A DNA stretch of 64,000 bases. Origin: Candidatus Dormiibacterota bacterium. Lineage in GTDB: Bacteria; Vulcanimicrobiota; Vulcanimicrobiia; Vulcanimicrobiales; SCRA01. Of the stretch, positions 1 to 64,000 are shown piece by piece. Position numbers and translations under genes: made by a program. The stretch is taken from NCBI GenBank assembly GCA_035533275.1, contig DATLUD010000034.1, forward strand, positions 28,067 to 92,066, in the 5' to 3' direction. The notes beneath the pieces were generated by a model. That model saw only the letters and a list, made by a program, of their open reading frames with translations. It made no database searches and had not been told where the DNA came from. Numbering within the stretch: position 1 is the first letter of the stretch; the number at the start of each line of letters is the position of its first letter.

Positions 1-1
1 C

Positions 2-616
2 GTCGACGCGCTGCTCGCGCAGGTCTCGCTCGACCCGCAGACCTATCGCTCGCGGTATCCCTCCCAACTCTCCGGGGGCCAGCAGCAGCGGGTGGGCATC
101 GCGCGGGCCTTGGCAGCCGAGCCAGGCATCCTCTTGATGGACGAACCGTTCGGCGCCGTCGACGCCATCGTGCGCGCCTCTCTCCAAGAGGAAACGACGG
201 CGTTGCAGCTGCGCCTGGGCTCGACCATCCTCTTCGTGACGCACGACGTGGAGGAGGCTCTCAAGCTCGCGCACCTGCTGGTGGTGATGCGCGACGGCCG
301 CATCGAGCAGGCCGGGACGCCGGCGGAGCTCTTGGCTCACCCGCGCACCCCGTTCGTCGCGGAGTTGCTGGACGCGCGGGACGCGCTGCGCCGCCTCTCC
401 GTGATGACCATCGGCGACCTGATCGCGGCACCCCCGGACGGCGAGCCTCCGCCGCTCGACGAGGCCGACGTCCCGCGCCTCGACGCGGGCGCGAGCTTGC
501 GCGAAGCGTTGGGGGCGATGCTGACCTCGGGAGGGCGGCGCGTCCGCGTGATGCGCGGCGGGCGCGACGTGACCGTGCTCGATCTCGACGATCTGCGCCG
601 AGCGCTGCGGCCGTGA
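2..616 (+). CDS. ABC transporter ATP-binding subunit (osmoprotectant ProV/OpuA-like), 5' end outside window
   Basis: Frame is open from the window edge. Has the ABC signature [15 protein letters not shown], Walker [13 protein letters not shown] and H-loop FVTHD, plus a CBS-like C-terminal tail. Its stop overlaps the next start (GTGA at 613-616). Confidence 0.85.
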
Positions 617-1236
617 GCTGGCTCGCCCACCACGCCGGGGAGATCGCCGCGCGGACCTTGCAGCATCTCGCGCTCGCGGGCACCTCGTTCGCCATCGCCG
701 TCGCCCTGGCGCTGCCGCTGGGTCTGCTGGCGGCGCGCCGCCGCCGCGTGGGGCTCCCGCTCATCGCGGCGCTCGATGCGATCTACACGATCCCCAGCCT
801 GGCGCTCTTCGCCTTGCTGATCCCGCTGCTGGGCCTGGGCTTCTGGACGGCGGTGACGGGGCTCGTGGCCTACGCCCAGATCATCCTCGTGCGCAACCTG
901 ATCGCCGCGATCGAGAGCGTTCCGCCGTGGATGGTCGACGCGGCGCGCGGTCTGGGCATGACCTCGCTGCAGATCTTCGCGCGCGTCGAATTGCCGGTGG
1001 CCGCTCCCGTGGCAATCGCTGGAGCGCGCGTGGCCGCGCTCTCGATCATCGCCATCGCGAGCGTCGCGGCCTGGATCAACGCGGGCGGCCTGGGGGCGCT
1101 GATCTTCGCCGGCATCGAGCGTCAGGACATCCGGCTGGTGGCCGCCGGAACGCTGAGCATCGGCGCGCTCGCGCTCCTGACCGACGGGCTCCTGCGGGCG
1201 CTCGAGCGGGCGGTCACACCGCGCGCAGCAGGCTAA
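613..1236 (+). CDS. ABC transporter permease (binding-protein-dependent inner-membrane component)
   Basis: 207 aa multi-TM protein directly coupled to the ATPase gene. GTG start inside a GTGA overlap. Hydrophobic pattern is typical of OpuB/OpuC-type permeases. Confidence 0.85.
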   Translation: MSWLAHHAGEIAARTLQHLALAGTSFAIAVALALPLGLLAARRRRVGLPLIAALDAIYTIPSLALFALLIPLLGLGFWTAVTGLVAYAQIILVRNLIAAIESVPPWMVDAARGLGMTSLQIFARVELPVAAPVAIAGARVAALSIIAIASVAAWINAGGLGALIFAGIERQDIRLVAAGTLSIGALALLTDGLLRALERAVTPRAAG

Positions 1237-2191
1237 GCGCGAAGAGACGCCCCTCGTCGTGCCAGGTGCGCTCGCGCGCAAAGCCGCCGGCGGCCGCCAT
1301 CTCGTCGATCTGGCCCTCCGAGTACTTGTAGGAGTCCTCCGTGTGGATGCGTTCGCCGGCCAGGATGCGCACCGTCAGGCCCAGGGCCCGGATGCGCACC
1401 TCCTGCGAGCGGATGCAGACCAGATGACTCGAGACGCAGCCGCGCCCCACGTCGTACGCGGCGACGTGGCGGAAGCGGGCCACGTCGAAGTCGGCGCCAA
1501 GCTCGCGGTTGATGCGCACGAGCACGTTGCGCTCGAAGGCCGCGGTCACGCCGAGCGCGTCGTCATAGGCGGCCTCCAGCAGCGCGGGGTCCTTGCGCAA
1601 GTCGGTGCCCAGGAGGAGGGCGTCCCCGGGGCGGAGCGCGGCGCGCAGGCGCCGCAGCAGCACGTGCGCCTCGTCCGAATCGAGATTGCCGATGTTGGAC
1701 CCCAGGAAGAGCGCGAGCGCGCGTGAGCCGCTCAACTTGATCGCCGCCAGGCCCGCGTCGTAGTCTCCGGCATAGCCGGTGATCGTCAAGTCGGGGTAGC
1801 TCGCGACCATGCTCCGGCACGCCGCGACGAGCGCCCCCTCCGCGATGTCGACAGCGTGGAGCTGGACGTTCCCGCGTGCCCTGAGCGCCGCCTCGATGAT
1901 CGCGCGGGTCTTCGCTCCGCTTCCGCCGCCCAGCTCCACGATCTCGTCGGGGAGACCGGCTGCGGAGATCAGGGCATCGCTCTCGCGCTCGATGATCTCG
2001 CGCTCGGCACGGGTCAGGTAGTACTCGGGCAGCTCGGTGATCGCCTCGAAGAGCGTCGAACCGAGCGCATCGTAGAGATACTTGGCCGGCAGCCTGCGCG
2101 GAGTGGAGAGCAGACCTGCACGCACGTCGTCGGCGAAGGTCCCGCCACCGCTCTCGAGCCGAACCACGCGCCAGCGTTGCGTCGAGATCAT
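1214..2191 (-). CDS. egtD: EgtD-family L-histidine N(alpha)-methyltransferase-like protein
   Basis: Start set at the internal ATG (MISTQRW) at 2191. Has YLYDALGSTLFEAITELPEYYLTRAEREI, VELGGGSGAKTR, FLGSNIGN and GVTAAFERNVL, colinear with mycobacterial EgtD as I recall it. About 325 aa, as expected. The upstream part of the 447-aa ORF is Arg/Gly-rich junk overlapping ppk. Confidence 0.8.
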   Translation of the reverse strand: MISTQRWRVVRLESGGGTFADDVRAGLLSTPRRLPAKYLYDALGSTLFEAITELPEYYLTRAEREIIERESDALISAAGLPDEIVELGGGSGAKTRAIIEAALRARGNVQLHAVDIAEGALVAACRSMVASYPDLTITGYAGDYDAGLAAIKLSGSRALALFLGSNIGNLDSDEAHVLLRRLRAALRPGDALLLGTDLRKDPALLEAAYDDALGVTAAFERNVLVRINRELGADFDVARFRHVAAYDVGRGCVSSHLVCIRSQEVRIRALGLTVRILAGERIHTEDSYKYSEGQIDEMAAAGGFARERTWHDEGRLFALSLLRAV

Positions 2192-4305
2192 CAGAGGCGC
2201 AGGCTCGGATCGGTTAGGAAGCGCGCCTGCGAGGAGCGAGGCTCCGCGCCCGGTTCCGGGCGGCGCCGGACATAGCGTCCGTCGCGCTGGAGCTCGCGCG
2301 CCATCACGTCGTCCTCGAGAAAGACGTTGACGAAGGTGCCGCAGATCCACGCGCGCAACGCCGCGTCCTCGATGGGCGTCATCACCTCGACGCGCCGGTC
2401 CAGGTTGCGCCCCATCCAGTCGGCGCTGCCCAGGTAGACCTGCACCTCTCCGCCGTTGGCGAAGCACCACGCCCGGGAATGCTCCAAGAACCGCCCCACG
2501 ATGCTGATCACGCGGATGCGCTCGCTCACGCCCGGAATCCCCGGACGCAGCACGCACATCCCGCGCACGATCAAGTCGATCTCCACGCCCGCTTGAGAGG
2601 CCGCGTACAGGGCGCGGATCACGGCATGGTCGGTGACGGCGTTCATCTTCGCGACGATGCGGGCGACCCGGCCGCGGCGGGCGTGTTCGGCTTCGCGCTC
2701 GATCAGCTCGATGACGGAGGCGCGCAGGTTGATCGGCGCCACCAGCAGCTTACGGTACTGCTCGCGACGCGAGAAGCCCGTCAGATAGTTGAACAGGTCG
2801 GTGACGTCCGCCCCGATGTCGGCGCGGCAGGTGAAGTAGGAGAGATCCGTGTAGACGCGCGCCGTCTTGTCGTTGTAGTTGCCGGTGCCGATGTGGACGT
2901 ACCGCCGCAGGCCGTCATCCTCCTTGCGCACCACCAGCGTGGTCTTGCAGTGCGTCTTCAAGCCCACCAACCCGTAGACCACGTGCACGCCCGCGCGCTC
3001 CAGATTGCGCGCCCAATGGATGTTGTTCTCCTCGTCGAAACGCGCCTTGAGCTCGACCAGCGCGGCCACCTGCTTGCCGTTCTCCACGGCCTCCATCAGC
3101 GCGCGCACCACCGGCGAGTCGCCGCTCGTGCGGTAGAGCGTCTGCTTGATGGCCAGCACCTGCGGGTCGTCGGCGGCTTCCTGGACGAACTGGACGACGG
3201 GATCGAACGAGTCGTAGGGATGGTGGAGCAGCACGTCGTTCTCGCGGATCGCCGCGAAGAAGTCCGTGAGGCCGTGGAACCGGGCGGGGACGGCCGGAGA
3301 GAACGGCTTGTCGCGCAGCTCGGGCACGTCGAGGCTCGCCAGCGCCATGAAGTCGCCCACGGCCAGCGGGCCGTCGACGCGGTAGACATCCTGCTCCTCG
3401 ACCTCGATCCCGTCCATCAGCAGCGCGAGCATGCGCTCCGGCATCCGGGTATCCACCTCGAGGCGCACCGCCGCGCCGAAGCGCCGCTTGCGCAGCTCCG
3501 ACTCCACCATCTCGAGCAGGTCGTCCGCCTCGTCTTCCTGCAAGTCGAGGTCGGCGTTGCGCGTCACGCGGAAGCGGTACCACGAGCGAACCCGCATGCC
3601 GGGGAAGAGATCGCCGAGATTGTCGCCGATGACGTCTTCCAGCAGGGCAAAGCGGTGCGGCGCGCCGGGCTGCGGCTCCAACGGGATGAAGCGCGGAAGC
3701 ACCTGCGGCACCTTCACGCGCGCGAAGTGCGTCCGCTCGTGGTCGCCGCTCGGGTCCTCGATCTCCACCGCCAGCGAGAGGCTCAGGTTGGAGATGTACG
3801 GGAACGGGTGCCCGGGGTCCACCGCGAGCGGCGTGAGCACGGCGAAGACCTGATCGTCGAAGTAGCGCCGCAGCCCGCCGCGGTCGGCGGGGCGCAGATC
3901 GTCGTGCGAGACCAGGGCGACCCCGTGCGATGCCAACGCGGGCAGCAGCTCGTCCTGCAGAGCGCCCACCTGGCGCTCGACGAGCGGATCGAGGTTCTCG
4001 CGGATGAGACGCAAGTGGTCGGCCGGGAGGATGCCGTCGTCGGACGGCCGCACCACGCCCGCGTCGATCTGCTGCTTGAGCCCGGCCACCCGGATCATGA
4101 AAAACTCGTCGAGGTTGGTCGCGAAGATGGCGCAGAACTTCAGGCGCTCCAGCAGCGGGTGCTGGGGATCGAAGGCCTCGTCGAGCACGCGCGCGTTGAA
4201 GGCCAGCCAGCTGAGCTCGCGGCTGAAGTACAGAGTGGGGTCGTCGAGATCGAGCTCTGCGCGATCACGCGGCCGGCGCAGCTCCGCGCCCGCGGATTCC
4301 AGCAT
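2191..4305 (-). CDS. ppk: polyphosphate kinase 1
   Basis: Start set at MLESAG (4305) because PPK1 proteins begin just before YFSRELSWLAFNARVL. Full-length PPK1 architecture of about 704 aa, including the C-terminal PLD-like HxK regions. Its stop shares one nucleotide with the egtD start (TGATG). Confidence 0.9.
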   Translation of the reverse strand: MLESAGAELRRPRDRAELDLDDPTLYFSRELSWLAFNARVLDEAFDPQHPLLERLKFCAIFATNLDEFFMIRVAGLKQQIDAGVVRPSDDGILPADHLRLIRENLDPLVERQVGALQDELLPALASHGVALVSHDDLRPADRGGLRRYFDDQVFAVLTPLAVDPGHPFPYISNLSLSLAVEIEDPSGDHERTHFARVKVPQVLPRFIPLEPQPGAPHRFALLEDVIGDNLGDLFPGMRVRSWYRFRVTRNADLDLQEDEADDLLEMVESELRKRRFGAAVRLEVDTRMPERMLALLMDGIEVEEQDVYRVDGPLAVGDFMALASLDVPELRDKPFSPAVPARFHGLTDFFAAIRENDVLLHHPYDSFDPVVQFVQEAADDPQVLAIKQTLYRTSGDSPVVRALMEAVENGKQVAALVELKARFDEENNIHWARNLERAGVHVVYGLVGLKTHCKTTLVVRKEDDGLRRYVHIGTGNYNDKTARVYTDLSYFTCRADIGADVTDLFNYLTGFSRREQYRKLLVAPINLRASVIELIEREAEHARRGRVARIVAKMNAVTDHAVIRALYAASQAGVEIDLIVRGMCVLRPGIPGVSERIRVISIVGRFLEHSRAWCFANGGEVQVYLGSADWMGRNLDRRVEVMTPIEDAALRAWICGTFVNVFLEDDVMARELQRDGRYVRRRPEPGAEPRSSQARFLTDPSLRL

Positions 4306-4383
4306 AGGGGAAAGGCCTTCGGCGCCCGCTGCAGGGGCAACCTCTTGAAAAGAGATTCCGCGGGGAGCGAGAACCTGCGTGCG

Positions 4384-4935
4384 GTGAGCCGACGCCTCCG
4401 CGCCCTCGTTCCGCTGGGCGCACTGACCCTTGCCTTCGCGCTGGCGTACTTCGCCGTCCATCACCGGCACGTGCTGCAAGCCTGGCTCATCCAGGCCGGG
4501 CCCATGGGACCGCTCGTCTCCGTGGCCATCTACGTCCTCCTGGTCAGCTCACCGTTCGTCTCCTCGGATATCCTCGCGTTGCTCAACGGAGCCATCTTCG
4601 GATTCTGGGAGGGGGCGCTCATCAACTGCGTAGGCGTGATGCTGGGAGGCGTGAGCACGTACCTCATCGCCCGGCGGACCGGGGAGTTCCTGGACATCCA
4701 CGAGGAACTCGAGCGCCTGCCCCCTTGGGTCAAGCGCCTGCCGGTCGGCTCACCGCTCTTCCTGCTGGCGCTGCGGATGGTCCCCTGGGTCGGCGGCACG
4801 ATCGCCAACAACGTGGCCGGATTCTACAAGATCTCGATCTTCCGCCACCTCTGGACCACCGCCGTCATCGCCATCCCGGTGGCCGTCATCACGGCCTATA
4901 TCGGCTGGACGGCCACGACGGGCCTGATCCGGTAG
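4384..4935 (+). CDS. TVP38/TMEM64 (VTT-domain, DedA-related) membrane protein
   Basis: Only the 3' part of the 818-aa ORF is plausible. It contains LLNGAIFGFWEGALINCVGVMLGGVSTYLIARR and LALRMVPWVGGTIANNVAGF. GTG at 4384 follows GGGGAGCGAG. The start is uncertain (TTG at 4345 is an alternative). Confidence 0.6.
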   Translation: MSRRLRALVPLGALTLAFALAYFAVHHRHVLQAWLIQAGPMGPLVSVAIYVLLVSSPFVSSDILALLNGAIFGFWEGALINCVGVMLGGVSTYLIARRTGEFLDIHEELERLPPWVKRLPVGSPLFLLALRMVPWVGGTIANNVAGFYKISIFRHLWTTAVIAIPVAVITAYIGWTATTGLIR

Positions 4936-4959
4936 CCGCGGCGCGCCCCGCCACGCGCG

Positions 4960-5220
4960 CTACGAACAGACGTTCGATCCCGACCGATCATCGCCTCGCT
5001 CGCTCCGGGGAGCATCCTGCAAGGGTATCTCGCGGTACGGCAACAAATCTTCCCCGGGATGGGTCTTAGCAAGGCGGGCCGCCATTCGAACGGCGCGCCG
5101 CTTGAGGTGCTCATGAATCCAGACCCAGGCGACCAAGGCGAAAACCCCCGTCGCGTAGCCGAAGATGAGCGCGAGGGTCAGGGGAGAAGCAGGGTCATGG
5201 GGGCGGATCGAGCCAAACAT
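4960..5220 (-). CDS. hypothetical small membrane protein (weak call)
   Basis: One predicted TM segment (LTLALIFGYATGVFALVAWVWI). GC3 is only about 72%, lower than in confident genes. Start chosen at MFGSIRP; alternatives at 5295 and 5322. Confidence 0.25.
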   Translation of the reverse strand: MFGSIRPHDPASPLTLALIFGYATGVFALVAWVWIHEHLKRRAVRMAARLAKTHPGEDLLPYREIPLQDAPRSERGDDRSGSNVCS

Positions 5221-5293
5221 GTGCCCGCCAAGACCTCCGCCGAGCCAACTAGAGTTGCGCTCGGCATCTCGTGAATGAGGAAGATCAAAGAGC

Positions 5294-5479
5294 ATGGCCG
5301 AGGCCGGATCCTTTCCCACCACCGTGATCGGGCGGCGCCGCTACGTGGCGTCGGTATCCGACGCTGACGGCCGCAAGTGGACGATCGCCGTCGAGGGACG
5401 CAACCAAGACGATGCCCGCCGCGCGGTAGAGCCGATGCTTCGCACCGGCGAGACGCTGCACGGGATCGTCGAGCAGTAG
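5294..5479 (+). CDS. hypothetical 61-aa protein
   Basis: ATG preceded by GAGGAAG. GC3 about 85% with balanced composition. Ends 14 nt before the glycosyltransferase start. Confidence 0.5.
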   Translation: MAEAGSFPTTVIGRRRYVASVSDADGRKWTIAVEGRNQDDARRAVEPMLRTGETLHGIVEQ

Positions 5480-5493
5480 CCACGTCCGGGATC

Positions 5494-6654
5494 ATGAGGC
5501 GGCGGATCCTCTTTCTCATCTCCGACAGCGGCGGCGGGCATCGCGCCGGCGCGGAGGCGATCGCCGCGGCGCTCGCCGAGCGTCCTGACGCCGACGTCTT
5601 CGAGTACCGCATCGAGGATGCGCTGGTCCAGTGCCGTTTCCCGTTGAGCGCGCTCAACACGGGTTACCATCTCGCGCTCAAGTACGGCCCTTTCGTCTAC
5701 GGGGCGCTCTATCACGCCACCAACGGGGAACGCCGCTACCGCACGCTGGTGGAGAGCTGCACCTCGCTCTACCGCCACGCCCTGATGCGCCTGCTGCGCT
5801 CGTATAATCCCGACGTCATCGTCTCGGTCCATCCGCTGCTCAACCACGTGGCCTTGCGCGCACGCGCCGAAGTCGGCAGCCGCGCTCCGGTGATCACGGT
5901 GATCACCGACCTCGGCCGGGTGCACGCCGGCTGGATCGCTCCCGCCGCCGACGCCATCATCGTCCCCTCCGCCGAGGTGCGCTCGGTGGCCATCGAGCGC
6001 GGCGTGCCGCCTCAGAAGGTCCACCTGCTCGGCCATCCGGTCCACCCGCGCTTCGCCGACTACGACGAGTCGCGCGAAGAGATCCGAGACCGGCTGGGAC
6101 TGCCGCAGGATCGCCAGGTCGTGCTCCTGATGGCCGGCGGCGAGGGAGGCGGCAAGCTCTCCCGCATCGCCGACGCGATCGGCACGGCAGGCCTGCCCAA
6201 TGCTCACGTGGTCGTGTGCACCGGGCGCAACGAGACGCTCAAGCACCGTCTCGAGGAGGCGCAGCCGACCTTCGACGTGCCGATGACCGTCATCGGCTTC
6301 ACCAACGAGATCCCCGCGCTGATGCGCGCCGCCAACCTCCTGGTCACCAAGGCCGGACCCGGCGCCATCGCGGAGGCCTGCGTCGCCGCCGTGCCGATGG
6401 TGGTCTACGACTACGTTCCGGGTCAGGAGCGCGGCAACATCGATCACGTCATCCGCACCGGCATCGGCGAGGTCACGCTCTCCGTGAATCAGACGGTGCG
6501 CGCCGTCAAGCGGCTCCTGCGGGATCCCAAGCGCCTCGAGCGCATGCGCGAGTGCGAGCGGCGGATCGCCCGCCCCCAAGCCTCGCGGCAGATCGCGGAC
6601 CTGATCATCGGCTTCGCGGGCATTCGCCAACCCGAGCTGGCCGCGGCGCGCTAG
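5494..6654 (+). CDS. MGDG-synthase-like (GT28) diacylglycerol glycosyltransferase
   Basis: Start at MRRRILFLISDSGGGHRAGAEAIAAAL, the N-terminal motif of the MGDG synthase family. The C-terminal GT-B half contains LVTKAGPGAIAEA. 386 aa. Confidence 0.8.
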   Translation: MRRRILFLISDSGGGHRAGAEAIAAALAERPDADVFEYRIEDALVQCRFPLSALNTGYHLALKYGPFVYGALYHATNGERRYRTLVESCTSLYRHALMRLLRSYNPDVIVSVHPLLNHVALRARAEVGSRAPVITVITDLGRVHAGWIAPAADAIIVPSAEVRSVAIERGVPPQKVHLLGHPVHPRFADYDESREEIRDRLGLPQDRQVVLLMAGGEGGGKLSRIADAIGTAGLPNAHVVVCTGRNETLKHRLEEAQPTFDVPMTVIGFTNEIPALMRAANLLVTKAGPGAIAEACVAAVPMVVYDYVPGQERGNIDHVIRTGIGEVTLSVNQTVRAVKRLLRDPKRLERMRECERRIARPQASRQIADLIIGFAGIRQPELAAAR

Positions 6655-6667
6655 CGAAGACAAGGCC

Positions 6668-7426
6668 ATGGCCAGGCAAGACGCGGGAACCATCGTCGTG
6701 ACTGGCGGCAGCCGAGGCATCGGCGCCGCCGTCTGCGCGCTCGCCGCGCGCCGCGGCTACGCCGTGGCCGTCAACTACGCCTCCGACCAGGCCGCCGCGC
6801 AGCGCGTGATGCGCGAGATCGAGGCCGCCGGCGGACGCGCCGCCGCGCTGCAAGGCGACGTGGCTCGCGAGGACGAGGCCGTCCGCCTCTTCGAGACGGC
6901 GGAACGCACGCTGGGTCAGATCACGGCACTGGTCAACAACGCCGGCATCACGGGCGGCATCTCGCGCTTGGAATCCCTGAGCGCCGAGGCCCTGCGGCGC
7001 GTCCTCGCCGTCAACGTCGAGGGGACGTTCTTCTGCGCCCGCGAGGCGGTGCGGCGCATGTCCACGCGCAACGGCGGCCGCGGCGGGGCCATCGTCAACC
7101 TCTCCTCGCTGGCGGCGCGCCTCGGCGGTTCGGGCGAGTGGCTGCACTACGCCGCCAGCAAAGGCGCCGTCGACACCTTCACGGTGGGCTTGGCGCGCGA
7201 AGTCGCGCGCGAGGGCATCCGCGTCAACGCCGTGGCGCCTGGCTTGATCGAGACGGAGATCCACGCTGCGGCGGGAGCTCCCGATCGCGCGGAGCGCATG
7301 GCTCCCTTGATTCCCATGGGCCGCGCCGGCACGGCGGCGGAAGTGGCGGAGACGATCCTCTGGCTGCTCTCGCCCGCGGCATCCTACGTGACGGGAACGA
7401 TCGTCGAGGTGGGCGGCGGGCGGTAG
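6668..7426 (+). CDS. SDR family oxidoreductase
   Basis: Has TGGSRGIGAAV (cofactor binding), NNAG, and YAASKGAV (the YxxxK catalytic motif). 252 aa. Confidence 0.9.
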   Translation: MARQDAGTIVVTGGSRGIGAAVCALAARRGYAVAVNYASDQAAAQRVMREIEAAGGRAAALQGDVAREDEAVRLFETAERTLGQITALVNNAGITGGISRLESLSAEALRRVLAVNVEGTFFCAREAVRRMSTRNGGRGGAIVNLSSLAARLGGSGEWLHYAASKGAVDTFTVGLAREVAREGIRVNAVAPGLIETEIHAAAGAPDRAERMAPLIPMGRAGTAAEVAETILWLLSPAASYVTGTIVEVGGGR

Positions 7427-7448
7427 TAGACCGCCGCGCCGCCGCGCG

Positions 7449-7643
7449 TTACGGCCGCTCGTCGCGCAGCGCCTTGCGCAGCTCGTCCATCAGCGCGGGC
7501 GAGTCGCTATGCCCGTGGCTCGAGACGGCGTGCTCGCGTGCCGCCTTGAGCACCTCGGCCTCCGACCCCGAGATGGCAAGCGTGCAGTTCTGCTCGCTGG
7601 GAAAGAGCCGGCAGTCGATGACCTTACGCGTTGCTACTGCCAT
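7449..7643 (-). CDS. DUF1059-like small protein
   Basis: Start at MAVATRKVIDCR, with GGAGGA 6 nt upstream. The 64-aa length and the CxxxxxxxxC...HGH pattern fit DUF1059 as I recall it. Confidence 0.65.
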   Translation of the reverse strand: MAVATRKVIDCRLFPSEQNCTLAISGSEAEVLKAAREHAVSSHGHSDSPALMDELRKALRDERP

Positions 7644-7665
7644 GGTGTCCTCCTGTAGGAAGTGA

Positions 7666-8742
7666 TTATGGGCGTGCCTCGTAAACCAGGTTGAACGGCG
7701 TCTCCGCCGCACGGCGGAAGCGCGTGAAGCCGCCGTCGCGCACGACGTCGGCGATGCGCCGCTCGCCGGCCTGGGCGCCCAGCCCCAGACCGACCTCTTG
7801 CGCCAGCGAAGACGGCGTGCACAGCATGGTCGAGGCCGCGTAGAACATGCGCCCGATCGGGTTGAGATTCTCCTCCGGCCGGTCGTAAGCGAAGGGCTCG
7901 ACGATCATCCACGTGCCCTCGGGACTCAGCGTCTCCAAGACGTGACGGGCCGCGCCGACCGGGTCGCCCATGTCGTGCAGGCAGTCGAAGAAGGCGACGA
8001 AGTCGTAGCCCTCTCCCGGATACTCCCTGGCCGTCGCCACGCCGAACTCGACGCGGTCCTCCACGCCGGCCGCCGCCGCGCGCTCGCGCGCGCCCCGGAT
8101 CGAGCCCTCGTGGTAGTCGAATCCGCGAAAGACGGAGGCCGGATAGGCCTGGGCCATCAGGATCGTGGAGGCTCCCAGGCCGCAGCCGACGTCGGCCACG
8201 CGCGCGCCGGCCTGCAGACGCTTCTCCACGCCCTCGAGCGCCGGGATCCACTCCGAGACGAGATGCGCGTTGTACGACGGCCGGAAGAAGCGCTCGGTGC
8301 CCTCGTAGAGCCGCCCGTCGTGATCGTGCCAGCCCACGCCCTCGCCGGTGCGGAACGCCTGCGCGATCCGCGGCTCGTCCGCGAAGACCGCCTCGATGAT
8401 CTGGAAGAGACCTTGCGCGAAGAGCGGACTCGACTCATCGGCCAACATGAGCGCTTGCTCCGGCGGCAGCTCGTAGCGCCCCGTCGCCGGATCGTAGGTG
8501 AGGTAGCCGCCCGCGGCTTGATTCTGCAACCACTCGCGCACGTAGCGTTCGTGCGTGCCGGTGGCTTGGGCCAACTCGCTCGACGTCATCGCTCCGCCGC
8601 GGTGGAGCGCGCGATAGAGACCCAGCTTGTCGCCGATCACCACCAGCGACGCGCTCATCGCGGCGCCGGCATCGGCGATGGCTCGCTCGATGAACGCGTT
8701 CAGCCTCGCTTCGTCGATCGCCCGCATGGTCTGATTCGCCAT
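7666..8742 (-). CDS. class I SAM-dependent methyltransferase
   Basis: Start at MANQTMRA, with a strong GGAGGAGG RBS. Motif I is ADVGCGLGAS. The N-terminal segment looks like a helix-turn-helix dimerisation region (LGLYRAL...TSSELA). Confidence 0.85.
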   Translation of the reverse strand: MANQTMRAIDEARLNAFIERAIADAGAAMSASLVVIGDKLGLYRALHRGGAMTSSELAQATGTHERYVREWLQNQAAGGYLTYDPATGRYELPPEQALMLADESSPLFAQGLFQIIEAVFADEPRIAQAFRTGEGVGWHDHDGRLYEGTERFFRPSYNAHLVSEWIPALEGVEKRLQAGARVADVGCGLGASTILMAQAYPASVFRGFDYHEGSIRGARERAAAAGVEDRVEFGVATAREYPGEGYDFVAFFDCLHDMGDPVGAARHVLETLSPEGTWMIVEPFAYDRPEENLNPIGRMFYAASTMLCTPSSLAQEVGLGLGAQAGERRIADVVRDGGFTRFRRAAETPFNLVYEARP

Positions 8743-8846
8743 CGCCGCCTCCTCCGTGCTAGAGGGTTCCATTTCGTGATGCAGGAAGCGTACCGCCCCA
8801 GCGTGGGCGCGATCAATACGCCGATTGGCGTAAGGCCAGAGGTCCA

Positions 8847-9443
8847 ATGGGAGTCCTCTCCGGCGCAGATTACGAAGCGCTTCTCCAGGTGATCGAGGAG
8901 CTCCACGACGCGGGATGGCGCCTGGACGGCCCGCATGCCGTGCTCGCCCGCATCGCCGCGCTGATTCCCTGCGACGTGATCTCCATTGCGTACGTCGATG
9001 CATCGCACGTCCCTCGGTGCACGCGCGCGCGCTCCCTGCGCACCGAGATCGCCCTGCGCTTCGAGCTGGCGGCGGTCGCCTCGCCCGCCGCTCGCGGCGT
9101 CGTGGTGCTCGCGCTCGGCCGCTCGTCGACCGACTTCAGCGAGCGCGACCGGGCATTGGCGGAGCGCCTCGTGCCGCACCTGCGCCAGGCGCTCGGATCG
9201 CTGCGCCCCGACGCGTTGCCCGCAAGCGGCGTCCGCGTGTGGCCAACGGGCGACCTGACGCCGCGAGAGCACGAGATCGTGCGCTGCGTGGCCGACGGCG
9301 CCACGAACCGCATCATCGCCTTACGACTGGGCATCTCCCCGCGCACGGTGCAGAAGCACCTCGAGCACGTCTACGAGAAGCTCGGGGTCGAGACGCGCAC
9401 AGCGGCGGCGATGCGCCTGGGACGCGCCGGCTCCAACGCCTAG
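8847..9443 (+). CDS. LuxR-family transcriptional regulator
   Basis: C-terminal LuxR HTH: LTPREHEIVRCVADGATNRIIALRLGISPRTVQKHLEHVYEKLGV. The N-terminal region is a sensor-like domain of unknown type. Confidence 0.85.
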   Translation: MGVLSGADYEALLQVIEELHDAGWRLDGPHAVLARIAALIPCDVISIAYVDASHVPRCTRARSLRTEIALRFELAAVASPAARGVVVLALGRSSTDFSERDRALAERLVPHLRQALGSLRPDALPASGVRVWPTGDLTPREHEIVRCVADGATNRIIALRLGISPRTVQKHLEHVYEKLGVETRTAAAMRLGRAGSNA

Positions 9444-10783
9444 TACGGCGTCCCTTTGCCCGTCTTCTTCCAGAGCGCCTCGTCGTACTCGGCCCAGCGG
9501 TCGAAGCCCGACGCCTGCGCCGCCACCTGCGCGCTCCACGCGGCGGCCTGATTCTCCATGGCGCCAAGGGCCTGAGGGTCCGTGATGGCCGCCGCCGCGA
9601 TGGTGGAGACCTGGCCGTAGAGGCGGATGACGTCGTCGTCGCTCGCATGCGGCGAATGCGCCGAGTTGGTCAGCAATACCGCGATCGACTGCGTGGCCGG
9701 GTCCACCCAGATGTCGCAGCCCGTGGAGCCCTCGTGCCCGAAGCCTCCGTAACCGAAGATCTCTCCACGGTTCGACGAGTACGTGGTCGCCTCGTCCCAG
9801 CCCAGGCTGCGCACGTCGCCGATGCGCTGGCTCTGACGACCGAGGTAGTAGGGGCGCAGCATCGCGGCCACCGTCGCGGGGGAAAGGACTCGCGCACCGT
9901 TGAGCTCGCCGCCGTTCAGCAGCATCTGCGCGTAGGCCGCCACGGCGTCGGCCGTCCCGAAGAGACCGGCATGGCCCTCCGCGCCGATGGGGCCGTAGCC
10001 GTCGATCACGAAGCGCCCGCGGATATAGCGATGATCCTTGCCGGGCGCCTCGGGGCTGACGCGGCTGAGCAGATCGGCAGGCGGGTCGAAGAGCAGCGAG
10101 TCGCCCAGGCCCAACGGGTCGGCGATCTCCTTGGCGAAGAACTCCTTGATGGGCATCCCGGAAACCAGCCGAACGATGCGCGCAAGCTCGATGTAGCAGG
10201 TGTTGCAGTACTCGAAGCGCGTGCCGGGGGCGAAATGGAGTGGCATGGCATCGACGATCGCCTCTCCCCGGGCGAGAGGAAGCACCGACTGCTCCTCGTT
10301 GAGCGCGCTCGGAAGGCCGGCGCTGTGCGTGAGCAGCTCCTCGATCGTCACCTGCTCCTTGCCGTGCTGGGCGAAGGCCGGATCGTCATGGGAGACGCGA
10401 TCCCAGAGGCGGATCTTGCCCTGCTCGATCAGCTTCATGATCGCCGTCGCGGTGCCGATGGGCTTGGTCATCGAGGCGAGATCGTAGACGGTGTCGATGG
10501 AGTTCGCCTGCGGCGCCGGATAGAGGGCGCGCTCGCCGAACGCCTTGCGGTAGACCACCTTGCCCTCGCGCGCGATCAGCACCACCGCGCCGGGCATGTC
10601 GCCTTTCTTGATGTCTCTCTCGACGATGGGGGCGATGCGCGCGAGCACGGCGCTCGACATCCCCACCGACTCCGGCGTCGCCGACGGAAGGACCGTGTCG
10701 GCGCGCGCGGGGAGATGCGCGCAAACGAGTGCGAGAACGAGCCATGCCAACGGCAGTCCGCAGCGGCGTGCGCCGCGCCCCAT
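9440..10783 (-). CDS. secreted serine hydrolase (beta-lactamase / PBP fold)
   Basis: Signal peptide ends ...CAHLPARA. SxxK motif in LASMTKPIGTA. 447 aa. Confidence 0.85.
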   Translation of the reverse strand: MGRGARRCGLPLAWLVLALVCAHLPARADTVLPSATPESVGMSSAVLARIAPIVERDIKKGDMPGAVVLIAREGKVVYRKAFGERALYPAPQANSIDTVYDLASMTKPIGTATAIMKLIEQGKIRLWDRVSHDDPAFAQHGKEQVTIEELLTHSAGLPSALNEEQSVLPLARGEAIVDAMPLHFAPGTRFEYCNTCYIELARIVRLVSGMPIKEFFAKEIADPLGLGDSLLFDPPADLLSRVSPEAPGKDHRYIRGRFVIDGYGPIGAEGHAGLFGTADAVAAYAQMLLNGGELNGARVLSPATVAAMLRPYYLGRQSQRIGDVRSLGWDEATTYSSNRGEIFGYGGFGHEGSTGCDIWVDPATQSIAVLLTNSAHSPHASDDDVIRLYGQVSTIAAAAITDPQALGAMENQAAAWSAQVAAQASGFDRWAEYDEALWKKTGKGTPY

Positions 10784-11151
10784 CAGGCGTTCCGTCCTTC
10801 GCTCTCGCCGTCGGTGCCGAGCTCTTGGAGGATATCCGCGAGCGCCTCGTCGATGCCCCGCGCCTTCATGCGGGCGAGCTCATAGAGCTCGGCGAAGATG
10901 GTGCCGGCGTCGAACATGAACTCGTCGACGGTGTGAGGAGTGACCTCTTCGATGACGCGCCCCGTCTCGTTCAGGATATGGACGGCGTAGTACTGCGAGT
11001 TTCGATCATCGACCCGGGAGATCTGGATCGAATGGCGCGCGAACGAGACCCGAAAGGCGTCCTCCGCCGCGGTCTCGGTCCAGGCGAGCTTGCCGGCTCT
11101 GCTGCTGTCCCGCAGTCTGATGACGAGTTGGCCCATTCTGTCCATTGCCAT
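10783..11151 (-). CDS. hypothetical protein
   Basis: Start chosen at MAMDRMGQ. No motif I recognise. Its stop shares one nucleotide with the hydrolase start (TGATG). GC is lower than in neighbouring genes. Confidence 0.5.
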   Translation of the reverse strand: MAMDRMGQLVIRLRDSSRAGKLAWTETAAEDAFRVSFARHSIQISRVDDRNSQYYAVHILNETGRVIEEVTPHTVDEFMFDAGTIFAELYELARMKARGIDEALADILQELGTDGESEGRNA

Positions 11152-11224
11152 CCGATCGGCCTCTGCGTCTGCTCCTCGCGGTCTCAAGGTACCCAATCGC
11201 TCCTCCTCGCGTCCGCCGGAGCGC

Positions 11225-11440
11225 CTATGGCGCAGGGGGAGGAAGCTCGAGCCGATCGACGCGCACGCGGCCCACGGAGAGCTCCCCGACCTCCATCACG
11301 CCGATCCGCGCTCGCCCGATCAAGAGGCGCCCCACCACCAACGCGCCCACGGCGAAGGCGCCCACCGCGAGCGCGCCGCCCGCCAGCGCCCCCGCGGCGA
11401 ACGCCCCAATGGCTCTCGCCCCGCCGGGCCGCTCATCCAT
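11225..11440 (-). CDS. hypothetical Gly/Ala-rich small protein
   Basis: 71 aa with GC3 about 87%. Repetitive GA(F/L)A(V/A)GA segment followed by GRLLIGRARIGVMEVGELSVGRVRVDRLEL. Confidence 0.45.
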   Translation of the reverse strand: MDERPGGARAIGAFAAGALAGGALAVGAFAVGALVVGRLLIGRARIGVMEVGELSVGRVRVDRLELPPPAP

Positions 11441-11461
11441 CGGACCCGCGCTCCACTTCGC

Positions 11462-11908
11462 TCAAAACCGCACGCGGTACGTGCCTACCCGCGGCGGCCG
11501 GCCGGGAAAGACGAACGACGAAAACATCAACGCCGAAGCCGCGACCTGGAGACCCGCGCAGCCGAGCAGAACCGCATGCCGTCGGCTCTCGTCGGCCAAC
11601 AGCAAGGCGAGAGCCACGGAGGCGGCGCCGACCGCAAGGAGCACGCCAAGCGCAGCGACTCCGCCGCCGGCCCACCTCCACCGCGCGTCGCTCAACGCTG
11701 CGTCGCGATCGGGAATCAGGTAGAACGTCAGGACGATCCAGCAGGCGGACGAGCTCAGGAGCATCAGCGCAGCGCTGAGCCGCAGCGAGTTCGCCATCCA
11801 CGTGGATGCAGGATCCCAGGCAAGCAGGAAGAGCAATGCGTTGCACGCTGTAACGGCCGCGATGGGCATGCGCAGCACGGCAAGCTTCTTTCCACTCATT
11901 CGCGCCAT
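11462..11908 (-). CDS. hypothetical membrane protein
   Basis: 148 aa with about 4 hydrophobic segments. First gene of a same-strand run ending in the serine hydrolase. Confidence 0.5.
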   Translation of the reverse strand: MARMSGKKLAVLRMPIAAVTACNALLFLLAWDPASTWMANSLRLSAALMLLSSSACWIVLTFYLIPDRDAALSDARWRWAGGGVAALGVLLAVGAASVALALLLADESRRHAVLLGCAGLQVAASALMFSSFVFPGRPPRVGTYRVRF

Positions 11909-11935
11909 GGAGCCACCCCCTCCGCGCTCGCGACG

Positions 11936-13132
11936 CTAGAACGCGCTGATCCCCGTCAACGCCTGACCGAGGATGAGCGCGTGCACGTCGTGCGTCCCCT
12001 CGTACGTGTAGACCGACTCCAGGTTCGCCATGTGGCGCATGGGGACGTACTCCGCCAAAATGCCGTTCGCTCCCATCATGCGGCGGGCCTTGCGCGCCAC
12101 CTCGGCCGCCATCTCGCAGTTGTTGCGCTTGGCCAGACTGACCTGCTGGGGGCGCATCGTCCCGGCGTCCTTGAGCTTGCCCAGCTGGAACGCCAGCAGC
12201 TGCGCCTTGGTGATCTCCGTGAGCATCTCCGCCAGGCGCTCCTGCTGGATCTGCTTGCCCCCGATGGGGCCGCCGAACATCACGCGCGACTTGCTGTAGT
12301 CGACCGCCTGCTCGAAGCAAGCCATCGCCGCTCCGATCACCCCCCAGGCGATCCCGTAGCGCGCCTGCGTCAGGCACATCAGCGGCGACTTCAAGCCGCC
12401 GCTCTTGGGGAGCATGGCCTCCAGCGGCAGCTCCACGTCCGTGAACGCCAGCTCACTGGTGTCGCTCGCGCGCAGGGAGTGCTTCCCTTTCTGGTCGCGC
12501 GCCGTGAAGCCCGGCGTTCCGCGCTCTACCAGGAAGCCGCGAATCGAGTCCTCGTCGCCGTCGTCGGTCTTGGCCCACACCACGGCCACGTCGGCCCGCG
12601 AGCCGTTGGTGATCCACATCTTGCTGCCGTTGAGCACCCAGCGGTCGCCATGGCGGCGCGCGCGCGTGAGCATCCCCGCGGGATTCGATCCGTAATCCGG
12701 CTCCGTGAGCCCGAAGCACCCGGTCTTCTCAGCCTTGGCCAGCGCCGGGAGCCACCGGCGCTTCTGCTCCTCGCTGCCGAACGCATGGATCGGGTACATC
12801 ACCAGCGCCCCCTGAACGCTGGCAAACGAGCGCAGGCCCGAGTCGCCGCGCTCCAGCTCCTGCATGATCAGCCCGTACGCCACGTTGTCCAGGCCGGCGC
12901 AGCCGTACTCCTCCGGCAGGTTGGCGCCGAAGACGCCCAGCTCGCCGAGCGCGGGCACGAGCTCACCCGGAAAACGGCCGTCGAGCCACGCCTCCTCGAT
13001 GATCGGAAGGACGCGCTGGTCGACGAAGGCGCGCACGGTGTCGCGCACCTGCCGCTGCTCCGTCGTGAGCGAAGCGTCGATGTCGTAGAAGTCGGTACCC
13101 GCGTATGCCATGGCCGCCTGCTTCGACGGCAT
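11936..13132 (-). CDS. gcdH: glutaryl-CoA dehydrogenase-like acyl-CoA dehydrogenase
   Basis: Has CFGLTEPDYGSNPAGM, MWITNGSRADVAVVWAK and a C-terminal YEGTHDVHALILG. Start taken at MPSKQAA (13132); 13111 is an alternative. Confidence 0.85.
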   Translation of the reverse strand: MPSKQAAMAYAGTDFYDIDASLTTEQRQVRDTVRAFVDQRVLPIIEEAWLDGRFPGELVPALGELGVFGANLPEEYGCAGLDNVAYGLIMQELERGDSGLRSFASVQGALVMYPIHAFGSEEQKRRWLPALAKAEKTGCFGLTEPDYGSNPAGMLTRARRHGDRWVLNGSKMWITNGSRADVAVVWAKTDDGDEDSIRGFLVERGTPGFTARDQKGKHSLRASDTSELAFTDVELPLEAMLPKSGGLKSPLMCLTQARYGIAWGVIGAAMACFEQAVDYSKSRVMFGGPIGGKQIQQERLAEMLTEITKAQLLAFQLGKLKDAGTMRPQQVSLAKRNNCEMAAEVARKARRMMGANGILAEYVPMRHMANLESVYTYEGTHDVHALILGQALTGISAF

Positions 13133-13226
13133 GGTGCGCCCCCCTCGCACGACGGGAGCGCGACTTCTCCCGTACGGCGGGGCGATGCCGGCAGGTCAAC
13201 GCCCCTCTGGGCGAGGATGCCACGCC

Positions 13227-14144
13227 ATGCGACTGAGGACATACGAAGCCACGGAAGCCGCCGGCGCCGCGCCGCAACTCGGCATGGAGCGCAACGGCCG
13301 CATCGTTCCCCTGCACGGGGTGAGCGACGTTGCCGCCTTCTTCTCGCTGCCGGCCGAGACGCGGACGCGGCTCGCGCGCGATGCGGAGACCGCGCTCGCC
13401 AAGGACCTGGGTGCGCCGGCGGCAAGCGTGAAGACGCTGCTTCCGGTGCTCGACCCGCGCAAGGTGATCTGCGTGGGGCTGAATTACCGCGACCACGCCG
13501 CCGAACAGAACCTCGAGATCCCCAAGGCGCCGGCGCTCTTCCCGAAGTACGCGTCGTCGCTGGTGGCGCACGGAGAGCCGATCGAGCTGCCCCGCGAGAG
13601 CGCGAAGGTGGACTACGAGGCGGAGCTGGTGCTGGTCATCGGCAGCCGCGCCGACCACGTCTCGCTCGACGACGCGTGGAGCGTGGTCGGCGGCCTCACC
13701 ATCGGCAACGACGTCTCCGTTCGCGACTACCAGGGCGCCACCACGCAGTGGATGAACGGCAAGATCTTCGACCGCACCACGCCCGTGGGCCCCGTGGTCG
13801 TCACGCCGGACGAGTTCCCCGACCCCGCGGACCTCGAGATCTGGCTCGAGATCGGCGGCGAAGTGCTGCAGCGCTCGCGCACCTCGCAGTTCGTCTTCGA
13901 CGTTCCGCAGATGATCGAGTACGTGACGCGCATGACGACGCTCGAGCCCGGCGACCTCATCTTCACGGGAACGCCGGGAGGCGTCGGCTTCCTGCGCAAG
14001 CCCAGGCGCTACCTCCAAGACGGTGAGACGGTCACCGTCTACGTCGAGGGGATCGGCACGCTCGTCAATCCCGTCAAGGCTCCGGAAGGCGGCGCCGCTC
14101 CCGATCTCCTGCCCAAGCCGCGCCGCGAGGAGCGGACTGCCTGA
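13227..14144 (+). CDS. fumarylacetoacetate hydrolase (FAH) family protein
   Basis: Start at MRLRTYEA, after GGCGAGGA. Has KVICVGLNYRDHA, DYEAELVLVIG and GDLIFTGTPGGVG. Confidence 0.85.
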   Translation: MRLRTYEATEAAGAAPQLGMERNGRIVPLHGVSDVAAFFSLPAETRTRLARDAETALAKDLGAPAASVKTLLPVLDPRKVICVGLNYRDHAAEQNLEIPKAPALFPKYASSLVAHGEPIELPRESAKVDYEAELVLVIGSRADHVSLDDAWSVVGGLTIGNDVSVRDYQGATTQWMNGKIFDRTTPVGPVVVTPDEFPDPADLEIWLEIGGEVLQRSRTSQFVFDVPQMIEYVTRMTTLEPGDLIFTGTPGGVGFLRKPRRYLQDGETVTVYVEGIGTLVNPVKAPEGGAAPDLLPKPRREERTA

Positions 14145-14180
14145 GCGTGGAGGGAGCCAAGCGGCTGGGGCATGCCTCTC

Positions 14181-14293
14181 GAGGGGCGCTCCGACATCGG
14201 CCCGTAGGCAGGATGCCGAGAGGGCCGATGCGGCGCGAACAGGAGGCCCACAGGATGTGGGCCGACGAGTGGCCCCGAGGGAGGCGTGCCCCG
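14181..14293 (+). repeat. structured intergenic repeat, copy A (possible ncRNA or REP-like element)
   Basis: Shares identical blocks with 42838-42952: gaggggcgctccgacatcggcccg, cgagagggccgatgcggcgcga, caggag, cgacgag and ggccccga. Hairpin 1 spans 14187-14237 with apical stem GGCA-gga-TGCC. Hairpin 2 is GCCCACA-gga-TGTGGGC at 14246-14262. The strand is nominal. Confidence 0.55.
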
Positions 14294-14306
14294 GCCGTTT
14301 GGCTAC

Positions 14307-15551
14307 TTAGACTCGTGCCGCGGGTCGCTTGAGCACGCCCTGCGCGATGCGCAGGAAGTCGTCCTCGTCGAGCAGGCCCTTGCGCTCGAGGGAGGTGGCC
14401 TTCACCTCTTCGAGGATCGCCATCATCTCGTCGTTGGTCGCCGGCCCGAGGCCGAGCTTGTCGAGCCAGATCAGGACCGAGTCCAGGCCGCTGCCCTTGC
14501 CGAGAACGATCTCCGGGGCCGACTGGCCGACCATCTCCGGCCGGAAGGGAAAGGCCTCGGTGAGGCGCTCCGTGCCGACGTTCTTCACCCATGTGGCGAT
14601 GATGCCCGACTCGACCTGGAAGAGGCGGTCGCCGACGATGCCGCGCTGCGGCGGAACCGCCACGCCCGAGAGGTCGCGCACGAGGTGCGAGAGGCCCGTG
14701 AGCTTGGTGTAATCGATGCCGGTGTCGAGCCCGAACATGGTCTTGAGGGTCATCACCGTGTCTTCGAGCGGGGTGTTGCCCGCCCGCTCGCCGATGCCCG
14801 TGACGGAGACCTGGACGACGCTCACCCCGTTGGCCACGGCCATCACCGTGTTGGCGACGCCGAGGCTGAAGTCCATGTGGAAGTGCGCCTCCATCGGCTT
14901 GTCGGGGATCCGCTCGCGCACCTTGCGGGCCATGTAGGCCGCGGCCGGCGGCGAGAGCACGCCGAAGGTGTCGACGAGCGCGATGGCGTCCATGTGCCCC
15001 TCGCGCGCGATCACCTCGATCATGTCGAGGAACGTGGTGATGTCGGCGCGCGTGGAGTCGATCGGGAAGAACGTGACGTAGAGCCCGTTCTCGTGCGCGA
15101 AGCGGGTCGACTCGATGGTCAGCTCCAGCGCCCGCTTGTACTCCCACTTGTAGGCGTACTCGATGATGTGCTCGCTCGACGGGATCTCCATCACGATCCC
15201 CTCGACGCCGGTGTCGAGCGCGCGCTTCACGTCGTCGACCATGCACCGCGAGAAGGCGAATATCTTGGAGGGCAGGCCAAGCTTCACGATGCGCTTGACG
15301 GCCTCCGTGTCCGACGGAGAGACGGCCGGGAGGCCGGCTTCGATCCGCTGGACGCCGGCCTCCGCCAGGCGCTCCGCGATGCGCACCTTCTCGTCGGCGG
15401 TGAACTCGACGCCGGCCTGCTGCTCGCCGTCGCGCAGCGTGACCTCGTGAACCTCAACCTTGGGGGGCGGCGCAAACGCCTGCGTGACCTCCGGTTGGTA
15501 GTTCCATGGACTGACGAAGTAGTCGTGTGTCTTCCAAGGCTGCTCAGCCAT
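14307..15551 (-). CDS. HMGL-like / DRE-TIM metallolyase (homocitrate / 2-isopropylmalate synthase family)
   Basis: Has VTLRDGEQ near the N-terminus, HFHMDFSLGVANT and GIGERAGNTPLE. 414 aa. Substrate not assignable. Confidence 0.8.
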   Translation of the reverse strand: MAEQPWKTHDYFVSPWNYQPEVTQAFAPPPKVEVHEVTLRDGEQQAGVEFTADEKVRIAERLAEAGVQRIEAGLPAVSPSDTEAVKRIVKLGLPSKIFAFSRCMVDDVKRALDTGVEGIVMEIPSSEHIIEYAYKWEYKRALELTIESTRFAHENGLYVTFFPIDSTRADITTFLDMIEVIAREGHMDAIALVDTFGVLSPPAAAYMARKVRERIPDKPMEAHFHMDFSLGVANTVMAVANGVSVVQVSVTGIGERAGNTPLEDTVMTLKTMFGLDTGIDYTKLTGLSHLVRDLSGVAVPPQRGIVGDRLFQVESGIIATWVKNVGTERLTEAFPFRPEMVGQSAPEIVLGKGSGLDSVLIWLDKLGLGPATNDEMMAILEEVKATSLERKGLLDEDDFLRIAQGVLKRPAARV

Positions 15552-15647
15552 CTCAGTCTCCTGTCAGAAGTGGGGCTTCACCCCAGCCCGATGCCGAAGC
15601 CGCCTCGCTCGCCTCGTTCATATTCTGAGAAAGACAACTGCGAGAGG

Positions 15648-16133
15648 CTATTTGCGCTGGTAAAGGCCGATTAATTCGGCTTGGCCCAGCACATGCCCTC
15701 GCATCGCGGCAACGACTCCCGCGTAGCTCGGCCGCGCCCCGACGCCCAGCCGGTCGACGTCGAGCGCGTAGAGGGTGATGTGGTAGTGGTGCGCCGGGTC
15801 ACCCACCGGCGGACACGGGCCGCCATACCCGGGCGTGCCGAAACTCGTGACGCCCTCGTGCCGCGGCTGCTCTCCGGCGGCCAAGGCGCGGGTCTCGCCC
15901 GCGATGTCGTAGGCGACCCAATGCACCCAGCCTCCCTGCACGTGGGCGTCGGGATCGACGATCGTCAGCACGAACGAGCGCGTGCCGTGAGGAGCGTTGG
16001 CCCAGCGCAGCGGCAGGGAGACGTTCTCTCCTCCGCACGTTCCTCGCGAGTGCGCGTGCGCTCGCGGAATCGCCGCTCCGTCCTGGAACGCGGGACTCGT
16101 CAAGGAGAAGGCCAGCATAGCCATTGCCAACAT
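15648..16133 (-). CDS. YbhB/YbcL-type PEBP family protein
   Basis: Start at MLAMAML (16133). Has FVLTIVDPDAH, WVHWVAYDI and GYGGPCPPVGDPAHHYHITLYALD. Confidence 0.8.
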   Translation of the reverse strand: MLAMAMLAFSLTSPAFQDGAAIPRAHAHSRGTCGGENVSLPLRWANAPHGTRSFVLTIVDPDAHVQGGWVHWVAYDIAGETRALAAGEQPRHEGVTSFGTPGYGGPCPPVGDPAHHYHITLYALDVDRLGVGARPSYAGVVAAMRGHVLGQAELIGLYQRK

Positions 16134-16138
16134 GATGG

Positions 16139-16702
16139 TTAGAGCCCCAGTGACTCCGCGTTCTCCGAGAGCGCCTGAATCAGAAAGGCGATGTGCTCGT
16201 CGAGCGGCACGCCCATCTCCTCCGCCGCTTGGTAGACTTCCTCGCGGTTGACGCTGGCGGCGAAACGCTTGTCTTTGAGTTTCTTCTTGACCGAGTCGAC
16301 GGTCACTTCGCGGACCGTCTTGCCCGGGCGCACGTACGCCACGGCCGTGATGAAACCCGTCAGCTCGTCGCAGGCGAAGAGCGCCTTGGCCAGCGTGGTG
16401 TCGCGCGGCACGTTCAGGTAGGTGGCGTGCCCGCGAATCGCCTTCACCACGTCGGGCGGGTAGCCCAGTTCCTCCAGGCGGCGGCAGCCGAGCTCCGGGT
16501 GCTCCTCGGCGCTCGGATGGATCTCCCAATCGTAGTCGTGGAGCATCCCGGTGATGCCCCATCGCTCCTCGTCGCCTCCGAGCCTGCGTGCGTAGGCGCG
16601 CATCGTGGTCTCCACCGCCAGCGCGTGCTTACGCAGGCCCTCGCTCGCGACGTTGTCGCAAACGAGGGCCCATGCCGCTGCCCGGTCGAGCGTCTCGATC
16701 AC
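16139..16702 (-). CDS. HD-domain phosphohydrolase
   Basis: GTG start at 16702 inside a GTGA overlap with the coxM-like stop. Has H...HD (HALAVETT...GMLHDYDWE). 187 aa. Confidence 0.75.
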   Translation of the reverse strand: MIETLDRAAAWALVCDNVASEGLRKHALAVETTMRAYARRLGGDEERWGITGMLHDYDWEIHPSAEEHPELGCRRLEELGYPPDVVKAIRGHATYLNVPRDTTLAKALFACDELTGFITAVAYVRPGKTVREVTVDSVKKKLKDKRFAASVNREEVYQAAEEMGVPLDEHIAFLIQALSENAESLGL

Positions 16703-17559
16703 CGCGCGCGCTCCGCCGCGGCGACGACGGCCCGCGAGGCGATCACGTCGGCCATCGCGGTCCGGTACTCGGCGCTCGCGTAGACGTCGGCGCGCGCCTC
16801 CACGCCGCGCGCGACCGAGGCGCAGACGGACTCCATCTTCTTGTGGTCGGAGACCGCGATGCCGCCGAGCGCCGGCTCCACGTGCGCGGCACGGAACGCC
16901 TTGCTCCCCACGCCCGTGAGCGCCAGGCGCCCCGACGCGATCGTGCCCCCCGTGACGGAGAGCGCGCACGCCGCCCCGACCACGGGGTAGTGCGAGGCAG
17001 GATGCGGCAGCTTGACGTACGCCGACGCCGGCGACGCCTTGGGCAGGATCACGGAGGTGAGGATCTCGTCGGGCGCCAGCGCCGTGGTGAACATGTCGAC
17101 GAAGAAGTCGCTCGCGCTCACCGTGCGCTTGCCGGCCGGCCCCGCGATCTCGAACTGTGCCTCCAGCGCGAGGAGCGCCGCCGGATAGTCGGCGGCCGCG
17201 TCGGCATGCGCGCAGGATCCGCCGATGGTCCCGCGATGACGGACCTGCACGTCGCCGATGGCGCCCGCCGCGTCCGAGAGCGCCGGGGCGTAGGAGGCGA
17301 CGCCGGCGCTGGCGGCCACGTCGTCGTGCGTGGTCAGCGCGCCGATCTCCAGGCCGCGTGCGGTCTTGGCGACACCGCGCAAGCCGGCGATGCGCCCGAT
17401 GTCGATGAGCATGCCGGGACGCGCCAGGCGCAACTTCATCATCGGGATGAGGGAGTGGCCGCCGGCGAGGAGCTTGGCGTCATCACCGTGCTGCCGGAGC
17501 AGCGCGATCGCCTGGTCCACCGAATCGGCAGCCGCGTAGTCGAAGCTGGCTGGTATCAC
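16699..17559 (-). CDS. FAD-binding medium subunit of xanthine dehydrogenase / CODH family (CoxM-like)
   Basis: GTG start (VIPASFDY) inside a GTGA overlap with the large-subunit stop. Has LLAGGHSLIPMMKLR. 286 aa. Confidence 0.85.
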   Translation of the reverse strand: MIPASFDYAAADSVDQAIALLRQHGDDAKLLAGGHSLIPMMKLRLARPGMLIDIGRIAGLRGVAKTARGLEIGALTTHDDVAASAGVASYAPALSDAAGAIGDVQVRHRGTIGGSCAHADAAADYPAALLALEAQFEIAGPAGKRTVSASDFFVDMFTTALAPDEILTSVILPKASPASAYVKLPHPASHYPVVGAACALSVTGGTIASGRLALTGVGSKAFRAAHVEPALGGIAVSDHKKMESVCASVARGVEARADVYASAEYRTAMADVIASRAVVAAAERAR

Positions 17560-19898
17560 CGTCTCCCCGCCTTTCCGTTTCCTTCGTGAGCGTTGAGGGC
17601 GCGCCACACGCGCTCGGGCTTGCACGGCATGTCGAGATGCACCACGCCGAAGGGCGCCAGCGCGTCCACCACGGCGTTGACCACCGCCGGCGTCGAGCCG
17701 ATCGTGCCCGCCTCGCCGACGCCCTTGACACCCATCGGGTTGACGTCGGTGGGCGTGACGGTGTGGCCGGTCTGATAGTGCGGCACCTGGTCGGCGTGCG
17801 GAGCGGCGTACTGCAGCAGCGACCCGGTGGCAAGCTGGCCGTTCTCGTCGTAGACGACCTCCTCGAAGAGCGCCTGCGCGAGCCCTTGGGCAATGCCGCC
17901 GTGCACCTGCCCTTCGACGATCAGCGGGTTGATGATGTTGCCGCAATCGTCGACGGCGACGTACTTGACCACCTCTACTGCTCCCGTTGCCCGCTCGATC
18001 TCCACCACGCAGACGTGGGTGCCGAACGGATAGACGAAGTTCGGCGGCTCGAAACGGCGCGTCGCCTCCAAGCCCGGCTCCATGTCGGGCGGGAGATTGA
18101 TGCCGCGAAAGGCCGCGAAGGCGACCTCGCCGATCGACGTCGACTTCTGCGGATTGCCCTTGACGGTGATCTTGCCGTTCTTGAACTCGAGGTCGGCGAC
18201 GTTGGCCTCCATCGTGTGAGCCGCGATCTTCATCGCCTTCTCGCGCACGGTATCGAGCGCGCGATAGAGCGCCGCGCCGTCGACGGCCGTGCTGCGCGAG
18301 CCGAACGTGCCGATGCCATACTGCACGATCGCGGAGTCTCCGTGCAGCACCAGCACGTCGTCGATCGGAACGCCGAGACGATCGGAGACCATCTGCGCGA
18401 AGGTCGTCTCCTCACCCTGGCCGTGGGGCGAGGCACCCGTCATCACGGTCACGCGCCCCGTCGGCTCGACGCGAACGGTAGCGCTGCCCCAGCCCGGGGC
18501 CGGCAGAGCCGAGGATGGCCCCATGCCGCAGACCTCGACGTACGAGGAGATCCCGATGCCGAAGATCCGCCCCTCGGCGCGCGCGCGCTCCTGCTCCTTG
18601 CGCAGTTCGGCGTAGCCCGCGAGCTGCAGCGCCTTGTCGAACGCGGCATGATAGTCGCCGGTGTCGTAGGTGAGGCCCAGCGCCGTGGTGTACGGGAACT
18701 TCTCCTTGGGGATGAAGTTGCGCCGCCGCACCTCGGCGGGATCCATGCCGAGCTTACGCGCCACCAGATCGACGGCGCGCTCGATGAGGTACGTCGCCTC
18801 GGGACGCCCGGCGCCGCGGTAGGCGTCGGTCGAGGCCTCGGTGGTGAAGATGCCGGTGAGCTTGCAGTGGACGTTCTCGATCGTATAGGGGCCGGGCGCC
18901 ATCAGCACCGTGAACGTGGGAATCCCCGGCGTCAGGAGCTGATAGTAGGCCCCCATGTTCGCGAGGATCTCGACCTTCAAGCCGGTGATCTTTCCGTGCT
19001 TGTCGGCGGCAACGTGAATGTAGTCGATCTGATCGCGGCCGTGGACGGCGATCATGAAGCTCTCGCTGCGCGTCTCGACGTATTTCACGGGCATGCCGAG
19101 CGCGCGCGAGGCGAAGGAGCAGGCGATCTCCTCCGCATAGACCTCGAGCTTGCTGCCGAACCCGCCGCCGACCTCCGGCGCGATGGTCCGCACCTTGTGC
19201 TCGGGGATGCCGACGAGGCCGGCGATCTGCGTGCGCAGCAGATGCGGGATCTGCGTCGAGGACCACAGCGTGAGCTGTTGCGGTCCCTTCTCCCAATGCG
19301 CCACCATGCCGCGCGGCTCCATCGAGAGCGGCGCCAGACGCTGGTTCACCAGGCGCTCCGAGACGGTGACGGCGGCATTCTCGAAGGCCGACTCGACGTC
19401 GCCGCCGGAGGCTTCCATGGTGTAGGCGACGTTGGTGCCGAACTCTTCGTGGACGTAGGGCGCGCCCTTGACGGCCTGCTCGAGATCGACGACGGCCGGG
19501 AGCTCCTGGTAGTCGATCTCGACGAGATCGACGGCGTCCCGCGCTGCGGCGGCGGCATTGGCTACGATCATGACCACCGGCTCGCCGACGTGCGCGACCT
19601 TGCCGCGCGCCAACGGCGGGTGCTTGGGCACCTTCATGTCCGGCAGCTGCGCCGCCACGGGGACGTCGCCGACGCCGGCGAGATCGTCCGAGGTGTAGAC
19701 GGCGAAGACTCCGGGGCTGGCTTTGGCGGCGCGCGTGTCGATGCTGCGGATCTTCGCATGGGCGAACGGCGACCGCGCGAACGCCGCGTAGGTCATGCCG
19801 GCGAGCTTGACGTCGTCGACGTAGGTTGCGCCGCCGGTGATGAGGCGAGGGTCCTCGCGCCGCGTGATGCGCGCACCCATCATGCTGGTGAAGGCCAT
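17556..19898 (-). CDS. molybdopterin-binding large subunit, form-II CoxL-like
   Basis: 780 aa. The active-site loop reads AYRGAGR (18804-18824, checked codon by codon), not the AYxCSFR of form-I CO dehydrogenases. Confidence 0.9.
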   Translation of the reverse strand: MAFTSMMGARITRREDPRLITGGATYVDDVKLAGMTYAAFARSPFAHAKIRSIDTRAAKASPGVFAVYTSDDLAGVGDVPVAAQLPDMKVPKHPPLARGKVAHVGEPVVMIVANAAAAARDAVDLVEIDYQELPAVVDLEQAVKGAPYVHEEFGTNVAYTMEASGGDVESAFENAAVTVSERLVNQRLAPLSMEPRGMVAHWEKGPQQLTLWSSTQIPHLLRTQIAGLVGIPEHKVRTIAPEVGGGFGSKLEVYAEEIACSFASRALGMPVKYVETRSESFMIAVHGRDQIDYIHVAADKHGKITGLKVEILANMGAYYQLLTPGIPTFTVLMAPGPYTIENVHCKLTGIFTTEASTDAYRGAGRPEATYLIERAVDLVARKLGMDPAEVRRRNFIPKEKFPYTTALGLTYDTGDYHAAFDKALQLAGYAELRKEQERARAEGRIFGIGISSYVEVCGMGPSSALPAPGWGSATVRVEPTGRVTVMTGASPHGQGEETTFAQMVSDRLGVPIDDVLVLHGDSAIVQYGIGTFGSRSTAVDGAALYRALDTVREKAMKIAAHTMEANVADLEFKNGKITVKGNPQKSTSIGEVAFAAFRGINLPPDMEPGLEATRRFEPPNFVYPFGTHVCVVEIERATGAVEVVKYVAVDDCGNIINPLIVEGQVHGGIAQGLAQALFEEVVYDENGQLATGSLLQYAAPHADQVPHYQTGHTVTPTDVNPMGVKGVGEAGTIGSTPAVVNAVVDALAPFGVVHLDMPCKPERVWRALNAHEGNGKAGRR

Positions 19899-19913
19899 GG
19901 TGACCTCCTCGTA

Positions 19914-20411
19914 TCAGCGGGCCGCGATTTCGACGCGCTCGCTTTGGCGCATCGACTTCGCGGCGTGCTGCACGGCTTTGACGATGTTCTGGTAGCCGGT
20001 GCAGCGGCAGAGGTTGCCCGAGATCGCCTCGCGGATCTCCGACTCGGTGGGATCGGAGTTGCCCTCCAACAGGTCACACGCCGAAAGGATCATGCCCGGC
20101 GTGCAGTAGCCGCACTGCAAGCCGTGCTCCTCCCAAAACGCCTCCTGGACGGGATGGAGCCTCTCCGTGGTGCCGATGCCTTCGATGGTGGTGACTTTGC
20201 CGCCGTCGACCTGCGCCGCAAGCAGGGTGCACGACTTCGCGGACTTGCCGTCGACGAGGACCGTACAGGCTCCGCACGACGACGTGTCGCAACCGACGTG
20301 CGTGCCAGTCAGTCCGAGCGTCTCGCGCAGAAAGTAGACGAGGAGGGTGCGGGGCTCGACTTCACCCTTCCACTCCTTGCCGTTCACGGTCACCGAAATC
20401 GAACGTTTCAT
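19914..20411 (-). CDS. (2Fe-2S)-binding small subunit (CoxS-like)
   Basis: Start at [11 protein letters not shown], with a GGAGG RBS. Has [11 protein letters not shown] and CGYCTPG cluster motifs. Confidence 0.9.
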
Positions 20412-20498
20412 GGTGACGCCTCCAGCGATCGATGAGGGAAGGGCGCCTTTCAACGCGAACCGAGACCCGTCCCTGCGTCATCTAAGGAGACTTCATCC

Positions 20499-21353
20499 GT
20501 GAACGAGCCGGCCTCGATCGAGGAGATGCTCGCGCGCCTTCGCCAAGTGGAATATCTGCCCGACACCGGACTCGCCACGGCGCTGCACCTTGCCGTCCGC
20601 TTGCGGCATCCGCTGTTGTTGGAAGGGGAGGCCGGCGTCGGCAAGACCGAAGCCGCCAAGGCCCTGGCACGCGTACTCGACCTACCGCTCATCCGCTTGC
20701 AATGCTACGAAGGACTCGACGTCCACGACGCCGTCTACGAGTGGAACTACGGCCGCCAGCTCTTGGCGATCCGGCGCAGCGAGGCGGGCGGCGAAGCCGC
20801 CCCCGACCTCTACGGCGAGGAGTTCCTGATCCGCCGGCCGTTGCTGCAAGCGCTCGACGGCGGCGTGCTGCTGGTGGACGAGCTCGACCGAGCGGACGAC
20901 GAGTTCGAGGCCTACCTGCTCGAGTTTCTCGGCGAGTTCTCCGTGACGATTCCCGAGCGCGGGGTCTTGCGCGCGGCCTCGCCTCCCGTGGTGATCCTCA
21001 CCTCGAACCGGACGCGCGAGCTGCACGACGCGCTGAAGCGCCGCTGCTACTATCACTGGATCGAGTACCCATCGCCCGAGCGCGAGCTGGAGATCCTGCG
21101 CACCCGGCTCCCGGCGCTGGGCGAAGCGCTCACCCGCGACGTCGCCACGGCCGTGGCGCGCCTGCGCGGGTTGGAGCTGCGCAAGCCGCCGGGCATCGCA
21201 GAGTCGCTCGACTGGGCCCAGGCGCTCGACGCGCTCGGCATCGAGCGGCTCGACGCCGAAGCGGCCGAGCGGACGCTCGGCATGGTGCTCAAGTATCGCG
21301 AAGACGCGGAGTTGGTGATCGGGCGCGGTCTCGCCGCCGCGGTCGGAGCGTAG
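20499..21353 (+). CDS. MoxR-type AAA+ ATPase (CoxD-like)
   Basis: GTG start after AAGGAGA. Walker A is GEAGVGKT and Walker B is LLVDELDRA. Sits beside a VWA gene and the cox genes. Confidence 0.85.
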   Translation: MNEPASIEEMLARLRQVEYLPDTGLATALHLAVRLRHPLLLEGEAGVGKTEAAKALARVLDLPLIRLQCYEGLDVHDAVYEWNYGRQLLAIRRSEAGGEAAPDLYGEEFLIRRPLLQALDGGVLLVDELDRADDEFEAYLLEFLGEFSVTIPERGVLRAASPPVVILTSNRTRELHDALKRRCYYHWIEYPSPERELEILRTRLPALGEALTRDVATAVARLRGLELRKPPGIAESLDWAQALDALGIERLDAEAAERTLGMVLKYREDAELVIGRGLAAAVGA

Positions 21354-21359
21354 ATCGGC

Positions 21360-22490
21360 ATGTCCGACCGCGGGCTGGCGGCGGTGGTCGGCTTCGCCCG
21401 CGCGTTGCGGGAGGCCGGCGTGCGCGTGCCCGCGGGAGCGGCCCGCCTCTGCGCCCAAGCGCTGGGCGCCCTCGACGCCACCCGGCCGCGCTCGCTCTAC
21501 TGGGCGACTCGGCTGAGCATGCTGCGCCGCCACGACGACCTCCCCGCCTTCGAGCGCATCTTCCAGGCCTATTGGGCGAGCGCGCACGAGCTGGTCCTGG
21601 CCGAGGCGCAGGAGCCGGAGCGCACGGCCCTCCAGGTGGTGCCGCTCGGCGAGGGCGCTCCCGAGGAGGCCGATGACGAGGACGAAGAGCCTCTGCCCGC
21701 CTCGTTGGCCTCCTCGCTGGAGCGCTTGCGGGAGACGGACTTCGCCGAGTACACGGACGAAGAGCACCGTCTCGCGGCGCGCCTGGTCGAGGGGCTGCGG
21801 ATCACGATGCCCGTGCGCCGCTCGCGCCGCACGCGGCCGGCTCCGCATGGGCGCCACGTCGATCTCCCCCGCACGCTGCGGCGCAGCCTGCGCACGGCCG
21901 GAGATCCCGTGCACCTGGTCTATGCGCGGCGGCGCACCCGCGCGCGCCCGCTCGTTCTGCTCTGCGACGTCTCCGGCTCGATGAGCGCCTATAGCCGGGC
22001 GCTCGTGCAATTCTTGCGCGCGGCGGTGGAGTCGCGCGCGCGGGTGCGCGTGTTCGCCTTCGGCACCCGGCTGGCGGAGCTGACGCATCCGCTTTCCAAA
22101 GCCACGCGCGACGAGGCGCTGCGCGCCGCCGCCGCGCGCTTCGACGACTGGGGCGGAGGAACGCGCATCGGCGCCTCGCTCCAAGCCTTCGTGCGCGAAT
22201 ACGCGCAGCGCGGCGTCGCGCGCGGGGGCGTGGTGGTGATCCTCTCCGACGGCTGGGAGCGCGAGGACCCGGCGCTGGTGGGAGAGCAGATGCACCGCTT
22301 GCGCCTGCTCTGCCACCGCATCATCTGGGTAAACCCGAACAAGAAGGACCCCAGGTTCGAGCCGCTCGCCGCGGGCATGGCCAGCGCCCTGCCGTACGTC
22401 GACGCCCTGGTCGCGGGTCACCACCTGCGCGCCCTCGAAGACCTGCTGGCGCTGGTGAGACGCTTGGGAGACGAGGAGTCGAGACGGTGA
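21360..22490 (+). CDS. VWA-domain protein (CoxE-like)
   Basis: 376 aa. C-terminal VWA with a MIDAS-like LLCDVSGSM. Position after the coxD-like gene is typical. Confidence 0.8.
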   Translation: MSDRGLAAVVGFARALREAGVRVPAGAARLCAQALGALDATRPRSLYWATRLSMLRRHDDLPAFERIFQAYWASAHELVLAEAQEPERTALQVVPLGEGAPEEADDEDEEPLPASLASSLERLRETDFAEYTDEEHRLAARLVEGLRITMPVRRSRRTRPAPHGRHVDLPRTLRRSLRTAGDPVHLVYARRRTRARPLVLLCDVSGSMSAYSRALVQFLRAAVESRARVRVFAFGTRLAELTHPLSKATRDEALRAAAARFDDWGGGTRIGASLQAFVREYAQRGVARGGVVVILSDGWEREDPALVGEQMHRLRLLCHRIIWVNPNKKDPRFEPLAAGMASALPYVDALVAGHHLRALEDLLALVRRLGDEESRR

Positions 22491-23587
22491 AGGACATCTT
22501 CGAGCAAGTCGATCGGTGGCGGCGCGACGGCCGCAGCGTCGTCGTGGCGACCGTGGTGCAGGTGGTGCGCTCCGCCCCCCGGGGCCCCGGGGCCGCGATG
22601 GCCGTGAACGAGCTGGGCGAGGTCGCCGGATCGGTTTCGGGCGGCTGCGTGGAAGGGGCTCTGGTCGAGGAGGCGGAGCGCGTGCTGGCCGACGGCAAGC
22701 CGCGCCTGGTGAGCTACGGCATCTCCGACGAGCAGGGCATCTCCGTGGGCCTCACCTGCGGCGGCACGATCCATCTCTTCCTCCAACCGCTCTTCGCGGA
22801 GTTCCCCGCCCTGGCGGAGGCGCTGCGCCGTGACGACCCGATCGCGCTGTGCGTGGAGATCGAAGGCCCGGACGCCGGAGCGACGATGCTGGTGAGCCGC
22901 GACGGCGAGGCGCAAGGGGTGCTCGGCAATCCCGACCTCGCCCACCGCGTGCTCGAGGACGCGCGCTCGTGCATCGCGCGCGGCACCACCGTCGTACGCG
23001 AGTACGGTCTGCGCGGTGAGCCGCTCGAGAGCGGCGTGCGCGCCTTCATCGACGCTTTCGTCCCGCGGCCCGACCTCTACATCTTCGGCGCCGTCGACTT
23101 CAGCCGCGCCCTCGTCACGCTGGGCAAGTATCTCGGCTATCGCGTGAGCGTGGTCGACGCGCGGCGCACCTTTGCCACGCGCCAGCGCTTTCCGGACGCG
23201 GACGAGGTGGTGGCGGCTTGGCCGGACGAATTCCTGGCCAAGGCGCGCGTCGACGAGCGCACGGCCATCTGCGTGCTCACGCACGACCCGAAGTTCGACG
23301 TCCCCGTCCTCAAGCTCGCGCTGCGCACGCGGGCGGGCTACATCGGCGCGATGGGGAGCCGCGGCACCCACGAGCGGCGCATGGCCGCGCTGCGCGCGGA
23401 GGGCGTCACCGAAGCGGAGCTGGAGCGCGTGCGCGCGCCGATCGGCCTGGACATCGGATCGACCACGCCGGAGGAGACCGCCGTCGCGATCGCCGCCGAG
23501 ATCATCGCGCTGCGCACGGGACATCCCGGCGGCTTCCTCCACGGCGGCGCGGGGCCGATTCACCGCCAGCGCGAGCACGTCTCGTAG
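22487..23587 (+). CDS. XdhC/CoxI-family molybdenum cofactor insertion protein
   Basis: GTG start in a GTGA overlap. Has VVATVVQVVRSAPRGPGAAMAV and GSVSGGCVE. The C-terminal Rossmann-like half contains YIFGAVDF. Confidence 0.85.
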   Translation: MKDIFEQVDRWRRDGRSVVVATVVQVVRSAPRGPGAAMAVNELGEVAGSVSGGCVEGALVEEAERVLADGKPRLVSYGISDEQGISVGLTCGGTIHLFLQPLFAEFPALAEALRRDDPIALCVEIEGPDAGATMLVSRDGEAQGVLGNPDLAHRVLEDARSCIARGTTVVREYGLRGEPLESGVRAFIDAFVPRPDLYIFGAVDFSRALVTLGKYLGYRVSVVDARRTFATRQRFPDADEVVAAWPDEFLAKARVDERTAICVLTHDPKFDVPVLKLALRTRAGYIGAMGSRGTHERRMAALRAEGVTEAELERVRAPIGLDIGSTTPEETAVAIAAEIIALRTGHPGGFLHGGAGPIHRQREHVS

Positions 23588-23602
23588 CGCCGGGCGATCA
23601 GG

Positions 23603-23608
23603 TATAAT
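23603..23608 (+). promoter_or_regulatory. perfect TATAAT -10 hexamer 6 nt upstream of the coxG-like ATG (candidate leaderless promoter)
   Basis: Sequence is ggTATAATcgccccATG. There is no Shine-Dalgarno motif between the hexamer and the ATG. No convincing -35 hexamer. Confidence 0.35.
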
Positions 23609-23614
23609 CGCCCC

Positions 23615-24076
23615 ATGGAGATCACCAACACGGCTCGCGTCGAGGCGCCGCTGACGAAGGTCTGGGAGGTGCTGCGCGACATCCCGCGCACGGCCCGCTG
23701 TCTTCCCGGCGTGACGCTCAAGGAGCAGATCGACGCGAACACCTACGCGGCCGACGCCACGGTCAAGGTCGGACCCGTCCAGCTCACCTATCGCGCGACC
23801 CTGCGCGTGGAAGCGATCGACGAGGCCGCGCACGCCGCCGTCATGAGCGTCGAGGCCACGGACACCAAAGGACGCGGCAACGCCGCCGCGACCGTGCGCA
23901 CCTCGGCCGCCGCCGACGGCGATGCCACGGCGATCACCGTGGTCGCCGACGCGCGCATCGCCGGCGTCCTCGCGCAGTTCGGAGGACCGATGATACAGAG
24001 CGTCGCGGGACGCCTCCTGGGACAGTTCGCCGCCAACGTGCGCGACGAGGTCGCGCGCGGGACCGGCGCGGCATGA
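23615..24076 (+). CDS. SRPBCC-fold CoxG-like protein
   Basis: 153 aa beginning MEITNTARVEAPLTKVWEVLRDIP, typical of the CoxG family N-terminus. Confidence 0.8.
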   Translation: MEITNTARVEAPLTKVWEVLRDIPRTARCLPGVTLKEQIDANTYAADATVKVGPVQLTYRATLRVEAIDEAAHAAVMSVEATDTKGRGNAAATVRTSAAADGDATAITVVADARIAGVLAQFGGPMIQSVAGRLLGQFAANVRDEVARGTGAA

Positions 24077-25026
24077 GCGACGGCAGCGATCGCGTCGCCG
24101 TCGGGGTCGACCTCGGCGGCTCTCACGTCATGGCCGCCGTGGTCGACGAGCACGGCAAGATCGGCACGCGCCGCGAGATCGACCTCACGGATCTCCAGCC
24201 CGCCAACGTCGTCACGGCCCTGGTCGGCTGCGTTCGGCAGGCCCTTGCCGACGCCAAGGGGCGCACGGTGGCCGGCATCGGCATCGGCTCGCCGGGCCGC
24301 ATCGACGTCCGCACGGGCACCGTGCGCTACTCGCCCAACTTCGCCTGGCGCGACGTGACGCTCGGCGCGATGGTCTCCAAAGAGCTCCAGACCAACGTGC
24401 AGGTGATCAACGACGCGCGCGCGGCGACGCTGGGCGAGCACACGTTCGGCGCCGGGCGCGGCACGCGCAACTTCGTCATGCTCACGCTGGGCACGGGCAT
24501 CGGCGGCGGCATCGTGATGGACGGCAAGCTGGTCTTCGGCGATGGCTGGACCACCGGCGAAGTGGGGCACCATCAGATCCGCGCGCACCATGGATTCGTG
24601 TGCAGCTGCGGCAAGACCGGCTGCTTCGAGGCGCACGCCTCCGGCACCGGACTGCTGCGCCATCTGCTGGACGTGGCGCCGTCCTTCCCGCGCAGCACGC
24701 TCTCGCACAAGGCGCGCAAGCTGGGTTCGAAGGCCGTCCGCGAGGCAGCGCAGGCGGGCGACCGGCACGCGCTCGAGGCGTGGAGCCGCTGGATCGGCGA
24801 CCTCGCGATCGGCCTCGCGAATCTCGTCTCCATCCTCAACCCCGAGCGCATCGCGTTGGGCGGCGGCGTCTCGAAGGCCGACGAGTTCATGCTCGCGCCG
24901 CTGGTCCCGCGCGTGCGCGCGCTCACGACGATGGCCGATCCCGAGGGCTTCCAGATCGTGGCGGCGGAGCTGGCCAACGACGCCGGCGCCATCGGCGCGG
25001 CCACGTACGTCCTCCGGGGCACGTGA
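24073..25026 (+). CDS. ROK-family sugar kinase (glucokinase-like)
   Basis: Has GVDLGGSHV, LTLGTGIGGG, and the zinc motif GHHQIRAHHGFVCSCGKTGCFE. ATGA overlap with coxG. Confidence 0.85.
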   Translation: MSDGSDRVAVGVDLGGSHVMAAVVDEHGKIGTRREIDLTDLQPANVVTALVGCVRQALADAKGRTVAGIGIGSPGRIDVRTGTVRYSPNFAWRDVTLGAMVSKELQTNVQVINDARAATLGEHTFGAGRGTRNFVMLTLGTGIGGGIVMDGKLVFGDGWTTGEVGHHQIRAHHGFVCSCGKTGCFEAHASGTGLLRHLLDVAPSFPRSTLSHKARKLGSKAVREAAQAGDRHALEAWSRWIGDLAIGLANLVSILNPERIALGGGVSKADEFMLAPLVPRVRALTTMADPEGFQIVAAELANDAGAIGAATYVLRGT

Positions 25027-26282
25027 CTCCGGGCACGGCGGCCGGATCGCCGTTTCTGCTCGGGGTCAACTACTGGCCGCGCGCGAGCGCGATGGCCTGG
25101 TGGAGCCGCTTCGATCGCGCGGCGTTCGACGACGACTGCGCGCGCATCGCGGAGCTGGGCATGCGTCTGGTGCGCCTCTTCCCCCTGTGGGAGGAGGTGC
25201 AGCCCGAGCGCGATCGCGTCGACGAGCGTGCCCTCGCGCTGGTGGACCACGCGCTCGACGCCTGCGCCGCGCACGGTCTGCTGGCCATGCCCACGCTCTT
25301 CACCGGCCACATGTCGGGCGTCAATTGGCTCCCCGCATGGGCCCTCGACCCCGCGACCCCCGGCGGACGCTTTCGCACGATCTCGGGCGGTAGGCAACGC
25401 GCCTGCGGCGCAGGCGACCTCTACGCCGACGAGAGGCTGCTGCGGGCGCAGCTGCTGCTCGCGCGCCGCCTGGCGGAGCGTTGGCGCGGGCACCCCGCGC
25501 TCTTCGCCTTCGATCTTGGCAACGAGTTCTCGAACGTGCGCGAGCCGGCGCGCCCCGGCGATGCCGCCCTCTGGAGCCTCCGCCTGTGCGAGGCACTGGC
25601 CCCCGCGGGGGTGCCCGTCACTGGGGGGCTGCACGGCGAGGACCTGGAGCGCGACCGCGGCATCCGCCCCTCGACCATCGCGCGGCCGTGGGCGCTGGCG
25701 ACGATGCACGGCTACGCGATCTACTCTCTCTGGTCACGCGGCCGCGGCGACGCCGCTGCCGTCGCCTTCCTGGGAGCGGCGATGCGCGCCCTCCAAGGGG
25801 GCAAGCCGCTGATCTTCAGCGAGTGGGGCGGCCCGCAGTGCCCGCCGGGGACGCGCTCCCCCAGCGAGTACGTCGTCCTTCCCGGTCAAGGCGCAGGCGA
25901 GGCGCTGGCACCGGAGAGCCGAGGCGCCGATCTCGCCCCGTACGCCTGCTACGGCGAGGAGGAGCTGGCCGACTACGCCATGGCGGCGCTGGAGCGCCTC
26001 CACCGCGAAGGGGCCTTGGGAGCGCTCTACTGGTGCTGGAGCGACTACGATCCCGCGCTCGCCGAACGCCCGCCGTTCGACCAGGCCCCCTGGGAGCTGC
26101 GCTTCGGCCTCTGCGATGCGCGGGGCGGGCTCAAGGAGATCGGCCGGCGCCTGCGTACCTTCGCACGCGGCCTCCCCGTCGTGCAGGAACCGCGCCTGTT
26201 CGACGTGGACGAGACCGCCTGGTACGCGGACCCGCCGCGCGCGCTGCGCGAGGCGTACGCGCGCTATCTCGCCGAGGAGTAG
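25023..26282 (+). CDS. clan GH-A glycoside hydrolase (GH5-like)
   Basis: GTG start in a GTGA overlap. Has GVNYWP, an acid/base motif LGNEF and a nucleophile motif IFSEWG. Only the 3' two-thirds of the 560-aa ORF is used. Confidence 0.65.
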   Translation: MTPGTAAGSPFLLGVNYWPRASAMAWWSRFDRAAFDDDCARIAELGMRLVRLFPLWEEVQPERDRVDERALALVDHALDACAAHGLLAMPTLFTGHMSGVNWLPAWALDPATPGGRFRTISGGRQRACGAGDLYADERLLRAQLLLARRLAERWRGHPALFAFDLGNEFSNVREPARPGDAALWSLRLCEALAPAGVPVTGGLHGEDLERDRGIRPSTIARPWALATMHGYAIYSLWSRGRGDAAAVAFLGAAMRALQGGKPLIFSEWGGPQCPPGTRSPSEYVVLPGQGAGEALAPESRGADLAPYACYGEEELADYAMAALERLHREGALGALYWCWSDYDPALAERPPFDQAPWELRFGLCDARGGLKEIGRRLRTFARGLPVVQEPRLFDVDETAWYADPPRALREAYARYLAEE

Positions 26283-26288
26283 AGGTTC

Positions 26289-26729
26289 GTGCTGGAAGAG
26301 GAGTCGGCATCGGTCTCCCCGATCGCTTCGGAGCTCTCGGATCAGGTGCTGGAGAACGCGCGGCTGTTGGCCGAGCGCCGCCTTTCGCGCACGTTGAACG
26401 CGTTGCCGCTGGCCGAACGCGCCAAGCGCGTCGCCGATCACGTCCGTCACGTCGGGCGCCGCATCGCGCGCGAGGTGGAGCGCTTGGCGCCGGGCCTGGT
26501 CGAAGTTGAGGAACGCGCGGTGCGCTGCGCCGAGACGGGGCGCGCCATCGCCGTGCTGGTGGATGGCGAGCGAGTGGTCATCGAGCGGAGCTGGCTCACC
26601 GGGCGGCAGCGGCGCCAAGCGGTCGAGGAGATCCAAGTCGACGACGACCTGCTCTACGTGCGCCTTTCCGAGGGCGGCGGCGAATGGGCAAGCATCTGGG
26701 AGCTCGTCGGCGAGATCCTTGAGGAGTAA
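26289..26729 (+). CDS. hypothetical protein
   Basis: 146 aa with GC3 about 87% and acidic termini. No recognisable motif. Confidence 0.6.
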   Translation: MLEEESASVSPIASELSDQVLENARLLAERRLSRTLNALPLAERAKRVADHVRHVGRRIAREVERLAPGLVEVEERAVRCAETGRAIAVLVDGERVVIERSWLTGRQRRQAVEEIQVDDDLLYVRLSEGGGEWASIWELVGEILEE

Positions 26730-26739
26730 GCGCGGCGGC

Positions 26740-26757
26740 GTGCCAGCCGCCTGGCAC
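26740..26757 (+). terminator. short GC hairpin GTGCCAG-ccgc-CTGGCAC
   Basis: Perfect 7-bp stem 10 nt after the stop at 26729. No U-tract. It lies 23 nt before the helicase start. Confidence 0.3.
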
Positions 26758-26780
26758 ACCGGTGCGGTAGGCTCCGATTC

Positions 26781-29700
26781 GTGACGAGCAAGGCGCAGCC
26801 GATCGACCTCTACGAGCGCCAGCGCGAGGCGATCGACTATCGCGGGGGCCATCTGCTGCTCTTGGCCGGCCCCGGCACGGGCAAGACGGAGACGCTGGTC
26901 CACCGCGCGGCCGCGCTCATCAACGAGGCGCGCGACGCCGGCGCGCAGCAGCCCGAGATCCTCATGCTGACCTTCGCCCGCAAGGCGGCGCGTCAGATGC
27001 GCGAGCGCGTGGCGAGCCGCATCGTCGCCGGGGGCCGCGTACCCGTCTGCTCCACCTTCCACGCATTTGCGCTGCACGTCGTCGACCGCTCCCGGCCACG
27101 CGCACTGGGCGAGCTCGGCATGCTCACGCCCGCCAAGGAGCGCCTGCTGGTCGAGCGCGTCTGCGGCGACGCGGCGCCGCGCCTGGCCGCGGCGCTCGGA
27201 GGCTTCACGGAGCCGGGCCTGCGCAGCAAGCGCTTCGCCGGCGATCTGGCGAATCTGATCGGGCGCTGCAAGCAGGAGCGCCTCGGCCCCGCCGAGCTCG
27301 CGCGCGCCGTACGCTCGCTCAAGGGGGACGGCGGAGCCGGCCAAGAGAGCACCGGTGAGGCGCTGGCGACCATCGCGGCGCTCTACGCGCAGTACGAGCT
27401 CGCGCGCGCGGAGCTGGCTCTGCGCGACTTTCGCGACCTCGTCAACGACGCCATCGCCGCGCTGCAGCGCGAGCCTCTGCGCTACGCGCACGTCTTCGTC
27501 GACGAGCTGCAGGACACCGATGCCGCCGAGTTGCGCCTGCTGGAGCTCCTGGTCGCCGCCGGCGCGAGGCTCACCGCCGTGGGCGACCCCAATCAGAGCA
27601 TCTACCGCTTTCGCAGCGCCTCGCCCGCCGCCATCGACGACGCGCGCGCCGCGTTCACGCCCCACGAGATCGCGCTCGACCAGAACCGGCGCTGTCCGGA
27701 GGCGATCGTCACGGCCGCCAACCGTCTGGCCGAGCCTCCGCCCGCCGGGCATCCGCTCGATCCGCCGGAACCGGTCCTGAGCCGCGAGAGTCTGACCTTC
27801 AGCGTGGTGACCCACGCCGGGAGCGTGCGCTGGCATCGCTTCGCCGACGCCGCCGAGGAGGCCGCCGGCATCGCGCGCGAGATCCGGCGCCTGGTCGGCG
27901 CCCCGCGCGCGGACGGCTCGGGGCCTCTGCGCTACCGCGACGTCGCGGTGATCCTCCGCGCGCCCGAGCGCCACGCAGAGCGGATCGCCATCGCTCTGCG
28001 CCGCGAGGGCATGCCCGTGGTGCGCAGCGGGGCATCGGCCTTCCTCGGCGATCTCGCCGTCGACTTCGTGCTCACGCACCTGCGTGCGCTCGCCGAGCCG
28101 CTCGACGCCGAGCGACTCCACCGCCTGCTCTCCTCGCCCGTGGTCGGCGTGCCGGCCCGCATGCTGCGCATCGCCGCGCGCAGGCTGGTCGGCCGGGGCG
28201 CCGATCCCGACGCGCTCGCGCTCAGCCAGGACCTGCTTCCGGCGGAGCGCGAGCGCGTCGCGCGCTTCGCCGCGGGTTTCCGTGAGATCGCCGCGCGGTG
28301 GCGCGCCGCCGGCGCGCGCGACCTGGTGCGCGAGATCGCGCGCGTCCACCGGCTGAGCGAGGCCATCGTGGCGCAGAGCTCCGAAGAGGCGCAACGCGCG
28401 TCGGCCGCTCGCCTGCAGGCGCTGATCGACCTCGCGGACGACGTCGACGCGGTCGTGCGCGCGGGTGCGGCGGAGCAGTTGGTCCACAGCGCCCGCGAGC
28501 TCTTCGACCTGGTGGCGGAGGACGAAGCGGCGCCGGAGATCGACGGCGTTGCGATCCTCTCGATGCACGCCGCCAAGGGCCTGGAATTTCCCGTCGCCTT
28601 CCTGCCCGCGGCCGTGCGCGGAGAGCTGCCCTCCCCGCCCCGCCCCGATCCGCTGCTCGACGACGAGATGCAGCAAGCGCTCTTCCATCACGCCGGGCTC
28701 CCGCCCCCACCCACGGCCGAGGAGCAGCTCGACGAGGAGCTGCGTCTCTTTTACGTCGCGTGCACGCGCGCATCGGAGCAGTTGATCGTCACCGGGTACG
28801 CCCAAGCCGAGGGCGCGCCGGTCGCCGACTCCGCATTCGTCGCGCGCCTGGGCCTCGGCGCTCGCGACGGGGAGGGACAGGCCCTCCCCGATCCCCTTCC
28901 CGCCGATGCGCCGCTCGACGACCTCACGCGCGACCTCGCGCTGCGCGCCGTGGCCGGGCGCGGAGGTGACGTCGCGCTCGCCGGCCTCTCGGCGGCGGCG
29001 CGGCGCATCGTCACCGACGCCGCGGCGCCGGCCCCGCAGCCGCCGGCCTCCCCGCCGTACACCGGCGATGCGTTCTCGCCGCGCGCGCTCGAGACGTACC
29101 TCCGCTGTCCACGCCAATTCTTCTTCGCCTACGTCGCGCGCGCGGAGGGCGACGAGCGCGAGTCGCCGCGGGCGCTGCTGGGCACCGTGCTCCATGAGGC
29201 GCTCGCGGCTCTCCATCGCGCCCACCCGGAGGGCGAGCGACTTCGCGAGCAGGGCTGGGAAGGCGTCTACGCGCTGCTCGAGCCGGGCATCGCCGCCGCG
29301 CTCGAACGCCGGCGCAGACGCGATCCCGAGAGCGTACCGCCCCCGGAATCGGCGCTCTGCGCGGGCATCGTGGCGCGCGCCCGCGAGTACGCCGCCAACT
29401 ACGCGCGCTGGCTCTGCGCGCGCCCGGAGAGCTTCGCCGTGCGCGAGACGGAGGTGGCGGTCGCGTTCACCGTGACTGGAGGCGACGGGCGCGCCCACCC
29501 GTTTCGCGGGCGCATCGACCGCGTCGACGAGCTCGCCGGCGCGCTGGTCGTGCGCGACTACAAGACGTCGCGCGAGCATCCGTTCGCGTCGTCGTTCCGC
29601 AAGCTCGCCGATGCGGAGGAGCTCCCGCTGGGCGGCGTCGACGGCGCGGTTCAGCTCCCGCTCTATGCCCTCGCCATCGAACAGAGCCGGCCTGGCACGC

Positions 29701-29996
29701 GCGTCGCCGCGCTCGATCTCCTCTTCTTACGCGGCTCCAAGCACGACGAAGGGACGGCCTTCTCGCGCATGGCCGCGATCGTCGCCGGCGAGAGCCTGCC
29801 GAAGGGCTCGCAAGATCTGGCGCGCGGCGAGCTGGAGCGCGGCATGCGGCGCATCGGCGACCTCTGCGGAGCCTTGCGCGACGGACGCGCCGGCTACCGC
29901 CCCGTGCCGGGCAACGCCTGCCGAACCTGCGCGTTCAATCGTGCCTGCGACAAGGCGGCGTCCGAGGACGGCGAGGAGCAGAGCGATGGCGAGTGA
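26781..29996 (+). CDS. UvrD-type helicase fused to PD-(D/E)XK nuclease, first subunit (AdnA/AddB-like)
   Basis: Has Walker A AGPGTGKT, FVDELQDT, VGDPNQSIYRFRSA and LFYVACTRA. The C-terminal nuclease has IDRVD...VVRDYKTS, plus Cys in YLRCPRQFF and CRTCAFNRAC. Confidence 0.85.
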   Translation: MTSKAQPIDLYERQREAIDYRGGHLLLLAGPGTGKTETLVHRAAALINEARDAGAQQPEILMLTFARKAARQMRERVASRIVAGGRVPVCSTFHAFALHVVDRSRPRALGELGMLTPAKERLLVERVCGDAAPRLAAALGGFTEPGLRSKRFAGDLANLIGRCKQERLGPAELARAVRSLKGDGGAGQESTGEALATIAALYAQYELARAELALRDFRDLVNDAIAALQREPLRYAHVFVDELQDTDAAELRLLELLVAAGARLTAVGDPNQSIYRFRSASPAAIDDARAAFTPHEIALDQNRRCPEAIVTAANRLAEPPPAGHPLDPPEPVLSRESLTFSVVTHAGSVRWHRFADAAEEAAGIAREIRRLVGAPRADGSGPLRYRDVAVILRAPERHAERIAIALRREGMPVVRSGASAFLGDLAVDFVLTHLRALAEPLDAERLHRLLSSPVVGVPARMLRIAARRLVGRGADPDALALSQDLLPAERERVARFAAGFREIAARWRAAGARDLVREIARVHRLSEAIVAQSSEEAQRASAARLQALIDLADDVDAVVRAGAAEQLVHSARELFDLVAEDEAAPEIDGVAILSMHAAKGLEFPVAFLPAAVRGELPSPPRPDPLLDDEMQQALFHHAGLPPPPTAEEQLDEELRLFYVACTRASEQLIVTGYAQAEGAPVADSAFVARLGLGARDGEGQALPDPLPADAPLDDLTRDLALRAVAGRGGDVALAGLSAAARRIVTDAAAPAPQPPASPPYTGDAFSPRALETYLRCPRQFFFAYVARAEGDERESPRALLGTVLHEALAALHRAHPEGERLREQGWEGVYALLEPGIAAALERRRRRDPESVPPPESALCAGIVARAREYAANYARWLCARPESFAVRETEVAVAFTVTGGDGRAHPFRGRIDRVDELAGALVVRDYKTSREHPFASSFRKLADAEELPLGGVDGAVQLPLYALAIEQSRPGTRVAALDLLFLRGSKHDEGTAFSRMAAIVAGESLPKGSQDLARGELERGMRRIGDLCGALRDGRAGYRPVPGNACRTCAFNRACDKAASEDGEEQSDGE

Positions 29997-32900
29997 GCAG
30001 CAGGAGCGCATCGTCCGTCACGACCTCGGCGCGCCGCTGGTCGTCATCGCGGGAGCCGGGAGCGGCAAGACCACCACGGTCGTCGAGCGGATCCGTTACC
30101 TGGTGCGCGAACGCCGTGTCGACCCCGCGCGCATCCTCGCCGTCTCGTTCTCGCGGAGCGCCGCCGGCGAGTTGTCCGAGCGCCTCCACGCCGCCCTCGG
30201 CAGGCGGGCCGACGCGATCTCGGTCTCCACGTTCCACGCCTTCTGCCTGGACGTCTTGCAGCGCCGGGCCTATCGCGCCGGCATCGACCCCGATCTGCGC
30301 GTGCTCGACGAGAGCGCCGCGCTCACGCGCTTCTACGGCGTCTACCGGGAGTTGCGCGACGGCCGCTTGGGCGTCGAGATGCCGCGGTCGATCGATCTGC
30401 TCGACGAGCGCTCGCTGCACGTGCTCTACGGTCTGGTCACCACGCTCTTGGAGGAAGGCCTGGGCCCCGAGGAGCTCGTCGCGCGCGAGCGCGAGGTGCG
30501 CGCCTCGCTGCTCCCTCCGCGTGGCGACCCGCCGCCGATCTCCGTCGACGGGGCGATGAAGGACGGCTTCTACCGGCGCAAGACGCCGACGGCGAACGTC
30601 GGCGATCCGAAGGCCGACGAGGCGCGCGAGCGGCTCCACCTCGCTCCCGGGCGCGCGACGCTGACGGGGCAGCTCGACGATGAGCGCCGCTTGGCGGTCA
30701 TGCTCGCCGCGCTCCTGCGGCGCTTCGACGCCGTGCTCGCCGAGCACGACGAGGTGACGTATGCCCATCTGGTGGCGCAAGTGGATCGCCTGCTCGACGA
30801 CCCCCGTCACCGGGCCGCCATTCGCGGCCGCTACGACCACTGCATCGTTGACGAGTATCAGGACACCAACGCGGCCCAGCAGCGGCTGATCCAGCACATC
30901 TTCGACGAGCGTCTGACCGGCGTGATGCTGGTCGGCGACCCGCGCCAATCGATCTACGGCTTTCGCAACGCGCGCCCGGAGGAGATCGAGCGCCTCGCCC
31001 GCAGCCACGGCCGCGCCGGCATCGACGACAACTACCGCTCGCGCCAGCCGATCCTCGATGCCGCCTGGGAGTCCCTGCGCGAGCAGCGTCCCGACGATCC
31101 GCGCTTGGTCCAGCGACGCGACGTTGAGCTCGACGGCGCCGAGACCACCTGCATCGCCGTCGCGTACTCGGGGCGCTCGGCGGCGCCCGCGCGCGTGCGC
31201 GAGGCGGAAGTGGTCGCCGGCGAGATCGCGCGCTTGGCGGCGGAGGAAGGCACGCCCTACGGAGAGATCGCGATCCTGTTGCGGGGCAAGCCGCATGCGC
31301 GCGAGTACGTGGAGGCCCTGGCGCGGCGCGGCATTCCCGCCCGCACCAGCGGCGGCGTCGGATTCTACGGCACGCCCGAGATCGAGGAGGCCCTGGCGTG
31401 GCTGCGCGTCGCGGACGACCCGACCGACGACGCGGCGCTGCTGCGCGTCCTGCGCTGCGGCGTCGTCGGCGTCAACGAGGCGGCGATCGCAACGCTGACC
31501 GCCGCCTCGCGCGCGGAGGGCGGCACCGGCCAAGGCCGCGTCGATCCCGGCGTGCGTCTCGCGCGCGCGGCCCTGGTGGATCCTCTCCCCGCGACGCTCG
31601 ATGCGCCAACCCGCGCGCGCCTCGAGACGCTGCGCGCCATCTCCGAAGAGGTCGCCGGCGTGCCGGCCCTGCCGCTGGCGGAGGGCGTCGCCCTCACGCT
31701 GCGCGCGAGCGGGCTGGAGCACCTCTACGCTCTGCGCGCGGACGAGGATCCCGTCGAACGCCAAGCGGTGGCCAACCTGCGCCGCCTGGAAGAGATCGCG
31801 CAGTCGTTCGCGCGCACCACGCCCGACGCGCGCATCGCGGACTTCCTGCGCTACCTCGACGCCCTCAACGAGGTGGCCTTCGACGAGCGCGAGGCCGACC
31901 CGCCCGCCGGCGACGCGGTCACCATCGCCACGATCCACTGGGCCAAGGGGCGCGAGTGGCGGGCCGTCTTCGTGGCCGACGTGGGCAAGAACGTCTTCCC
32001 CGTGAAGCGTCCGCCGCGCGGCGTGCTCTGGGACTTCCGCGAGCGCGCGCTGATCGTGACCCACGACCCCGCCGGAGCGCCGACCTATCATGCGCTGCGC
32101 GCGCGCTACGGCTTACAGGGCAAGGCCGAACGCGACCGCTGGCTCGAGGAGGCACGGGGCGAGGAGGAGCGGCTCTTCTACGTCGCGCTGACGCGCGCCC
32201 GGGACCGCGTCTACGTCTGCGGCCCGGAGTCCCTGCACAAGAACGGCGAGCACGGGCGATCGCCCTTTCTCGAGCGCTTTCGCGGACTCGAAGGCGTTCG
32301 ATTGATCGAGATCGCCGTCGACGGGGCGGCCGGCGAGGAGGAGACGCCACCCGCGGCGCAGGCTCGCGTTGCGCAGCCCTCGCTCTTCGCGCGGGACGGG
32401 GGCGAACTGGCGGCGCTGATCGCGGAGCGGGGCGAGCACGACGCGGCGATGCGGATCGCAGCGGCGGCGGGGACGGGCGCCCCCGGCGAGGAGCGCGCCC
32501 TCTCGTTCACCGCGCTCGACGCGTTCGCCGCCTGCCCGGCGCTCTACCGGTACCGCTATGCGCTCCGCCTCCCCGAGTTGGGCGAGGAGGCGATCTACGG
32601 AGAGCATCTGGATCTGGGAGCCGGCGCCTACGGAACGCTGATCCACGCGGCGCTCGAGCGCTACCAGCACGAGCGGATGAGCGGCGACGAGCAACCGGAT
32701 CTCATGGCGGCGCTCGACGCGGCGATCGACGACGCGGGCTTGCGCACGCGCATCGGGACCCGCGCCGCCGAGGCCCGGAACACGCTGCGGGCGTACCTCG
32801 CCCACCCGCTGGCGCACGCGCGTCCGCTGGGCGTGGAGGTTGCCTTCACCATCGAGCTGGCCGGGACGGCGATCACCGGCGCCATCGACTTCGTGGGGGA

Positions 32901-33234
32901 GCTTGACGGGCGGCCCGTCATCGTCGACTACAAGACCGGCTCCGGACCGCTCGATCACTATGGCCTCCAGCTCGCGATCTATCGCGAGGCCGCATACCGG
33001 CTCTACGGCGGCCGCGACTGGGAGCCGATGCTGCTGATCCTGCGCGACGGCGAGGTGCGCGAGGCGCGTCTCCCCGCGGTCGACGCCGAAGCCGCCGTCG
33101 CCACGCTGGTGGCGCGTCTCGCCGAGCGGCGCTGGGAGCCGGCCCCCGGCGACATCTGCCGCGTCTGCCCGTACCGCGGCCAGCCCTGCCGCGCCTACGC
33201 GCGCGCGGAGATAGAGGGATTCCCTACACGATGA
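29986..33234 (+). CDS. UvrD-type helicase fused to PD-(D/E)XK nuclease, second subunit (AdnB/AddA-like)
   Basis: Start at MASEQQERIV (ATG 29986), overlapping the first subunit by 11 nt. Has AGAGSGKTT, IVDEYQDTN, VGDPRQSIYGFRNA, NYRS and LFYVALTRA. The nuclease has IDFVGE...IVDYKTG and CRVCPYRGQPC. Confidence 0.85.
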   Translation: MASEQQERIVRHDLGAPLVVIAGAGSGKTTTVVERIRYLVRERRVDPARILAVSFSRSAAGELSERLHAALGRRADAISVSTFHAFCLDVLQRRAYRAGIDPDLRVLDESAALTRFYGVYRELRDGRLGVEMPRSIDLLDERSLHVLYGLVTTLLEEGLGPEELVAREREVRASLLPPRGDPPPISVDGAMKDGFYRRKTPTANVGDPKADEARERLHLAPGRATLTGQLDDERRLAVMLAALLRRFDAVLAEHDEVTYAHLVAQVDRLLDDPRHRAAIRGRYDHCIVDEYQDTNAAQQRLIQHIFDERLTGVMLVGDPRQSIYGFRNARPEEIERLARSHGRAGIDDNYRSRQPILDAAWESLREQRPDDPRLVQRRDVELDGAETTCIAVAYSGRSAAPARVREAEVVAGEIARLAAEEGTPYGEIAILLRGKPHAREYVEALARRGIPARTSGGVGFYGTPEIEEALAWLRVADDPTDDAALLRVLRCGVVGVNEAAIATLTAASRAEGGTGQGRVDPGVRLARAALVDPLPATLDAPTRARLETLRAISEEVAGVPALPLAEGVALTLRASGLEHLYALRADEDPVERQAVANLRRLEEIAQSFARTTPDARIADFLRYLDALNEVAFDEREADPPAGDAVTIATIHWAKGREWRAVFVADVGKNVFPVKRPPRGVLWDFRERALIVTHDPAGAPTYHALRARYGLQGKAERDRWLEEARGEEERLFYVALTRARDRVYVCGPESLHKNGEHGRSPFLERFRGLEGVRLIEIAVDGAAGEEETPPAAQARVAQPSLFARDGGELAALIAERGEHDAAMRIAAAAGTGAPGEERALSFTALDAFAACPALYRYRYALRLPELGEEAIYGEHLDLGAGAYGTLIHAALERYQHERMSGDEQPDLMAALDAAIDDAGLRTRIGTRAAEARNTLRAYLAHPLAHARPLGVEVAFTIELAGTAITGAIDFVGELDGRPVIVDYKTGSGPLDHYGLQLAIYREAAYRLYGGRDWEPMLLILRDGEVREARLPAVDAEAAVATLVARLAERRWEPAPGDICRVCPYRGQPCRAYARAEIEGFPTR

Positions 33235-34183
33235 GCGTCGCCAGGCGCTCCATGTCCACGTTCCCGCCGCTGACGACGATGCCCACCTTCTTGCCGGCGA
33301 TCTCCGCCTTGCGGTAGAGCGCCGCCGCCAGCGGCGTGGCGCCGGAGGGCTCCGCGAGCAGCTTTCCGCGCTCGAGCAGGAAGCGCAGGGCCTCGCGCGT
33401 CTCATCCTCCGAGACCAGCACGATGCCCGCCGCGAGGTCTCGCACGATCGGCCAGGTCAGGCGCCCGGGCGACGTGGTCTGCATCCCGTCGGCGATCGTC
33501 TTGGGCACCTCGATCTCCACGCGCTCGCCGCGCTGCCACGACTGCCACCAATCGTTGCCCGCTTCCGTCTCCACGCCGTAGACGCGGATGCCGGGACGCA
33601 TCGCCGTGGCGGCGACCACGGAGCCGGAGAGCAGTCCCCCTCCGCCCACGGGAACGAAGATCACGTCGAGGTCGGGGACGTCCTCGAGCAGCTCGAGCAC
33701 CGCCGTGCCTTGGCCGGCCATGATGCGCGGATCGTCGTACGGCGGGATCAGCGTGGCCCCCGTCTCCGCCTGCACCTTCCGCGCCACGTCCTCGCGATTC
33801 ACCTGGTAGCGGTCGTAGAGCACGACGTTCGCGCCATACCCTCTCGTGGCCGCCAACTTGGCCTTGGGGGCGTCGGTCGGCATCACGATCGTCGCCGCGA
33901 TGCCCAGCAGCTTGGCGGCGAGCGCCACGCCCTGGGCGTGGTTCCCCGAGGAGAAGGCGAGCACCCCGGCCGCACGCTCCTCCGGCGAGAGCTGGGCGAG
34001 CGCGTTGTAGGCGCCCCGGAACTTGAAGGCGCCGACCCGCTGCAGGTTCTCGCACTTCAGATACAGTGAAGCCCCCGCGCGCTCGTCGAGCGCGCGCACG
34101 CGCATCACCGGGGTGCGGTGCGCCACGCCGGCCAGGCGGTCCGAGGCCGCGCGGACGTCCTGGATGGTGATCGCGTGCTGCAT
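33224..34183 (-). CDS. PLP-dependent threonine/serine ammonia-lyase (threonine dehydratase-like)
   Basis: Has YLKCENLQRVGAFKFRGAYN (the PLP lysine motif) and GGGGLLSG. 319 aa, the short catabolic-type form. Its 3' end overlaps the convergent helicase gene by 11 nt. Confidence 0.85.
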   Translation of the reverse strand: MQHAITIQDVRAASDRLAGVAHRTPVMRVRALDERAGASLYLKCENLQRVGAFKFRGAYNALAQLSPEERAAGVLAFSSGNHAQGVALAAKLLGIAATIVMPTDAPKAKLAATRGYGANVVLYDRYQVNREDVARKVQAETGATLIPPYDDPRIMAGQGTAVLELLEDVPDLDVIFVPVGGGGLLSGSVVAATAMRPGIRVYGVETEAGNDWWQSWQRGERVEIEVPKTIADGMQTTSPGRLTWPIVRDLAAGIVLVSEDETREALRFLLERGKLLAEPSGATPLAAALYRKAEIAGKKVGIVVSGGNVDMERLATLIV

Positions 34184-34187
34184 GTCG

Positions 34188-34757
34188 CTAGTGTCCTCCG
34201 TAGATGTGTTGCACGGCGAAGAGCACCGCCAGCACCACCAGCACCACGCCGGCGGCGCGCTCGGCGCCCTCCTCGAAATGCGCGCCCAACCGGGCGCCGA
34301 ACGCCAAACCTGCCAAGGTGAAGACCACCGTGCTGAACGCGACGACCACCAGCATCTCCACGATCGGGAGGTGCAGCGACGGCATCGAGAAGCCCACGCC
34401 CAGCGAGTCGAGGCTGATCGAGAGCGAGGCCACCAGCAGCCCCGCGCCCGTATCGGTGCGAAATGCCTTGGACTCGCGTTCCGTGAAGCTCTCTCGGACC
34501 ATCAGGATGCCGAGGACGGCCAGGACGGCGAAGCCCAGGTAGGCCGCCACCTCCCCCGCGACCTTGCCCAGCCCCGATCCCAGCAGCACGCCGATGACCT
34601 GCATGGAGATCTCGGCCAACGAGAAGGCGATGCCGATGCGGACTCTCGCCCGCCAAGGAACCCCCGCGATGCCGATGCCGGTGGCGACGGCCAGCACGTC
34701 GAGCCCGATCGCCGCGGCCACCGCCAAGATCTTGACCGTCGTCCCGAGGTCAAACAT
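34188..34757 (-). CDS. mntP: manganese efflux pump MntP family
   Basis: 189 aa with 6 TM segments and duplicated halves containing DVLAV and LDSLGVGF motifs. Confidence 0.8.
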   Translation of the reverse strand: MFDLGTTVKILAVAAAIGLDVLAVATGIGIAGVPWRARVRIGIAFSLAEISMQVIGVLLGSGLGKVAGEVAAYLGFAVLAVLGILMVRESFTERESKAFRTDTGAGLLVASLSISLDSLGVGFSMPSLHLPIVEMLVVVAFSTVVFTLAGLAFGARLGAHFEEGAERAAGVVLVVLAVLFAVQHIYGGH

Positions 34758-34797
34758 AGAGGGCTCGGTTGCGCGACGGGGAGAACGGATTCCTGGT

Positions 34798-35268
34798 ATG
34801 CTCCAACCGTTCGAACCCGGCGGACGAGAGGCATGGCTGGCCGCGTTCCGTCAGGCCGTCGAGATCCGTCCGCGCTACTGCGAGACCGACCAGGTGGGTC
34901 ACGTCAGCAACACGTCGTACGGCCTCTACTTCGAGCAGGCTCGTTTGGCGTACGCGCGCGCGGCCCGCATCGATGAACCGCGCGGCCGCCTGAGCCTGGA
35001 CCACGTTGCAGCCGAGATCACCATGCGCTTCGTCGCGCCGTGCTACTACGACGAGGCGCTGCGCGTCCTGACCCGCTGCGTCCGCCTGGGGCGCTCGAGT
35101 CTGGAGCTGGAGCAGGCGATCGTGGGACCCGACGGAACGCTGCGCACCGTCTCGCGCACCGCGGCCGTCTCGTACGACTTCGACGCCGACCGGAGCCGGC
35201 CGTGGAGCGAGGCGCAGCGCGCGGGTGTGCGAGCGCTCGAGGGGCGAGAGATCGAGGAGGCTTCCTGA
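34798..35268 (+). CDS. 4HBT/YbgC-type hotdog-fold acyl-CoA thioesterase
   Basis: Start at MLQPFEPG. Has RYCETDQVGHVSNTSY. 156 aa. Confidence 0.75.
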   Translation: MLQPFEPGGREAWLAAFRQAVEIRPRYCETDQVGHVSNTSYGLYFEQARLAYARAARIDEPRGRLSLDHVAAEITMRFVAPCYYDEALRVLTRCVRLGRSSLELEQAIVGPDGTLRTVSRTAAVSYDFDADRSRPWSEAQRAGVRALEGREIEEAS

Positions 35269-35270
35269 TC

Positions 35271-36833
35271 ATGCGCGCAGCCGATCGTCTTGGGGAGCGC
35301 TTCAACGCCGCGTGGTGGTTCGTGGGACGCCACGTGGCCGAGGGCCGCGGCGATCACGCCGCCATCGTCTCCGACGACGGCGACCTCTCGTATGCCAAGC
35401 TCGACGACGACGTGCGCCGCTTCGCCACGGTGCTGCGCAACGAGGGCGTTCATCGCGGTGAGCGCGTCGCCCTGATCCTGCCGGACACGCGCGCTTGGGC
35501 CGTGGCCTTCTGGGGAACGCTGGCCGCCGGCGCCGTGGCGGTGCCCCTGAACACGCTGCTCAAGCCGGAGGAGTACCGCGCGATCCTGGGCGATTGCGAT
35601 GCCCGCATCGCCATCGTCGATCCCGCGATCGTCGACCGCGCGGCACTCGAGGTCGACGGCTGCGCCGCGTGGGACGGCGCCCATCTGCTGGGGCGAGTCG
35701 CCCTCGCCAAGCCGCGCGACGGCTACGCGCAGACCCACCGCGACGCGTTCGCCTTCTTCTTATACTCCAGCGGCACCACCGGCGAGCCCAAGGGCGTGGT
35801 GCACCTCCACCACGACGCCTGGGTCTGCGCCCGCACGTACGGCGAGAAGATCCTGCGCGTGCGCCCGAGCGACCGCGCCTTCAGCGTCGCCAAGCTCTTC
35901 TTCGCCTACGGACTGGGCAACGCGCAGTACTTTCCCATGGACGTCGGCGCCGCGTGCATCCTGTACGCCGGGCGCCCCGCGCCGCAGTCGATCTTCGAGC
36001 AGGTGGAGCGTCACCGGCCCACGCTCTTCTTCGGCGTGCCGACCGGATACGCGCAGATGCTGGCCGCGATGGACGCGGGAGCGAAGCCCGACTTCTCGAG
36101 CGTGCGCGCCTGCGTGAGCGCCGGCGAGGCGCTCCCCGCCCCGATCTTCGAGCGCTGGCGCGACCGTACGGGATTGGAGATCCTCGACGGCATCGGATCC
36201 ACCGAGATCTGTCACATCTTCCTCTCCAACACGCCGGGCGCGTGCCGGCCCGGATCGAGCGGACACCCCGTGCCCGGCTACCGCGTGCGCATCGTCGACG
36301 ACGACGGGCGCGACATCGGCGGCGAGGGCGTCGGCGATCTTCTCGTGGAAGGCGACTCGACGATGGCGCTCTACTGGAACAAGCACGAGCGGACCAAGGC
36401 CGTGCTCGAGGGCTCCTGGATCCGCACGGGCGACAAGTACCACCGCGACGCCGACGGCTACTACTGGCACTCCGGGCGCAGCGACGACATGCTGAAGGTG
36501 GGCGGCATCTGGGTCTCGCCCGTCGAGGTCGAGGCCGCGCTCACCGCGCACGATGCCGTGCTGGAGTGCGCCGTGGTGGGGCGCGAGGACGACGACGGCC
36601 TGGTGAAGCCGCATGCCTTCGTCGTGGTCAAGGATGGGGCCGCGAAGCCGACGGAGGGCGAGCTCCAAGCGTTCGTGAAGGCGCGGCTCGCGCCGTACAA
36701 GTATCCGCGCTGGGTCACCTTCCTCGACGCGTTGCCCAAGACGGCGACGGGCAAGATCCGGCGCTTCCAGCTGCGGGCGCAGTTCCAACCCGGCCAACCG
36801 GCGGGACGCCACCTCGGCCACCTCCCTACTTGA
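35271..36833 (+). CDS. benzoate-CoA ligase family AMP-forming acyl/aryl-CoA ligase
   Basis: Start at MRAADRLGERFNAAWWF, 2 nt after the thioesterase stop. Has YSSGTTGEPKGV, GIGSTE, YWHSGRSDDMLKVGG and PKTATGKIRRF. Confidence 0.85.
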   Translation: MRAADRLGERFNAAWWFVGRHVAEGRGDHAAIVSDDGDLSYAKLDDDVRRFATVLRNEGVHRGERVALILPDTRAWAVAFWGTLAAGAVAVPLNTLLKPEEYRAILGDCDARIAIVDPAIVDRAALEVDGCAAWDGAHLLGRVALAKPRDGYAQTHRDAFAFFLYSSGTTGEPKGVVHLHHDAWVCARTYGEKILRVRPSDRAFSVAKLFFAYGLGNAQYFPMDVGAACILYAGRPAPQSIFEQVERHRPTLFFGVPTGYAQMLAAMDAGAKPDFSSVRACVSAGEALPAPIFERWRDRTGLEILDGIGSTEICHIFLSNTPGACRPGSSGHPVPGYRVRIVDDDGRDIGGEGVGDLLVEGDSTMALYWNKHERTKAVLEGSWIRTGDKYHRDADGYYWHSGRSDDMLKVGGIWVSPVEVEAALTAHDAVLECAVVGREDDDGLVKPHAFVVVKDGAAKPTEGELQAFVKARLAPYKYPRWVTFLDALPKTATGKIRRFQLRAQFQPGQPAGRHLGHLPT

Positions 36834-37104
36834 CGTGATGGGTATGCTCCAACGGGGACGACGCGATGTGGGCTTTCTGGGCGGCGGCGGCGGCGACATC
36901 GCCGCCCACGCCAAGCGCGTGATCTGCGTCATGGATCACGGGCGGCGGAGCGCGCCGCCGCGGAGACCGGCTTCGCCTTGGACCTGCGCGACGCGACGGA
37001 GACGCCGCCGACGTTGGGGGAGCTGCAGGCGGTCCGCCGATTCCATCCCCGGGGTTTCCGGACCGCGTAAAGTGTCGGCGCGAGTTGCCGAAAGGTAAGG
37101 CGAG

Positions 37105-38160
37105 ATGGAGTTTGACGCCAGTATCGTGCGCTGCGGAGTGCCGTTGGTGCCGCAAGAAGGCGACCCCAACGAAGTCGAGGGCGTCCTCAACCCCGCGTCG
37201 GCGCGCGATCGAGACGGCCGCTTGCTCCTCTACCCGCGCTGCGTCGCCGCCGGCAACATCTCGCGCGTCGGCATCGTGCGCGCCGAGCACGGAACGCTCG
37301 AGCGGCTCGGCTACGCGCTGGAGCCCCACGCGCCGTACGAGCTGCGTCCGCATCCGGGCTACGGCTGCGAGGACCCGCGCGTCACGTTCATCGCCGCGCT
37401 CGACCGCTACGTGATGGCCTACACCGCTTTCGGCCCCGACGGCCCGCGCATCGCCGTGGCGCTCTCGCCTGACGCCTATCACTGGGAGCGCCTGGGGCGG
37501 GTGGACTTCTCCGCCTGCCGCCCTGACGACGGCGACGACAAGGATGCCGCCTTCTTCCCCGCTCCCGTGCTCTCGCCGGACGGCGTGCTCTCGCTGGCAA
37601 TGTATCACCGGCCGATGCAGCATCTCTCCGCGGTCGACGGCCGCGACGCCATCCCCATGCTCCTAGCCCGCGAGCCGCAGGAGCGCGAGTCGATCTCCAT
37701 CGGATACGTTCCGCTGGACGCCGTCTTGGCGGACCACGCCGCGCTGCTGACGATGCGCGAGAGCGCGCAGGTGATGAGCCCCAACGGCGCGTGGGGCAAG
37801 GTGAAGCTCGGCGCGGGCACGCCCCCCGTGCGCGTGGCGGAGGGCTGGCTGAGCCTCTATCACGGCGTCGACGCCACGGCGACCGATGCCGGCTACGACC
37901 TGCGCTATGCGGCGGGCGTGGTGATCCACGACGCCGAGCGCCCGGACCGCATCCTCTACCGATCGCCCGCGCCGATCATGGTCCCCGAGACCGCCCTGGA
38001 GCGCAGCGGCATCGTGGCCAACGTCGTCTTCCCGACGGCGATCGATCTGCGGAGCGATCTCGGCGAGCGCATCTTCGACGTCTACTACGGCATGGCGGAC
38101 GCGCGCGTGGGGCACGCCCGCATGACGCTCGGCCAAGAGGCTGTCGCTTCCGCCGCCTAG
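37105..38160 (+). CDS. GH130-family glycoside phosphorylase/hydrolase (beta-mannoside-acting family)
   Basis: Has GVLNPA, GCEDPRVTF, DKDAAFFP and WLSLYHGV, a pattern typical of GH130 five-bladed propellers. Confidence 0.75.
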   Translation: MEFDASIVRCGVPLVPQEGDPNEVEGVLNPASARDRDGRLLLYPRCVAAGNISRVGIVRAEHGTLERLGYALEPHAPYELRPHPGYGCEDPRVTFIAALDRYVMAYTAFGPDGPRIAVALSPDAYHWERLGRVDFSACRPDDGDDKDAAFFPAPVLSPDGVLSLAMYHRPMQHLSAVDGRDAIPMLLAREPQERESISIGYVPLDAVLADHAALLTMRESAQVMSPNGAWGKVKLGAGTPPVRVAEGWLSLYHGVDATATDAGYDLRYAAGVVIHDAERPDRILYRSPAPIMVPETALERSGIVANVVFPTAIDLRSDLGERIFDVYYGMADARVGHARMTLGQEAVASAA

Positions 38161-38175
38161 AACACCGGCGTCACC

Positions 38176-38631
38176 GTGGAACAGGTTCGAACCTTCATCG
38201 CCCGCACCGCTGATGGCTGGCTGGATGTCGAGCCTCGCGAGTACAAGCGCGAGGGCGACTTCGACGGCGTCACGCGCCACACCATCGTCACCGGTGCCAC
38301 CATGCAAGTGCGTCACTTCGAGGTTGCGCCCGGCGGATACACGAGCCTCGAGCGTCACGAGCACGAGCACTACGTGGTCATCTCGCGCGGAAAGGGCACC
38401 GTCATCGTCGGCTCGGAGGCCTTCGCGGCCCGGACGGGAGACGTGATCTATGTGCCGGCCAACGCGGCGCACCAATTCCTCGCCGACGAGCAAGCCGAGG
38501 AGCCGTTAGGCTTCTACTGCATCGTCGCCGCCGAGCGCGACAAGCCGCGCCTGCTGGAAGGCGACGAGCTGCGGGCCTTCGAGGGGACCCCCGCGGCGGC
38601 CGTGGCGCGCTACCGTCTCCCCATCGCGTAG
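38176..38631 (+). CDS. cupin-domain protein
   Basis: GTG start. Cupin motifs are LERHEHEHYVVISRGKG and GDVIYVPANAAHQF. Confidence 0.75.
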   Translation: MEQVRTFIARTADGWLDVEPREYKREGDFDGVTRHTIVTGATMQVRHFEVAPGGYTSLERHEHEHYVVISRGKGTVIVGSEAFAARTGDVIYVPANAAHQFLADEQAEEPLGFYCIVAAERDKPRLLEGDELRAFEGTPAAAVARYRLPIA

Positions 38632-38663
38632 GCGGGGTCTCGCTCCCGCAGGCCTCGCCGCCG

Positions 38664-39158
38664 CTACGGCAGGGTCGTGGCGGCCATGAGCGCCCCGTCG
38701 GGCGTCACCGCTTGGACCTGCGCCCCGGAGCGGTAGACCAGATTCGGGATGATCCAGACCGTGTAGGTCCGGTTCGGGCGCGCGACGCCGGGTCTGGGTG
38801 GAGCCTCCTCGAAGGCCACCACCCGCACGCGCGTATCGTTGGCCTTGATCGAAGCGATCACCTGATGATAGCCCTCGTGGCGGTGCGGTCCCATGAGCAA
38901 GGCGACCGCGAAGACGTGGCGGTAGTCGATCCCCTTCAGGTCGATGCCGAGCGCCGCCATGGCCCTGCGGTCGCGCACCACGGCGATCTCCGGCCCCGAG
39001 GCCGGTACGAACGAATACCCTTGCGCGTAGGTCCGCACGCGGATGTCGCGGCACCCGGCCAGGCTCAAGGCAAGCGCCACGCCCGCCAAGAGCGCCGGCA
39101 GCCGCCCCAGCCATGCCCGCGTCGCGCCCCCGCGCATACCCCTTTTCATCGCGCCCAA
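38664..39158 (-). CDS. lipoprotein with PrcB-C-like domain
   Basis: Lipobox LSLAGC after a signal peptide. Has GPHRHEGYHQVIASIKANDTRVRVVAFEEAPP...TYTVWIIP, which resembles the PrcB C-terminal domain pattern. Confidence 0.6.
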   Translation of the reverse strand: MGAMKRGMRGGATRAWLGRLPALLAGVALALSLAGCRDIRVRTYAQGYSFVPASGPEIAVVRDRRAMAALGIDLKGIDYRHVFAVALLMGPHRHEGYHQVIASIKANDTRVRVVAFEEAPPRPGVARPNRTYTVWIIPNLVYRSGAQVQAVTPDGALMAATTLP

Positions 39159-39293
39159 GGTTCGTCGCCGGGGGGACGCCGCCTGTTACCATGGTCGTTG
39201 CCCCGCTCGAAAAGCCGTCATAGACTTGCGGGGAAGGGCTGGCTCCCGGCGAACCCTAATTCCGTTTTGCCCACGTCCTCGGCTTAGGAGTCC

Positions 39294-40256
39294 ATGGATA
39301 CACACTACGACGCCCGCGTCGCCGCGGGCGGTTCCGCGAGCACCGATCCGGCGGCTCGGCGGATCGCCATCTACCGTTGGCTTACGCTCACGCTCGCCGT
39401 AGCCGTCTACCTGCTCGCCATTCTCGGGAGCTGGGTGCGCGTCAACGGCGCCGGCATGACCTGTCCCGATTGGCCGACGTGCCGCGGTGTCTGGCTCCCG
39501 AACCTCCATGGACCCGTGTTCCTCGAGTGGTTCCACCGTCTCATCGCTGGGCCGATCGTCGGCACGCTGACGCTGGTGGTGGCCTTCCTCGCATGGCGCA
39601 ACCGCCGCGAGCTCCCCAAAGCGTGGATGGCCTTCTGGGCCGTCGTCTTCTTCTTGATCCTGCAGATCGCGCTTGGCGGCGTGACGATCTTCGCCAGCAA
39701 CGATCCGCCGTCGGTCACGGCGCACTGGACCTGCGGCATGCTGCTGTTCGGATCGCTCATCGCGCTGGCCATTTTGGCGTGGGGCCCCACGGCCGCGGAG
39801 CAGCCGTCGCAAGCGGGCAGCTCCGCAACTCCCTGGCTCTGGCTGGCCGCGATTGCCGCGCTGCTCACCACCGGGATGGGCGCCTACGTCAGCTCCAGCG
39901 GCTTCGGTCTCACCTGCGCCGGTTTCCCGTCATGCGATGGCCACTGGTTCGGTTTGCCGTGGCCCCAGGGCGCACAGATGACGCACCGCGCGCTGGCCTA
40001 CGCCGTCTTCTTCTTCGCCGTCGCCGCCGTGGTCGCGACGCATCGCACCCAGCGGCGCGACCTGCGCGCCATTTCGCTCGCCGCTCTCGCGCTGGTAGCG
40101 CTCCAGATCCTCCTGGGCGTGGCCAACGTGATCGGACAGCTGCCGATGCCCCTGCGCGAGTCCCATGCCGCCAATGCGGCCTTGCTCTACGCCACCTACG
40201 TCGTGCTGCTCGTGCGCTCGGCGTTCTTGCCGCAGGCCGGGGCACGGCGCGCATGA
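39294..40256 (+). CDS. ctaA: heme A synthase (COX15/CtaA)
   Basis: RBS is taGGAGtcc. Has CPDWPTCRG, conserved His residues in TM helices, and a second Cys pair CAGFPSC. 320 aa. Confidence 0.85.
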   Translation: MDTHYDARVAAGGSASTDPAARRIAIYRWLTLTLAVAVYLLAILGSWVRVNGAGMTCPDWPTCRGVWLPNLHGPVFLEWFHRLIAGPIVGTLTLVVAFLAWRNRRELPKAWMAFWAVVFFLILQIALGGVTIFASNDPPSVTAHWTCGMLLFGSLIALAILAWGPTAAEQPSQAGSSATPWLWLAAIAALLTTGMGAYVSSSGFGLTCAGFPSCDGHWFGLPWPQGAQMTHRALAYAVFFFAVAAVVATHRTQRRDLRAISLAALALVALQILLGVANVIGQLPMPLRESHAANAALLYATYVVLLVRSAFLPQAGARRA

Positions 40257-41158
40257 TCCCAGCCAGCGGTACCGCGGTCAGCCGCCCAAGCTGGCTCGAC
40301 CCCGCCGTCTACGCCGCCTACTTCGAGCTCGCGAAGCCGCGGATCATCGTGCTGCTGCTGATCACGACGCTGGCGGCGATGATCATGGCCGCGCGCGGCC
40401 TTCCGCCGCTGGACCTGCTCTTCTGGACGCTTGTGGGGGGCGCGCTCTCCTCGGCCAGCTCCGGCGCCTTCAACTGTTGGTACGACCGCGACATCGACCC
40501 GCTGATGCGGCGCACCGCCTCGCGCCCGCTGCCCACCGGACGCCTCCAGCCGTGGCACGCGCTCGCGTACGCGACGGTGACGGCCATGCTGGCATACGCG
40601 GTTCTCGGGCTCTTCGTCAACCCGTTGGCGATGGGTCTGGCGATGTTCGGCCAGTTCTACTACTGCGTGATCTACACCATCTGGCTCAAGCGCTCGACGC
40701 CGATGAACATCGTCATCGGCGGCGGCGCCGGAGCCGTGCCGCCGCTGGTAGGCTGGGCGGCGGTCACGCACCAGATCGGTGCCCCCGCGCTCGGTCTCTT
40801 CGCGGTGATCTTCCTTTGGACGCCGCCGCACTTCTGGGCGCTGGCGCTGAACATCGAGACGGAGTTCGAAAAAGCCGGCATCCCGATGCTCCCCAACGTG
40901 GCGGGCGAGCGCTATACGCGCATCCAGATCTTCGGCTACACGGTGGCTCTGGTCGCGGCGACGCTGCTCTTCTACCCCATGCACATCCTGGGTGCGGTCT
41001 TCTTTGGAGCGGCTGCGCTGCTGGGCGCCTACTTCCTGCTGCTGGCGATCCGCATTCTCCGCCGGCCGATGCGCGCATCATACCAGCGCATGTTCCGTTA
41101 CTCACTGATCTACCTCGCGCTCATCTGCGTGGCGATGGTTGTAGATCGGGTCGTGTGA
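40253..41158 (+). CDS. ctaB: protoheme IX farnesyltransferase (heme O synthase)
   Basis: ATGA overlap with ctaA. Has FNCWYDRDIDPLMRRTASRPLPTGR (UbiA-type motif). 301 aa. Confidence 0.9.
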   Translation: MIPASGTAVSRPSWLDPAVYAAYFELAKPRIIVLLLITTLAAMIMAARGLPPLDLLFWTLVGGALSSASSGAFNCWYDRDIDPLMRRTASRPLPTGRLQPWHALAYATVTAMLAYAVLGLFVNPLAMGLAMFGQFYYCVIYTIWLKRSTPMNIVIGGGAGAVPPLVGWAAVTHQIGAPALGLFAVIFLWTPPHFWALALNIETEFEKAGIPMLPNVAGERYTRIQIFGYTVALVAATLLFYPMHILGAVFFGAAALLGAYFLLLAIRILRRPMRASYQRMFRYSLIYLALICVAMVVDRVV

Positions 41159-41174
41159 GGTTCAGGTGAGATCC

Positions 41175-42560
41175 ATGGGTTCGAAGACGGAAGAACGGCC
41201 GCTTCTCGGGCACGGCGGCGTGCGCGAGATCGCGCCGTTGCTCGTGACGCTGATGCTGGGCGTCTTCATGGGAGCCCTGGACCTCTCCGCGCTCTCGCCC
41301 GCGCTGCACCAGATCGGCACGCAGTTCTCAGCCGGCCCGCGCGCGCTCTCGTGGATCTTCACGGCATACCTGCTTGCCTACGTCGTGGCGATCCCGGTGA
41401 TGTCGAAGCTCTCCGACGTCTATGGCCGCCGCGCGATCTACATCTTCGACGTCTCGCTCTTCGCCGTCGGCTCGTTGATCGCCATCGCGGCTCCGAGCTA
41501 CCAGATCCTGATTCTCGGCCGCGTGGTCCAGGCCGTGGGCGCCGGCGGCATCTTTCCGGTGGCGACGGCGACGGTGGCCGATCGCGTTCCCGAGGAGCGC
41601 CGCGGCGGCGCGCTGGGCATGCTGGGAGCCGTCTGGGGCCTGGCCGGCGTAGTGGGCCCGGCGCTGGGCGGCGCGATCGTACACGTGCTCGACTGGCGCT
41701 GGGTTTTCGCGATCAATCTGCCCTTGGCGGCCGTGGTGATCGCGCTGACCGCGCGCAACGTGCACCGGGGCGGCGCACCGCGCCGCGGCCCGCTGGATTT
41801 TGCCGGCATCGTCTTGCTGGGAGCCGCGCTCTTGGCCGGCACGGCGGGACTGACCCGCGTCGACGCGGCCAACCTATGGTCGGCGGCCAACGTGCCCTCG
41901 CTCTGGGAGCTGGTGATCGCGGCGGTGCTCCTGCTGGCCTTTGCCGCCGTCGAGCGGCAGGCGGCCGATCCCGTCGTGCCGCCGGTCCTGCTGCGCATTC
42001 CCACGCTGCGCCTGGCCAACGTCTTGGAGATCGGCATCGGCGTGCTCGAGGGCTCGCTCTTCTTCGTGCCCGCGGCGCTGATGGCCGCTGAAGGTCTCAA
42101 CGCCGTCGCCGCCGGCGCGCTCGCCGCTCTCGCGGCGTTCTGCTTCGTCGCCGTGGTACCGATGGCGGGACGCGCGTTGGACAAGGTGGGGGCGCGTGCC
42201 GTCCTCTTCGTGGGTAGCCTCTTGGTGACCATAGGCATGGCCGCCTTCGCCGCGTCGCTGGCCAACCTCGGACTCGCGATCGTTTCGCTGGTGGTGGCCG
42301 GGCTCGGCTTCGGGGCGCTCCTGGGCGCTCCCACGCGCTACCTGGTGACCAGCGCCGCGCCGCGAGAGATGCGCGCCACCGCGGTGGGCCTGCTCTCGGT
42401 CTTCCTGATCTTCGGGCAGATCGCCGGGGGCTCTCTGGCCGGCGCGATGGTCGGGCACCAGCTCACCGGCGTAGCCGGCTACGTGCACGCCTACGTGCTC
42501 TTCGCGGTCGTGGCGGCGCTGGTAACGCTCCTGACGTTGCGCATCCCGCGCAAGGCCTAG
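41175..42560 (+). CDS. MFS transporter (14-TM DHA2-like)
   Basis: ATG at 41175 is preceded by AGGTGA (GTG at 41166 is an alternative). Has the MFS motif SKLSDVYGRRAIY. Hydrophobic throughout. Confidence 0.85.
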   Translation: MGSKTEERPLLGHGGVREIAPLLVTLMLGVFMGALDLSALSPALHQIGTQFSAGPRALSWIFTAYLLAYVVAIPVMSKLSDVYGRRAIYIFDVSLFAVGSLIAIAAPSYQILILGRVVQAVGAGGIFPVATATVADRVPEERRGGALGMLGAVWGLAGVVGPALGGAIVHVLDWRWVFAINLPLAAVVIALTARNVHRGGAPRRGPLDFAGIVLLGAALLAGTAGLTRVDAANLWSAANVPSLWELVIAAVLLLAFAAVERQAADPVVPPVLLRIPTLRLANVLEIGIGVLEGSLFFVPAALMAAEGLNAVAAGALAALAAFCFVAVVPMAGRALDKVGARAVLFVGSLLVTIGMAAFAASLANLGLAIVSLVVAGLGFGALLGAPTRYLVTSAAPREMRATAVGLLSVFLIFGQIAGGSLAGAMVGHQLTGVAGYVHAYVLFAVVAALVTLLTLRIPRKA

Positions 42561-42659
42561 CCGCGTACAACGTCGGCAATGCGGAGCAGCTGCCGGACCT
42601 GCGCGCCTAACGCGGCGCTGTCACGCCGATGCCCCCCTCGCCCGCCGATGCGTACGAGC

Positions 42660-42812
42660 CGTCGCGGCACCCACTTCTCCGATCGCGAGCTCGTGGATCT
42701 CACGCTCGCCATCGGGATGATCAACCTCTGGAACCGCTTCGGAGTCGGCTTCCGCCGCCAGCCCGATCCCAGCTATCGCACCACGTCACGCGCAACGACG
42801 CAGACGGCGTAG
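42660..42812 (+). pseudogene. C-terminal remnant of a carboxymuconolactone decarboxylase / AhpD-like gene
   Basis: Reads HFSDRELVDLTLAIGMINLWNRFGVGF, matching the terminal helix pair of the AhpD-like family (ELVELTxAIxxINxWNR). The upstream 30 codons of the 77-aa ORF are Arg/Pro/Cys junk. The remainder of the roughly 150-180 aa domain is missing. Confidence 0.45.
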
Positions 42813-42837
42813 GCGCGCTGGGCGGGGACGTCTCCGT

Positions 42838-42952
42838 GAGGGGCGCTCCGACATCGGCCCGGAGCCGTGGACGGCGAGAGGGCCGATGCGGCGCGAGCAG
42901 GAGCGGCACATGGACGTGCCGCGACGAGCGGCCCCGAAAGGGGACATCCCCG
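42838..42952 (+). repeat. structured intergenic repeat, copy B
   Basis: Same conserved blocks as copy A. Apical stem is GCCG-tgga-CGGC (42864-42875). Hairpin 2 is CGGCAC-atggac-GTGCCG (42904-42921). Terminal hairpin is GGGG-acat-CCCC (42940-42951). Confidence 0.55.
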
Positions 42953-42964
42953 TCCAGCGCGGCG

Positions 42965-43975
42965 TCAGGCGTTTTCGATGAAGATCTTCCGCGCCGTCCA
43001 GTAGAACAGATAGCCGAAGAAGCCGATGGCCACCGTGAGCCAGAGCAAGCTCATCACGCCGCTGGCCACCTGCTCGCTGCCGCCGCAGAGCGCGATGATC
43101 CCCGACATCAGCCAGAGGTTGAAGCGGCGCAACGGCGACGAGGAGAGTCCCGCCAGATTCCGAGCCGCGGCGAGCACGTCCTTGGGTGACCACGCATCCG
43201 TCTGGATCACCTGGGCGATGCGGCCGTCGGGCGCCACCAGCACCGTCACGTCGTTGTGAATGAAGTCGCCCGGACGGTCCTCGACGACCGAGAGGTTGAA
43301 GTCGTCGCCGACCGTCTTCACGGTCGAAGGCTCACCGGTAAGGAGCGACCAGCGGGAGGGATCGGCGTCGTATTTCTTGGCATACGCCGCGAGGACCGCG
43401 GGCGTGTCGTAGGTCGGGTCGATCGTGATCTCGATCAGATGGAACGGCCCGTTTCCGAATTGTCCCTGCAAGTAGTGGTACTTCGCGCTCACGGCAGGGC
43501 ACTCGTCGGCATCCTTGCAGCGCGTGTAGACGAAGCTTAGCACCAGCGTCTTGCCGAGGAAATCCTTGAAGTGCACCAGGCGGCCACGCTGGTCGACCAG
43601 CGGCACGTCCGGGAGCAAGTCGCCGACGCCGAGGATGCGCGAGACCTTCGTATTGGCCGACCCCGCGACGAAGGCGTCCGCGGGATGCACGTGACGCAAC
43701 GACCACGGCGTGGTCGACATGTCGAGGAAGGCGTCGATCGACTCTCCGGCGTGCAGCTTGGGCGGGTCGATCAGCCGGTACTCGATCGACTGGGCATTGA
43801 GCGTGCCGGCAACGGGATCGTTCCGCACGATCGCATCGCCGTTCGGCATGACCGCCAGCACCACGCCGTGGATCGGCACCAGCGGCACGGAACTCGTCGC
43901 CGACGCCGGCGCGGCCCAACAGAGGGCCGCGATCGACACGGCAAGCAGACCAAGGAAGCGGAGCCGGAACAGCAT
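42965..43975 (-). CDS. SCO1/SenC-family copper chaperone with N-terminal extra domain and C-terminal TM anchor
   Basis: Start at MLFRLRFLGLL (signal peptide). Thioredoxin-like core with LVLSFVYTRCKDADECP and FIHNDVTVLVAPDG. The hydrophobic C-terminal tail is LMSGIIALCGG...LLWLTVAIGFFGYLFYW. Confidence 0.75.
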   Translation of the reverse strand: MLFRLRFLGLLAVSIAALCWAAPASATSSVPLVPIHGVVLAVMPNGDAIVRNDPVAGTLNAQSIEYRLIDPPKLHAGESIDAFLDMSTTPWSLRHVHPADAFVAGSANTKVSRILGVGDLLPDVPLVDQRGRLVHFKDFLGKTLVLSFVYTRCKDADECPAVSAKYHYLQGQFGNGPFHLIEITIDPTYDTPAVLAAYAKKYDADPSRWSLLTGEPSTVKTVGDDFNLSVVEDRPGDFIHNDVTVLVAPDGRIAQVIQTDAWSPKDVLAAARNLAGLSSSPLRRFNLWLMSGIIALCGGSEQVASGVMSLLWLTVAIGFFGYLFYWTARKIFIENA

Positions 43976-44138
43976 GATGATCACCTGCTTTTCGCCGCGA
44001 GGAGCGGCCTCCTGCGCGCTCGAACCCTCTCGACCCGTGCTACAACCCCGCTTGAGTTCCCGCGAGCTGCAGCAGCGACTCCCGCACCGCAACTGGCGGA
44101 GCGACGAGCGCCGCGTCGTCGTTCAGGGCGCGCTCGGC

Positions 44139-44603
44139 ATGGCGACCATCGCCGTCGAGTCGTTCGTCCTGGCGGTCGGCTTCGGCGTTCTCACCGTGCT
44201 CCAGTTCCGCCACGAGCCGATCTGGGCGCCGCTCATCCTGCTGATGGCACTCTCCTTCGCCGCGTACACGGTCGGCCTGCTCATCAAGCCGATCTCGGCC
44301 GTGCTCGCCACGCGCCGTCCGATCTTCAAGGTCGACGGCTACCTGCGGCTGCGCGGACGGGACGCGAAGAACGCACCCGGCGAGAGCGGATATCTCGCGG
44401 TGCTCACCGAGGGGGGAGATCTCGCGGGCGAGTGGCCGCTGCGCGGCGAGCATCCGCAGGCCTACGACATCGGCCCGGCGATGATCGAGTTCAGCGAGTA
44501 CGGCGGCGTCCATACGATCGACGGAACGTCCACCGGAGCACTTCCGCTGGACTTCCCCGCGCTAGGCGTGGGGCTCAATCCGCGGAAGCGCCGGATCGGC
44601 TGA
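44139..44603 (+). CDS. hypothetical membrane protein
   Basis: 154 aa with two N-terminal TM segments followed by a soluble domain. An in-frame TTG at 44052 is an alternative start. Confidence 0.5.
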   Translation: MATIAVESFVLAVGFGVLTVLQFRHEPIWAPLILLMALSFAAYTVGLLIKPISAVLATRRPIFKVDGYLRLRGRDAKNAPGESGYLAVLTEGGDLAGEWPLRGEHPQAYDIGPAMIEFSEYGGVHTIDGTSTGALPLDFPALGVGLNPRKRRIG

Positions 44604-44615
44604 GAGCGCGGCCTT

Positions 44616-44642
44616 TAGCAGGGTGCGGAAGAACCCCTGCTA
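44616..44642. terminator. hairpin between convergent genes: TAGCAGGG-tgcggaagaac-CCCTGCTA
   Basis: Perfect 8-bp stem. The 3' arm contains the stop codon of the minus-strand gene ending at 44640. No U-tract. Confidence 0.35.
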
Positions 44643-44831
44643 GGAGCCGAGCGGAATCGTGAGCGTGTCCTGTGCGGGCCAGATGAGGTTGGTGCTCGAG
44701 TCGAACGCGACGATGCCTCCAACCGCGAAGATCACGATCGCCCCAATCAGTACGAACAGTAAGACGACGGAAGGGACGCCGGCGGACTCGCGCATGCCAT
44801 GATCGCCCAGGTGATGCGTATCGATTGCCAC
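44640..44831 (-). CDS. small membrane protein in cta operon
   Basis: 63 aa with one TM segment (VVLLFVLIGAIVIFAVGGIVAF). GC3 about 80%. Last gene of the ctaCDE strand run. Confidence 0.45.
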   Translation of the reverse strand: MAIDTHHLGDHGMRESAGVPSVVLLFVLIGAIVIFAVGGIVAFDSSTNLIWPAQDTLTIPLGS

Positions 44832-44847
44832 GATGTCGGACTCCTAC

Positions 44848-45060
44848 CTAGCGAGTGCTGAGGGGCGTCTGCCCCAGGATGCGCAGGCCGACCAGCAGCG
44901 CCTCGGCGCATCCGATCACCAGGAGCGTCAACATGACCTTGGTGACGGTGACGTCGGCGCCCTTGAGGCCCCACTCCTTGCGGAGGAAGCGCAGGGCGAA
45001 GAAGCCGACGATGATGGCTCCCACCGCCCCGATCGCATCAGCGACATATGCCGTTTGCAT
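44848..45060 (-). CDS. small two-TM membrane protein, candidate oxidase subunit IV
   Basis: 70 aa with GC3 about 89%. Directly follows ctaE after a 21-nt gap. Confidence 0.5.
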   Translation of the reverse strand: MQTAYVADAIGAVGAIIVGFFALRFLRKEWGLKGADVTVTKVMLTLLVIGCAEALLVGLRILGQTPLSTR

Positions 45061-45081
45061 GGTCTCTCTTGCCTCGTACGC

Positions 45082-45687
45082 CTAGTAAATGTAGAACAGG
45101 AAGAACAGCGCCACCCAGATGACGTCGACGAAGTGCCAGTAGAGCGTCGCCGCCGTGAGACCGAAGTGCCTCGACGGCGAGTACTTGCCGGCGAGCGTCT
45201 GCGCGAGGGTCACGATGAGGTAGACGACGCCCACGAGCACGTGGAAGCCGTGCAGTCCCGTCAACGTGAAGAACGAGGCGCCGAACGTGCTGCCCGACCA
45301 CGTCGCCTTGATGTGCGTGTACTCGTACACCTGGCCGCCCAAGAACGCGGCGCCCAGAATGATCGTCGCGATCGTGAACCAGATGTAGCCGAAGAGCTTG
45401 TTCTCCTTCAGCCGGTGCATGGCGTAGTGCGCCGTGATGCCCGAGCCGAAAAGGACGATCGCATTGACCGCGCCGAGGTTGACGTCCGGGCGCTCCACGC
45501 CGATCGGGGGCCAGACCGGCGCCGCGTTTCTCAAGTAGAGATACGCGAAGATGTACGCCGTGAAGAAGATGGAGTCGGTGAACAGGAAGAGCAGGAAGCC
45601 GAGAAAACGGAGATCCCGCTGCTCGGCATACTCCTCGTCCGTCACCACTCCGTGCCCGTATGCCAGGGCCTCGCTGTGAACTGCCAT
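45082..45687 (-). CDS. ctaE: cytochrome c oxidase subunit III
   Basis: Has FFTLTGLHGFHVLVGV and YWHFVDVIWVALFFLFYIY. Confidence 0.9.
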   Translation of the reverse strand: MAVHSEALAYGHGVVTDEEYAEQRDLRFLGFLLFLFTDSIFFTAYIFAYLYLRNAAPVWPPIGVERPDVNLGAVNAIVLFGSGITAHYAMHRLKENKLFGYIWFTIATIILGAAFLGGQVYEYTHIKATWSGSTFGASFFTLTGLHGFHVLVGVVYLIVTLAQTLAGKYSPSRHFGLTAATLYWHFVDVIWVALFFLFYIY

Positions 45688-45707
45688 CGACGTGTCTTTC
45701 GCCTCTC

Positions 45708-47369
45708 CTAGTATGTCGGCGTCGTGGAAACTTGATTGTACGGCGCGCTATACGGCAACGGCTCACCGTAGCTGTACGGATGCGCGTAGACTTCCGGCAC
45801 TTCCCTGAAATTGTAGTAGGGCGGCGGCGACGGGATCATCCACTCCAGCGTGCGCGCTCCCCACGGGTTCGGGCCGGCAACCGGTCCGGAGCGCTTGCTC
45901 CAGAACATGTTGACGATGAGGAGCAGGAAGCTCACACCCAGGCAGAAGGCGGAGATGCTGATGAAGACGTTGAGGCCCTGGAAGGCGGGGTCGTAGTAGG
46001 CGACGCGCCGCGGCATGCCCAGCAAGCCCACGAAGTGCATCGGCAAGAACGTCGTGTTGAAGAGGATGAACGTGAGCCAGAAGTGCCACTTCCCGAGCGT
46101 CTCGCTCATCATCCGGCCGGTTACCTTCGGCCACCAGTAGTAGATGGCGCCGAGCGCCCCCATCACGGTGCCCCCGAAGAGCACGTAGTGGATGTGCGCC
46201 ACCAGGAAGTAGGTGGCATGCTCGTGCCAGTCCACCGGCACCGACGCGAGCATGACGCCCGTGATGCCTCCCAGCGTGAACGTGGAGAGGAAGCCCAGCG
46301 TGAAGAGCATCGGCGTGGTCAGCCGCATGCGCGAGCCGAAGAGCGTGGCCACCCACGAGAAGATCTTGACGCCCGTCGGCACGGCGATCAGCATCGTGAG
46401 GATCATGAAGGGCAGCGTGACCCACGGGCCCAGGCCCGAGGTGAACATGTGGTGCGCCCACACCATGAACGAGAGGAGTCCGATCGAGACGCTCGAGTAG
46501 GCGATCAGCTTGTACCCGAAGATCGGCTTGCGGGCGAACGTCGGGATGATCTCCGAAACGACGCCGAAGATCGGCAGGATCATGATGTAGACGGCCGGGT
46601 GCGAGTAGAACCAGAACATGTGCTGGAAGAGCACAACGGTGCCGCCGCGCGCCGGGTCGTAGAACGGAATGTTGAAGACGTGCGAGAGGAACAGCGAGCC
46701 GAGGGCGGATGCTAGCGCCGTCGTCGCGACCAGGGAGAGGAACGACGTCACGCCGGTCGCCCAGACGAAGAGCGGCATTCGCGTGAAGGTCATCCCCGGT
46801 GCGCGCATCTTGATGATGGTGGTGAGGAAGTTGAGGCCCGTCAACGTAGCGCCGATGCCCACCGTGAAGATGGCGACCGTCCAGAAGACGATGCCGACGC
46901 CGGCCTGCAGCGAGACGGGGGGATACTCCGTCCAGCCCGCGTTGGGGGCGCCGAAGGCAAGGCTCGAGAGCAGGATCAGAACCGCCGGCGGGAAGGTCCA
47001 GAAGCTGAACATGTTCAGCCACGGAAAGGCAACGTCTCGCGCCCCGATCTGCAGCGGCATCGCGAAGTTGCCGAAGCCGCCCGTGATCATGGGAATCGCC
47101 CCGAACCACACCATCAGCGTCCCGTGGAACGTGAACGCCTCGTCGAATTGCTGCGCCGTCAGGAACGTGTTGTGCGGCTGCAAGAGCTGGATGCGGATCG
47201 CCTCGGCGAAGAGCCCCGAGAGCAGCATCATGAGCCCCGCGGTGATGAAGTACTGGATCCCGATCACCTTGTGATCGATCGAAAAGACGTACTTCTTGAC
47301 GAAGGACTCCGGCGCCGGGTGGATGGGTGCCCCCGCGGGGCGCAGGATTTGGATGGTGTCGGTGGTCAT
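45708..47369 (-). CDS. ctaD: cytochrome c oxidase subunit I
   Basis: 553 aa. Has WFYSHPAVYIMILPIFG, MVWAHHMFT and VAHIHYVLFGG. Confidence 0.95.
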   Translation of the reverse strand: MTTDTIQILRPAGAPIHPAPESFVKKYVFSIDHKVIGIQYFITAGLMMLLSGLFAEAIRIQLLQPHNTFLTAQQFDEAFTFHGTLMVWFGAIPMITGGFGNFAMPLQIGARDVAFPWLNMFSFWTFPPAVLILLSSLAFGAPNAGWTEYPPVSLQAGVGIVFWTVAIFTVGIGATLTGLNFLTTIIKMRAPGMTFTRMPLFVWATGVTSFLSLVATTALASALGSLFLSHVFNIPFYDPARGGTVVLFQHMFWFYSHPAVYIMILPIFGVVSEIIPTFARKPIFGYKLIAYSSVSIGLLSFMVWAHHMFTSGLGPWVTLPFMILTMLIAVPTGVKIFSWVATLFGSRMRLTTPMLFTLGFLSTFTLGGITGVMLASVPVDWHEHATYFLVAHIHYVLFGGTVMGALGAIYYWWPKVTGRMMSETLGKWHFWLTFILFNTTFLPMHFVGLLGMPRRVAYYDPAFQGLNVFISISAFCLGVSFLLLIVNMFWSKRSGPVAGPNPWGARTLEWMIPSPPPYYNFREVPEVYAHPYSYGEPLPYSAPYNQVSTTPTY

Positions 47370-47395
47370 GTGTTCCTCGGACTCGCGCTGCGTTC

Positions 47396-48478
47396 TTACT
47401 TGCTCTGGCTCTTCAAGTAGGCCACGAGATCGGCGATGTCGCCGCTGGACAACCCGTTGGCCTGGGCGTTCGGCATCACGCCGATGTCACCCGAATATCC
47501 GGTCTGAAGGATGTGCGCAACGTTCGCGGGCGTCGCCGCCGCGCCGTCGACGAGCTTGGGATGCTGCGGGTCGTCGAAAATGTTCTGCAGACCCGGCCCG
47601 ACCTTCTTCTGGGCGAACGGCGCGATGTTGTGGCAGACCGAGCACTTTTGGGCGAAGATCTGCTTGCCCTTATCCGGATCGCCGGCCGCCAGGTTGGGCC
47701 CTTGCGCCTGCGCCGTCTGCTCCTTCTGCTGCATGCCTGCCAGCCACGCGTTGTAGTCCGCCTGCGAGACGACGTGGATCGTCGTCTGCATGTCGCCGTG
47801 GCCGACGCCGCAGTACTCCGTGCAGATCACCGGATAGACGCCGATCTTCTCCGGCGTGAAATGGAGCTGCTGCACCATGCCCGGAACCATGTCGAGCTTG
47901 ATGCGGAACTGCGGAACCCAGAACGAGTGGATGACGTCGGCGCTGGTGATGTTCAGGGTCACCGGCTTGTCCACCGGCACGTACGGGTTGCCGTAGAAGG
48001 ACTTCTTGAGGCCGGGATAGCGGAACTCGAAGCTCCACTGGTGACCGATCGACTCGAGGTTGAGCGCCCCGGGCTGCGGCTTGTAGAGAGCGAAGAGGCC
48101 GATGGCGCTCCAGATTCCCAGCACGACCATCAGGACCGTGGGGAGCACCGTCCACCAGATCTCCAGCGAGGTGACGCCGTGCAGCGGAATGCCCACCGCG
48201 TCGGCCGGCTCGCTCGCGCGGTGCTTGTAGCGGCGCGCGAAATAGATCACGTAGCCGTTGACGTACACGAAGATCGGCGCCGCGAAGAAGAGCATGAACT
48301 TGAAGATCGGGTCGATCGTGTGCGCCGTGTCCGACGCGGCGGCGAGCGTGTCGTTGATCGGCCAGATCACGACTAGCGCCATGAGTATGGCGCTGATGAC
48401 TCCCATGACGAGGGTGGCCGACCAGAACGACCGATCCAGGTGGCGGCGAAAATCGATATTACCGACTTGATGAGCCAA
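47396..48478 (-). CDS. ctaC: cytochrome c oxidase subunit II with fused cytochrome c domain (caa3-type)
   Basis: TTG start after CAGGAG. CuA motif is CTEYCGVGHGDM. The C-terminal heme-binding motif is CSVCHN. Confidence 0.9.
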   Translation of the reverse strand: MAHQVGNIDFRRHLDRSFWSATLVMGVISAILMALVVIWPINDTLAAASDTAHTIDPIFKFMLFFAAPIFVYVNGYVIYFARRYKHRASEPADAVGIPLHGVTSLEIWWTVLPTVLMVVLGIWSAIGLFALYKPQPGALNLESIGHQWSFEFRYPGLKKSFYGNPYVPVDKPVTLNITSADVIHSFWVPQFRIKLDMVPGMVQQLHFTPEKIGVYPVICTEYCGVGHGDMQTTIHVVSQADYNAWLAGMQQKEQTAQAQGPNLAAGDPDKGKQIFAQKCSVCHNIAPFAQKKVGPGLQNIFDDPQHPKLVDGAAATPANVAHILQTGYSGDIGVMPNAQANGLSSGDIADLVAYLKSQSK

Positions 48479-48568
48479 GTTTGTCGTACTCCTGAAGCGC
48501 CCCTGTGGATTAGCCGCAGAGCAAGCGATTCCTCGTCTCTTCCCAAGATCTTCTTCGATTCGGGCTCA

Positions 48569-48598
48569 GGACATCTGCGACATACGTCGCAGATGTCC
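48569..48598. terminator. perfect 13-bp inverted repeat GGACATCTGCGAC-atac-GTCGCAGATGTCC
   Basis: Lies 18 nt downstream of the stop at 48616 and 90 nt upstream of the ctaC start, both on the minus strand. No U-tract, so an operator role cannot be excluded. Confidence 0.5.
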
Positions 48599-48615
48599 CT
48601 GGCCGCGACGGCGCT

Positions 48616-49152
48616 TTACTCGCCGAGGGCCTTGAGCAAGGCCGGCAGCCCCCCGTCCCGGTAGATCTTGAGCAGGCGGCGGTGCTCCGCCGCGACGACG
48701 GGATTGGGCACGTCGGGAGCCTGCCAGTACGTGCCGTCGGCGAACGCGACGTCGGTGACGCGCGCGCGGACCGACCCCGCGATGGGGTAGGGCTCGTCGC
48801 CGCCCCAGTCCATGGTCACCGACTTCAGCGCCGGCAACGGGTCCTGCGAGACCCCGTTGAAGTATCCGAGCTGGCCGCCGAACGGGTCGTACACCTCGAA
48901 GCGGATGCGGACCGCGGTGATCTGATGGCGCCCCGTGTTGCGGTAGGCCGCGGTTACGTCTAAGTTACCGTCGCTGTCGCGCGTGGCCGTGACCGCGCCG
49001 AGCTCGACGGGAGCCCCGGGCACTTGCGTCACCGCGACCTTCAGAGGAACCGGGACCGAGCCGCCTTCTAGGAGGTTCACGGCCTCGGCGCGCACGGACG
49101 GAACGACCATCAAGGCGAGGGCGGCCACCACCAGGACAAATCTCTTGAACAT
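48616..49152 (-). CDS. secreted hypothetical protein
   Basis: Signal peptide is MFKRFVLVVAALALMVVPSVRA. 178 aa. Its start shares one nucleotide with the nanE stop (TGATG). Confidence 0.6.
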   Translation of the reverse strand: MFKRFVLVVAALALMVVPSVRAEAVNLLEGGSVPVPLKVAVTQVPGAPVELGAVTATRDSDGNLDVTAAYRNTGRHQITAVRIRFEVYDPFGGQLGYFNGVSQDPLPALKSVTMDWGGDEPYPIAGSVRARVTDVAFADGTYWQAPDVPNPVVAAEHRRLLKIYRDGGLPALLKALGE

Positions 49153-49877
49153 CAGCTCCTCCGACGCAGCCCGCGCTCATTCGCCCGCGCGAGCGCCTTG
49201 GCCTTGGCCTCGACCGCGGAGGCGAACGTCCGCGTCAAGGCATCGACGTTGGTGATGGCGGTACCGACCACGCACGCGTATGCACCGCGCCCCAGCGCCT
49301 CGGCGGCCTGCTCCGGAGCGGCGACGCCGCCCTCGCAGATCACGGGGCAGCGGGCAACCGCGGCGATCCGCGCCACGAGCTCGAGCGCGGGGAGTGGAGC
49401 TCCGAGCGTCTGCTCCGTGTAGCCGCAAAGCGTGGTCGCCAGCAGATCCGCCCCCAGCGCCTCGGCGGCCATCGCTTCCTCGAACGTCGCGCAGTCGGCC
49501 ATCACCGGGAGACCGAGCTCGCGGCGGACCGCGGGGATCAGATCCTCCAGATGCTCGCCGTCCGGGCGCGGACGCGCGGTGGCATCGAGCGCGATCACGT
49601 GCGCCCCGGCCGCGGCGACGGCGCGGGCGTCGGCCAGCGTCGGCGTGATGTAGACCTCGCTGCCGGGCGACCGGCGCTTGAGGAGACCGATCACGGGCAG
49701 CGCGCACCGCGCGCGCATGGCGCGCACGTTGGCCTCGCCCTGCGCCCGCAGCGCCACCGCGCCGGCGCGCTCCGCCGCGCGCCCCAGCGCGGCCAGGATC
49801 AGCGGATCGTCGAGCGGGCTCCCCTCCTCCGCTTGGACGCTCACGACGAGGCCGCGCGCGAACGGTGCCGCGCTCAT
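49152..49877 (-). CDS. nanE: N-acetylmannosamine-6-phosphate 2-epimerase-like
   Basis: Has GLVVSVQA, VIGLLKR, YITPT, VIALDAT, ADCATFEEA and TTLCGYT, colinear with the NanE family. Confidence 0.8.
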   Translation of the reverse strand: MSAAPFARGLVVSVQAEEGSPLDDPLILAALGRAAERAGAVALRAQGEANVRAMRARCALPVIGLLKRRSPGSEVYITPTLADARAVAAAGAHVIALDATARPRPDGEHLEDLIPAVRRELGLPVMADCATFEEAMAAEALGADLLATTLCGYTEQTLGAPLPALELVARIAAVARCPVICEGGVAAPEQAAEALGRGAYACVVGTAITNVDALTRTFASAVEAKAKALARANERGLRRRS

Positions 49878-50791
49878 CGCTGTGCGTCCGCGCCAGGCGA
49901 CTCGGCGCGCGCCAGCCAGAGCGCGCCCACCACGGGCTCGGCTTGAGGTTCGCGCATCTCGGCCCCGCGCAGGCTCAGCTCCCGCTGCATGGCCGCGCGC
50001 ACCAGCGCATCGGAGGCCATCCCGCCCACGGCCGCCACCAAGCCGGCGCGCATGTCCAGGCGATCGAGCGCCACGCCCGCCAGCTCCGCCAGCGCATGAC
50101 CCGCCTCCGCCACGAGGCCTTCCGCGGCCACGTCGCCGTCGCGCGCCATCGCCGTGACCAGCGGCGCGAACGAGGCCAACCGGTCGCGCGAGAGCGCTCG
50201 TCCGTAGAATGCCGCGGGGATCTCGGTCAGCGCGCCGACGCCGAAGTGGTGCCGCGCCGCATCGCCCAACGCGCTCTCGCGGCCGCGGTCGTGGACGTCG
50301 AGGGCGCGCCGGATCGCCTCGGCGGCAAGCCAGAAGGCCGAGCCCCGGTCCCCGAACAGATAGCCCCAGCCGCCGACGCGGACGTCGCGCCCCTCGCCGT
50401 TGCGCCCGTACGAGACGGAGCCCGTTCCGGCGATGACCACCACGCCAGGCGCGCCCGCGAAGGCCCCCATCCAGGCCGCTGGAGCGTCGTGCCCCACCGT
50501 CAGCCGCATCGCCCGCACGATCTCGCCGACGGCCGCCGTGCGGCGCGGCTCGACCTCTCCGGTGAGCGCCACGTGCACCGACTCCAGCAGCGTGGCCGAC
50601 GGAATGCCCGCGCTGCGCAGCGCGCCGCGCAGCGCATCGCCGACGGCGCGGCGCAGGCGCTCATGCGCGCCCGGCTCGTCGACGTGATTGGCGGGTCCGC
50701 CCTCGCCGCGCCCCAAGATGACGCCGCTGTCGTCGCCGATCACCGCCTGCGTCGCGGTCTGCCCGCCGTCGACGCCCGCGTAGAGCCTCAC
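49874..50791 (-). CDS. BadF/BadG/BcrA/BcrD-type ATPase (N-acetylglucosamine kinase-like)
   Basis: GTG start. Has GVDGGQTAT and VIAGTGSV ASKHA-type phosphate motifs. 305 aa. Confidence 0.8.
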   Translation of the reverse strand: MRLYAGVDGGQTATQAVIGDDSGVILGRGEGGPANHVDEPGAHERLRRAVGDALRGALRSAGIPSATLLESVHVALTGEVEPRRTAAVGEIVRAMRLTVGHDAPAAWMGAFAGAPGVVVIAGTGSVSYGRNGEGRDVRVGGWGYLFGDRGSAFWLAAEAIRRALDVHDRGRESALGDAARHHFGVGALTEIPAAFYGRALSRDRLASFAPLVTAMARDGDVAAEGLVAEAGHALAELAGVALDRLDMRAGLVAAVGGMASDALVRAAMQRELSLRGAEMREPQAEPVVGALWLARAESPGADAQR

Positions 50792-51117
50792 GGCGCGAGG
50801 GCCGCCCGCACGTCGGCGGGATCGACGGAGAGCGCGAAGCTGCGGCGGGCGTACGCGTCGGCGCGCGCCTCGCGCTCGCGCGCCGAGCCGGCGCGCGGCA
50901 CGCGGCCGAGGAACTCCAGATGGTGGTAGATCTCGTGCGCCACGCAGGCCGCCAGCACGCCCCCCGCGTCGCCTGGAGCGGCCAGCAAGCGCGCGCTCAC
51001 GCGGATGGCCCGGGCGCGCGGATCGTACTCCGCGGCGATCGAGCGCGCCGCGGCGCCGAACTCCTCGACGACCACACGCAGGCCCAGCGCGGCGGCGGCG
51101 CGCAACGGATCGCTCAC
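50788..51117 (-). CDS. small HExxH protein (ImmA/IrrE-like minimal metallopeptidase motif)
   Basis: GTG start at 51117 in a GTGA overlap, and the stop is in a GTGA overlap with the next gene. 109 aa containing IRVSARLL...CVAHEIYHHLEF. Confidence 0.55.
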   Translation of the reverse strand: MSDPLRAAAALGLRVVVEEFGAAARSIAAEYDPRARAIRVSARLLAAPGDAGGVLAACVAHEIYHHLEFLGRVPRAGSAREREARADAYARRSFALSVDPADVRAALAP

Positions 51118-52472
51118 CGCGCCGCCTCGACCCCGAGGTCGACGCCGTCCTCGAGCAGAGACGCCCGCAGACGTTCGGCGTCCAGCGCCCGCGGCTCCAC
51201 GCCCTCGCTCGCGCAGATCTGCGCGGCGGTCCCGGCGGCCTGGCCCAGCGTCATCACCGTCGGCGTCAAACGCGTCGAGGCCAGCGCCTCGTGGGTGGTG
51301 GAGATGCAGCGCCCGGCCACCAGCAAGCCGTCGACCCCGCGCGGCACCAGGCACCGATACGGGATCTCGTAGGTCTCGCCGGGCGGGAGGCGCTTGGTCT
51401 CCGTGCCCGCGCCGGAGGGATGGTGGATGTCGATCGGGTAGCCGCTGCGCGCCACCGCGTCGGGGAAGCGCCGCGCCGTCAGCAGGTCCTCCGCCGTCAG
51501 CACGTACTCGCCGACGATCCGCCGCGTCTCCCGCACGCCCAGCTGCACCGCCGTCGCCGCCAGCCGCGCGTTGCGGAAGCCGGGGACGCGGCGGCGGAAG
51601 AACGCCGCGATCTCCATCGCTTGGCGCCGCCCTTCGATCTCCGCGCGCGTGAGATCGTCGGGATCCAATGGGTCGACGTCGGTCACGCGCGTCATGTTGA
51701 CCGTCATCTCGTCGTCGTAGGGCGTCGCGAAGAGCGAGACCAGCTCGCGCGGCACGCTCACCTCGCCCGCGGCACGCGCCGCTTCCCACAGCTCGTAGAG
51801 ACCGGCTACCGCGGTGAGGTCGCCGCCGCGCAGGGCCGCGGCGTCGAGGTGCGTGCGGATCTGGCCGGGATGCGTGCGGAGGTAGGCCGCCAACTCCTCG
51901 CGGTCGACGTGCGAGAGGCGGAAGATCATGGTGCACGGCTGCACGCGGCCGCGCGCGTCGCCGCGCTGCATGGCCACGCCCGCCGAGGCTGCCAGGTGCG
52001 CGTCGGCCGTGGCGTCGACGGCGATCCGAGCGCGTGCCTCGCGGATTCCGCCCACCGTCGCGAAGCGCGCTCCGCGCACCCGCGCGCCGTCCGTCAGCGC
52101 ATCGAGCAGCCAGGCATGGAGCACGAGGCGCACCCCCGCCTCCGCCATCATCTCGAAGAGGACCCACTTGAGGACCTCGGGATCGAAGGGGGTGATCGTG
52201 GGGACGTAGCTCGAGGCGTCGGGCAGGTGCCCCGGCGAGGCGCCGCGCGCGCGCAGGCGATCGACGATCTCCTGCGCGATGCCGCCCACCACGCGGCGCT
52301 CGCCGGCGTGGAAGGTCATCCACGGCCCGACCATCGCCGCGGTGGCCGTGCCGCCGAGAAACCCGTAGCGCTCGACCAGCAGCACGTCGGCGCCGCGGCG
52401 CGCCGCCGCGAGCGCGGCGACGCAGCCGGCGTTGCCGCCGCCGATCACCAGCACGTCGGCTTCGTATGTCAT
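51114..52472 (-). CDS. FAD-dependent oxidoreductase
   Basis: N-terminal dinucleotide fold is DVLVIGGGNAGCVAALAAARRG. 452 aa. Has GRCIS near the C-terminus. Confidence 0.85.
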   Translation of the reverse strand: MTYEADVLVIGGGNAGCVAALAAARRGADVLLVERYGFLGGTATAAMVGPWMTFHAGERRVVGGIAQEIVDRLRARGASPGHLPDASSYVPTITPFDPEVLKWVLFEMMAEAGVRLVLHAWLLDALTDGARVRGARFATVGGIREARARIAVDATADAHLAASAGVAMQRGDARGRVQPCTMIFRLSHVDREELAAYLRTHPGQIRTHLDAAALRGGDLTAVAGLYELWEAARAAGEVSVPRELVSLFATPYDDEMTVNMTRVTDVDPLDPDDLTRAEIEGRRQAMEIAAFFRRRVPGFRNARLAATAVQLGVRETRRIVGEYVLTAEDLLTARRFPDAVARSGYPIDIHHPSGAGTETKRLPPGETYEIPYRCLVPRGVDGLLVAGRCISTTHEALASTRLTPTVMTLGQAAGTAAQICASEGVEPRALDAERLRASLLEDGVDLGVEAAR

Positions 52473-54598
52473 GCGCGTTGCCGGGAGAGCACGATCCCGA
52501 CCGGCTCGTCGTGGGGCATGCTCCGCAGTTCTTCGCGGGCAAGGGCTACCGCCTGCGCCGCCGCGGCCACGTCGCCCACCTCCACCACGCGCGTGCCGAG
52601 CAGGAGCGCGCAGCGCGGCAGGGCCCGCCCCACGTCGCCGAACGTGGTCCAGCGCTCCAGGGCCCGCTCGAGCTCGGGCACGACCTCACCGGCGGCCAAC
52701 GCCCGCGCCCAGGCATCGCGCCGGCGCAGGCGGACCACGCCGGTCTCGTCGACGGCGGCCAGGCGCCGCTCCGGCGAGAGGTAGGCCACGAACCGCGGCG
52801 TGCGCGCCGCCTCGCGCAGGGCCTCCGGATCGCACGCCAAGGCGCGCGCCGCCTCGGCGCGCTTGTCCGGTTCTCCGGCGGGCCGCCGCCGGGCCGCGCC
52901 GCCGAGCGCCGTGGCGCCGGTGGCCACGGCGCGCACGCGATTGCGCCGAGCGTCGACCTCGACCGCCACCTGCACCCCCGCCGGATCGGCTCCCGAGCGA
53001 ACGGCGGCCGCCTCCGCCTCCGCGCGCACGCGCACCACGTCGTCCGGGGACGGGTCCACCACCGTGCGCTCCACCACGTCGCGCACCAGGGCGAGCGCCA
53101 CACCGATGGGCGAGATCACCTCCGCGTCGCGCGCGAGCCGCCAACGGTAGCCCAAGCGCTCCGCGGCATACGGAATCAACGCCCCCGCTCCGCCGCCGCC
53201 GCCGACGATGGTCACCGGCGGCGTCAGCTCATAGGCGCGGCGCAGCGCCGCGAGCACCTCGCCCAATCGCTCGGCGGCGAGGTCGAGGATGCGGCGGGCC
53301 AGCGCATCGGCGTCCGTGCGCAGGGCCCGCGCCGCGCAGGCGAAGGCGGCGCGCGCCGCGGCGGGATCGGGAGCGCGCGCGAAGGCGCCCTCCGGCACCG
53401 CGCCCAGGGCGTTGGCGGCGCACGTCGGCGTCAGCGCGTAGCGCCCGCCGTCGCTTCCGTCCAGCACCAGGTAGGGATCGCCGGACGTCGTGAGCACCGC
53501 CTGCTCGAACGTCTCGGGCGCGGCGAAGCTTGCGTAGCGCAAGCCCGCGATGTGGGCGCTGCGCGGACCCAGCTCCACCACCGCGCCGTCGCGCAGGCGC
53601 GCGAGGCTGCCGCCGGCCAGCCCCAGCGTGCGCACGTCCAGCGCCTCCACGGTGGTGCGCGCCCCGCCCAGCGTCGCCGCGCGCGTCTGCGGCCGGCCGT
53701 CGACGATGGCGCTGCAGTCCGAGCTGGTGCCGCCCACCTCCACGAAGATGCCCTCGGAGAGCCGCTCGTGGAAGAGGGCCCCCGCCACGCCCGCGGCGGG
53801 ACCCGAGAGCATGGTCGCCACGGGCCGGCGCTCCATCTCGGCGGCGTCCATCACGCCGCCGTCGCTGCGCATGATCATCAGCGGCGCCGGGATGCCGGCG
53901 CTGCGCGCGGCCCCCGCCGTCATCCGCGCGGTGCGCACCATGGTGGGCAGCACCGCGGCGTTGACCACCGCGGTGCGGGTACGCACCCGCAGGCCGTAGA
54001 GCGTGCTGATCTCATGCGTGGCCGTGGCGAAGCCCACGCGCTCGCGCGCGACGGCGGCCACGTGCGCCTCGCGCGCCGGGCGATCGACGGAGAAGGCATC
54101 CGCGGCGACGACGGCCTCGGCCCCCGCCGCGCGCAGCGCGTCGAGCGCCTCGCCGAGCCGCTCCGGCCGGCGCGTCGAGAACCAACCGTACAACGGCCGG
54201 ATCTCCACACCGGCCGACAGGTGCCACGGCGGCACGCGCGCCGCGGCGCGCGCGAGCGCGCCCTCGAGCCCCGCCCCGAAAACCAGGATGCCCACGCGCG
54301 CGAGGTCACCCTCGAGCAGGGCGTTGGTCGCCTGCGTCGTGGAGTGCGCCAGAAAGACGACGTCGTCCGCGGCGAGACCCCACGCCTGCATGGCGGCCTC
54401 GAGCGCATCGACGATGCCGCGGGCCACGCCTTCCGGCGCGCGGTGTGTCGTCGGAACCTTCAGCGAGCCGATCAGCGCGCCGCTCTCCGCATCGAGCGCG
54501 ACGACGTCCGTGAACGTGCCGCCGACGTCGATGCCGATGCGAACCCTCACGCGAGGCCGTTGGGAATCGCCCGCGTTGGCCGGCTCTTGGACTCGCAT
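52469..54598 (-). CDS. hydantoinase/oxoprolinase A-family (HyuA-like) ATPase
   Basis: Start at MRVQEP, with a GGGAGGAG RBS. Has IGIDVGGTFTDVV and MLSGPAAGVAGA. 709 aa. Confidence 0.85.
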   Translation of the reverse strand: MRVQEPANAGDSQRPRVRVRIGIDVGGTFTDVVALDAESGALIGSLKVPTTHRAPEGVARGIVDALEAAMQAWGLAADDVVFLAHSTTQATNALLEGDLARVGILVFGAGLEGALARAAARVPPWHLSAGVEIRPLYGWFSTRRPERLGEALDALRAAGAEAVVAADAFSVDRPAREAHVAAVARERVGFATATHEISTLYGLRVRTRTAVVNAAVLPTMVRTARMTAGAARSAGIPAPLMIMRSDGGVMDAAEMERRPVATMLSGPAAGVAGALFHERLSEGIFVEVGGTSSDCSAIVDGRPQTRAATLGGARTTVEALDVRTLGLAGGSLARLRDGAVVELGPRSAHIAGLRYASFAAPETFEQAVLTTSGDPYLVLDGSDGGRYALTPTCAANALGAVPEGAFARAPDPAAARAAFACAARALRTDADALARRILDLAAERLGEVLAALRRAYELTPPVTIVGGGGGAGALIPYAAERLGYRWRLARDAEVISPIGVALALVRDVVERTVVDPSPDDVVRVRAEAEAAAVRSGADPAGVQVAVEVDARRNRVRAVATGATALGGAARRRPAGEPDKRAEAARALACDPEALREAARTPRFVAYLSPERRLAAVDETGVVRLRRRDAWARALAAGEVVPELERALERWTTFGDVGRALPRCALLLGTRVVEVGDVAAAAQAVALAREELRSMPHDEPVGIVLSRQRA

Positions 54599-54742
54599 GG
54601 CGCGCTCCTCCCTCTCGAGGGACCTGCGGAGCCTCTGTTCTTGGCAACGACGACGTTCATCCTTCCGGTTGATTGCAGCCATCCTCCAACGGTGCTACCT
54701 TCAATCAATCAGATGGAGCCGCGCGGCGAACGGAGAGAGACC

Positions 54743-54952
54743 ATGGCGCAGGAGAAGATCGGATTGTGGGAGTCGGGAGGATGGGCGCGAACATGGCCCG
54801 CCGCCTGCGCCACGCTGGCGCGCGTCATCGCGCTCGCGGAGGCCACCAAGCGCCAGTACGACGTCATGGTCGCGCTCGGACGCGGCGACATCGACACGTC
54901 GGGCATCGCCGAGCTCACGTTCAGGGGACGCCGCACCACGACGCGAGCGTAG
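54743..54952 (+). pseudogene. frameshifted N-terminal remnant of an NAD(P)-binding 6-phosphogluconate / 3-hydroxyacid dehydrogenase-like gene
   Basis: Frame 1 gives MAQEKIG. An alternate frame (54763-54819) gives IVGVGRMGANMARRLRHAG, a Rossmann GxGxxG N-terminus. GC3 switches between frames in exactly this segment. There is no room for a full-length gene before 54994. Confidence 0.4.
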
Positions 54953-54993
54953 AGCGTGGGTAAGGGAAACCTGTTCAGCCGTCTAGGAGACCC

Positions 54994-55602
54994 ATGCCCG
55001 ACGCACCGCGCCTGCCGCTCCTCCCGCTCGCACTCTTCGCCGCGGCCTTCGGCCTCGAGGAGTGCACCGTCGTCGTCTACCTGCGGCATCTGGCATTCCC
55101 GCACGGATATCCCGCCGCGGCCGACGGCCTCATGGCGCACGTGGCCTCGCTCGAGGTCTATCGCCTGGAGATCGCGCGCGAGGCTTCGACCATCGTCACG
55201 CTCGCCGTGCTGGCGTGGTTGAGCGGGCGCAGTGCGCGGCTGCGCTGGCGAGCGTTCCTCTACGCGTTCGGCCTCTGGGACATCGTGTACTACGCCGGCC
55301 TCTGGGCGATCACCGGCTATCCGACGCCGCTCCAGAACGACGTCCTCTTCCTGATACCGGTGCCGTGGGTCGCCCCGGTTTGGGCGGCGCTCGCCTTCGC
55401 CGCTTCATTCGTCGCCCTGGGCGTCCTGGGCTTCGACTCCGGGCGCGCGTGGCTCTTCGCCGGCGGCCTGCTCATGGGCTTTGCTTCCTTCGTCGCGGCG
55501 AACGTGGATGGCGGCGTCGGGTATCCGCTGTGGCTCTTCGTTCCGGCCATCGCGCTCGTGCTCGCCGCGCTCCCGGTCCAAGGTGGGGCGCGCTCCGCGT
55601 GA
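54994..55602 (+). CDS. hypothetical integral membrane protein
   Basis: RBS is taGGAGAccc. 202 aa with about 5 TM segments. Confidence 0.65.
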   Translation: MPDAPRLPLLPLALFAAAFGLEECTVVVYLRHLAFPHGYPAAADGLMAHVASLEVYRLEIAREASTIVTLAVLAWLSGRSARLRWRAFLYAFGLWDIVYYAGLWAITGYPTPLQNDVLFLIPVPWVAPVWAALAFAASFVALGVLGFDSGRAWLFAGGLLMGFASFVAANVDGGVGYPLWLFVPAIALVLAALPVQGGARSA

Positions 55603-55623
55603 GCCGCCCGCCGCGGGCACGCT

Positions 55624-56430
55624 TCAGCGCGCCAAGAAGGCGCGCAGCTCGGCGAGAAAGCGAGCGAAATCCGTGCGGTGGAGGTTGTGCCCCTGGTCGG
55701 CGAAGACGCTGAGCGTCACGTTCGCGCCGCCGTTGCGGCGGACGCGCTCCACGTCGTCCTCGGCGATCACGGAGTCGCCGTTGCCCGCCAGCAGCAGCAG
55801 TAACGGCTTCGGATACCCTTCCGCGACGGGGCGCAGATCCCAGCCCCCCTCGTCGGCGCCGTTGTCGCGCCCCAGATCGGCGATGGCTCGCGCCCGCATG
55901 GCGCGCATGGCGTGGATCTTGCCCTCGACATCGAGCTCATGCCAAGCTCCCGCGAACCGCTCGCGCAGCACGCGCGCGCGCACGTCCGGCGGCAGCGCGA
56001 GATCTGCCTCGGCGTCCTCCGCATAGTCCCGCCGCCAGGCCCCCGGCGCCGGCTCCGGGCGCAGCAGCGGATCGACGGCCACGACGCGCTCGAACGGGAG
56101 CTCGCGGCCGCCGAGCACGGCGACGGCGCCGCCCCACGAGTGACCGAGCAAGGCGTAGGGCGACGCCGGGAGCCCCTCGACGACGCAGCGCAGATCCGCG
56201 ATGGAGCGCGCGAGCGTCATGGGACCCTCCACGTCGGCGGCATCTCCGTGGCCGCGCTGGTCGTAGGCGTAGAGGCGATACGTGCCGCTCAGCGCCTCTC
56301 CCAGGCGCCGCCATGCCTTGCGCGAGCTGGTGATTCCGTGCACGGCCACCACGCACGGGCCGCGATCTCCCCACTCCTCGAGCGTCGTCTCGCGGCCGTC
56401 GTCCAGTCGAACCTTTCGTTCCACTCGCAT
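55624..56430 (-). CDS. alpha/beta-fold hydrolase
   Basis: Start at MRVERKV after GGAGGG. Has HGITSS, the nucleophile elbow GHSWGG, and a C-terminal His (DQGHNLH). Confidence 0.8.
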   Translation of the reverse strand: MRVERKVRLDDGRETTLEEWGDRGPCVVAVHGITSSRKAWRRLGEALSGTYRLYAYDQRGHGDAADVEGPMTLARSIADLRCVVEGLPASPYALLGHSWGGAVAVLGGRELPFERVVAVDPLLRPEPAPGAWRRDYAEDAEADLALPPDVRARVLRERFAGAWHELDVEGKIHAMRAMRARAIADLGRDNGADEGGWDLRPVAEGYPKPLLLLLAGNGDSVIAEDDVERVRRNGGANVTLSVFADQGHNLHRTDFARFLAELRAFLAR

Positions 56431-56438
56431 CCCTCCGG

Positions 56439-57074
56439 TCACACCAGCGTGACTTTGCCGCTGCGCAGATCGTAGACCCCTGCGGCCACGCCCAGCGCGC
56501 CGGCGCCGACGGCCTCCGCCACGATCGCGGACCGCGCGCGCAGCTTCGCGGCGTTCATGCGCGCGTTCTCCACCACCGCCCGCTCGATCCAGTCGCCTTC
56601 CCCGCGCTCGACGGCGCGCGCCGCCGGCTCGATCGCATCGACCAGGCGCTGGATGTAACCTGGTTGGCGGACCGCGTCGCGCACATAGCTCACCGCCGCC
56701 GTCACGGCGCCGCACGACGAATGGCCGAGCACGAGGATCAGCGATGCCTTGAGCACGGCCACCGCGTACTCGATCGACCCCATCGCGTCCTCGTCGGCGA
56801 TGTTTCCCGCCAGCCGCACGACGAAGACGTTGCCGGGCTCTTGATCGAAGATCGTCTCGACCGGCACGCGCGAGTCCGCGCAGCCCAAGACCACGGCGAA
56901 CGGCTCCTGCCGGTTGGCCAGCGCGACGCGGCTGGCCGTGTGCGGCTGCGCCCTCGGCGTGCCCTCCGCGAAGCGCGCATTCCCATCCAGCAAGGAACGC
57001 AGCCCGCGACGCGAGGCGGGCGGCAGCGCCGCGCTCGCCTCGGCGGCCGCGCCCGTGTGGTCGTCTGACATCAT
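56439..57074 (-). CDS. beta-class carbonic anhydrase
   Basis: Has LGCADSRVP and GHSSCGAV zinc-ligand motifs. 211 aa. Confidence 0.9.
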   Translation of the reverse strand: MMSDDHTGAAAEASAALPPASRRGLRSLLDGNARFAEGTPRAQPHTASRVALANRQEPFAVVLGCADSRVPVETIFDQEPGNVFVVRLAGNIADEDAMGSIEYAVAVLKASLILVLGHSSCGAVTAAVSYVRDAVRQPGYIQRLVDAIEPAARAVERGEGDWIERAVVENARMNAAKLRARSAIVAEAVGAGALGVAAGVYDLRSGKVTLV

Positions 57075-57077
57075 GCT

Positions 57078-57878
57078 CTATTCTTTCGTCTGCGGTGCGA
57101 TGACGAGGGGCGAGCCCAGCGTGACCTCGAACCTGCGCTTGCGGCGCTCCATCAGGAGCGTGTGCGGCAGTCCGTCGTACGCCCGGCGCTCCGTCTGGAA
57201 GGTCCCGTACTCCCACCAGAACTTGCCGTCGAGCTTCACCAATACGTCGCCGGTACGGATGCCGGCCTGCCACGCGGGGCCGCCCGGGCGCGCCGCCACG
57301 TGCATCCGACCGTCCGGCGTCTTGAAAAAGGCGTAGAGGTAGGTGGGCGGATCGCCCGGCAGCACGCCCAGCCCGTCGGCGAAGAGCCGCCGCGCGCGCT
57401 CGGCGTGGCGATGAGCCCAGACATCCGCATCCGTCGCGGCGTGGCGGGCCAGCGTCCGCAGGGCGTGAACCACCTCCCCTCGTCCGGCGTCGGGAGGCAG
57501 GAGGCGCTGCGAGGTCCACTGGTCCACCTCCCAGCCGGCACAGTCGACGAGATCGAAGGTCACCTCCACCAGCACGCCGTCGTCGTAGCGCGTGTCGTCG
57601 GCGGCGATGCGCGCATCGGCGGCGAAAGGCTTGGCGCGGCAGTCGCTCGCGGCGGCGTCTCCGTCGTACGGCAACGGGCGCACGTCCGTCCATGTCTGGC
57701 CGACGGCGCGCTCCGCCTCGCGCGCCGCCACTCGCGCGTCGGCGCCGCCCACGGGCGTGATCGCCAAGGCGTGCGCCGCGGCCAAGGGCGCCAGCAAGCC
57801 GGGGTATTCGGCCGTCAAGGCGGGTGGCGCGGCGATGGCCGCCGCCAGCAGCAACGCCGCGATCACAGGCGCAGCCAC
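57078..57878 (-). CDS. secreted PDZ-domain protein
   Basis: Only the C-terminal third of the 689-aa ORF is plausible. GTG start at 57878 (or 57866, which gives a GTGA overlap). Hydrophobic N-terminus. PDZ-like GGPAWQAGIRTGDVLVKLDG. Confidence 0.55.
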   Translation of the reverse strand: MAAPVIAALLLAAAIAAPPALTAEYPGLLAPLAAAHALAITPVGGADARVAAREAERAVGQTWTDVRPLPYDGDAAASDCRAKPFAADARIAADDTRYDDGVLVEVTFDLVDCAGWEVDQWTSQRLLPPDAGRGEVVHALRTLARHAATDADVWAHRHAERARRLFADGLGVLPGDPPTYLYAFFKTPDGRMHVAARPGGPAWQAGIRTGDVLVKLDGKFWWEYGTFQTERRAYDGLPHTLLMERRKRRFEVTLGSPLVIAPQTKE

Positions 57879-59131
57879 GCCGCGGCCGCGACCGCGACGG
57901 CGATCGCCGCGGCCGTCTGGAACGGCAGGGTCAGCTTGGTGATGGTCTCGACCTCCACGCCCACCTGATTGGCCACCCAGACGTTCTGCGTGTTGGTGGG
58001 ATCGCAGACGTTCTGCACCTGCACCACGGCCAGCACCGCGGCGGCCAGCGCCACGGGCGGGAGCGCTCCTTGCTGTGCCAGCACGGCGAAGATCGCCACG
58101 CCCACGCCCACCGGGTTGAGCGGGCCCCGGTAGAGCGCCAGCGGCGAGAGGACGCCGAAGAGCGCGACATAGGCGAGAGCGTGGTGCGGCGCGATGCGCG
58201 CGACCACCGGCGCCAGCGCGGCGTGCACCTGAGGGAGCGCCGCCACCTGGAGCAGCATGCCGATGCCGATCATCAAGAACACGGCGGGCGCCACGTCCTC
58301 GATGCCGCGCACGGCGCCCGAGACCAGCGTCTGCACGGCGTCGCGCGGGCGCACCACCAACGCGGCATAGACCGCCGCGATGAGGAAGGCCGGCACCGGC
58401 CCCCAGGCGCCCCAGCGAAAGACCAGGATCAGGATCAGCGGGAGCACGGGCGCGATCAGCGCCGGCCACGGCACGGCGGGCGCCGCCGAGGCGAACGGGT
58501 CGTCGAGCGCCAGGCGCGCGAAGCCACGCTCCCGGCGCGCGCTCACGAACAGGAAGGCGGCCACGGCGGCGGCGGCCGGCACGAAGACCATGGGCGCGAG
58601 CGAGGCGAACGCCTGCGTGGGAGCGCCGACGATGCCGCCGTAGAGCGTCCACAGCGCGACGTTGAACGTGGCGCCCAGCGCGAAGAACATCAGAAAGGCG
58701 GCGGCGGCCGTCTCGCGGCGCACGCCCACGGAGAGCATCACGGGGAGCGCGATGCCTCCCACCATCACGATCGCCCCGAGGCCCGTCAACGTGGTGAAAA
58801 GCGCTGCGACGGCCAGGCCGACGGAGACCACCACGGCGTACGGGCGGTCGCCGCCGAACTCCGCCGCGCGCGAGACCAGATACTCCGCGATGCCGGTGCG
58901 CATGGTGACGCGCCCGAGCAAGGCGCCGAAGATCACCGCGACGTACGCCGGGGCGATCTTGCCGGAGGCGCCCTCGCCCAAGGCCTGCAGCAGCGCGTGA
59001 ACCGGCACCCCCGACGCGAGCCCCGCGGCCACGGCCACCAGCGGCACGGCCAACAGCGCCGGAAGCGCTCGCCGCCACATGAGCACGGCGGCCAGCGCGA
59101 AGATGGCCACGAGCGCGGCGCCGGCGATCAT
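57863..59131 (-). CDS. multi-pass permease, ion-transporter superfamily (GntP/CitMHS/DcuC-like; family uncertain)
   Basis: Start at MIAGAALVAIF in an ATGA overlap with the GH20 stop. 422 aa with 10 or more TM segments. Has a conserved-looking CDPTNTQNVWVA loop. Confidence 0.7.
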   Translation of the reverse strand: MIAGAALVAIFALAAVLMWRRALPALLAVPLVAVAAGLASGVPVHALLQALGEGASGKIAPAYVAVIFGALLGRVTMRTGIAEYLVSRAAEFGGDRPYAVVVSVGLAVAALFTTLTGLGAIVMVGGIALPVMLSVGVRRETAAAAFLMFFALGATFNVALWTLYGGIVGAPTQAFASLAPMVFVPAAAAVAAFLFVSARRERGFARLALDDPFASAAPAVPWPALIAPVLPLILILVFRWGAWGPVPAFLIAAVYAALVVRPRDAVQTLVSGAVRGIEDVAPAVFLMIGIGMLLQVAALPQVHAALAPVVARIAPHHALAYVALFGVLSPLALYRGPLNPVGVGVAIFAVLAQQGALPPVALAAAVLAVVQVQNVCDPTNTQNVWVANQVGVEVETITKLTLPFQTAAAIAVAVAAAAWLRL

Positions 59132-61209
59132 GGTCCCTCGTTCCCAACGGCGAGCCGCGCGAAGAGCTCGGAGCGCGGCGGAAGCGTGTGTCCCTCGCGG
59201 TAGTAGCGCTCGCGCGTGACGACCTGCATGCGGTCGACCATGCTCAGCACCTTGGCGCGCCACTCGTCGTAGCGCGCCAGCACGTTGGGCAGATAGGCGG
59301 GGCGGCACTCCACGCCCCAGGCGCGGGCGTAGGCGGCGCGGATCGCCGTGAGGTCGTCGCGCCACTCCCAGAGCAGATAGCGGGCGAGGAAGAGGTCGTG
59401 AAAGACGCGGCCGTCGTCCTTGCCCGCGTGCGCCTGCGCATCGGCGTAGTAGGCGTCGAACTCGCGCGCGATCTGGAACTTGCGCCCCAAGAAGTCATAC
59501 CGCATGGCGGCCACCCGCATCGCCGGCAACGCGTCGCCGTGGAGCGGCGGCGGCTGCGGATGGGTCTCCAGATCGTGGAGGACACGCTCGGCGTCCAGGC
59601 GCAGCTTGGGCACGTCGATCTGCGCGAAGACGCGCCGCTGCACGCGGAACGGATCGACCCAGAAGAGGTAGTTCGAGGGATCGGTGGGCTTGGTCAGCAG
59701 GTCGTCTTGGGCGGCTCGCAGTCCGTCGATGTCCCCCACCAGACGCTGGTCGCGCGTGCCGAAGAACGCCCAGGCGAAGCGCGCGTGGAACGCTTGCGCA
59801 TCGATGGGCGCCGGCTGCCACGCGGCGGAGAGGGCGAAGAGCACGGGATACCACGTGTTCGAGAAGAGGCTCTGGCCGTCGTCGTGCCAGACCGTCTCGA
59901 GCATGCCGATGACACCGGGCGTGGCTTGGCCGTCGCGCACGAACACCGAGGCATTGGCGTCGGCGGCGGTGAGATTCGCGTAGATCTGCCCCCAGTCGCT
60001 CGCTCCCGGCGCCACCAGCTGCTCGACGCCCGCCGCGGCGAAGGGCTCGAGGTACTTCGTGTACGAGGGCTCGGGGCCGTAATGCCAATTGGCGACGACC
60101 GCGTCCTTGGGCAGGCTCGCGATGGCCGAGGGGTGGGCCAGCAGCACGTCGCCCCAGATCACGGGGCGCATGCCCATGGCACGCACGGCGGAGAAGAGCG
60201 GCGCGTAGTATCCGAGATACATCGCGTCGTGCCCCTCGCGCGCCAGCAGCGCCGCCGATCGCCCCGTGCCTACCAGGTTAGGCTCATCACCGCCCAGGTG
60301 GAAGAACGGCGTGCGCCCGCGCACCTGCGCCCCCTCCTCCTCGACCAACTGCTTGACGAACGCGCCCGCCGCGGGGACCGCCGGCGCGAGCACGTAGTCG
60401 TGCGGCAGCTCCGCGAGGGGCTCGTAGCGCTCGTACGAGAGCGCCCGGTGCATGTGCCCGAGCGTCTCCTGCTCCGGCATGAGCGCCACGTGGAAGCGCG
60501 CCGCGTAGCGCGAGAGCTCGCGCAGCTCGCGAGGCGTGACGGCGTCGGGCGGCGATGGCAGCGGATGCTCGGGGTCGCGGAACGCGCTCTCGAAGTAGAG
60601 CGAGTAGAGATTGCCCTTGAAGGCGGCCACCGCGCGGATGCGCTCGCGGAAGAACGTCATGGTCGGTATGGGGCCGCGCGAGACGTCGTCGGAGAGGCCG
60701 CGCCAGCGCATCGCCGGCCAGTCGACGACGCGCACGCCGGGAAGGCACCATCCGCCGCCCGATGCCGGCCGCGGTAGCTGGGCGAGGGTCATCAGGCCGT
60801 AGAAGCGGCCCGCCGCGGTGTCCGCTTCGATGCGGGCGCCGCCGCGCTCGACGCGCAGCGCGTAGCCCTCGGCGCCAAGGCGCTCGCGCAGCGCCGCGTC
60901 CGCGCCGCGCAGCGCGGAGACGGTGATCACGGCGCCGCCCGCGCGCGAGGGGATGCCCAGCGTGCGCCAACGGTGGCCGAGGATCTCCAACGCCCCCGGC
61001 TCAGCCGGCACGCCCTCGAAGCGGATGGCGTAACCGGGGAGCGGCGCGTCACAGCGTGCGTCGCCGTGAACCTCGCGCGGGATGGGCAGCACCGAGAGCC
61101 CCGCGGATGGCTGCGCCGGCTGCGCCGCGGCGAGCGAGCCGATCGTCGTGGCGGCTAGGATCGCCGCCGCCGCAAGACCCGCGACGCCGTTACGCGCGCT
61201 TCTCCCCAC
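59128..61209 (-). CDS. GH20-family beta-N-acetylhexosaminidase-like protein, secreted
   Basis: Signal-like N-terminus. Has RGLSDDVSRG and the catalytic-region motif FFHLGGDEP. 693 aa. Confidence 0.8.
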   Translation of the reverse strand: MGRSARNGVAGLAAAAILAATTIGSLAAAQPAQPSAGLSVLPIPREVHGDARCDAPLPGYAIRFEGVPAEPGALEILGHRWRTLGIPSRAGGAVITVSALRGADAALRERLGAEGYALRVERGGARIEADTAAGRFYGLMTLAQLPRPASGGGWCLPGVRVVDWPAMRWRGLSDDVSRGPIPTMTFFRERIRAVAAFKGNLYSLYFESAFRDPEHPLPSPPDAVTPRELRELSRYAARFHVALMPEQETLGHMHRALSYERYEPLAELPHDYVLAPAVPAAGAFVKQLVEEEGAQVRGRTPFFHLGGDEPNLVGTGRSAALLAREGHDAMYLGYYAPLFSAVRAMGMRPVIWGDVLLAHPSAIASLPKDAVVANWHYGPEPSYTKYLEPFAAAGVEQLVAPGASDWGQIYANLTAADANASVFVRDGQATPGVIGMLETVWHDDGQSLFSNTWYPVLFALSAAWQPAPIDAQAFHARFAWAFFGTRDQRLVGDIDGLRAAQDDLLTKPTDPSNYLFWVDPFRVQRRVFAQIDVPKLRLDAERVLHDLETHPQPPPLHGDALPAMRVAAMRYDFLGRKFQIAREFDAYYADAQAHAGKDDGRVFHDLFLARYLLWEWRDDLTAIRAAYARAWGVECRPAYLPNVLARYDEWRAKVLSMVDRMQVVTRERYYREGHTLPPRSELFARLAVGNEGP

Positions 61210-62383
61210 GCTCTCTCACGTACTCGCAGAGCCGTCCGACGCCCTCGCGCAGGTCGTCGTCGGAGCTGGCGAGGCTGATGCGCACCGCGCCCGACGCCAC
61301 CTGTCCAAAGGCACTCCCCGGCGCCACCGCCACGGCGCGCTCGCGCAGCATGTCGAGCGCGAACTCGCGTGAGTCCAGGCCGCTGGGCGAGACGTCGGCC
61401 ATGGCGTAGAAGGCGCCCGTGGGCACGGCCGTGAGCAGACCGCGCGCGCGCAAGATCTCCACGACGATGTCGCGGCGGCGGCGATAGGCGGCGTTCATCT
61501 CCGCGACCGCCTCCTGCGGCCCCGTCAGCGCCTCCTCCGCGGCCTTCTGCGAGACGGTGGCGGCGCACGAGCAGAGCGACTCCAGCACCTTGGCCATCGT
61601 GTCGATGAGCGGCGCGGGGGCGACGGCGTAGCCCAGGCGCCAGCCCGTCATCGCGTAGGTCTTCGAGAACGTGTAGACGCTGATGATCGGCGCGTCGGGC
61701 GCACGCGACGCCGGGCTGAAGGGGGCGCCGTCGAGCAGAATCTGATCGTAGCACTCGTCGCTCAACAGCCAAACACCGCGGCTGCGCGCAAGCTCCACCA
61801 TGGCCTCGATCTTGGCGCGCTCCCAGACCACCCCGGTGGGATTGTTGGGGCTGTTGATCACGATCAGCTTGGTGCGCGGCGTGATCTGCGCGGCCAGGTG
61901 CTCGACGTCGGGCTGGAAGCCCGATGCCGCCGGGCAGCGGTAGGTCTTCAGCTGCGCGTGCGTCCAGGCGCACATGATGCGGAAGTTGGGCCATGCCGGG
62001 TCGGGGAGGAGCACCTCGTCGCCGGGCTCGACGAGCGAGGCGAAGGCCGCCGCGATAACCCCGACGCCCCCGATGCCGACGGTGATCTGCTCGTCGCGCG
62101 CGGCGATGCCGTTGACGCGCGCCAGCTTGGCGATCAGCGCCTCGCGCAGCGTCGGGATGCCGCGCGTGGGCGTGTAGCATGTCCAGCCGTCGTCGATCGC
62201 GCGCTTGGCGGCCTCACAGATGTTGGCCGGCGTGCGGAAGTCGGGCTGGCCCACCTCGAGGCGGATGGCCCCGGGCATCTCGAGCGCGAGGTTGGCGACC
62301 TCGCGGATGCCGGAGTGGGCGGTCTCGGCGCAGGCGTGCGAGAGCGGCGGGAGGATGGAGAGTCCGTCGGGAGTGGGCGTCAT
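61190..62383 (-). CDS. class I/II pyridoxal-phosphate aminotransferase (aspartate aminotransferase-like)
   Basis: Start at MTPTPDGL. Has INSPNNPTG and the PLP lysine region YTFSKTYAMTGWRLGY. The upstream part of the 925-aa ORF is antisense to the symporter and was rejected. Confidence 0.9.
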   Translation of the reverse strand: MTPTPDGLSILPPLSHACAETAHSGIREVANLALEMPGAIRLEVGQPDFRTPANICEAAKRAIDDGWTCYTPTRGIPTLREALIAKLARVNGIAARDEQITVGIGGVGVIAAAFASLVEPGDEVLLPDPAWPNFRIMCAWTHAQLKTYRCPAASGFQPDVEHLAAQITPRTKLIVINSPNNPTGVVWERAKIEAMVELARSRGVWLLSDECYDQILLDGAPFSPASRAPDAPIISVYTFSKTYAMTGWRLGYAVAPAPLIDTMAKVLESLCSCAATVSQKAAEEALTGPQEAVAEMNAAYRRRRDIVVEILRARGLLTAVPTGAFYAMADVSPSGLDSREFALDMLRERAVAVAPGSAFGQVASGAVRISLASSDDDLREGVGRLCEYVRERGEKRA

Positions 62384-62446
62384 CACGGACGTCTGCTTCG
62401 CGCCCGGGCAGGATGTTCCCCGAGGACCGCCGCCGAACCGAGGCCC

Positions 62447-64000
<1,554 letters not shown>

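Follow-up and report, generated by a model that had tools for sequence, protein, structure and literature searches.

Two spacers of the window (the whole 64,000-nucleotide stretch of DNA analysed here) share long identical blocks of sequence that are not obviously part of any gene, and the question raised by this locus is what the shared sequence is and why its ability to fold persists where its stems have diverged. A preliminary description had taken it to be a structured element of ~113 nt, present in two copies (A and B below), whose hairpin stems differ only by compensatory substitutions. The comparison of the two copies held up in detail. The block GAGGGGCGCTCCGACATCGGCCCG is identical at 14181-14204 and 42838-42861, with 0 chance matches expected, as is CGAGAGGGCCGATGCGGCGCGA at 14217-14238 and 42875-42896, with 0.03 expected; CAGGAG, CGACGAG and GGCCCCGA are also the same in both copies. 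Both of the divergent sub-hairpins stay paired, with GGCA/TGCC in copy A against GCCG/CGGC in copy B and GCCCACA/TGTGGGC against CGGCAC/GTGCCG, and each has a 1-nt loop indel between the copies. However, the proposed length was too short, as an outer stem had been taken for flanking sequence and the real unit is ~148 nt.

With this stem included, copy A occupies 148 nt (14156..14303) and copy B 146 nt (42815..42960), both on the + strand, with covariance-model matches of 168 and 136 bits and predicted RNA folds of -109.3 kcal/mol (z = -10.3) and -107.4 kcal/mol (z = -8.7), respectively. For the - strand the corresponding RNA folds are -88.2 kcal/mol (copy A) and -95.7 kcal/mol (copy B), so that the + strand is better by 12-21 kcal/mol, and single-stranded DNA is predicted to fold on both strands (-59.5 / -51.8 kcal/mol for copy A and -54.0 / -50.6 kcal/mol for copy B). 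Copy A lies between the stop codon of a FAH-family gene on the + strand (14142-14144) and that of an HMGL-like gene on the - strand (14307-14309), whereas the neighbours of copy B are a + strand gene ending in TAG at 42810-42812 and a - strand ORF with its stop at 42965-42967, the name SCO1-like for the latter being a first-pass label given from sequence alone. The spacer left over amounts to 11 nt and 3 nt on the two sides of copy A and to 2 nt and 4 nt beside copy B, and the gap between the convergent genes is indeed nearly filled, as had been claimed.

The overall architecture consists of an outer stem (P1), a GA/GA internal loop, a 5-bp helix (P2) and a three-way junction that bears two arms: P3, a long hairpin whose internal loop is rich in purines and whose tip (P3b) varies, and P4, a short helix carrying a variable hairpin (P4b). 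In copy A (all features on the + strand) the 5' arm of P1, GCCAAGCGGCTGGGGCATGCCTCTC (14156..14180), folds with the 3' arm, GGGAGGCGTGCCCCGGCCGTTTGGC (14279..14303), which contains G.T pairs that exist solely on this strand; homologous, covarying arms are found at loci L007, L003, L009 and L002. The GA/GA loop (14181-14182 opposite 14277-14278) and P2 (GGGGC at 14183-14187 paired with GCCCC at 14272-14276) are invariant in 9/9 copies of what is called subfamily 1 below, and the GGGG/CCCC pairing of P2 is kept in subfamilies 2 and 3 too. P3 (14188..14236) has the lower stem GC.CCG.CATCGGCCC with GGGCCGATG.CGG.C.GC, then an internal loop, GTA / GAGA, and the apical stem-loop P3b at 14207-14217; the T at 14205, within CGTAGG, is found in copy A alone, most copies having G there. 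P4 (14239..14270) starts with the pairs A14239-T14270 and C14240-G14269 and continues through a G-GA-G / C-GA-C loop into P4b at 14245-14263. The corresponding parts of copy B, also on the + strand, are the P1 arms at 42815-42835 and 42940-42960 and the core at 42838-42937. P1 is 21-25 bp long and its sequence differs between the two copies while the pairing stays; the stem is followed by TACTTAG in copy A and by GGCGTCA in copy B.

Within the window a covariance-model search returned no third copy, in keeping with the two-copy description, but outside it the element proved to be a multi-copy family. When the two-block pattern was run against 185,579 species-representative genomes the only match was a chance one inside coding sequence (L001), whereas metagenome contigs yielded nine real loci, every one of them in a single set of soil samples. 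Six distinct full-length copies and both window copies fold identically. The covariance model added two diverged copies, designated subfamily 2, one in L012 and one in L013, each beside a copy already known, and in both places the subfamily-2 and subfamily-1 elements are arranged head-to-head with their 5' ends facing (L012:2377-2751, 70 nt apart; L013:1205-1537, 19 nt apart), an arrangement that, with two cases only, may be coincidence. Subfamily 3, made up of copies adjacent to mnmE, has the same architecture but does not keep the CAGGAG/CGACGAG motifs. There is also a truncated copy (L005:4807-4853 / L010:6634-6680), which consists of P3 alone, has the apical loop of the L003 copy and lies directly against a gene's 3' end; its locus was seen as well in a freshwater-sediment run (X6 loose ends). 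No further repeats of other kinds were found in the window.

The number of copies can be read from word depth in the soil DNA, which was 269-452 for the core against 10.7-14.7 for the flanks (67 contig pieces). At the L013 locus the subfamily-1 core reached 250-416, the flanks 9-15 and the subfamily-2 core just 24-41. These depths correspond to ~25-40 copies per genome equivalent, with one subfamily amplified ~25-40-fold and another low-copy. As to the host, proteins homologous to the HMGL-like and MnmG neighbours are listed under Candidatus Dormibacteraeota or Dormibacteraceae. For HMGL even the nearest relative is only 83% identical, indicating that the lineage is poorly sampled, and relatives at this level do not have the FAH/HMGL gene arrangement. 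Runs from wastewater, sediment, soil and aquifer contain close relatives of the window genome that also have multi-copy elements. Three other Dormibacterota genomes, sampled over ~60 kb of non-redundant sequence, showed no copy, and the pattern was not found in a plasmid collection, a viral contig collection or a literature sequence search. On this distribution the family is confined to one Dormibacterota lineage, that of an uncultured soil bacterium. One of the relatives, the wastewater strain X4, differs from the window at the two loci in other ways: its substitutions in the FAH-family gene are clustered at the C-terminal tail (window 14076-14099) and sparse in the rest of the gene, and its contig has ~373 extra bases at window 42667-42669, inside the gene that lies ahead of copy B or at the end of that gene, before it continues into the element.

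The element folds alike in every copy, and the pairing is kept through compensatory changes. In an alignment of 12 sequences fitted to the covariance model, which by its construction favours structure, 33/53 pairs were changed on both sides, compared with 16.5 +/- 2.3 in shuffles and 6-11 in slid controls, and no shuffle of 500 reached 33; in the same alignment 96.8% of cells formed a standard pair, compared with 79.9 +/- 1.0% in shuffles and 33-47% in slid controls. An independent MAFFT/RNAalifold analysis of nine copies gave 19 compensated pairs. Matched variants were also present in contigs of the soil DNA run, namely 14208 G>A with 14216 C>T (7 contigs each), 14210 A>G with 14214 T>C and 14248 C>G with 14260 G>C. 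Even the more constant helices change in step: the A14239-T14270 pair becomes G-C in 6/12 sequences, the stem ATCGGCCC/GGGCCGAT, invariant in subfamily 1, becomes GCCCGCGC/GCGCGGGC or GTCCGCGC/GCGCGGAC in subfamily 2, and the seemingly invariant CATCGGCCC/GGGCCGATG stem covaries in the diverged subfamilies. The excess of doubly changed pairs over shuffles bears out the earlier view that structure rather than stem sequence is conserved. By comparison, the unpaired junction residues of subfamily 1 are invariant and, on the + strand, purine-rich (the two GA/GA loops, GAGA and CAGGAG/CGACGAG), and G.U pairs outnumber A.C pairs by 18 to 7, which favours one strand, the +. This bias and the better RNA fold of the + strand (-109 against -88 kcal/mol) count against the mobile-repeat reading favoured below.

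That the similarity reflects chance, an assembly artefact or a coding repeat has next to no probability. For the long shared blocks zero matches are expected by chance, and independent assemblies (JGI, ENA and Logan) contain the same loci. Stop codons are nearly absent from all six frames of the element, but this gives no support to a coding repeat because it is expected at 72% G+C, and the register is lost between the conserved blocks; the argument that differences in loop length break every reading frame between blocks thus holds. Concatenated six-frame translations of both copies matched nothing, in any frame, among 5.8 billion proteins. A small peptide starting from the ATG in the P4b loop was considered and rejected, as neither its frame nor its sequence is conserved.

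Covariation of this strength might be taken as the mark of an RNA gene. No Rfam 15 family accounts for the element, as the preliminary description had supposed: nothing in the 64-kb window reached a gathering score, and each copy gave only noise at E<10, the best being MIR918 at 25 bits (threshold 268) and terC at 20.5 bits (threshold 39.9). Hammerhead and other ribozymes had no Rfam match when the filters were relaxed, a k-turn is excluded for P3 and P4 alike because neither shows the 3-nt-bulge-plus-GA pattern, and an integron attC site is excluded by the lack of a cassette array. A retron ncRNA, bridge RNA or omega RNA is unlikely, as there was no reverse transcriptase, IS110 or TnpB in the Pfam listings, which cover the called genes of loci outside the window returned by contig look-ups. 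Neither a sigma-70-like promoter nor a U-tract terminator-like site overlapped either copy, and the element sits just 2-11 nt from the stop codons on its sides. In three metatranscriptomes no RNA contig lay over any copy, even at 80% likeness, and the words of the element occurred in no RNA run searched, but the flanking genes themselves were covered only ~3x and RNA data this thin cannot exclude transcription. RNA contigs end at 14150 and at 14316/14326, on either side of copy A, but the ~3x coverage of the flanks has other gaps of 114-285 nt, and these ends cannot be read as those of transcripts. The check for a discrete transcript suggested by the preliminary description produced no covering contig, which is weak evidence both for reasons of coverage and because such a hairpin is hard to reverse-transcribe. 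We find no evidence that the element is a new RNA gene. The copies found beyond the window are still paired through compensatory changes, and this signature, which the preliminary description read as that of a selected RNA or DNA structure, is also known from mobile hairpin repeats.

Seven of the nine loci (7/9) lie between convergent genes, with the spacer usually filled, which corresponds to a binomial P of ~0.001 if 1/4 of spacers are assumed to be convergent. The two exceptions are the head-to-head pairs, found between divergent genes in L012 and between mnmE and mnmG in L013. Orientation relative to flanking transcription is inconsistent, and the convergent genes that flank an element have no other terminator-like site. 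Copies thus accumulate between convergent genes, and they can also be lost by deletion. Compared with L013, L030 has lost 121 nt of its subfamily-1 copy, a deletion that removes the 5' arm and the core but spares the 3' arm; the junction shows a 3-nt microhomology, the full allele coexists and an independent run has a contig (depth 6.4) with the same deletion joint. Because the 3' arm was left behind, this allele is evidence of a loss rather than an empty site. At window 14150-14326 and at the equivalent regions of L016 and L031, contigs from several assemblies (JGI, Logan) break off within the element or at its foot. As contigs of four assemblies break at it, the repeat is a practical cause of assembly breaks in the bins of this lineage.

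The ends of the element are less well defined than its centre. The P1 arms are homologous between copies and diverge outward, and conservation peaks at the central junction and decays from there, a pattern opposite to that of a classic terminal-inverted-repeat MITE and one that we count against a mobile repeat. In a long form of ~230 nt (L002, L003, L007 and L009) the hairpin extends outward to a second inverted repeat with the consensus GGGAATCTCCGATCTACGCC; this outer repeat, GGGAATCTCCGATC, is better conserved than the P1 arms but is present at 4/9 loci only and at neither window copy. Elsewhere in 490 kb GGGAATCTCCGATCTACGCC gave one weak and probably chance match (5 mismatches, L009 near 4562), with none in the window. 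At window 42960-42995, however, the last codons of the - strand gene beside copy B (...RKIFIENA) loosely resemble the long form's outer arm (GGAAGATCTTCATCG against GGAGATCTTCGGTC in L007). The 3' end of this gene may extend into what was once such an arm; the likeness is weak and failed the 5-mismatch search. TA precedes 4/6 outer-arm ends, usually within the TAG stop of the adjacent gene, but never on both sides of one copy. At the loci examined there was no direct repeat around the P1 ends, no unambiguous target-site duplication and no clean empty site. Nothing with matching ends that could be a cognate autonomous element or transposase was found in the 490 kb, and no transposase family appeared in the Pfam listings, which are those of called genes in loci outside the window and outside the pattern-scan set L002-L013. 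At L002:5895-6479 a gene for a 194-aa protein with an HNH motif converges on a long-form copy, and its TAG stop abuts the outer arm.

At one locus the element seems to have been retained for a long time. Four related genomes, with MnmG proteins 84-85% identical to that of L013, share the origin-proximal gene order dnaA ... mnmE-mnmG-rsmG-parAB, and in all four an element directly follows mnmE in the same orientation, which counts against a mobile repeat. Their 5' arms share GCTACGG(G), and for this reason the mnmE-proximal elements are taken to be positional orthologues. In a comparison of two of these, the outer stem has changed from GGGGTACCCGC/GCGGGTACCCC to GGGGTGTCCGC/GCGGACACCCC by compensatory double substitutions and P4b has gained a compensated insertion, whereas in one orthologue P3 has decayed. 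Such changes imply that pairing was kept after insertion, either by selection or by correction of one arm from the other. The second copy in the mnmE-mnmG spacer is present in some genomes and not in others, and L030 and L013 encode identical (100%) MnmG despite the deletion in L030. Persistence was also seen for copy B, which stays at its locus in related wastewater, sediment and aquifer strains (the two arms being read from contigs of different depth) and so speaks against mobility in the same way. A separate feature of this spacer is a TGnTACAAT motif, resembling an extended -10 element, that lies a few to ~15 nt upstream of the mnmG start in 5/5 related loci (L013:1540-1565; L030:9975-10003; L025:9990-10010; L026:9990-10010; L029:9975-10005); its position suggests that mnmG is transcribed with no leader or a very short one and that the repeat lies upstream of this promoter.

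Several features of the family recall REPINs. In the REPIN hairpins of Pseudomonas fluorescens SBW25 compensatory changes on the two sides are common (PMC3116915), and the likeness extends to their being extragenic, non-coding hairpin repeats of ~100 nt in tens to hundreds of copies, with a hairpin predicted in single-stranded DNA or RNA and with lineage-specific subfamilies. The asymmetric deletion in L030 also has a parallel in REPIN footprints, where deletion or excision spares a portion of one arm (PMC3116915), and REP sequences share the preference for convergent gene ends. However, REPINs, which are mobilised by RAYT, are made of two inverted REP palindromes of 20-40 nt headed GTAG or CGTC. 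The present element has no conserved head of this kind (GTAG/CTAC occurs in few copies and with the wrong polarity) and forms a single branched hairpin whose conserved part is a non-palindromic central three-way junction. Without a doublet of palindromes headed by GTAG or CGTC, it does not belong to the REP/REPIN family. A second comparison is with bcr1 of the Bacillus cereus group (~155 bp), in which a branched, cruciform-like RNA structure is reported to be kept by compensatory base-pair changes (PMC3184786); bcr1 is of similar size, dispersed and non-autonomous, and its genomic distribution is not conserved (PMC3184786). There is no sequence similarity between the two, and bcr1 is A+T-rich, flanked by 5-bp direct repeats and transcribed, whereas neither direct repeats nor a transcript were found here.

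Correia elements of Neisseria, ERIC of enterobacteria and RUP and SPRITE of pneumococcus are likewise 100-170 nt long with terminal inverted repeats that make one long hairpin. Correia elements are flanked by TA and are cut by RNase III when co-transcribed; here TA precedes 4/6 outer ends. In all four of these families the termini are best conserved, whereas here it is the central junction, with conservation fading outward, and the terminator-like U tract of SPRITE is absent. Intrinsic terminators, including the U-tract-poor hairpins of high-G+C bacteria, resemble the element as G+C-rich hairpins right after stop codons, but a stem of at least 25 bp with a 95-nt branched insert and no U tract, common in sequence to unrelated loci, is not what they consist of. 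Finally, the elements are small (148-230 nt), non-coding and multi-copy (core depth 25-40x flank), as MITEs are, yet with target duplication, empty site and transposase all missing they do not yet constitute a proven MITE.

We conclude, with a probability of about two in three, that the window copies belong to a new lineage-specific family of non-autonomous, hairpin-forming dispersed repeats, MITE- or REPIN-like in character, of uncultured Dormibacterota. The element would be copied in trans, now or recently, by a transposase encoded elsewhere, and the apex with its three-way junction and paired arms would be what this enzyme requires, probably on a folded single strand. If the enzyme needs the fold, the lineages that propagate would keep it while their stem sequence drifts. 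Insertions would survive mainly in 3' spacers, where they are harmless. Once transcribed from a neighbour, a hairpin of -90 to -110 kcal/mol might act secondarily as a barrier at the 3' end or as a target for a double-strand RNase, although such a role would not be the reason for the repetition. Covariation alone is insufficient to establish an RNA gene, because REPINs and bcr1 show the same signature.

The most serious competing explanation, which we consider unlikely but by no means negligible, is that the host selects a structured RNA, a module of 3' UTRs or intergenic spacers, present in many copies, whose folded transcript does the work (a bidirectional terminator without U tract, a stabiliser of mRNA 3' ends, an RNase III site or a protein-binding RNA, for example) and whose dispersal is incidental. 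The strength of the covariation, 33/53 pairs against 16.5 +/- 2.3 in shuffles, would fit such a role, as would the invariant purine-rich residues on one strand, the excess of G.U over A.C and the better folding of the + strand, and the filling of convergent 3' spacers that have no other terminator. The mnmE-proximal orthologues, which keep the fold by compensation across 84% MnmG identity, point the same way. On the other side, the mnmE-proximal copy is antisense to the sole gene that reads into it, CAGGAG/CGACGAG is not kept in subfamily 3, and a copy has been deleted in part of the population beside a 100% identical MnmG. A plain terminator would not need a three-way junction, and the failure of RNA contigs and runs to cover the copies, weak as it is at ~3x, is in the same direction. 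It is the centre-out conservation and the long retention at one locus that leave a host-selected structural role its minority chance. A related and rather doubtful proposal is that the fold and not mobility is selected, the element being a previously undescribed Dormibacterota module, a branched hairpin with no U tract that stays at its site over long times (as the mnmE-proximal copy has, with compensatory changes, across genomes 15% diverged in MnmG) and that acts at transcript 3' ends or in single-stranded DNA through a protein that reads the junction, or else that it is a new kind of hairpin-dependent mobile element recognised at the central junction.

Pairing might also be kept without any selection, through a process at the level of DNA such as intrastrand template switching or arm-to-arm repair in a long palindrome. 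The near-perfect palindrome of up to 230 nt, the folding of both DNA strands, the compensated indels in P4b and the fact that compensation runs along the whole outer stem, including its copy-specific outermost extensions, are all compatible with this. Such a process would nevertheless leave unexplained why a non-palindromic core is invariant in nine copies with widely differing stems, why G.T exceeds A.C and why short internal hairpins with loops of 3-6 nt covary, and we therefore think it improbable as the explanation.

To our knowledge, Dormibacterota have no cultured representatives, and their repeats, terminators and mobile DNA are undescribed. The dispersed repeat family favoured here is available as a defined alignment and structure model that can be run on any Dormibacterota bin, where it can serve as a lineage marker and as a flag for assembly breakpoints and can help to locate the enzyme that copies it. 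It also carries a caution for genome scans, in that compensatory substitutions in a repeated hairpin are not sufficient to call a new RNA gene. If the positional orthologues next to mnmE prove to be maintained by selection, they would provide a tractable case of a repeat that has been domesticated for a structural role.
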